A stretch of DNA of 35,852 bases, from contig CAINVI010000089.1 in NCBI GenBank assembly GCA_903854075.1, positions 1 to 35,852 of the forward strand. Reading direction: 5' to 3'. Both the position numbers and the translations under genes were made by a program. Shown here piece by piece: positions 1 through 35,852 of the stretch. The stretch comes from Candidatus Pollutiaquabacter sp. (GTDB lineage Bacteria; Bacteroidota; Bacteroidia; AKYH767-A; 2013-40CM-41-45). The stretch's first letter is position 1. Each line of letters begins with the position of its first letter. The notes below the pieces were generated by a model. That model was not told the origin of the DNA. It worked only from the letters and a program-made list of their open reading frames with translations, and did not search any database.

Positions 1-265
1 AGATGCCGGTTAATAGGTGGCTGACATCCAAATCGGTGCCTGAAGCATGTACATCTTCTTCCAACTGACGACTCAGGACTTCACGTCCACTCAGATCGTG
101 TACCTTGACTGTACCTGCAGCGTTGAGCGGAGAAGCGAAAAATACAGACACCAGGCCTTGTGCCGGATTCGGATACAACTGGAAATGGGTATCGTCTGCT
201 TTTAACTTGACAGCGACCACCTCGGAATAAGAAACTGCTCCATCGAAGTCAGTTTGTTTGAGGCG
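1..265. repeat. Direct repeat copy 1 of the CTD-encoding segment (paired with 2547..2811)
   Basis: Base-by-base comparison at offset 2546 gives 6 mismatches in 265 bp (positions 13, 115, 119, 224, 242, 251). Identity collapses at the YYRLKQ codons. Confidence 0.95.
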
Positions 266-2269
266 GTAATAGGAGATTCCGTTTAAAGGATTCGGATCAA
301 CTGTAAGATACATTCTTTCGTAAGTAATCGTTCCGGCGCCTTTTACTTGTTGGACGGGCATAAAATTAATGCCATCCTTACTTCTTTCCACTGTAAAATA
401 ATCGTTATTAGTTTCGGAGGCTGTTGTCCATGCAAGATCTATTACCTCGCCATTGGGCTCTGCGGTAAATGAAATCAACTCTACCGGCAATACGGTACAA
501 TTTAACGAAGCGTTATTCGCCAGCGTCCAATCGAGCGTAAAACCATTGCCACCAGGCGACCAATTATTTACCAACAGGAAATAAGTTTGACCGATGGTTA
601 CATTCAGATTATCCACCCACCCATTGCCACAAACATCTTCACTCAGATCCGCACCATTATTAGCGATGCCGCACGTAGCTGTGTTAGTGGTGAGATTGAG
701 CGGACTGTCCATTCCGGTATTGCCGGTATTAGCAGCATACGAACAACGCACAGGAGAACCCAGTGAATTACAATCAGTGGTCTGATATAATGCAAAATCA
801 TAATCATCAGTAACCGTTACAGGGACAATCCTAAGTCCTAACGTTCCTGATGAGCTTACCACGATTTTATACCAATTAGAATAATTTTCGGAAAGGACAC
901 AACCGGATCCTCCTTCGGAATTTAGTCCAGGCCCTGTACTTGCGTCGGAAAATCCAACATCTGTACAAACAGCGGTCGGATTTCGACAGTCGTTATTATC
1001 CGTTCCACTGGGACCATTGGCACAAGGAACGCAATCAAATGTACACACCCATCCGGCTTGTGTAATGGTTGCATCAGAGGCAAAACGGAACGTTAAGCAG
1101 CCGCTTTGGTCGGTAGAAATATAAGGGCCGTAACCTGCCCGTTGACACGCCTGATAGTTCGAGGCCGTTCCCCATAGTATATCTATGGTTGGACTACCCT
1201 GAGTAGGTCCATCCTGTACATATAACCTATCAGTATAAAACGCATTCTGCACCGGTTGAATATCGACGGACCAAAACGTGGCTCGTAAACAACTTCGTGG
1301 AGTACTCGGACAAAATGTACGATAGTATTGGTTCAGGTTGCTGGAATAATTACCATTAATTCCGCCATCGTCAGTAAATGTTCCGCTACACGTGTTTACC
1401 ATATTGTTCCCAACGTAGGTACGTTGCAGTCCGACTATTGGCGACGTATACGTAGCGGTTGAACTTGGAAGTGGCGCACAATTTTCACAGGAAAAAATGG
1501 CCTGGAAACCTATATCATTTCGGTTTGCATCGGTCTTCCAACGTATTGTCAGGCATCCGGATGTTCCTAAAATAACATTGGGAAGTCCAGCAGATCCATC
1601 AAAATGACCAATCAACGGAGCTGCGGTTGTACTGCCATCCCAAATCGACAGCGAATCGCGAGAATTAAAAGACTTTTCAGCGAATAATAACTGCATGCAT
1701 TTACCCGGCGTGGATGAACAGATAGTTCTAGTAGCCGTAACTCCTCCGGCATGATTTGCAGCGCCACCACCATCATCGTAAATGATGCCACTGCAAGCAT
1801 TAGTAGTTCCGGAAGAACCATTCGTCATGTTGATGATAGAACCGCAACTTCCACAACTGATGTTGGCGGCCCAGCCCGCACGATTGGTGGCAGCATCCGA
1901 GGTGAAATTAATCGTTAAGCACCCCGTAGAAGAAATAATAACCCCGGGTATGGACGTTCCGGAAAATGTACCAATCAAAGGATCCGCCGTACTGTTACCA
2001 TCATAAATGGTTAGCAGATCATTTCCAGCTTGGGTATTGAAAGAGGTAAACGTAAGTATGAGGCAAGAGCCAACTGTTCCGGAGCAAAGCGTCTGCGTAA
2101 TATTTATTCCATTTCCATAATTAGCCGCAGCACCACCCGGATCATACCATGTTCCGGTACATACATTGAGGGTGCCGGACGTCATTGCCTGAGAATATGC
2201 ACAGACATTGGCAACCAGTGTAAAGTATAGTAAAAGAGACCAACGACTCAACCAACCTAACTTTTTCAT
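1..2269 (-). CDS. Secreted T9SS type A cargo protein with three CUB-like domains, a Cys-containing domain, an LPVEL Ig-like module and a sorting domain (3' end runs off the window)
   Basis: Not in the ORF track. Translated by hand from ATG 2269, the frame stays open to base 1 (~756 codons). Signal peptide MKKLGWLSRWSLLLYFTLVANVCAYS-Q; three repeats of C-x-G-x-x-x-D-x-GG...(YDG/WDG/QDG)...GCLT-x-x-(F/W)-x-(S/T)D...G(W/F); then LPVELISFTA...WTTASETNNDYFTVERS...YYRLKQTDFDG...LYPNPA (type A CTD). Confidence 0.9.
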   Translation of the reverse strand, partial: MKKLGWLSRWSLLLYFTLVANVCAYSQAMTSGTLNVCTGTWYDPGGAAANYGNGINITQTLCSGTVGSCLILTFTSFNTQAGNDLLTIYDGNSTADPLIGTFSGTSIPGVIISSTGCLTINFTSDAATNRAGWAANISCGSCGSIINMTNGSSGTTNACSGIIYDDGGGAANHAGGVTATRTICSSTPGKCMQLLFAEKSFNSRDSLSIWDGSTTAAPLIGHFDGSAGLPNVILGTSGCLTIRWKTDANRNDIGFQAIFSCENCAPLPSSTATYTSPIVGLQRTYVGNNMVNTCSGTFTDDGGINGNYSSNLNQYYRTFCPSTPRSCLRATFWSVDIQPVQNAFYTDRLYVQDGPTQGSPTIDILWGTASNYQACQRAGYGPYISTDQSGCLTFRFASDATITQAGWVCTFDCVPCANGPSGTDNNDCRNPTAVCTDVGFSDASTGPGLNSEGGSGCVLSENYSNWYKIVVSSSGTLGLRIVPVTVTDDYDFALYQTTDCNSLGSPVRCSYAANTGNTGMDSPLNLTTNTATCGIANNGADLSEDVCGNGWVDNLNVTIGQTYFLLVNNWSPGGNGFTLDWTLANNASLNCTVLPVELISFTAEPNGEVIDLAWTTASETNNDYFTVERSKDGINFMPVQQVKGAGTITYERMYLTVDPNPLNGISYYRLKQTDFDGAVSYSEVVAVKLKADDTHFQLYPNPAQGLVSVFFASPLNAAGTVKVHDLSGREVLSRQLEEDVHASGTDLDVSHLLTGI

Positions 2270-2487
2270 TTCCTGATAAAAAAATCCAATAGGGTTCTTG
2301 GGATGAAATATTCCTCTAAATAATATCAATTGACTAAGATAGAGGAATAACTGATATTTTAAAATAGGGATTAACGATCAATAAAGAACTTATGTCTCCC
2401 CTCTTTCAAAAGGGCGTTAAGGATCAAAAAATGTAAAAAAAGTGCTTTTAATGATAACTAACCAAGTAGATGACTAGCAAAGGGCGG

Positions 2488-4160
2488 TTATTGGAGCACC
2501 AATCGCTGAGTGGCGATGCTTGTTGGCGTTTGTACCGTTACAAAATAGATGCCGGTTAGTAGGTGGCTGACATCCAAATCGGTGCCTGAAGCATGTACAT
2601 CTTCTTCCAACTGACGACTCAGGACTTCACGTCCACTCAGATCGTGTACCTTGACTGTACTTGCGGCGTTGAGCGGAGAAGCGAAAAATACAGACACCAG
2701 GCCTTGTGCCGGATTCGGATACAACTGGAAATGGGTATCGTCTGCTTTTAACTTGACAGCGACCACCTCCGAATAAGAAACTGCTCCGTCGAAGTCGGTT
2801 TGTTTGAGGCGATAGTAAGAAGTGCCGGGAAAAGGATCACGATCGATGTAGGAATAATTTAATGTCTCGGAAGAATTGCCCGCGCCTTTTTGCGAATGAA
2901 TGGTTTCGAATTCAATGCCGTCACGACTTCGTTCCACAGCAAAAAAATCATTGTTATTTCGGAGGCCGTCGTCCACTCGAGCTTGACTTTGCTATCCTGT
3001 GTAAATGCAGTGAAAGAGGTTAGTTCTACAGGCAGTGGAGATGCTCCAACGAAATAAGGCCAGTAGGCTGTATGATAACAGGAGGCCGGCACAGAGAACG
3101 AATAACAATACGTGTAAGTTTGAAGTGGAACCAGATTAGTAAACGTAAGGTTGCTTAGATTACCGGATTGAACAGTCGTACAACCATTGGGTCCATATAA
3201 CGTCCAGCTAAAGTTGGCCACATTACCCGTACCACAGGTGGAATTAAGAATAACGTTAAAGCTAACCGTGGTGTTTCGTGCTATAAAAGTATAGCACTGA
3301 GTATCCGCTACTGATCCTTCCAGAAAGGGCGTTTGATCATAGGAGGGGCAGCCGGAAGTAACCTGAGCTACCGTTGGTGCAACAGTGAATCCGCAAGCAG
3401 GTCCACAGGCCGAAGTACAACGGTTGCAAACCGGTGTGAAACGATCACCCACTTTGATACAGAATTGAGGCACTACACCACTTGGACCACCTCCGCTAGG
3501 CTGGGCATAGCCCACCTGAATCAAATACGTTGATCCAATTGACAAACCAGAAAGAGTGTTCACTATAATACCATCGCTTGTACCTACAGAGCTATGGTAT
3601 TGACAATTGATTAATCTGGTGGCGGCAGGCGGACATCCGCCCGCGCTATACACTGCACTGGCCCAATTGTTCGGATACCAGGTTGCGCCAGAGCCGTAAA
3701 AAGTTCCGGTCGTATTCAACTGCACGAACATCGTGGTAGATGTTGCCACGAAGGAATACCAAACAGTTTGTGTAAACGCCGTTTGAGCACAGGAAGGCTG
3801 AAGCACTTCGCCTGTCTGGACCGTGCCCTGGTCCGTAGTTCCATTCAAGCAAGCAGCATTCACTGTCAACAGTGTAGCAGATCCACAAGCATCGTTGGTT
3901 GGCGGGGCTACCGCTTGACTGCGCAACATGGAACTTTGAACGGCCTGCGTTTCTTCCGTATTATTTTGATACGCTGAAAGCGGGTGTAATTCTTCGGTGG
4001 TACGGACGACCGGAACAGGCAAAGAATTGTCTTCATTGACAAAAAAGGGCCCTTCAGCGCTAACAGAAAAAGAATAAGCTGACGAAAATGCAGTAAACAC
4101 TGACACCGTCATTAGAATGCAAAACCTTGATATTCAACTAGTAAATTGGGGCATACGCAT
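2488..4160 (-). pseudogene. Disrupted T9SS type A cargo gene (PPTNDAC-type domain, Cys-rich region, LPVEL module, CTD)
   Basis: ORFs 2859..4112 and 2488..2976 join at WTTASE-I-NNDFFAVERS if one A is restored (GAA ATA [A]AC AAT GAT, plus-strand 2954-2955). Upstream and in frame, ATG 4160 gives MRMPQFTS*ISRFCILMTVSVFTAFSSAYS with TGA at 4134-4136. Either lesion could be a sequencing error. Confidence 0.75.
2547..2811. repeat. Direct repeat copy 2 of the CTD-encoding segment
   Basis: About 98% identical to 1..265. Confidence 0.95.
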
Positions 4161-4199
4161 AAAATACGGCAGACACTATGTTTCAGCCAACCGTCTTCC

Positions 4200-4207
4200 C
4201 AAATATA
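4200..4207 (-). promoter_or_regulatory. Bacteroidota sigma70 -7 element for the disrupted T9SS gene
   Basis: TATATTTG on the minus strand (TAnnTTTG consensus), ~40 nt upstream of ATG 4160. Confidence 0.55.
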
Positions 4208-4275
4208 GACTTTTGAGATTATTGTACGGTTAATTATTAGAAAAGTACAATTTTGTATTAGAAATACGCAGGGCG

Positions 4276-6201
4276 CTATTTGTTCGTAAGAACTGGCTCT
4301 CCCACGAGTCGACGGACGGCCTGTTTAATGGCAGCGACATCGAAATGACACTCCGCATACAACTCCTTCTGCTCACCGTGTTCGATAAATTCATCCGGAA
4401 TTCCGAGACGGGTAATGGAGGAGGTATAATTGTTATCAAGCATGAACTCCGCGACCGCCGTTCCAAAGCCACCCTGAATACAACCGTCTTCGACCGTGAT
4501 TACTTTCTTAAACTTTGAAAATACTTCGTGCAATAATTCGGCATCGAGTGGCTTCACAAAACGAATATCATAGTGTGCAGGATTAAATCCTTCTTCCTGT
4601 AATTCAGCACAAGCTTTAACAACGAAATTTCCGGGATGACCAAAGGATAAAATAGCTACTTCTTCCCCATCCTTAATCTTTCGTCCTTTGCCGATCGGCA
4701 GTTTTTTCATCGGCTGTTTCCAGTCGATCATAACACCGTTTCCACGCGGATAACGAATGGAGAACGGAGCATTGGTCTCCGGCAACTGAGCCGTATACAT
4801 AAGATCGCGTAACTCCTCTTCGTTCATCGGAGCCGAAACAATCATATTCGGAATACACCGGAAGTAGGCAATATCGAACGCTCCGTGGTGAGTGGGCCCG
4901 TCGGCACCGGCGAGTCCGCCGCGATCCAGGCAGAAAACCACATGCAAATTCTGCAGGGCAACATCGTGTACCACCTGATCATACGCACGCTGCATGAACG
5001 ACGAATAAATATTACAGAACGGCACCATACCTTGCGTTGCCATTCCGGCGGAGAAGGTCACTGCATGCTGTTCGGCAATACCAACATCAAAGGCGCGTTC
5101 CGGCATCGCTTTCATCATGATATTCATGGACGATCCCGAAGGCATCGCCGGTGTGACTCCGATGATTTTCGGATTCTTCTCGGCTAATTCCACCAACGTA
5201 TGTCCGAAGACATCCTGATATTTCGGAGGTTGCGGAGCAACTACTGCCGGCTTGAAAATTTCGCCGGTAATTTTATCGAACAGCCCTGGCGCGTGCCACT
5301 TGGTCTGGTCTTTTTCAGCAAGTTCATACCCTTTACCTTTCACCGTTAACACGTGAAGGATTTTCGGACCGGGAATATCGCGAAGATCTTTCATCACTTT
5401 GACCAGACGATTCACATCATGACCATCGACAGGTCCGAAATAACGGAAGCGTAAGGATTCAAAGAGATTACTTTGCTGTAGCAAGGTTGTCTTGATTCCA
5501 TTTTCCACTTTCGCCACAATCTCTTGCGCGTTAGGGCCGAACTTGGAAATCTTGCCCAGCATTTTCCAAACTTCGTCTTTGACTTTGTTGTAGGTATGCG
5601 AAGTGGTGATATCGGTAAGGTATTCCTTCAGCGCCCCGACATTCGGGTCGATACTCATGCAATTGTCGTTCAGCACTACCAACAGGTTGGAGTTCTCCAC
5701 ACCGGCATGATTGAGTGCTTCGAAGGCGAGCCCGGCAGTCATAGCTCCATCACCGATTACCGCGATATGCTGTCGATCGGTTTCTCCCTTTAAGCGGGAA
5801 GCAACGGCCATACCCAAGGCGGCAGAAATGGAAGTGGATGAATGTCCTACACCGAACGTATCGAATTCACTTTCGCTGCGCTTGGGAAATCCACTGATGC
5901 CTTTATAGATTCGGTTGGTATGAAAAATGTCGCGACGACCGGTCAGGATTTTATGCCCGTAAGCCTGGTGGCCAACGTCCCAAACCAGCTGATCGTAAGG
6001 AGTTTTGAAAACATAATGTAACGCTACTGTAAGCTCCACAACACCCAAGGAAGCTCCAAAATGGCCTCCGTTTACGGAAACTACATCAATGATAAAGTCG
6101 CGCAGTTCGCGACTCACCTGTTCCAGGTCGCGTTCGGGAAGTTTCCGGAGATCTTCCGGAATCGTAATTCCCTTCAATAGGTTTCCTGGTGTTTGTTCCA
6201 T
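4276..6201 (-). CDS. dxs: 1-deoxy-D-xylulose-5-phosphate synthase
   Basis: Motifs GGHFGASLGVVELTVALH, WDVGHQAYGHK, GDGAMTAG...LNDN (TPP binding), DVGIAEQHAV, DGPTHHG. Start moved to MEQTPG (ATG 6201), just downstream of a TAnnTTTG element. Confidence 0.97.
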   Translation of the reverse strand: MEQTPGNLLKGITIPEDLRKLPERDLEQVSRELRDFIIDVVSVNGGHFGASLGVVELTVALHYVFKTPYDQLVWDVGHQAYGHKILTGRRDIFHTNRIYKGISGFPKRSESEFDTFGVGHSSTSISAALGMAVASRLKGETDRQHIAVIGDGAMTAGLAFEALNHAGVENSNLLVVLNDNCMSIDPNVGALKEYLTDITTSHTYNKVKDEVWKMLGKISKFGPNAQEIVAKVENGIKTTLLQQSNLFESLRFRYFGPVDGHDVNRLVKVMKDLRDIPGPKILHVLTVKGKGYELAEKDQTKWHAPGLFDKITGEIFKPAVVAPQPPKYQDVFGHTLVELAEKNPKIIGVTPAMPSGSSMNIMMKAMPERAFDVGIAEQHAVTFSAGMATQGMVPFCNIYSSFMQRAYDQVVHDVALQNLHVVFCLDRGGLAGADGPTHHGAFDIAYFRCIPNMIVSAPMNEEELRDLMYTAQLPETNAPFSIRYPRGNGVMIDWKQPMKKLPIGKGRKIKDGEEVAILSFGHPGNFVVKACAELQEEGFNPAHYDIRFVKPLDAELLHEVFSKFKKVITVEDGCIQGGFGTAVAEFMLDNNYTSSITRLGIPDEFIEHGEQKELYAECHFDVAAIKQAVRRLVGEPVLTNK

Positions 6202-6218
6202 GTTGGCGGGTTGGTTCA

Positions 6219-6226
6219 CAAATATA
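6219..6226 (-). promoter_or_regulatory. -7 promoter element of dxs
   Basis: TATATTTG on the minus strand, 17 nt upstream of ATG 6201. Confidence 0.65.
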
Positions 6227-6422
6227 GCCAATTTCGAGGGATTGTGGTGAAGTACCGGCTTCGAAATGTTCGTTTTGGGAGCAGAATCAAAGGCCTGCGT
6301 TTGTCCTCCTGAAGAAGTACCTCCGAAAACTCCGTGCGTAACGGCGGCAGGATCCAAGTTATTGCGGCGTTTCATCCCATTAACAACACGATAACACGAA
6401 AAAAGTTTGTCCGGAAAAGGCT

Positions 6423-6560
6423 GAAAAGAGTTGGCCAGCTCTCCAAAGAGAGGGCGCTTCAGGGATTCCCCAAAGCGCCCGTCCCGGCTCCACACGAAAA
6501 CTGACTGATTACTATCGTAACACAACCCGCGGCGGGGCTGCGCAGTAATGGCCTATTCTC
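6423..6560 (-). ncRNA. Structured non-coding RNA, probable Bacteroidota 6S-like RNA (alternatives: sRNA or dxs leader)
   Basis: The ends pair (GAG..GGCCA / UGGCC..CUC). Internal stems: AUUACU/AGUAAU, GCGCAGCCC/GGGUUGUGU, GGGCGCUUUGGGG/CCCUGAAGCGCCC and CUCUC/GAGAG. G-U pairs favour the minus strand. A near-consensus TTGCTTTG lies 4 nt upstream and UUUU lies at the 3' end. The resemblance to the 6S-Flavo 5' end is from memory and unverified. Confidence 0.65.
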
Positions 6561-6586
6561 GGTACAAAGCAAATTACTTTTTCTCT

Positions 6587-6623
6587 ATTTATAAAATCTA
6601 TTTTTTTTATAGTTACATTGATA
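6587..6623. promoter_or_regulatory. Putative OxyR-type binding site between the ncRNA and oxyR
   Basis: CTAT-N7-ATAG at 6598..6612 is the central half of the ATAG-N7-CTAT-N7-ATAG-N7-CTAT consensus. The outer tetramers are degenerate. Confidence 0.4.
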
Positions 6624-6631
6624 GTGTCTAT

Positions 6632-7576
6632 ATGAACCTACAACAACTCCACTACATCGTAGCGGTCGATACCTACCGCCACTTCATTACGGCAGCGGAT
6701 AAATGTCACGTTACGCAAGCCACGTTGAGCAGTATGATACGCAAGCTGGAAGATGAATTGGGTGTTCTATTGTTCGATCGCAGTCGACAGCCGGTGGTGC
6801 CGACCGCTATCGGCGAAAAAATAATTGCACAAGCACGCCGAATTCTGAAAGAAAGCGGACGGATGAAAGAACTCATCGCCGAGGAGAAAGGCATCATTGC
6901 CGGCGTACTGAAAATAGGAATTATTCCAACACTGGCACCCTACCTACTGCCGCTATTTGTTGAGCGTTTTCTGAAAAAATATCCTGCTGTTAAACTCATC
7001 ATCAACGAAGCTAAAACCGCTGAACTGATCCGTCAACTGGAAGCACAGGAGCTGGATGCCGCATTGTTGGCCACACCACTGAATAGTAGTACACTGAAGG
7101 AGTCTCCGCTTTTCCTGGAGCCATTTTCAGTATATGCCTCTGCAGGAGAAACGGTATTGAAGAAAAAGTATGTTCTCGCATCCGACATCGACGTCAACCA
7201 TCTCTGGATGTTACAGGAAGGCCATTGCTTTCGGGACCAGGTGGTGAACTTATGCGCGTTACATAAAAAGGATCCAACAGAAGTATCGCTGGAATTTCAA
7301 GCCGGAAGTTTTGAAACACTGATCAAGATGGTCGATGTGAATTCCGGAATAACCATTCTTCCCGAACTGGCGACAAAAGACCTGCAGCGGAAGCAAAAAA
7401 ATAACCTTCGCCAATTTCGTGCACCAGTTCCCTCCCGCGAAATCAGTTTAGTGACGTATAGACACTTTGTAAAAGAAAAAATGTTGGACGTTTTGCGCAC
7501 CACGATTCTAGAAGCGCTGCCAGCTTCCCTAAAAGTGACCAACAACAAAAACATCACTGCCCTGAAAACCATGTAA
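6632..7576 (+). CDS. oxyR: Hydrogen peroxide-inducible LysR-family regulator OxyR
   Basis: LysR HTH (MNLQQLHYIVAV...VTQATLSSMIRKLEDELG), GIIPTLAPYLLP, and the redox pair LQEGHCFRDQVVNLC (C199/C208 equivalent). Start set at ATG 6632. Confidence 0.92.
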   Translation: MNLQQLHYIVAVDTYRHFITAADKCHVTQATLSSMIRKLEDELGVLLFDRSRQPVVPTAIGEKIIAQARRILKESGRMKELIAEEKGIIAGVLKIGIIPTLAPYLLPLFVERFLKKYPAVKLIINEAKTAELIRQLEAQELDAALLATPLNSSTLKESPLFLEPFSVYASAGETVLKKKYVLASDIDVNHLWMLQEGHCFRDQVVNLCALHKKDPTEVSLEFQAGSFETLIKMVDVNSGITILPELATKDLQRKQKNNLRQFRAPVPSREISLVTYRHFVKEKMLDVLRTTILEALPASLKVTNNKNITALKTM

Positions 7577-7608
7577 ACAAGGAGCACACTTCCTATACTC
7601 TTCGCAGA

Positions 7609-8028
7609 TCAGATTTCACCGGCCTTCAGTAATCTACGAATCAGCCGCCAGTAGGCCTGACCGTAATCGACAAAGACCTCCTCGCCTGCTTTCAATTTAC
7701 GAGTGGTTGCAATAAAACAACGTCTCCCTTTGGTGATGAACTCTGAATTATTCCGGCATCCCGGGGCGCGATTTATGCCGCGAGCATCATTTGCATAACG
7801 ACCAAAAGAGGAACGATAATGTAAGCCGTTGATGGCCCACGAATTATTCAACTTAAAAATATAGCCGTTGTAACCATCTTCATCTTTGACTTCCTTCCAC
7901 GGTTGCAAACGTCCTTTGTATTCTGTCACCCAGCCGCCTTTCGGAATCTCAACCGTAGTAAACAATCCTTTTCCTGCACCGGGAATACGAGAACGTTTGA
8001 TAGCAAGATGGCGAGCGTAAGTTTTCAT
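7609..8028 (-). CDS. SET domain-containing protein (putative lysine methyltransferase)
   Basis: SRIPGAGKGLFT, EYKG, GRYAND, N..F, ATTRKLKAGEEVFVDYG. TATATTTG at 8040..8047 supports the start at ATG 8028. Confidence 0.88.
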   Translation of the reverse strand: MKTYARHLAIKRSRIPGAGKGLFTTVEIPKGGWVTEYKGRLQPWKEVKDEDGYNGYIFKLNNSWAINGLHYRSSFGRYANDARGINRAPGCRNNSEFITKGRRCFIATTRKLKAGEEVFVDYGQAYWRLIRRLLKAGEI

Positions 8029-8206
8029 CGATAGAATGGCAAATATAACCTGCAAGTTGAGAACAGAAAAATTCCCGGGGGCGATTATATGCTTTTCCTT
8101 TCTTCACTGATCAACTCCAAGTCTGCGCAGCGAACTGGGCCTGTTGATTTATCTTTGTAACGGTATACATCTACTATCGACAATGGAAATGCTATCCCAA
8201 CACCCT

Positions 8207-10207
8207 TTATCGGCTGAAAACCACCACTCCGCCGCCGCCGGGAGCCATCCATAAGCGGAAGCTAGTAGTAGCACGTGCTATTCCGGTCTGTAACACGTAA
8301 GATTCAGGATCGGTGTTGAAATGAGATCCGGGTGCGTCCGTACATGATTCCACGCTATAGTCGACTTCCTGCTCCAAAAAATCAAGCGGCAAACTTATTT
8401 CTCGAGAGTATTCGTTGGTAATACCGGCCACAAACCAGGTTGTTCCCCGACGACGGGCCACTACCACGTATTCGCCGATAGAAGCTGCCAGTACACGTGA
8501 CTCGTCCCAAGTATCCGGAAGTTTCTCAACGAACTGATAAGCCGGATGTGATTGATAATTTTCTAACAGGTCGGCAGCCATCTGCATCGGACTATAATTG
8601 ACGACCAATAATGCCAGCTGGTTGGATAAGGTGCTGTGCACCGTATTGTTTCCCTTATCCAATCCGTTCCACGGGATGCGCTTTGCACTGAAATTATCCT
8701 CGCGTGCATCGAAAATACACGGCGTATAATCCATTGGCCCCGCCATTCCTCGTGTAAAGGGCAAGATGCAGGTATGTGACGGGGGATTACCATCGCTCCA
8801 AGCATTCCACTCCATCCCACGAACTGCTTCGAACGTCATCAGATTAGGATATGTTCGACTTAATCCGGAAGGTATGACCGACTCGTGTACATCCAGCATG
8901 ATTTCGTATTGCGCGGCTTTTCGCATCACCTTATTAAAATGACGGATCATATACTGTCCGTGATGATGTTCAGTCGGCGGATTCACAGGTCCGGCGTATC
9001 CCGTTTTCACATAGTGAATGCCCAATCGTTTGTACTTTGCAAATGCGCTATCTATGTGGCTCTCATAAGAGAGAATATCCCCGCCGGTTTCATGGTGACC
9101 GATCAGTTGTACATTTCGCACATTGGCATATTCCGCCAGTTCTTCCAGATCGAAATCAGCATATGGCGTACGGAAGTCGAATGCGTTTTTTTCTCCCCAA
9201 TTCTCCCATCCGGTATTCCATCCTTCTACCAGCACACCTCCCATACTGTGAGCTGCTGCAAAATCAATATACGCCTTTGCTTTTTCCGTCGTAGCGCCGT
9301 GTCTACCGCCTTCGTGTTTCCATGTCGTCAATCCCAGGTGCATTTCCCACCAAATACCGATATAACGCAGTGGTTTAACGAAAGAAAAATCCCTGACCGC
9401 CGGTGAATTAAGGTTCAGTAATACGTTGGATTCAAGCAGATCAGCCGCACGCGGAGCAACAAAGACAACACGCCATGGCGTGACCATGGGTGACGAAGTT
9501 TTTACCGCAACACCATCCGACCAGGGAACTAAATTAACATCGAACGACAACGAATCGGTCATCGATCTTCGGAGTGTCATGCTTGTATACTCCTCGATGG
9601 CTGCCTCGTGGACACTCACACATGTTCCGCTGTCAAATTGAACCGTAAATGGCGTTGCCACATGACTTGCTTCGGACAACCGTGTGTGCTGATAGGTTTT
9701 CTCATACGTATTGTAATCGGCCCAGGCCCACCAACTATTCGCATCACGCGAAAAACGGAAGGTGGAAAGCTCTCCCAAAATGTCCAGCTGTTCAAGCGTA
9801 TCAGTAAGTCGGTAGCGAAAAGCAAATCCGTCGTTAAATAATCGAAATTCAACCGCAATATTCCGATGACTACGTGCCATTTGCAGCCGAAAATTATAGC
9901 TATGATGTCGGTCACTGATTCGTGAGCGTGTGCCATAGCGTGGTTCCCATTCCTTTTCCGCGAAGGAAGAATCCACCGACAAAATTTTAAAACGACGCAA
10001 TGTATCATTACCACCCAGAATCAACCCAAGTGATGAAGGACGAAACAACGTGTCATCTCGAAAAACGACTAGATACTGCAGCTCACTATCGGGCGACTGG
10101 ATAACGATACGCAGTTTACCATCGGGTGAACGCAACAAGAAATCGGCAGACGCAGCAGTTGTCCGGCCTACTAAAAACAATAAGAATAGTGCGATAAGCC
10201 GGTACAT
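8207..10207 (-). CDS. Glycoside hydrolase family 97 (SusB-like alpha-glucosidase)
   Basis: Signal peptide; TPWRV, YIGIWWEMH, VLVEGWNTGWE, HHETGG, KTGYAG, HHGQ, RTYPN..EAVRGME, GPMDYTP. Confidence 0.93.
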   Translation of the reverse strand: MYRLIALFLLFLVGRTTAASADFLLRSPDGKLRIVIQSPDSELQYLVVFRDDTLFRPSSLGLILGGNDTLRRFKILSVDSSFAEKEWEPRYGTRSRISDRHHSYNFRLQMARSHRNIAVEFRLFNDGFAFRYRLTDTLEQLDILGELSTFRFSRDANSWWAWADYNTYEKTYQHTRLSEASHVATPFTVQFDSGTCVSVHEAAIEEYTSMTLRRSMTDSLSFDVNLVPWSDGVAVKTSSPMVTPWRVVFVAPRAADLLESNVLLNLNSPAVRDFSFVKPLRYIGIWWEMHLGLTTWKHEGGRHGATTEKAKAYIDFAAAHSMGGVLVEGWNTGWENWGEKNAFDFRTPYADFDLEELAEYANVRNVQLIGHHETGGDILSYESHIDSAFAKYKRLGIHYVKTGYAGPVNPPTEHHHGQYMIRHFNKVMRKAAQYEIMLDVHESVIPSGLSRTYPNLMTFEAVRGMEWNAWSDGNPPSHTCILPFTRGMAGPMDYTPCIFDAREDNFSAKRIPWNGLDKGNNTVHSTLSNQLALLVVNYSPMQMAADLLENYQSHPAYQFVEKLPDTWDESRVLAASIGEYVVVARRRGTTWFVAGITNEYSREISLPLDFLEQEVDYSVESCTDAPGSHFNTDPESYVLQTGIARATTSFRLWMAPGGGGVVVFSR

Positions 10208-10243
10208 GTAAAAAAATTAAAACAGTTCAGCGACGCCTGATCT

Positions 10244-11104
10244 TCATCCTTTGAGATACTCCCAATCTTTAATCGGTTCGAAATCCTTTCGGCTTTCTAC
10301 CGCTGATGGGTGTGTAAGTAGGGACTCCACGCTCACTTCAGGAATTAGGGCGGCGCCGAGTGACTCCTTAATAAAAATTAGATTATGTCCGTAATCATTG
10401 GCACCCACCAACCGATATCCTTTTCGCCGGGCCAAATTCGCCATAGCAACCGGTGATGCTCCGTGATAGACCGGATGCTTACCTGGAAAAGTATAATCAG
10501 GATCGTATGGAACCACGATATTATTCAGTCCGAATTCCACGTGTGTTTCGATAATGACAACACGCGGCGAAACAACGGACAATGCGTCCCAGATCCAGTA
10601 ATCATATCCGTCAAGATCAATGGACAACAAATCGATTTCCCCGAGCAATCCGGCTTCACCGATTAATTGATTAACGTTCTCCCGCGTAACTTTATGGCAG
10701 ATAAATTGAGGATGATACGCCCACGGATCAGGATAGCGTTGATAGAATCGTCGTCCGCGAGCCACCGAGGTTTTATCACCATCAATGAACAATCCGTACC
10801 ATCCGAAATTAAGTATCAGGTTAGCGCAATTACTGTTAACGCCATCGTTGGAACCGATCTCGACGAATCGTTTTTGTCCCATACCAATCACAGAAAAAAT
10901 AAATAGCAGCAGACCATCTTCTTCGTGCTGTGAAAACACTTTTAGTCCGGTGTCTTTCAGTGCCGGCGGATTTCCTGCAGCAGCCCGTTCCTGATAATAC
11001 AAAAATAGTTGACGCTGCGCCGCTTGTGCGGCCGGAGAAAACTTATCCCAAACGCGAAAAATCAGTAAATACTTTTTCAGAAAATTCTTTACGCTGTTAA
11101 TCAT
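10244..11104 (-). CDS. FkbM/Methyltransf_21-like SAM-dependent methyltransferase
   Basis: FSQHEEDG, FVEIGSNDGVNSN, GWYGLFIDG, IDLLSIDLDGYDYWIW, PRVVIIE. Confidence 0.7.
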   Translation of the reverse strand: MINSVKNFLKKYLLIFRVWDKFSPAAQAAQRQLFLYYQERAAAGNPPALKDTGLKVFSQHEEDGLLLFIFSVIGMGQKRFVEIGSNDGVNSNCANLILNFGWYGLFIDGDKTSVARGRRFYQRYPDPWAYHPQFICHKVTRENVNQLIGEAGLLGEIDLLSIDLDGYDYWIWDALSVVSPRVVIIETHVEFGLNNIVVPYDPDYTFPGKHPVYHGASPVAMANLARRKGYRLVGANDYGHNLIFIKESLGAALIPEVSVESLLTHPSAVESRKDFEPIKDWEYLKG

Positions 11105-11165
11105 AATACAGCGTGAAAATACGTCATAAAAACGGTCTATTCAACCAGTCTAAAAAATAAGCTGA

Positions 11166-12032
11166 TCAACGGTTGTGTGACGGAATAAGGCCTCGAAGAC
11201 CCATATCTACGACACTTTCGGCACCGCCGATCTGCGCATCCCAACGACCATTTCCATTTGCATCTATCCATTCAAAGCTATTATTAATGGAAAGCGACAT
11301 GGTAACGGTAATATCTTCAGTTTCGGTGCCGGTGATACGCAACGGCGTTACAAATTGTCCGGTAACCACGCAAGAACCCTGAGGAATAGGCGAAGAATTA
11401 AACAATGGATTAGGAACAGTAGTAGCACCGGGAGGCGCCTGGCCGCTGGAGACAATGCCGTTGGTTTCAAAACCCCAATAGCCTTGCAAGCGATTGCCGT
11501 TCACGCTGACTTGTTGGCTGTCGATGGTGTATGATGTAAGATAAGTGTTGTAACCCACGAAGCTGGCAATTGTTCCTGTGAGTGGTAGTCCGTTGAAAGA
11601 ATAATCGACATCGTAATTCTGATACGAAAGCGATAACCGGACCCATTCGAAATTTCCCATGGGCACCTCGTTCAATGGAAGTTCCAAAAACACTTCTCCG
11701 GGCGCTACCACTCGTGAACGATTGAAATCAATCGCCGTAGATCCACCGATAGAAGTTTCTGGTGCATGATAAAGTATGGCCCCCTGGCCGAGCAAGGTGT
11801 AAGGTCCGGGAGCTAATTCAAGATAGTGTGCGGAAATTTTGTTGAACCTAGGATGTTGAGCAGCATGTCCGGCAGGGATACCGACGGTGTCACCAATGTT
11901 TCCCAGCCGCACTTGCGTGGAGTCAACAACGAGTTTCACGATCAGTTTGGGCTGATACGTATTTTCATTGTCTTTTTTACAAGAAAAGAAAAGTGCTAAG
12001 GAGAATAAAACGAAGATGGATTTGCTTTTCAT
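11166..12032 (-). CDS. Hypothetical lipoprotein
   Basis: 288-aa ORF with a lipoprotein signal (MKSKSIFVLFSLALFFS-C-KKDNE) and a C-terminal DANGNGRWD Ca-binding-like loop. Confidence 0.85.
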   Translation of the reverse strand: MKSKSIFVLFSLALFFSCKKDNENTYQPKLIVKLVVDSTQVRLGNIGDTVGIPAGHAAQHPRFNKISAHYLELAPGPYTLLGQGAILYHAPETSIGGSTAIDFNRSRVVAPGEVFLELPLNEVPMGNFEWVRLSLSYQNYDVDYSFNGLPLTGTIASFVGYNTYLTSYTIDSQQVSVNGNRLQGYWGFETNGIVSSGQAPPGATTVPNPLFNSSPIPQGSCVVTGQFVTPLRITGTETEDITVTMSLSINNSFEWIDANGNGRWDAQIGGAESVVDMGLRGLIPSHNR

Positions 12033-12198
12033 TTTGACTATTTAAGCCCAATATAGTAATTGAAGCACTTTTCTGAAAATTGTTTTTACAGCCTAAAACG
12101 AGCCAATTGCGATTAAGGAGATGAAAACCATGATAATTACAAATCACGCCATTATTAGACACAAAACAATTAATGCATCTTTACGACTCGATAACGCT

Positions 12199-13467
12199 AT
12201 GAAAAAACACATCCTACTACTACTCCTGGCATCGCTCAGTCTTCGCGTAACTTTTGCCCAACAGCAACGTCATTGTGGCACACATGATCGCTACGAGCAA
12301 GCTATTGCGAATGATCCCTCGCTGGTAAATCGCCGTCTCCAAATGGAGGTTCAACTTCAGCGCTGGATCGAATCGAAACAACTGGAGAAATCTACCGGCA
12401 ACAGCAACGTAGTGGTTACTGTACCGGTAGTCATTCATGTATTGTATACCAACAGTGCTCAGAATATTTCCGATGCTCAAATCCTTTCTCAACTTGACGT
12501 ACTCAACGAAGATTACGGATTACGAAATGCGGACACGACCGTAACACCACCCGTTTTCCAGCCGCTGATGTCGGATGTGCAAATACAATTTTGCTTAGCC
12601 GATATTGATCCGAACGGGAATCCCACCTCAGGTATTGAGCGCAGACAAGTTACCATCAACAGAATCGGAAACGGCAATAGGTATTACAATTATAATCAAG
12701 GAGGATTGAGCGCGTGGAACGCCGATTATTATCTCAACTTCTGGTTATGCGACATTGACGGAGGCAGTACACTAGGATACACCTATCTGCCGGGAACTGT
12801 AAATTCTAATCAAGATGGAATTGTAATCGATCCGCAATACTTTGGAACAATCGGCACTGTTACTCCGCCATTCAACAAAGGACGTACTGTTACACACGAG
12901 GTTGGGCACTGGTTTAATCTCGAACATATTTGGGCGGATGAATCCGGGTGTGCAGCGGATGATTATGTAGCCGACACGCCGCAACAAAAAGGAGAAAACT
13001 ATGGTTGTCCCTCATACCCGCAAACCAACCAATCCGGCGGGCGTTGTAATAGTGCTGACCCCAGCTCGATGTTCATGAATTATATGGATTACACGGATGA
13101 TGCTTGTATGGTCATGTTTACACAGGGTCAAACGGCACGGATGCAAGCAGCGCTGAATAACTTCCGTTCATCACTATTCACCTCCAACGGATGTTCCGCG
13201 ACCACCGGCGTAAAAGATATCAATGGTGTGGCAGATGTGAACGTGATGCCTAACCCATCAAATGGCGTTTTCACTTTTCGGTTTGCGAATGAAATTATTG
13301 CCGGAGAACTTATCATTACTGATCTACAAGGCCGAATACTGATAAAAGCAATCGTTGAAAAAGGTGAGCCCGCAGCCGTAAACCTGGGTAACGAGTCAGC
13401 CGGTATATACTTCGCGCACGTTATAACCATCAACGGAACAAGCGTTATCCGACTGATAAAAAATTAA
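12199..13467 (+). CDS. M43 family (pappalysin/ulilysin-like) zinc metalloprotease with T9SS type A CTD
   Basis: Signal MKKHILLLL..TFA-Q; pro-peptide RHCG; VPVVIHV; GRTVTHEVGHWFNLEH; Met-turn FMNYMDYTDD; CTD with MPNPSNG...GIYF..RLIKN. Confidence 0.93.
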   Translation: MKKHILLLLLASLSLRVTFAQQQRHCGTHDRYEQAIANDPSLVNRRLQMEVQLQRWIESKQLEKSTGNSNVVVTVPVVIHVLYTNSAQNISDAQILSQLDVLNEDYGLRNADTTVTPPVFQPLMSDVQIQFCLADIDPNGNPTSGIERRQVTINRIGNGNRYYNYNQGGLSAWNADYYLNFWLCDIDGGSTLGYTYLPGTVNSNQDGIVIDPQYFGTIGTVTPPFNKGRTVTHEVGHWFNLEHIWADESGCAADDYVADTPQQKGENYGCPSYPQTNQSGGRCNSADPSSMFMNYMDYTDDACMVMFTQGQTARMQAALNNFRSSLFTSNGCSATTGVKDINGVADVNVMPNPSNGVFTFRFANEIIAGELIITDLQGRILIKAIVEKGEPAAVNLGNESAGIYFAHVITINGTSVIRLIKN

Positions 13468-13474
13468 CGGTTCA

Positions 13475-13872
13475 CTACTTTGCGGCACAATCCGGATAAT
13501 TCAATCGGAGCGTTTTGGGATCGATATTTTCGGGCAAGCCTTGCGGGAATCGCGCAAATCTATCGAGTTGATCTATGCTAACATTTTCCGTGGTAAAAGT
13601 AGCCGCTCGTTTCGCTGCCGATGTCAACGAGCCAATGACGATCCAATTCATTGGAAACGTAACTGCCGCAAACACGCCGTGGGATAACGAGAGCAGTGTA
13701 AATACAGGAATCGTCTAGGCATAATTTTTCGACGTTGCATAACGAACCGCAAAACTGACAACTTCATTTTTTCCGGAAACGATCAACTTGCCGCACGGTT
13801 CTGGCATCGTTTTTACGTAAAGCAATCTTGAAAAATGACAACAATAAATAGTAGCAGCGACAGTTTCTTCAT
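13475..13872 (-). pseudogene. Degraded gene for an exported/membrane protein
   Basis: ATG 13872 gives the signal-like MKKLSLLLFIVVIF and then TAA at 13813-13815. The -1 frame reads LYVKTMPEPCGKLIVSGKNEVVSFAVRYATSKNYA*TIPVFTLLSLSHGVF...FARFPQGLPENID, with TAG at 13715-13717, and continues into the track ORF 13475..13675. Confidence 0.6.
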
Positions 13873-13952
13873 ACTCGAAAAATTAAATAGATGGAAACAA
13901 ATCTAATGATGCAACCAAGCGAAGTGTATGATTAAAATCAGTCTTCGCTGCA

Positions 13953-14732
13953 TTATACGGGAATCACTAGTTCTCCGAACCTGAATTTTTGGCCCTGCTG
14001 ATTCTTACGAAAAACACAACTGACGGAAAGTTGGTAATAGTTACCATAATCCGGCAACGGACTGAAATCGGGAAGACTTTCTTTTCTAAGTGTTATGAAT
14101 TCTTTCTGAAAATTACGCAACATCTCGCCATTGTCAGGATTCCTGGAAGGAACAACGCAGCGGGGACAAGGCTTAACGCCTTCGGCAAGCAATTGATTTA
14201 CTAAAAAAGGAACGCGCACTTTGTGCGGCCGAACAAGGTTTTCCTCCCAAAACGCCGGCACATCATCGATTTCGATATTAGCCCGGAATCGACGCCGACA
14301 TTCGTCCATGCTGAACGAAAAACGATCTGCGACTTGCCGAAGGCTGGCCGTTGAAATTAACGTGAACTTACTTTGCTCCGGATCATCAAGAAATGCACCG
14401 TCCGGATTTTCTTCAAGCGTTACATTATCCGAAAAGCATTCACTAAGAAACTGATTGATACGATGTCGGTCGTGATGAAGGTGAAATGTTTCCGGTAGTT
14501 TGTTTTCGGGCATAAAGGTGACATACTCCACCTCCTGATCAAAACCGGTACGGATTCGGTGAATGACTGGCGTGTTTTTACCGTTAACTACGATTCCCTT
14601 TTCATTGAAAATAGCGTACCGACGGTCGTTAAGGATAGAACCTGATGCGGTTACGGACGCCTCTATGAGCGACAGCCCATCCAGGGATTTTATAGGATAA
14701 ACCGTAATGCGTGAAATAGTTGCTGCGTCCAT
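13953..14732 (-). CDS. MOSC domain-containing protein
   Basis: ISRITVYPIKSLDG, DRRYAI, LISTASL, RRFRANIEI, FWEE, KPCPRCVVPSRNP. Confidence 0.88.
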   Translation of the reverse strand: MDAATISRITVYPIKSLDGLSLIEASVTASGSILNDRRYAIFNEKGIVVNGKNTPVIHRIRTGFDQEVEYVTFMPENKLPETFHLHHDRHRINQFLSECFSDNVTLEENPDGAFLDDPEQSKFTLISTASLRQVADRFSFSMDECRRRFRANIEIDDVPAFWEENLVRPHKVRVPFLVNQLLAEGVKPCPRCVVPSRNPDNGEMLRNFQKEFITLRKESLPDFSPLPDYGNYYQLSVSCVFRKNQQGQKFRFGELVIPV

Positions 14733-14879
14733 GACCGAAAGGCAAGTTCATCAAATATTCGCCAAAAACAGCTGGATATACGGCCTTATTTACACGAAGG
14801 ATTGTTTGTTCTTCACTACGCCGGCATTTGTCAAACCCCTTAAAATTGCGTTTTTTTACAGTCTAAAATTTATTCGTCT

Positions 14880-16262
14880 ATGATTACCACACGCGTTGCT
14901 GAATTATTGAAAACAGCTGGAAATGGGCAAGCCGTCGAAGTGCGCGGCTGGGTACGGACCCGCAGAGGCAATAAGCAAGTGGCTTTTATCGCAGTCAACG
15001 ATGGATCCATCATCCATAATATCCAGGTGGTGGCCGATATGGAAAAATTCTCGGAAGATTCTATCAAGAAAGTAACCACCGGCGCGTGTATTAGTGTGAA
15101 GGGCAAACTGGTTCCGTCACAGGGACAAGGCCAATCGGTAGAAATACAAGCGGATGAAATTCATGTGCTCGGTGAAGCGGATGAAACATTTCCGTTGCAG
15201 AAGAAAGGCCACTCGATGGAGTTTCTTCGGGAGATCGCGCATCTGCGTCCGCGAACAAATACCTTTGGTGCAGTATTCCGTATCCGTCACCACATGGCTT
15301 TTGCGGTGCATAAATACTTCAACGATCGCGGATTTTATTACCTCCATACACCCATCATCACCGGATCCGATGCTGAAGGTGCTGGAGAAATGTTTCAAGT
15401 CACCACCTTAGACTTACATAATCTTCCTAAAAATCCGGACGGAAGTATTAACCACAAAGAGGACTTCTTTGGCAAAGCCACCAACCTCACGGTTTCCGGT
15501 CAGCTCGAGGGAGAACTCGGTGCCATGGCGCTTGGCTTGATTTATACGTTCGGCCCTACATTCCGGGCAGAGAATTCAAATACGCCGCGTCACCTTGCTG
15601 AATTCTGGATGATTGAGCCTGAGATGGCGTTCTACGACATCAAAGACAACATGGATCTGGCGGAAGATTTTCTTAAATACCTGGTCCGCTACGCACTCGA
15701 CACCTGCAAAGATGACCTTGAGTTTTTGAACAGCATGTACGACAAAGGACTGATTGCACGTTTACAATCTGTCGTTGATCAACCGTTCGAACGACTCACC
15801 TACACCAAAGCGGTTGAACTACTGGAAACATGCGGACAGAAATTTGAATTTCCTGTTTCGTGGGGAACAGACCTTCAGAAGGAACACGAAAACTATCTGG
15901 TGGAGCACTTCAAACGTCCTGTGATTCTCACTGATTATCCGATGACGATCAAAGCGTTCTACATGAAGCAGAACGACGACGGAAAGACGGTGCGTGCTAT
16001 GGACATTCTTTTCCCATGGATCGGTGAAATAATCGGTGGTTCACAGCGGGAAGAGCGGTATGAAAAACTGATTCAGCGTGTTCGTGACATGAAAATCCCG
16101 GAACATGAAATTTCCTGGTATATCGATACACGAAAATTTGGAACATGTGAACATGCAGGATTCGGTTTGGGATTTGAACGTCTGATTCTTTTCATCACAG
16201 GAATGACGAATATACGTGACGTGATTCCGTTTCCGCGTACGCCTAAGAATGCAGAATTTTAA
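14880..16262 (+). CDS. asnS: Asparagine--tRNA ligase
   Basis: OB-fold [71 protein letters not shown]. Confidence 0.98.
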
Positions 16263-16319
16263 ACGCTGCACTTACATTTCTGAAAAACTTACGGTTTAAG
16301 AGTCAATCGGGGCCGCTTA

Positions 16320-17309
16320 TCAATTACCTTCTTTGTAAACCACTTCCAGCAAGGTTTGACCTACCGCTTTTAGCGTTGCGGCATCTATGACCGTCATGTT
16401 GTCGTTGTGGGTATGCCAATGCGAAGCAAAGCCATTGCGCGTCGTCTTGTCGCTATTAATAATATCAATTGATGGGATGCCGTAACGGATTACATAGTAA
16501 TGATCATCCGTGACATAACCACCTTGTTCAAACAAAAAATAATTGGAATAGCCGAGTGATGCTGCTGCTTTCCAGATCTTTTCTACCACATACGAAGCGT
16601 TTTCGCCAGAGAAGCCTTCTATACGAAACTGTGCATTGCGCGAACCGACCATATCCAATAAAACTCCGTAGTTGGCGGTGTAACCGGCTACGTGCGGATT
16701 CTTAGTCCAATATTGAGTTCCCAACGCATAACTGTCTTCACTGCTACCGCCTTTCTCACCCCAGTCTTCCGCATCAAAAAAAGCAATATCAACGCCGATA
16801 GTCGGCGACTTCAAAGACAATTGCCGGGCGACCTCAAGCAATACACCGACACCGCTTCCTCCGTCATCTGCGCCGTCAATCGGTTCACGCGACCGTTCAT
16901 CATCCTGATCCGCCCATGGACGCGTATCCCAGTGTGCAAATAATAAAATCCTCCCTTTCTTCTCCGGATTAAAGGAAGCGATGACATTTCGCATAGTCAA
17001 ATTCGTTCCATCAAAGGCCGTCACTACACTTTTTTGTTCGATGACTTGCGGTGTGAAACGCGAAAGCGTAGCTGTCAAATAATCCGCACATGCTATATGG
17101 GCGGCAGTATTCGGAACACGCGGACCGAATTCTACTTGAGTACTGACAAAAGTATACGCGGAATCAGCATTGAAATCAGGAACAGTTACCGACGATGCTT
17201 GTGTTGACGCATCTGTTTGTTGTTGGGGCTGCTGCGGATTACTTCCACAGGCTGCTACCATCCACCAACAGCCGGCAATGAAGCCTCGAATAGTTTTGTT
17301 GAGGTTCAT
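16320..17309 (-). CDS. M28-family lipoprotein, glutaminyl cyclase-like
   Basis: Lipobox VAA-C; FGPRVPNT, AHWDTRP, GADDGGSGVGVLLE, DAEDWG, LLDMVG, DDH, WHT. Confidence 0.85.
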   Translation of the reverse strand: MNLNKTIRGFIAGCWWMVAACGSNPQQPQQQTDASTQASSVTVPDFNADSAYTFVSTQVEFGPRVPNTAAHIACADYLTATLSRFTPQVIEQKSVVTAFDGTNLTMRNVIASFNPEKKGRILLFAHWDTRPWADQDDERSREPIDGADDGGSGVGVLLEVARQLSLKSPTIGVDIAFFDAEDWGEKGGSSEDSYALGTQYWTKNPHVAGYTANYGVLLDMVGSRNAQFRIEGFSGENASYVVEKIWKAAASLGYSNYFLFEQGGYVTDDHYYVIRYGIPSIDIINSDKTTRNGFASHWHTHNDNMTVIDAATLKAVGQTLLEVVYKEGN

Positions 17310-17319
17310 AACCAAGTGA

Positions 17320-18798
17320 CTATTCCCGTGTCCAGGAGGTACCGGACTTTTCGTCTTTAATTTTAAATCCGATAGCGGCTAATTCATCTCGAATCTTGTC
17401 CGAAGTAGAAAAGTCTTTGTTGGCTTTGGCATCGGTTCTGACTTTAAGTATCATCTGCAAGAGCGCATCAATATCGGAACCTCCGCCTACACTCTCTTCT
17501 TTCAGACCAAGAATAGAAAATACAAATTCGGTAAAGAAATTTTTTAGTAATTCAAGGTCAGCAGCAGTGATGGTTTCCGTGCCGGCGTGCACTGAATTGA
17601 TGATGCGTGCGCATTCAAAAAGGTGCGACAACGTGATGGCGGTATTCAAATCGTCATCCATTGCTTCGTAACATGCTTTCTGCAAGGACGGAATATCTGA
17701 GGTGGATGAAGCACCCGACGTTAATCGACGTAACGTTTGCGCAGCATTCATCAATCGACTGAGTCCTTTCTCTGCTGCTTTCAATCCTTCGTTGCTGAAA
17801 TCAACCGGACTGCGGTAATGCGCCTGAAGGATAAAGAAGCGAATGGTCATCGGTGAATAGGCTTGCTCCAGCAACTTATGCGAACCGGTGAAAAACTCTT
17901 CCAGATTTATAAAATTACCTAACGACTTACCCATCTTCTGTCCGTTGATGGTAATCATGTTATTGTGCATCCAATAACGAACCGGTGCTTTACCGCAAGC
18001 GCCTTTCGATTGAGCCACTTCACTCTCGTGATGCGGGAAAAGCAAATCCATTCCGCCACCGTGAATGTCAAAAGTTTCGCCAAGATATTTGGTACTCATT
18101 GCCGAGCATTCGATGTGCCAGCCCGGAAAACCATCGCCCCATGGCGATGGCCAACGCATGATATGTTCAGGTGCTGCCTTTTTCCAAAGAGCGAAATCAG
18201 CAGGATTCCTTTTCTCCGCCTGTCCTTCCAATTCACGACGCTCATTGCCTGCACCGGCAATCAATTCATCAATGACACGACCACTCAACTTGCCGTAGTC
18301 GTGCGTTTTGCTGTAATTCACTACATCAAAATAAACAGAGCCCTTTGATTCGTAAGCCCAACCGTTTGCAATGATCGACTTGATCATTTCAATCTGCTCA
18401 ATGATGTGGCCGGAAGCACGCGGCTCAATGTTCACCGGCAAATTGTTGAGCAAATGCATCGCTTCGTGGAACTTTTGTGTATAGAGCTCGACGATTTCCA
18501 TTGGCTCCAGTTGTTCCAATCGTGCTTTCTTGGCAATTTTATCTTCGCCCGAATCAGCATCGTTTTCCAAGTGACCTACATCAGTGATGTTACGTACGTA
18601 ACGCACTTTATAGCCAAGATGTGTAAGGTAACGGTAAAATACATCGAACGTAATGTAAGGACGGGCATGCCCGAGGTGCGGATGACCGTATACTGTGGGG
18701 CCACACACATACATTCCTACACGACCGGGAACGATCGATTCAAATTTTTCTTTCTTTCGGGAAAGCGAGTTGGTGATATGGAGTTGATGAGTTAGCAT
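17320..18798 (-). CDS. cysS: Cysteine--tRNA ligase
   Basis: [54 protein letters not shown]. Confidence 0.98.
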
Positions 18799-18854
18799 AA
18801 AATTGGTTGATCAATAAAAACGAGACAGCAGCAACTATTTCTACAGTGACCGGA

Positions 18855-19802
18855 TTACATCACCGGATGCTGGAGATGGACGAGCATATCATCCGTCATT
18901 TTAGCTAAATCAAATTCGTGTCGCCAGCCCCAATCTTTACGTGCAGCAGCATCATCGAAACTTCTTGGCCAGGAATCTGCAATTTGCTGACGGCTGTCCG
19001 GTTTATAAGAAATCGAGAATCCGGGAATATGTTTTTCAATTTCAAGAGCAATGTCTTTCGGTGTAAAGCTCATGGCTGCCACATTGTAGCTAGAACGTAT
19101 CTTAATGTGATCTGCAGCGGCATCCATGATTCCGATGGTCGCACGGAGAGCATCCGGCATATACATCATCGGCAGCATGGTATCTTCGGATAAAAACGCT
19201 TCGTATTTTTTACTCCGGAGCGCTTCATGAAAGATGTGTACCGCATAATCCGTAGTACCGCCACCGGGCTCAGATTTCCAACCGATCAGACCGGGATAGC
19301 GCAGACTTCGCACATCTACTCCAAATTTTTGGTGGTAATATTCACACCAGCGTTCGCCGGCTAACTTACTGATTCCATAAACCGTATTTGGCTCGGTAAT
19401 CGTGTATTGCGGTGTGTTATCGCGTGGTGTGGTGGGACCGAAAACAGCAATAGAACTAGGCCAAAACAATTTGAACGACTGTTCACGTGCCAGGTCAAGC
19501 ACGCCCAGCAATCCTTCCATATTCAAACGCCAGGCCGTCTTCACCTTTTGTTCTGCGGTGGCGGAAAGCAAGGCCGCTAACAGATAAACCTGTTTGACAT
19601 TATTACGACGCATGACTTCATGAAGTCCTGAAGTATCCAGCACATCCACTTGCTCAAACGGACCGGTTCCTTCTAATGCAGCGTTGGCAGGTTTGATATC
19701 GGTAGCGATTACGGTGCTTTCTCCATGGCGGTGGCGCAATTCTTCCACCAGCTCGGTGCCGATTTGCCCGTTTGCTCCGATTACCAGAATGGACTCTTTC
19801 AT
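18855..19802 (-). CDS. SDR-type L-threonine 3-dehydrogenase (NAD-dependent epimerase/dehydratase family)
   Basis: GANGQIG, LAALLSA, PSSIAVFG, YGISK, GGGTTDYA, RQQIADSWP. TATTTTTG promoter element at 19823..19830. Confidence 0.88.
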   Translation of the reverse strand: MKESILVIGANGQIGTELVEELRHRHGESTVIATDIKPANAALEGTGPFEQVDVLDTSGLHEVMRRNNVKQVYLLAALLSATAEQKVKTAWRLNMEGLLGVLDLAREQSFKLFWPSSIAVFGPTTPRDNTPQYTITEPNTVYGISKLAGERWCEYYHQKFGVDVRSLRYPGLIGWKSEPGGGTTDYAVHIFHEALRSKKYEAFLSEDTMLPMMYMPDALRATIGIMDAAADHIKIRSSYNVAAMSFTPKDIALEIEKHIPGFSISYKPDSRQQIADSWPRSFDDAAARKDWGWRHEFDLAKMTDDMLVHLQHPVM

Positions 19803-19919
19803 TTTCAGGTCGTTTGAGATGTCAAAAATACGAATTCCCTACCAAAAAGGAACGGGGATCAGACGGCAGAAAATACTTCTGTACCGACCAATCCCCGCTA
19901 AAAATGCGTTTGTTTCGAC

Positions 19920-21473
19920 TTAATGAGCAACCTGAATCCGCCTTGTTACGGATTCGCCAGTTGAGCCGAGCAGCTGGAGCATATAGATGCCCGACGGCAA
20001 CCGACTCAGGTCCAGTTGAGCCGAATCCGTACCAGTAAATCGCGCGACCACCTGGCCGGAAATATCGAAAAGCTGACCGTTAAAACGACCGCCATTTTTC
20101 AACTGGAGGTATAGCACGTCTTTTACAGGATTTGGATACACGTCTATGGACGCAGCATTGGCATACTCGTTTATGCCGGCTGTCAGGCACAATACAGTAG
20201 GATTTACCGTCGATATCGTTCCCACCACGGCAGGAACTGCTGTTCCGGTGTTGGTCAATGCAGCAGAAAATGGATTAACGGCAGATGGAGGAATTGTGCT
20301 GGCTGCTGCAACCGTTGGTGTAAATGAAGCCTGATTACAACCACTTTGACCGAGCGCGTCCGTTTTCACGACATACACATCAAAATCGGTGTATTGTCCG
20401 CTGCGATCATATTGTCCGATCATTACATATCCGCCATCCGGGGTAGCCACGATATTTGCTGCTTCGTGGTAAGCGCCGGAAGAATAATTGTAGCGATTGC
20501 CCCAAACTACATTTCCAGCAGTATCGACTTCCATTGCTTGCAGAAAGGACGGCCCGTTCATACTGGTAGACAAGCCAAACAAGATGTAATTTCCGTTGGA
20601 GGCGCGTATCAGTTCGCGCGGTGTATCGTCGTTAGAAGAAGCGTATTTTTTTGATAACGATGCAGTCCCGGCAAGGTCGGTTCTCACCAGACCAAAAGCA
20701 GAACCCATCAGTCCAGAAACCTGATTCAACGTTACATATTCTCCATTTCCTTCCTCTAACGCTCCAACGCTGAATCCACTGCCAAAGCCCAAAGGAATAT
20801 CCCCGATGAATCCGCCGAGAGAATCCAAGACGACCAACATCGAAGAGTAGGTGTAAATAATTCCATAACGATTAGATCCTAAAGGGACACATTCAAAAAA
20901 CGGACAAGCTATACCATCGGCGTAATAACTTTCCGTACGAACCGATCCATCGCTTTTGATTCGCAATACGCCCATTCGGCGTTGTCCACCCAGCGAGAAC
21001 GATCCGCCGATGACGTACGTACCATCTTCCGCCTGAAAAATACTATTTCCATTGTTGCCGGAACCGCCACCGTAGGTGCGTGTCCACACGGTATCACCGG
21101 CAACATCCGTCTTGATGACGTAAATCTGTGCAGCGCTAAATCCAAAATTTTGGGTAGAGCCCACCAACAGATAACCACCTTCATTAAGTTGAATGACGCG
21201 GTAGCTGGTAAACAGGTTAGAACCGCTGGTATATCCTCCGCTATAGGTTTTATTCCATTGTACGTTTCCTGACTGATCCAGCTTGAGCAAAAAGGCGGAT
21301 TGCGTACCGGTTGCATATTGCAAACCGGCGACGATATAACCACCATCGGCAGTAGGTTTAATATCACTGGCTTGCTCGGAAGCGCCAAGGTCAATCGTCG
21401 TCTGAAATTGAACCTGGGCATAGGCCGAAGCGGAAAGTAGTCCGGCAATGGCGAAAAGAACAACTTTTTTCAT
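19920..21473 (-). CDS. T9SS type A cargo with repeated DGGY...G / W-x-x-TY-x-G beta-propeller-like repeats
   Basis: Signal MKKVVLFAIAGLLSASAYA-Q; repeats such as TADGGYIVAG, WNKTYSG, WTRTYGG, TPDGGYVMIG; CTD VYPNPVKD...LPSGIYML. Confidence 0.85.
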   Translation of the reverse strand: MKKVVLFAIAGLLSASAYAQVQFQTTIDLGASEQASDIKPTADGGYIVAGLQYATGTQSAFLLKLDQSGNVQWNKTYSGGYTSGSNLFTSYRVIQLNEGGYLLVGSTQNFGFSAAQIYVIKTDVAGDTVWTRTYGGGSGNNGNSIFQAEDGTYVIGGSFSLGGQRRMGVLRIKSDGSVRTESYYADGIACPFFECVPLGSNRYGIIYTYSSMLVVLDSLGGFIGDIPLGFGSGFSVGALEEGNGEYVTLNQVSGLMGSAFGLVRTDLAGTASLSKKYASSNDDTPRELIRASNGNYILFGLSTSMNGPSFLQAMEVDTAGNVVWGNRYNYSSGAYHEAANIVATPDGGYVMIGQYDRSGQYTDFDVYVVKTDALGQSGCNQASFTPTVAAASTIPPSAVNPFSAALTNTGTAVPAVVGTISTVNPTVLCLTAGINEYANAASIDVYPNPVKDVLYLQLKNGGRFNGQLFDISGQVVARFTGTDSAQLDLSRLPSGIYMLQLLGSTGESVTRRIQVAH

Positions 21474-21680
21474 GGAATTCATGTAAACAATTATTTGGCT
21501 GAACGGGTTTATAAGAGAGACGAATATACGCCGAATCGGCATCTATTAGTCGCCAATCAATAGATTTTATCCGCTGAATTTTCACGGAAAAAGAATGCTT
21601 AACTTCGTGAAAGAAAATCGATCTGTAGCGCTCAATAACCGGCAGCTTATCGCGTTATTACACGCTATGCAATATCCATT

Positions 21681-24050
21681 ATGAAATCCATTTTTCGTCT
21701 GTTGCTTATAGTCATCGTTTTCGGGTACGGCGTCTTTTCCGCCGATACCTCTTTTTCGCAAGGACTTCCGGTCGCCATCGGCAACTGGCGGGACCACGTT
21801 CCTTACAGTAAAGCGATCAATATTGAAGAGGTAAATGACCGGATTTACTGTGCAAGTCGGTTCGGGCTCTTTAGCTTTCAGAAATTCGACGGCGGACTGA
21901 ACCGTTTCACCCGGCTCAACGGACTTTCCGATGTGGAGATCGCAGGCATCTATTACGATCCTGCCACTCGCATCTTACTGATCAGTTATGAAAACTCAAA
22001 CATCGATCTTTTATATGAAAACGATTTATCGATCGTAAACATTCCTGATATAAAACGAAAGAACATTGTAGGGGGCAAACGAATAAATGACGCATTGTTT
22101 TACAACCGAAAAGCATATCTGGCCACAGACTTTGGAATCGTCGTTGTTGATCTTGAGCGCCAGGAAATAAAAGACACCTATTATATTGGTTCGGGCGGTA
22201 GTAATCTTATCGTGAACGGACTTGCCTTCAACGGAACGGAATTACTCGCAGCGACCTCTTCCGGCATGCGTACGGCTCGCATCAACGATCCCAATATTTT
22301 CAATTTTACGGGATGGACGCAGGAAACCGGAGGATTGAGTGACGTCTCTGCACGATTCACCTCCGCAACGTCGTTCAACGGAAATTTTATTGCTGTTATA
22401 TCTGAAGAAAACGGAACTGCCGACACAGTACTTCAACGTACCAATGGCAATTGGCAGGTTTTACTTTCCGAATATACACGTGGCGCACGCGTTGATTCAC
22501 TTCACCGCAATTTTATCTACTCGAATCAGCTAAAAGCGCTAGCGTATGACAGCACATTATCCTTGTATCGGAATGTGGACGGAAACACCTACTACCCGCC
22601 ACAAATCAACGACGCCTTTGTTGATGTGAACGGCCAATACTGGCTGGCCGATAACCAGCGTGGACTCGTTCAAGTCAACTTCAATCCGGATTATGTACTG
22701 AACCATGCGCCATCAGGACCTGGATCTGAAGCGGTGTATGCCATGGACTCGCGCGGCGGAACGCTATGGGTCGCTTCAGGATCATTGTCCGGCTTTGCAC
22801 CACAATATGACGCTAAGAATGGCTGCTATGTATTAAGTGATAACGACTGGAAATCTTTCAACCGATCCAACGACACCTTGTACGACCGCATTAACTTGCC
22901 GGCCATGGTGGCGGTGGCCGTTGATCCGAACGATCCAAAGCACGCTTACTTCGGCAACTGGCGCGGTGGAGTTCTCGAATACAATACCAACGGCGGTACC
23001 CGGCAATACAATGAGGCCAACAGTACGCTGTTGTCAAAAACAGGACTGCAGAATTATATTCTTGCCGGTGGTATTACGTATGACAGCAACGGAACGCTTT
23101 GGGTTGCGGCAGGAGGAACAACTTCACCGATCAATGCCCGTTATGCTAACGGCACCTGGAAATCGTTCCAGATCCGGGATGCATCCGTAGCTAATCTGTG
23201 GCTTTTCCAGACACTCGTAGACGATTTCGGCACCAAGTGGGTTATCGCCTACGACGGACCTAGTGCAGGCGCCGGCATTATCGTATTCAATGAAAACGAT
23301 GCTGACAATCCGAACGACGATAGCTACCGGCAATTGACAGACCGTGTCGGCAGTGGCGCATTACCAGATATTTTCGTTCGCTCCATGGCCAAAGATAAAG
23401 ATGGTTCCATCTGGGTGGGCACGAATAAAGGTGTTGGTGTTTTCTATAATCCGTCCGACATTTTCAGCACTACAAATTTTGATGCACAACGAGTGATCAT
23501 CGAACAAGACGGTTACGCGCAATATCTCCTGGAATCGGAATACGTTACATCCGTAGTGATCGACGGTGCTAACCGCAAATGGTTCGGGACGTATGGCGGT
23601 GGAGTGTTTTTGCTTTCTGAAGACGGAACGAAGCAGTTACTCAACTTCAACACCGACAACTCTCCCCTTCCTTCCAACAACATTGCCTGTATGACAGTCG
23701 ATAATCTAACGGGTGAATTATTCATTGGAACTGATAAAGGCGTCGTTTCCTATCGTAGCGATGCTACCAGCGGCGGAAGTGTTTGTGACGGCTACTATGC
23801 TTTCCCGAATCCGGTCAAACACGATTACAACGGCCCAATTGCTATCCGTGGACTCGTCGACGACGCTGATGTACGAATTACTGATACGGCAGGCAATCTG
23901 GTGTATCACACCAAAGCGCTCGGCGGCCAAGCGATTTGGGACGGAAAAGATTTTTCAGGCCGTCGCGCAGCGACCGGCATTTATTTTGCGCACGTCACCA
24001 ATATCGACGGCAGCGCAACCTGCGTTACCAAGATCCTGCTGGCCAAGTAA
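21681..24050 (+). CDS. porZ: T9SS component PorZ-like beta-propeller protein
   Basis: IGNWRDHVPYS N-terminus, repeated propeller blades, DGANRKWFGT, NSPLPSN, FPNPV CTD. Lies directly upstream of recO, the usual Bacteroidota arrangement. Confidence 0.85.
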   Translation: MKSIFRLLLIVIVFGYGVFSADTSFSQGLPVAIGNWRDHVPYSKAINIEEVNDRIYCASRFGLFSFQKFDGGLNRFTRLNGLSDVEIAGIYYDPATRILLISYENSNIDLLYENDLSIVNIPDIKRKNIVGGKRINDALFYNRKAYLATDFGIVVVDLERQEIKDTYYIGSGGSNLIVNGLAFNGTELLAATSSGMRTARINDPNIFNFTGWTQETGGLSDVSARFTSATSFNGNFIAVISEENGTADTVLQRTNGNWQVLLSEYTRGARVDSLHRNFIYSNQLKALAYDSTLSLYRNVDGNTYYPPQINDAFVDVNGQYWLADNQRGLVQVNFNPDYVLNHAPSGPGSEAVYAMDSRGGTLWVASGSLSGFAPQYDAKNGCYVLSDNDWKSFNRSNDTLYDRINLPAMVAVAVDPNDPKHAYFGNWRGGVLEYNTNGGTRQYNEANSTLLSKTGLQNYILAGGITYDSNGTLWVAAGGTTSPINARYANGTWKSFQIRDASVANLWLFQTLVDDFGTKWVIAYDGPSAGAGIIVFNENDADNPNDDSYRQLTDRVGSGALPDIFVRSMAKDKDGSIWVGTNKGVGVFYNPSDIFSTTNFDAQRVIIEQDGYAQYLLESEYVTSVVIDGANRKWFGTYGGGVFLLSEDGTKQLLNFNTDNSPLPSNNIACMTVDNLTGELFIGTDKGVVSYRSDATSGGSVCDGYYAFPNPVKHDYNGPIAIRGLVDDADVRITDTAGNLVYHTKALGGQAIWDGKDFSGRRAATGIYFAHVTNIDGSATCVTKILLAK

Positions 24051-24775
24051 TGCTTCACAAAACACGCGGTATAGTTTTTCATACGACAGATTATTCGGAA
24101 ACGAGTATCATCGCAAAAATCTATACCGAACTTTTCGGGGTACAATCCTACATGGTTAACGGCGTTCGTAAACAAAACGCCAGAAACCGATCCAGTATTT
24201 TTCAGCCGCTTTCCCTCGTGGAAATGGTAGTATATCATAAGGAGCGGGGCGGAATTCAACGAATTTCTGAAATCCGTAACACCCCACAATACAAGAATAT
24301 TCCATTTGACGTGGTAAAAACATCGATGGTCCTTTTTCTCTGTGAAGTCATTTATCGTGCTGTCAAGGAAGAAGAAGAAAATTCCGATTTGTTCGAATAC
24401 CTTTTCAATGGACTTCAAGTGCTCGACGTGCAGCCGGAAACCACCGGAAATTTTCATCTGTCTTTTCTATTACGACTTACCCGTTTTCTCGGCTTCTTCC
24501 CGAACGGCGCTTATTCCGAAGATGCGCCATTCTTTAACCTGCAAGACGGAACCTTCGAGGCGCTCACACCTTCTCATCCTTTTTTTCTGGACAAGATCCT
24601 TAGTCGTAAATTCAACGAAGTAATTATTGCTTCGGCCAATCTCAGCGAAACGGTTTTGCTAAGCGCCGCTGAACGTCGCGAGCTCATTGAACGATTGCTC
24701 GAATATTTTCGCTTGCACATCGACGGCTTCGGCGAAGTGAAATCACACAAAGTTTTGGAACAGGTGTGGATGTAG
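24050..24775 (+). CDS. recO: DNA repair protein RecO
   Basis: MLHKTRGIV..YSETSIIAKIYTE..G, FQPLSL, FLLRLTRFLGF. TAATG overlap with porZ. Confidence 0.93.
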   Translation: MLHKTRGIVFHTTDYSETSIIAKIYTELFGVQSYMVNGVRKQNARNRSSIFQPLSLVEMVVYHKERGGIQRISEIRNTPQYKNIPFDVVKTSMVLFLCEVIYRAVKEEEENSDLFEYLFNGLQVLDVQPETTGNFHLSFLLRLTRFLGFFPNGAYSEDAPFFNLQDGTFEALTPSHPFFLDKILSRKFNEVIIASANLSETVLLSAAERRELIERLLEYFRLHIDGFGEVKSHKVLEQVWM

Positions 24776-24778
24776 TGC

Positions 24779-25861
24779 TTAGAGTACGTCCTGAACTTTA
24801 GCGGCTTCTGCGCGACTGAATCGCTTTCGGATCCAACGCGGCAATAAAATCGCACCAATAAACAGATACGGATAATAGCTGATCAGGCGCCAAAGCAAGC
24901 CCAGTGTAGCTGCGAGTCCGGTAGGAATGAACTCGCCTAAAAAATCCGTGAACATGAATTCTGCCAGACCGCTTCCGCCGGGCGTTGGGCTGAATAGTAT
25001 TATGATACCCATGATGACTTGTCGGGCGAAGACGACGTAATTGTCAATGGATGATTGGTTGAACGCGAGAATAAGACAATTGACAATGGAGTAACGCGCC
25101 GTCCAGGAAGCAAACGTGCCGAAAAATGAATAGAACCAAAACTTCCGGTTCTTATTGTTCAATCCTTTCGAAGCGATTACCAGCTGATTACCGGTTTCCA
25201 GCGCACTGTGTTTCCAGCGACGTAACAGCGGCAGGGAAAAGAGTCGCAGTAGAAGGTATTTGATAAACCGCGGGTTGATAAACAAGGCGTAAGCAACAAA
25301 CACCTTGTAGGCAAGAATAATGAAATATACCGCCCAGAACGTATAGAAGAACCCCTTGCTGATCGGGATCATGTTTGCTTCCGACAGCGTGGTAAAAAGT
25401 CGCTCCTTACCGATCGTAAAATAAACGAGCGGCGCCATCAGCGCAAGAAATACGCCGTCCTGGAACGAGGTAACCATCACAGCGGTGATGCTTTTCCCCA
25501 TGTTTATTTTTTCGCGATTCAGGATGAAAATCGCAAAGATGAATCCGCCGCCAATCATTCCGGGAGCAAGTGCAGAAGCAAATTCCCATAGCATGATCAC
25601 ATTGAACGCGTTTCTCCAATTCAACTCATAATCCGTCAGCGCGCGGATACGGATCATATACGCCCAATCGCGTATAATCATCATCAGAAAGGCGGCAAGA
25701 ATCCAGAGCGTGCTGTTCCATGTCCAGTCAATTTTCTCAAACGCCGCCGGATCGAAACTTCGTAATAAGAGGAAGGTCGCTGCACCGAGTCCGAGAAGGA
25801 TCGGTAAAAAAATCCGGGAGGGCCGGAAGTTTCGGAGCAGTTGCCTTGAGTCGGGTTGCAT
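24779..25861 (-). CDS. Lysylphosphatidylglycerol synthase-TM / flippase-like membrane protein
   Basis: Multi-TM protein with RDWAYMIR, EFASALAP..GG, SPTPGGSGLAE, LWRLISYY. Confidence 0.85.
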   Translation of the reverse strand: MQPDSRQLLRNFRPSRIFLPILLGLGAATFLLLRSFDPAAFEKIDWTWNSTLWILAAFLMMIIRDWAYMIRIRALTDYELNWRNAFNVIMLWEFASALAPGMIGGGFIFAIFILNREKINMGKSITAVMVTSFQDGVFLALMAPLVYFTIGKERLFTTLSEANMIPISKGFFYTFWAVYFIILAYKVFVAYALFINPRFIKYLLLRLFSLPLLRRWKHSALETGNQLVIASKGLNNKNRKFWFYSFFGTFASWTARYSIVNCLILAFNQSSIDNYVVFARQVIMGIIILFSPTPGGSGLAEFMFTDFLGEFIPTGLAATLGLLWRLISYYPYLFIGAILLPRWIRKRFSRAEAAKVQDVL

Positions 25862-25880
25862 GCAGGATGCAAGAAAGTGA

Positions 25881-26633
25881 TTATGCGGTCACTTCCTCGG
25901 GTTCACTCAGCCAGAAATTATTGAAACCAATTCCCAGTGTAATTCGGATAACTTGTTCAGCCAGAAGTTCGAGTACGGCCAGGAAGGTGAAGATGGCTTG
26001 TACTTTATTCTCGCAGGAGGTGATAACTTCCGTGAAAGCGACTTTGCGGTGAGCACGGATACGCTCCCGAAGCTGCGTCTTCTCGCCGGCAATCGTATAC
26101 GGATATTGCACCACTTTGTGTTTCACTTTTTTGCTTTCGTTCTCGAAGCGGGTAACCACCTTGTTGAACGTATTGAGCAACTGATAAAGTGTGAGGTTCA
26201 TGAGCTCTTCAGAAGCCGCATTCTGCATGGCGATCTCGGCCAACTCGCGCTGGATGTTTCCGCGAGCAGATTTCAACGAACGGTCTTCTTCCAGCACACG
26301 CATATCTTCGCAAGCTTCTTTGAACTGCTTGTATTGCAGGATGCGTTCTACCAAATCCTTCCGCGGATCGATCTCATTGCCGGCATCGTCCAACTCAGGA
26401 CGAGGCAACAGCATTTTAGCCTTGATCCGCATAAGCGTCGCAGCGACGAGAATGAACTCACTGGCCAGCTCGATATTCAGGTCGTTCATCTGGCGGATGT
26501 ACTCCAAAAAGTCGTTGGTAATACTGGAAATAGGAATATTATGAACGTCGATCTCGTCACGTTCAATGAAGAACAGAAGGAGATCAAACGGCCCTTCGAA
26601 CTGGGGCAATCGGACTTCAAATGCTTTTTCCAC
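25881..26633 (-). CDS. scpA: Segregation and condensation protein A (kleisin)
   Basis: FEGPFDLLLFFI, ASEFILVAATLMRIKAKMLLP, FLAVLEL. GTG start; TAGATTTG at 26653..26660. Confidence 0.93.
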   Translation of the reverse strand: MEKAFEVRLPQFEGPFDLLLFFIERDEIDVHNIPISSITNDFLEYIRQMNDLNIELASEFILVAATLMRIKAKMLLPRPELDDAGNEIDPRKDLVERILQYKQFKEACEDMRVLEEDRSLKSARGNIQRELAEIAMQNAASEELMNLTLYQLLNTFNKVVTRFENESKKVKHKVVQYPYTIAGEKTQLRERIRAHRKVAFTEVITSCENKVQAIFTFLAVLELLAEQVIRITLGIGFNNFWLSEPEEVTA

Positions 26634-26766
26634 AGGAATTAGTGTAAGTATTCAAATCTACGGAATTTCCCCGAAAAGGACTTTAACGAACTTGAATTAG
26701 CTGATATTTAACTGATTAGTCACTAATTGGTTAGAAAACTACGCTTTATCAGCCTCCTACCTTCAG

Positions 26767-27336
26767 TCACCGATTACGCAGTACCCAAAAAACACCGCGC
26801 ACATTGGCCCGCCATTCGTTCAGCAACATAACCAAGATAATCTCTTCAATCAATTCAAGTGTAGTAACGATCGCCGCCACATAAAAAAGTGGATAGAACG
26901 GCGATTGCGTGAAAAACAATAGCAGGAGAAACGTCCCCTGCAGCAATGCCGCCAGTTTGGCCAGAAACGTATGAAAGCTGGTAATGCGTCCGTAACGGAT
27001 GAACGCGAGGAGCGTTTGAAGCACAAACAGGACAAGCATAACTCCAATCGTCCATCGTTGCTCAATCAGAAAATCCTGTTTGAAAAACCATACTCCTAAA
27101 ATCCCGGCCAGGATAGTGAGATCGTCGCCGATAGAATCAAGCTTGGTACCAAAAACGCTGGCCACTTTTAATTTGCGCGCCAGCATACCATCAATCAAAT
27201 CGGTGAAAAAGCAAATACCAAGCAGCCACTTGAAAATATCCTGGCGATCCAGGTAGATGAGTAAAACCAAAAAAGGAAAAGCTATCACCCTAACCCAGGT
27301 GATACCGTTTACCACAAAATAACCTCGATTAACCAC
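26767..27336 (-). CDS. CDP-alcohol phosphatidyltransferase family protein
   Basis: Signature DLIDGMLAR...S.FG..LD..GD; hydrophobic protein. Confidence 0.88.
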   Translation of the reverse strand: MVNRGYFVVNGITWVRVIAFPFLVLLIYLDRQDIFKWLLGICFFTDLIDGMLARKLKVASVFGTKLDSIGDDLTILAGILGVWFFKQDFLIEQRWTIGVMLVLFVLQTLLAFIRYGRITSFHTFLAKLAALLQGTFLLLLFFTQSPFYPLFYVAAIVTTLELIEEIILVMLLNEWRANVRGVFWVLRNR

Positions 27337-27381
27337 GCATTAAAATTACGAAAGTTCCGAAGCCTTCAAACATGATGTGAC

Positions 27382-27395
27382 GTGACGTAAGTCAT
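27382..27395. promoter_or_regulatory. FNR/CRP-like palindrome upstream of ppsA
   Basis: gTGAC-GTAA-GTCAt, centred ~43 nt upstream of ATG 27432; weak -7-like TACATTGG at 27418..27425. Confidence 0.45.
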
Positions 27396-27431
27396 AGGGC
27401 CGCTGCATTCAAACGATTACATTGGTCGACT

Positions 27432-29816
27432 ATGAAGTGGACACAACCTTTTTCCTCCATCGGAATCCATGATGTAGCTGTTTTTGGCGGTAAAAACGCC
27501 TCCTTGGGAGAAATGACACAACACTTGAGCGGGTTAGGAATTCGAATTCCAGAAGGGTTTGCTGTCAATGCAGTGGCCTTTCGTTTTTTTCTGCAAGAAA
27601 ACGGAGTGTACGAAAAGATAGCGGCAGCGCTGAAAACTGTTTCACCAAAAACACTAAACGGGCTGCGTGAAGCCAGTGCCGATTGTCGTGCGTTCATAGA
27701 TAAATGTAAACTTCCATCCACACTTTCAACTGCTATTTTGGAAGAGTATCACCGAATGGGATCTCCCGCGGTTGCGGTGCGCAGCAGTGCCACGGCCGAG
27801 GATTTGCCGACAGCAAGTTTTGCCGGACAACATGAATCCTTCCTGAACGTTTGTGGCGATGACGAATTACTGGACGCGGTAAAAAACTGCTACCGTTCTT
27901 TGTATACGGAACGGGCCATCAAGTACCGTATCGATAACGGATTTGATCACATGAAAGTCGCTTTGTCGGCTGGCATACAACGGATGGTCCGCAGCGATAT
28001 CGGTAGCGCTGGCGTTGCTTTTACCCTGGATCCGGAAACCGGTTTCAGCGATGTAATTTACCTTACCGGTGCCTGGGGATTGGGAGAAACTATTGTTCAA
28101 GGCGCGGTCAATCCGGATGAATTTTTGGTATTCAAACCAACGTTGACAACGGCCAACGATCCTGTGTTGCGAAAATCGAGGGGTGCAAAAAAAAACAAAC
28201 TGATTTACGGAACATCCGGCGATGAAAGAACGGTGCTGGTAGCTACCAGCGAAGCAGAGCAACGGCAATTCGTACTCCATCAGGAAGAGGTAATCCAGAT
28301 AGCCAAATGGTGTGCGGCGATTGAAGCACATTACAAGATGCCCATGGATATAGAATGGGCAAAAGACGGGATTACGAAGGAGTTGTTTATTCTTCAGGCC
28401 CGGCCGGAAACCGTTCATGCGCAAAAGCGGAGCCTGACATTGCGGGAATACAAACTGAAAAGTACACCACCCGCTATTTTGACCGGCACCGCTGTCGGCC
28501 ATGCCATCGTGAGTGGTCCGGTAAAAATCATCCGATCGCTCGAAGACGGTGCAAAAGTGAATGACGGCGATATTTTGGTTGCCGAAATCACTCATCCTGA
28601 CTGGAACACTTTGCTGCGAAAAGCGATTTGTATCATCACCGACAAAGGCGGACGAACGAGTCATGCGAGTATTGTGGCGCGCGAACTCGGCATCACCGCC
28701 ATAGTAGGTACCGAAGTAGCGACGACACTCTTGCAAGACGGACAAATCATTACCGTTTCTACCGCCGGCGGAGAAACCGGTACTGTCTACAATGGCAAGT
28801 TGAGTTGGTCCGTTTCGGAGATTCATCCTGATATTTTCGCCGCTACGTATACACAACCCATGCTTATACTGGCGGATCCGTCAAAAGCATTTCACTATTC
28901 CTTTTATCCTGCTAAAGGAATTGGGCTGTTACGTATGGAATTTATAATCTCCAACAGCATTCGCATTCATCCGATGGCATTGGTGCATCCGGAAAAAGTG
29001 ATGGACGAAAACGTGCGCAAAGAAATTGCCAGCCTTACACAGGATTACTCTGACAAAAAGGAATTTTTCATTGAGCGCTTAGTCGCTTCGCTTGCTGTAA
29101 TGGCCGCCGCATTTCATCCACACGATGTGATTGTGCGGATGAGCGATTTCAAAACAAATGAGTATGCCGATCTTATCGGCGGAAAATATTTTGAGCCGGA
29201 GGAAGAGAATCCGATGCTTGGATTCCGGGGAGCTTCCCGCTATTATCGCGACGCGTACAAAGCAGGATTTGGATTAGAATGTGCGGCCATCCGGCGGGTT
29301 CGAGAAAACATGGGGCTTACGAATGTAAAAGTGATGATTCCGTTTTGCCGGACTGTTGAAGAAGGGAAAAAAGTACTGGAAACCATGCGCGAGTTCGGAC
29401 TGGAACGCGGAAAGAACGGCCTTGAGGTATATGTCATGGCAGAAATACCAAGCAACATTTTACTGGCCGAAGAATTCGCAGAAATATTTGACGGGTTTTC
29501 CATCGGATCCAACGACTTGACACAGCTTACCCTGGGCATCGACCGTGACACTTCTATTATCCAAGATCTGTTTGATGAAAGTAATCCGGCTGTATTGAAA
29601 TTGCTGAAATCGATCATTATGTCTGCGAAAAAAAACGGCCGAAAAATCGGCTTGTGCGGGCAAGCTCCCAGTGATAAGCCTGCGTTCGCACAGTTTCTGG
29701 TTACTTGTGGCATCGACAGCATAAGCTTCAATCCGGATGCCCTACTACAAGGCATTGAAAATATTGCGTCAGCAGAAAAAAACATCCACCAATCATATGA
29801 AACGATTACAGCATAA
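27432..29816 (+). CDS. ppsA: Phosphoenolpyruvate synthase
   Basis: GGKNASLGEM, VAVRSSATAEDLP..SFAGQ, DIEWAKDG, QARPETV, GGRTSHASIVARE (phospho-His), EENPMLGFRG, FSIGSNDLTQ. Confidence 0.97.
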   Translation: MKWTQPFSSIGIHDVAVFGGKNASLGEMTQHLSGLGIRIPEGFAVNAVAFRFFLQENGVYEKIAAALKTVSPKTLNGLREASADCRAFIDKCKLPSTLSTAILEEYHRMGSPAVAVRSSATAEDLPTASFAGQHESFLNVCGDDELLDAVKNCYRSLYTERAIKYRIDNGFDHMKVALSAGIQRMVRSDIGSAGVAFTLDPETGFSDVIYLTGAWGLGETIVQGAVNPDEFLVFKPTLTTANDPVLRKSRGAKKNKLIYGTSGDERTVLVATSEAEQRQFVLHQEEVIQIAKWCAAIEAHYKMPMDIEWAKDGITKELFILQARPETVHAQKRSLTLREYKLKSTPPAILTGTAVGHAIVSGPVKIIRSLEDGAKVNDGDILVAEITHPDWNTLLRKAICIITDKGGRTSHASIVARELGITAIVGTEVATTLLQDGQIITVSTAGGETGTVYNGKLSWSVSEIHPDIFAATYTQPMLILADPSKAFHYSFYPAKGIGLLRMEFIISNSIRIHPMALVHPEKVMDENVRKEIASLTQDYSDKKEFFIERLVASLAVMAAAFHPHDVIVRMSDFKTNEYADLIGGKYFEPEEENPMLGFRGASRYYRDAYKAGFGLECAAIRRVRENMGLTNVKVMIPFCRTVEEGKKVLETMREFGLERGKNGLEVYVMAEIPSNILLAEEFAEIFDGFSIGSNDLTQLTLGIDRDTSIIQDLFDESNPAVLKLLKSIIMSAKKNGRKIGLCGQAPSDKPAFAQFLVTCGIDSISFNPDALLQGIENIASAEKNIHQSYETITA

Positions 29817-30549
29817 GACAGCTATTATCACCGGCGCTGCCGGAGGAATGGGAAAAGAAGAAGCGCTGCTTTTTGCAAAAGAAGGAGCAACTGTTCTTGC
29901 TACCGATATCCACTACGAAAAGCTAATGGGTTGGGTGAAAGACGCACGTAACGAAGGACTGCTGATTCAAGGAATGAAGCACGACGTTACGTCAGGCGAC
30001 GAATGGAAAAATGTACTGGATAATTGCATATCATTATACGGACGAATCAACGTTCTCATCAATAATGCCGGTGTTTTTCCGGCCGGCAAAACGACGGAAA
30101 ACACTACATCGGAAGAATGGGATAACATACTTCGTATCAATCTGACCGGCCCCTTTTTGGGATGCAAACTCGTGCTGCCATTCATGCAGCAAAGTGGCGG
30201 AGGTTCCATTGTGAATGTAGCATCAATTGCGGGACTGGTCGGCGGAAACGGTCCAGCCTATTCGGCATCCAAAGGCGGATTGCGTTTACTCACGAAAGAC
30301 CTGGCAACGGAGTATGCGAAATACCATATTCGTGTGAACGCACTGCTTCCCGGTGGCGTTACCACACCGATGACGGAAGAGCTGCTGAAAGCTCCCGGAA
30401 TGGATCAAGTGATAAAGTCCATGAGTCCGCAAGGACGAATGGCAGATGCTATCGAGCTTGCATACGGAGCGTTGTTTTTAGCCAGCGATGAGTCTTCCTT
30501 CATGACCGGAGCCGATCTGGTCATAGACGGCGGTGCCGTAATCCGCTGA
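29797..30549 (+). CDS. SDR family oxidoreductase
   Basis: TGAAGGMG, NNAG, S..YSASKGG, IRVNALLPG, DGG. Start overlaps the ppsA end by 20 nt. Confidence 0.93.
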   Translation: MKRLQHKTAIITGAAGGMGKEEALLFAKEGATVLATDIHYEKLMGWVKDARNEGLLIQGMKHDVTSGDEWKNVLDNCISLYGRINVLINNAGVFPAGKTTENTTSEEWDNILRINLTGPFLGCKLVLPFMQQSGGGSIVNVASIAGLVGGNGPAYSASKGGLRLLTKDLATEYAKYHIRVNALLPGGVTTPMTEELLKAPGMDQVIKSMSPQGRMADAIELAYGALFLASDESSFMTGADLVIDGGAVIR

Positions 30550-30574
30550 TTATTTTTTATCGAGCTAATCAGCG
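30544..30574. terminator. Inverted repeat at the SDR stop, possible terminator or stability hairpin
   Basis: CGCTGATTA-N13-TAATCAGCG; no clear U-tract. Confidence 0.3.
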
Positions 30575-30645
30575 ATTAATGTTCCGACAAAACGTAAGCC
30601 GAACCAGAAATTTTTCTACCCGTGTAAATAGTATCTTTGCGCGCT

Positions 30646-30999
30646 ATGCAAAAGATCTATCATCTGTCCACCTGCAACACGTGCCAGAAAATCATTCAGG
30701 AGCTCGCTCCAAAAAAACAGGTACAGCTGCAGGATATCAAATCAGATAAAATTACGACGGAACAGCTGGACGAATTAGCGACTTTTGCGGGTAGTTACGA
30801 AGCATTATTCAGTCGGAAAGCCATCAAATACCGTACCCTGGGTCTTGCGGCTAAAGTGCTGACAGAAAAAGAATACCGTACACTGATTCTGGAGGAGTAT
30901 ACGTTCTTGAAACGTCCGGTCGTTGTGGCCGGAAAATCGATCTTTATCGGTAATGCCGCTAAAACAGTAGCCGCTGCGAAAGAAGCGTTGGCAGGATGA
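30646..30999 (+). CDS. ArsC/Spx-family thioredoxin-fold protein
   Basis: KIYHLSTCNTC, LFSRKA..Y, FLKRPVVV. TATCTTTG at 30632..30639. Confidence 0.88.
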   Translation: MQKIYHLSTCNTCQKIIQELAPKKQVQLQDIKSDKITTEQLDELATFAGSYEALFSRKAIKYRTLGLAAKVLTEKEYRTLILEEYTFLKRPVVVAGKSIFIGNAAKTVAAAKEALAG

Positions 31000-31910
31000 A
31001 CAAGTCAACACGCGCGCATGCTGCCATCCTGCTGGCGAATCTGATTTATGGAGCAAATTTCAGCATCGCTAAAGTGGCGATGCCGGAATACATTCGGCCA
31101 TCAGGATTTATTTTGCTACGCGTCATTGTTGCGCTCATCATGTTCTGGATATTCAGCAAGATGACCGACAAAAACGAAAAGATTGCTGCCAAAGACCATG
31201 TGCTGCTCTTCATGCTGGGCATGTTCGGGGTTGCAATCAACCAGCTTTTATTCTTTGAAGGCTTATCACGAACATCCAATATCAATGCAGCACTGATTAT
31301 GACATCAACACCGATCATGGTGATGGCTGCTGCTAGTGTACTGCACAAGGAGCGCATCTCCTGGGCGCGTGGACTTGGCATCGTGTTGGGCGTTGGAGGA
31401 GCTTCCAGCCTTATTCTTGCGCGTAAAGATGTTTCCGGAAATGCTACATGGCAAGGCGATCTAATGATCCTGATCAACGCTGCCTCGTATGCCATCTTCA
31501 TCGTCGGATCAAAACCACTGATGAAAAAATATTCCCCGTGGCTGGTCATACGATGGACGTTCTTCTATGGACTGCTGCTGGTTTTACCTTTCGGCTACCA
31601 GCAAGTATCCCTGATTGAATGGGAAACCTTCACCCTACCGGTTTGGCTGGCCACGGCTTATGTGATCATCGCAACGACCTTCTTTGCTTACCTCTTTAAC
31701 ACGTACGGACTTCACCATCTCAGCGCATCCGTGGTGAGTTTTTATATCTATTTGCAACCGGTTTTCGCCACCCTGATTTCGTTGTTAATCACCCACGAAC
31801 GGGTGACCGTGGTACAGCTCATTGCCTGTTTACTCATTTTTTCAGGGGTTTATTTGGTGAACAAGCGTTCCGGCGGTGTTGACGACAACGTGCCGTTACC
31901 AAAGGAATAG
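30996..31910 (+). CDS. DMT/EamA family transporter
   Basis: Two EamA halves (IYGANF..AK, NQLLFFEGL, GDLMILI, YLQPVFA); ATGA overlap with the upstream gene. Confidence 0.92.
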   Translation: MNKSTRAHAAILLANLIYGANFSIAKVAMPEYIRPSGFILLRVIVALIMFWIFSKMTDKNEKIAAKDHVLLFMLGMFGVAINQLLFFEGLSRTSNINAALIMTSTPIMVMAAASVLHKERISWARGLGIVLGVGGASSLILARKDVSGNATWQGDLMILINAASYAIFIVGSKPLMKKYSPWLVIRWTFFYGLLLVLPFGYQQVSLIEWETFTLPVWLATAYVIIATTFFAYLFNTYGLHHLSASVVSFYIYLQPVFATLISLLITHERVTVVQLIACLLIFSGVYLVNKRSGGVDDNVPLPKE

Positions 31911-31965
31911 CAGAAATTCCAACAATTGGAGTAATTTTGGGGCTTCATTTTCAAATCCTTGTACC

Positions 31966-32841
31966 ATGATTCGTTCCATGACCGGTTTTGGCAGCGCCTC
32001 CGTGCAAGTCGGCAACAAGACCATTTTGGCGGAAATCAAATCCGTCAACAGCAAGTTCTTCGACTTGTCACTGCGGTTGCCTTCAGTATTCCGCGAAAAG
32101 GAACTGGAAATTCGCACCGAATTAAACCGCACGATAGAGCGCGGAAAGGTGGAATGCACCGTCTCTATCGAGTCACCGGAAGAACAGCGGCGTGCAACGT
32201 TCAATATTGAATTGCTGAAAGCCTATCACGAGGAATTAAAAACCGTACAACAAGCGCTGAATCTCAAAGAAACGCCGGAACTGTTGCGCACCTTACTCAA
32301 CATGCCGGATGTTATGGTTACTGAGAAAAACGGTTTGAGTGAAGAGGATTGGAAGGCCCTGCAACAGGCATTGCAAGGAGCGACCAAAGCCTTCGATGTG
32401 TTTCGTCAAAAAGAAGGAAGCACATTAAAAGTAGATCTCGAGCAACGTGTAGTTGCGATTCGTGATAACATGGTAAGATTGGAACCGTTTGAAAAAAGTC
32501 GCATCGAACAAGTAAGAAAGAAACTGCAAACTAGCCTGGAAGAATTCGTACAGGTAAGCGAAATAGATCGTAACCGTTTCGAACAAGAATTAATCTACTA
32601 CCTCGAAAAACTGGATATCACGGAAGAAAAAGTAAGACTGAAAAGTCACTGCGACTTCTTCCTGAAAACCATGAATGAAGAGGTGTCAAGCGGAAAAAAA
32701 CTTTCCTTCATTGCGCAGGAAATCGGCCGTGAGATAAATACCATCGGTTCAAAATCGAATGATGCTGCCATGCAGAAAATCGTGGTAGACATGAAGGATG
32801 ATCTGGAAAAAGTCAAAGAACAGGTCCTCAATATCATCTAA
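31966..32841 (+). CDS. yicC: YicC/YloC family endoribonuclease
   Basis: MIRSMTGFG, EIKSVN, RGKVE, LDITEE..RL, GKKLSFIAQEIGREINTIGSK, EKVKEQV.N. Confidence 0.93.
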   Translation: MIRSMTGFGSASVQVGNKTILAEIKSVNSKFFDLSLRLPSVFREKELEIRTELNRTIERGKVECTVSIESPEEQRRATFNIELLKAYHEELKTVQQALNLKETPELLRTLLNMPDVMVTEKNGLSEEDWKALQQALQGATKAFDVFRQKEGSTLKVDLEQRVVAIRDNMVRLEPFEKSRIEQVRKKLQTSLEEFVQVSEIDRNRFEQELIYYLEKLDITEEKVRLKSHCDFFLKTMNEEVSSGKKLSFIAQEIGREINTIGSKSNDAAMQKIVVDMKDDLEKVKEQVLNII

Positions 32842-32845
32842 AATA

Positions 32846-33412
32846 ATGCAGGGCAAACTCCTTCTTTTCTGCGGACCCTCCGGTAGTGGTAAAACGACCA
32901 TCGTACATCACTTGCTGCAAAATGATCCGCGCCTTAAGTTTTCTGTTTCCGCCACCACGCGTCCTATTCGCGCCAACGAAAAAGACGGGATCGATTATCA
33001 TTTTTTAAGTGTCGCTGATTTCAAAGCGAAGATTGCCAACCATGAATTCGTCGAATGGGAAGAAGTTTATACCGACCGATTCTACGGAACATTGCGGGCC
33101 GAAGTGGATAAGATTTGGATGGAGAATAAAGTAGCGGTCTTTGATGTGGATGTAGAAGGCGGATTGAAAATCAAAAGTATTTTTGGCGATCTGCTGCTTT
33201 CTGTCTTCGTAATGCCGCCATCCGTAGATGAGTTGCGCCGCCGCTTACACACACGGAATTCGGAGACGGCAGAATCGTACCAAACCCGGATCAACAAAGC
33301 CGAACATGAACTCACGTATGCGTTCCGATTCGACAAAACTATTGTCAATGATGTACTGACAGATGCGTTGGATGATGCTGCCAAACTGGTGAACGAATTC
33401 CTGAACACCTGA
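32846..33412 (+). CDS. gmk: Guanylate kinase
   Basis: GPSGSGKTT, SVSATTR..R..E.DG.DY.F, EWEEV...FYGT. Confidence 0.96.
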   Translation: MQGKLLLFCGPSGSGKTTIVHHLLQNDPRLKFSVSATTRPIRANEKDGIDYHFLSVADFKAKIANHEFVEWEEVYTDRFYGTLRAEVDKIWMENKVAVFDVDVEGGLKIKSIFGDLLLSVFVMPPSVDELRRRLHTRNSETAESYQTRINKAEHELTYAFRFDKTIVNDVLTDALDDAAKLVNEFLNT

Positions 33413-33427
33413 CAACTACGGATCGTC

Positions 33428-34003
33428 ATGAAAATAGGTCTTTTCTTCGGCTCCTTCAATCCGGTACACAACGGACATCTGGTGATCGCTTCCTACATGG
33501 CGGAATTTACTGATCTGGATCAGGTATGGTTCGTGGTTACACCGCACAATCCCTTCAAAGAAAAAGAAACTTTACTCGCTGATCATCACCGGTTTCAACT
33601 GGTAAAAATTGCCATCGGCGACTTCCGTAAACTGAAAGTATCAGACATCGAGTTTAACCTGCCAAAACCCAGTTATACCGTTCATACTGTTTCCTACCTG
33701 TACGATAAGTATCCGGAACATCAATTTGTGCTGATCATGGGCGCCGACAATTTGGATTCATTTCACAAGTGGAAAAACTGGGAGCAACTACTGGAGCAGG
33801 TGGAATTATACGTTTATCCGCGCAAAGAAAGTTCCGGCGGTGAATTACTACATCACCCGAAAGTACAGGTCATCCCGGCACCGATGATGGAGTTGTCGGC
33901 TACATTCATCCGTAATGCGATCAAATCCGGGAAGGATGTTCGTTACATGGTACCGGAAGCTGTGTGGCAATACATGCGGGAAATGCATTTTTACGAACGG
34001 TAA
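33428..34003 (+). CDS. nadD: Nicotinate-nucleotide adenylyltransferase
   Basis: GLFFGSFNPVHNGH, PSYTVHT, LIMGADN, KWKN, LSATFIR. Confidence 0.96.
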   Translation: MKIGLFFGSFNPVHNGHLVIASYMAEFTDLDQVWFVVTPHNPFKEKETLLADHHRFQLVKIAIGDFRKLKVSDIEFNLPKPSYTVHTVSYLYDKYPEHQFVLIMGADNLDSFHKWKNWEQLLEQVELYVYPRKESSGGELLHHPKVQVIPAPMMELSATFIRNAIKSGKDVRYMVPEAVWQYMREMHFYER

Positions 34004-34044
34004 ATTCCGTTATCGCATTCCCTCAGGTTTCGTACTTTTGCCAC

Positions 34045-34923
34045 ATGCGATTTTTTAGTGCGCTGTTGTATTACGGTATCATCATTCCGATATCCTTGCT
34101 GCCCTTCTGGTTGCTTTACCGGCTGTCGGACCTGATGTTTCTTATTATTTACTACGTTGCACCGTATCGGAAGAAACTGGTACTGGAAAATCTGCGGCGT
34201 TCATTCCCGGATAAAAACGAAGCGGAGCTGCGGCACATCCGCAAAGACTTCTACCGTCATTTTTGCGACCTGGTAGTCGAAAGTCTCAAGACATTCACCG
34301 CGTCGCCGGCGGCAATTCAGCGGCGCGTCGAGCTCGTCAACCTGGAGTTGCTGGAGCGGCTCTATAAAGAAGGAAAGAGTGTCATACTGGCTACTGGTCA
34401 CTATGCAAACTGGGAATGGCCGGCCATTACCTTACCGTTTCACAGTTCCCACATGGCCACCGGCATTTATAAGAAACTCTCGAATCCGTTTTTCGATAAT
34501 AAGCTGCAACGTTCACGCTCACGCTTTGGCTTGAAATTGATGTCCACCAAAGAAGTACAGCAATTTTTCGCCAAGCATGAAAAGAACCTGTGCACATACG
34601 GATTTATCAACGATCAGAGTCCTTCCGATCCACGCCGCGGATATTGGATGACGTTTCTGAATCAGAATACTTGTATGTTGATGGGTGTCGAATCATATGC
34701 GATAAAATATAATCTTCCGGTAGCCTACGCCGTAATCACAAAAAAGAAGCGCGGTTATTACCGTTACGAATATAAATTGATTACCGATAATCCGGGCGTA
34801 ACAGAAAAATACGCGATCACGGAAGCCTGTGCCCGCATGAATGAATCCATAATACGAAATGCTCCCGCCTATTGGCTGTGGACGCATCGTCGTTGGAAAC
34901 ACAAGCGGCCTGCCGATCATTGA
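34045..34923 (+). CDS. Lipid A biosynthesis (LpxL/HtrB-type) lysophospholipid acyltransferase
   Basis: N-terminal TM anchor, NLRRSFP, GHYANWE, DQSP, YWLWTHRRWK. TACTTTTG at 34033..34040. Confidence 0.9.
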   Translation: MRFFSALLYYGIIIPISLLPFWLLYRLSDLMFLIIYYVAPYRKKLVLENLRRSFPDKNEAELRHIRKDFYRHFCDLVVESLKTFTASPAAIQRRVELVNLELLERLYKEGKSVILATGHYANWEWPAITLPFHSSHMATGIYKKLSNPFFDNKLQRSRSRFGLKLMSTKEVQQFFAKHEKNLCTYGFINDQSPSDPRRGYWMTFLNQNTCMLMGVESYAIKYNLPVAYAVITKKKRGYYRYEYKLITDNPGVTEKYAITEACARMNESIIRNAPAYWLWTHRRWKHKRPADH

Positions 34924-34966
34924 TAACTACAATTCACTACAATTCATCTTCACTTACTTCACTCAC

Positions 34967-35852
34967 ATGTCATCAGAAAACCTCAGCTTCGGTACCCGCG
35001 CTATTCACGCCGGACAAGAACCAGATCCGTCCACCGGCGCTATCATGACGCCGATTTACCAGACATCGACCTATGTGCAAGAGCGCCCTGGCAAACACAA
35101 GGGTTACGCGTACGCACGTGGTAAAAACCCTACACGGGTCGCACTAGAAAAATGTATCACCTCCTTGGAAAATGCGAAACACGGCCTGTGCTTCTCTTCC
35201 GGACAAGGTGCAGAAGATGCCATAATCAAATTGCTTCGCCCCGGCGATGAAGTCATTGCGACGGATGATCTGTATGGCGGTTCGTACCGAATGTTCACCA
35301 AAGTATTCGAACACTTCGGTATCGTATTCCATTTTGTTGACATGGCCGATGCAAATAACATCCGGAATTTCATCAACGATAAAACGAAAATGATCTGGGT
35401 CGAAACACCAACGAACCCGATCATGAAGATCATTGATATCGAAGCTGCCGCTGCGATTGCAAAAGAGAAAAAACTCATTCTCGTAGTCGATAACACCTTT
35501 GCTTCTCCCTACTTGCAAAATCCGCTGAATCTCGGCGCATCAATTGTCATGCATTCTGCAACCAAATACCTGGGCGGACACTCGGACGTGGTCATGGGTG
35601 CAGTGTGTACTAACGATGATACGTTGTACGAGGAACTTGCTTTCATCGCTAATTCCTGCGGAGCGACTCCCGGACCTATGGACAGCTTTTTGGTGCTCCG
35701 TGGCTTGAAAACACTGCATGTCCGCATGGACCGACATTGCCACAACGGAAAACTAGTTGCAGCATTTTTAAAATCACATCCCAAAGTGGACAAGGTTTAC
35801 TGGCCGGGATATCCGGATCATCCCAACCATGCTATTGCTAAAAAACAAATGC
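34967..35852 (+). CDS. Cystathionine gamma-lyase/gamma-synthase (PLP-dependent), 3'-truncated by the window
   Basis: Not in the ORF track. Hand translation gives MSSENLSFGTRAIHAGQEPDPSTGAIMTPIYQTSTY...YARGKNPTR...DDLYGGSYR...WVETPTNP...VDNTFASP...HSATKYLGGHSD. Confidence 0.93.
   Translation, partial: MSSENLSFGTRAIHAGQEPDPSTGAIMTPIYQTSTYVQERPGKHKGYAYARGKNPTRVALEKCITSLENAKHGLCFSSGQGAEDAIIKLLRPGDEVIATDDLYGGSYRMFTKVFEHFGIVFHFVDMADANNIRNFINDKTKMIWVETPTNPIMKIIDIEAAAAIAKEKKLILVVDNTFASPYLQNPLNLGASIVMHSATKYLGGHSDVVMGAVCTNDDTLYEELAFIANSCGATPGPMDSFLVLRGLKTLHVRMDRHCHNGKLVAAFLKSHPKVDKVYWPGYPDHPNHAIAKKQM

Follow-up and report, generated by a model that had tools for sequence, protein, structure and literature searches.

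A candidate OxyR-linked small RNA in the oxyR-dxs spacer of Candidatus Pollutiaquabacter sp.

The divergent genes oxyR and dxs of Candidatus Pollutiaquabacter sp. are separated by a 430-nt spacer that contains a GC-rich island at positions 6423-6560, which raises the question of whether this island encodes an RNA of its own and, if so, to which of the two genes that RNA belongs. The window analysed here is the whole stretch of 35,852 nt (contig CAINVI010000089.1) from a draft genome of 2.7 Mb in 399 contigs (G000), sequence of which occurs in riverine, estuary, and freshwater metatranscriptome runs. An earlier note had proposed a free-standing RNA gene on the minus strand, either a divergent 6S RNA or a new family. 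In outline, a free-standing minus-strand gene of a family outside Rfam is still the best single reading, whereas the 6S option has fallen away. Our preferred reading, held tentatively and at less than even confidence, is that the minus-strand unit is an OxyR-driven, terminator-bounded sRNA of ~116 nt that works like OxyS but is not a member of the OxyS family.

The oxyR-dxs spacer and its predicted promoter

The island is flanked on one side by oxyR, the gene of a LysR-type peroxide sensor (plus strand, 6632-7576, ATG at 6632) that is divergent from the candidate RNA, and on the other side by dxs (minus strand, canonical start at 6201, end at 4276; TIGR00204, 794 bits). A SET-domain gene (7609-8055) lies beyond oxyR as seen from dxs. 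The top NCBIfam match of the oxyR product was the OxyR profile with 232 bits, which does not reach the equivalog cut-off of 329; all 14 of its PDB sequence matches at E ≤ 1e-20 were OxyR-type regulators, and its motif GHCFRDQVVNLC aligned to the redox-cysteine region of 4x6g. Judged by these protein comparisons, the LysR-type regulator of the window is of the true OxyR type. A BLAST search of 61 related genomes recovered the candidate only from a sister species (G003), where it occupies the same oxyR-dxs position; the OxyR proteins of the two species are 72% identical.

Next to the oxyR start codon lies a putative OxyR operator (6593-6631) with four hexamers, ATAGAC, ATCAAT, ATAAAA, and ATAGAT, which were read by eye. 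In an alignment of 19 oxyR upstream regions, comprising 17 related family loci and those of G000 and G003, these hexamers appeared as a degenerate form of the ATAGAT, ATCTAT, ATAGAA, and ATCTAT of the relatives. G000 and G003 agree well in this stretch, and boxes of the ATAG/CTAT type also abut the oxyR ATG in the related family loci, where oxyR is divergent from catalase, katG, dps or, in three cases, a gene for a small membrane peptide.

The predicted promoter of the candidate (minus strand, 6565-6596) is of the Bacteroidota type, with a -33 element TTTT (6596-6593), a 20-nt spacer, and a -7 element TTGCTTTG (6572-6565). Seventeen of the 19 loci carry the pattern TTT[GCT]-N20-nWnnTTnG at an offset of 33-39 from the oxyR ATG, and the offset is 35 in both G000 and G003. 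The pattern matches the Bacteroidota promoter, -33 TTTG and -7 TAnnTTTG, as given in the available text of PMC7366714. An offset of 35 places the predicted start near 6560, which is the 5' end that the earlier note had given to the RNA. The -7 element that it had named is present but only near-consensus: the second position is T in G000 and G003 instead of the consensus A found in all 15 other loci with the promoter, and the -7 region is poorly conserved between the two species. The promoter may thus be weak or decayed, judging from its sequence.

Two side observations concern the relatives. The OxyR operators of the family (L005-L021) are very regular, ATAGAT-N3-ATCTAT-N6-ATAGAA-N3-ATCT(A/G)T, and are directly followed by the -33 TTTG belonging to the promoter of the divergent kat, katG, or dps gene. 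At L007, L011, and L013 (genomes G028, G035, and G021), oxyR is divergent from the gene of a membrane peptide of ~45 residues with the motif KVGL.GFLFFL.KG, which may be a member of the OxyR regulon; at L011 and L013, a ~100-nt leader of GGTTG repeats and a small hairpin with a T8 run lie upstream of the peptide gene.

Fold, strand, and predicted terminator of the candidate

The island has a G+C content of 57.2%, compared to 46.7% for the window and 21.1% for the adjoining 6561-6631. The minus-strand sequence as quoted in the earlier note was confirmed, and so were its two main hairpins: the long interrupted one is predicted at 6549-6508 and the 13-bp one is present at 6480-6452. Its closing stem, formed by the 5' end and 6431-6423, did not hold up, as ViennaRNA paired the 5' end with part of the segment claimed to be unpaired, and neither this stem nor the 5-bp hairpin CUCUUUGGAGAG after the 13-bp hairpin has a counterpart in G003. 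Both the minimum-energy and the centroid folds consist of two separate hairpins plus a linker. Compared to dinucleotide shuffles, the minus-strand fold showed a modest gain, with z = -2.89 for the 138 nt of the earlier note and z = -3.55 for 6562-6440, and the G003 RNA gave z = -4.83.

The predicted RNA spans 6445-6560 on the minus strand (~116 nt), its start being taken from the -7 box and its end from the U-rich tract; the length predicted for G003 is ~135 nt. In stem-loop 1 (minus strand, 6508-6549), AUUACU and AGUAAU close a GC-rich hairpin with three G-U pairs. The G003 stem-loop 1 has an unrelated AU-rich interior, and its 6-bp helix ACUAAG/CUUAGU ends directly before a stretch that is invariant between the two species. 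In these fold models, the two RNAs appear to follow a common plan of a variable stem-loop, a closing helix abutting the invariant stretch, and then a terminator. Reading the unit for small open reading frames revealed no ATG, and a frame beginning with GTG runs open in G000 but not in G003.

The strand preference that the earlier note drew from G-U pairs was borne out. Three such pairs occur in the long hairpin and two to three in the 13-bp hairpin, and their positions open in the plus-strand fold, where they turn into A-C mismatches. A functional plus strand, for example as a long 5' UTR of oxyR, is a very improbable alternative: this strand also folds better than its shuffles (z = -2.41), but it has no U-run after the hairpin. 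Moreover, a TAnnTTTA-like box, seen by eye ~25 nt before the oxyR ATG in the relatives and G003, would put the oxyR start site close to the gene. The weaker plus-strand fold, the opening of the G-U positions, and the missing plus-strand U-run make the minus strand the sensible one.

The 13-bp hairpin (minus strand, 6452-6480, loop of 3, extendable to 6485-6447) has the make-up of an intrinsic terminator, a GC-rich stem directly before a U-rich tract. Nine of its 13 pairs are G-C and it is followed by TCTCTTTG; the tract UCUCUUU (6445-6451) lies directly 3' of it, and the arrangement is kept in G003 with UUUCUCUUUU. In G000 this tract is short and broken up (UCUCUUUGG). The hairpin has a free energy of -23.1 kcal/mol and the extended stem one of -28.6 kcal/mol. 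Terminator-like sites are not in excess in the surrounding 20 kb (24, compared to 21.2 ± 4.6 in shuffles), and this hairpin is by far the strongest of them, the other 23 having 5-11 pairs.

The hairpin was compared between the two species in a model-guided alignment, because a MAFFT alignment missed it: there, the 3' arm was shifted by one column, the RNAalifold consensus lost the hairpin, and the result was uninformative. With the model-guided alignment, pairing holds in 24 of 25 cells, and in two of the 13 pairs both bases are replaced (G-C to A-U, and G-U to U-A). The earlier note had asked for homologues and covariation; one sister species was found, and with only two species the covariation test has no power, 127 of 500 shuffles reaching the observed values.

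The same note had pointed to the 6S RNAs of Bacteroidota. A scan of 6150-6700 against all 4227 Rfam families at E ≤ 10 had RUF20, with 13.9 bits, as its sole match, no family reached its gathering score in the window, and the G003 region gave only noise. Neither 6S (RF00013) nor 6S-Flavo (RF01685) was thus among the matches at E ≤ 10. The candidate resembles these RNAs as a small structured Bacteroidota RNA with its own predicted promoter, but it forms no rod with a central bubble, a doubt that the note itself had voiced. It is also tied to oxyR and occurs in 2 of 9 genus, 2 of 54 family, and 2 of 146 order genomes, a patchy distribution unlike that of a housekeeping 6S RNA. A divergent 6S-like RNA that binds RNA polymerase would have in its favour that none of the nine genus genomes has a recognised 6S RNA. 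We rejected it on the lack of a model match, the two-hairpin fold, and the patchy distribution, and consider its probability close to negligible.

As for 6S RNA in the genus at large, RF00013 matched none of the nine genus genomes, compared to 5 of 14 control genomes, and RF01685 had no match in the whole G000 genome, a search that was silent in all control genomes too. A 6S RNA of the genus, if it exists, lies outside the current models, as tried with RF00013 on the nine genomes and with RF01685 on G000.

An invariant stretch and a locus that follows oxyR

Between the two hairpins lies the proposed seed, UCAGUCAGUUUUCGUGUGGAGCC (minus strand, 6486-6508; TCAGTCAGTTTTCGTGTGGAGCC as DNA, 6508-6486), an exact 23-nt run between G000 and G003. 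The two genomes are far apart at silent positions, with four-fold degenerate sites saturated at identities of 30/96 in oxyR and 64/159 in dxs. The exact runs in the oxyR-dxs spacer are 30, 23, 19, 11, 11, and 10 nt long, and the longest in the oxyR gene, with 20 nt, is shorter than the 23 nt of the candidate. In the partition-function folds of the predicted transcripts, the 3' half of the stretch (GUGUGGAGCC) is largely exposed in G000, with per-base unpaired probabilities of 0.82-0.97, and less uniformly so in G003 (0.26-0.99). The 5' half is predicted to pair with the 5' end of its own RNA, in registers that differ between the two species. The 23-mer lacks dyad symmetry and occurs only once in the genome. 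In a scan of 6669 candidate start regions for targets of the seed, the best site had -27.2 kcal/mol, and four of eight shuffled seeds did equally well or better; exact seed complements of at least 13 nt numbered three, about the chance level.

From the sequence features, their conservation, the gene order described below, and the matching position of the promoter in the related oxyR loci, all of which are observed, we infer the following course of events, including transcription, dependence on OxyR, termination at the hairpin, and action in trans. Oxidised OxyR would bind the operator beside its own start codon (6593-6631) and activate the divergent -33/-7 promoter (6596-6565). Transcription would run from near 6560 through the variable stem-loop (6549-6508) and the 23-nt invariant stretch (6508-6486), and would end at the 13-bp GC-rich hairpin and UCUCUUU (6480-6445). 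The product, ~116 nt in G000 and ~135 nt in G003, would be a peroxide-inducible sRNA that base-pairs in trans, with the invariant stretch, mainly its exposed 3' half, as the seed. Such an sRNA would be a functional analogue of the enterobacterial OxyS with an independent origin.

The candidate has a narrow distribution. Besides G003, an exact 19-mer search of ~185,000 species-representative genomes returned two chance matches in ABC-transporter-like genes of Dehalococcoidia, and in metagenome contigs the 19-mer was found in one near-identical copy of the window (L034) and in two chance matches in coding sequence. A search of 54 family genomes with the covariance model R1 recovered only G000 and G003; a 31-bit match in G024 was discarded as a generic terminator directly after a secreted-protein gene. 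Allowing up to three mismatches, the 23-mer is carried by only two of the 146 order genomes.

The gene order of the genus shows with which neighbour the candidate is associated. The SET-domain gene and dxs are neighbours in eight of the nine genus genomes; in four, the two genes share a strand, the SET-domain gene being directly upstream of dxs at a distance of 193-351 nt, and in two the genes are divergent. G000 and G003 are the only genomes in which oxyR and the candidate lie between the two genes. The dxs upstream features that occur genus-wide, namely GAACTTT...TTGTT, an ATG or GTG start with KRRNN.HPAA.TH after it, and the TATATTTG promoter, begin only downstream of the hairpin. By this synteny and motif boundary, ~1.4 kb from ~7600 to ~6410, with oxyR, the operator, the promoter, and the candidate, behaves as one insert. 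To judge from these comparisons, the candidate unit travels with oxyR rather than with dxs.

A possible precursor of the hairpin was seen in another genus member (G005). Its SET-dxs spacer (L032, 1377-1458) scored 18 bits with the model of G000 and G003 (E = 0.0069 in 24.6 kb), while it scored 8.3 bits with the first model and was missed genome-wide, where it is not significant. The G005 hairpin (-25.7 kcal/mol) has the same UGGAGCC flank and lies ~100 nt past the stop of the SET-domain gene, on the same strand and at the same position. With the query used, no OxyR homologue was found in G005 at E ≤ 1e-40, and there is no oxyR at the SET-dxs position. This weak match points to a hairpin and a UGGAGCC flank that predate the insertion of oxyR. 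If the match is homologous, the hairpin would be an old terminator of the SET-domain gene that was cut off by the insertion of oxyR and now stands behind the OxyR-side promoter. An ancestral SET-gene terminator would fit both the birth of an sRNA by terminator capture and an insulating relic. Another origin that was tried, from a decayed kat, dps, or peroxidase gene, was rejected after both intergenic regions had been compared with the divergent sides of the 17 related oxyR loci (tblastx/blastn, best E = 1.5 and E = 0.24).

In the relic case, the stranded terminator would merely shield dxs from whatever transcripts the OxyR-side promoter makes, the RNA would be functionless, and the 23-mer would be conserved as a DNA site or for some other reason. 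We regard this explanation as rather unlikely, though by no means far-fetched. It draws on the G005 hairpin past a SET-domain gene with no oxyR beside it, on the adjacency of the SET-domain gene and dxs across the genus, on the poorly conserved -7 box that lacks the consensus A, and on the seed scans, which gave no target signal. However, a pure insulator leaves the exact 23-nt run upstream of the hairpin unexplained, given the saturation of four-fold sites; the 23-mer shows neither dyad symmetry nor a second genomic copy, and the G005 match is weak. As to how the preferred OxyR-driven sRNA came about, it is possible, if doubtful, that it is a convergent OxyS-like regulator near its birth: an oxyR cassette with a divergent promoter would have landed between the SET-domain gene and its terminator, giving the ~116-nt unit, and the 23-nt core would then have been strictly selected as a seed.

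The dxs upstream region holds several features of its own. An in-frame N-terminal extension of ~58 codons (minus strand, 6199-6375) runs from an ATG at 6375 (MKRRNNLDPAAVTHG...). Its start codon, ATG or GTG, and the motif KRR..HPAA(V/I)T are clear in six of the nine genus genomes (G000, G003, G006, G002, G004, and G005), while G008 and G001 have them in part and G007 not at all. The frame upstream of dxs is open for 61-117 codons in eight of the nine genomes, and differences within the motif fall mostly at third codon positions, which indicates translation. Dxs alignments outside the genus begin at query residue ~24-62. The extension also contains a perfect TATATTTG -7 box (minus strand, 6219-6226); it forms part of a 30-nt run shared exactly with G003, and the genus as a whole is similar there. 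The alternative start is closely preceded by GAACTTT-N15-18-TTGTT (minus strand, 6380-6407), which is conserved genus-wide with or without oxyR and may be a promoter of an alternative sigma factor or a regulator site.

Parts of 4300-7600 are present in 24 metatranscriptome runs, and in the Logan contigs of four of them (X1, X2, X3, and X6), compared over 5700-7200, coverage of dxs extended to 6191-6202 in three runs and reached 6364 in the fourth. No contig of these four runs lies on 6365-7200, which speaks neither for nor against the RNA, since contigs drop rare and short RNAs. The contig ends and the TATATTTG box would fit two promoters, two dxs mRNAs, and two protein forms.

The earlier note had offered a cis-regulatory leader of dxs as the alternative, and it still stands as a rival, although the candidate goes with oxyR and not with dxs. 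Under it, OxyR-driven transcripts from ~6560 would partly read through the hairpin into the long dxs form (start at 6375), which would couple isoprenoid supply by the MEP pathway to peroxide stress, and the 23-mer and hairpin would serve as an attenuator that responds to a protein or an RNA. The candidate and dxs are on the same strand, the hairpin lies 70 nt before the conserved alternative dxs start codon, and the weak U-tract in G000 makes read-through plausible. A hairpin and U-tract upstream of a same-strand gene are also what the terminator-based 5' leaders, attenuators and riboswitches, look like. Unlike these, the candidate matches no riboswitch aptamer or leader family in Rfam and follows oxyR rather than the downstream gene, and no antiterminator pairing common to G000 and G003 was seen by eye or in folds, a weak result with two sequences. 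Genus members with neither oxyR nor the candidate have the long dxs form together with its upstream motifs, so dxs does not need the candidate, and a full-text literature search for OxyR and dxs returned no title with either term. We consider the leader unlikely.

Known systems and meaning

The candidate has no match in sequence or structure to OxyS (RF00035) or to any other Rfam family, and it belongs to a different phylum. What it has in common with OxyS is its setting and layout. The available text of PMC8825220 describes OxyS as divergent from oxyR, as having arisen from the 3' end of a peroxidase gene plus its terminator, and as having replaced that gene beside oxyR while keeping its place in the regulon. 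The candidate is likewise divergent from oxyR, with a putative, degenerate OxyR operator and a promoter lacking the consensus A of the -7 box in the shared intergenic region; its predicted ~110-135 nt comprise stem-loops, a linker, and a predicted intrinsic terminator at the end; and it takes the position that a peroxide-defence gene holds in the relatives. Its terminator, however, may derive from the neighbouring SET-domain gene, whereas that of OxyS came from the peroxidase gene.

Compared to the intergenic sRNAs of Bacteroides such as GibS (PMC7366714, as far as its available text goes), the candidate comes from the same phylum, has a predicted promoter of the same type, -33 TTTG and -7 TAnnTTTG, and is likewise built from hairpins, a linear stretch that is conserved, and a predicted terminator. 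In that work, an intergenic sRNA counted as high-confidence if it had its own start site and a Rho-independent terminator. There is no homology between the two groups, the BTnc049 model giving 14.4 bits on the G003 copy against a gathering score of 81.9, which is noise. The Bacteroides sRNAs were detected by dRNA-seq and Northern blot (PMC7366714), whereas the candidate is known from its sequence alone.

Regulatory RNAs of Bacteroidota are poorly known, and full-text literature searches yielded, among the papers listed, no OxyR-linked sRNA in this phylum. If the unit were only a relic terminator, it would be an ordinary finding. If it is expressed, the pairing of oxyR with a divergent sRNA would have evolved more than once, and the locus would offer a concrete case of a new sRNA entering an existing stress regulon, a case open to testing, since catalase, katG, or dps still occupies this position in related genera. 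Should it be a convergent OxyS-like regulator born by capture of the SET-gene terminator, the candidate would be the first OxyR-dependent sRNA described in Bacteroidota and the second example of an sRNA that originated by terminator capture into the regulon of a transcription factor, set apart from OxyS by the different source of its terminator.
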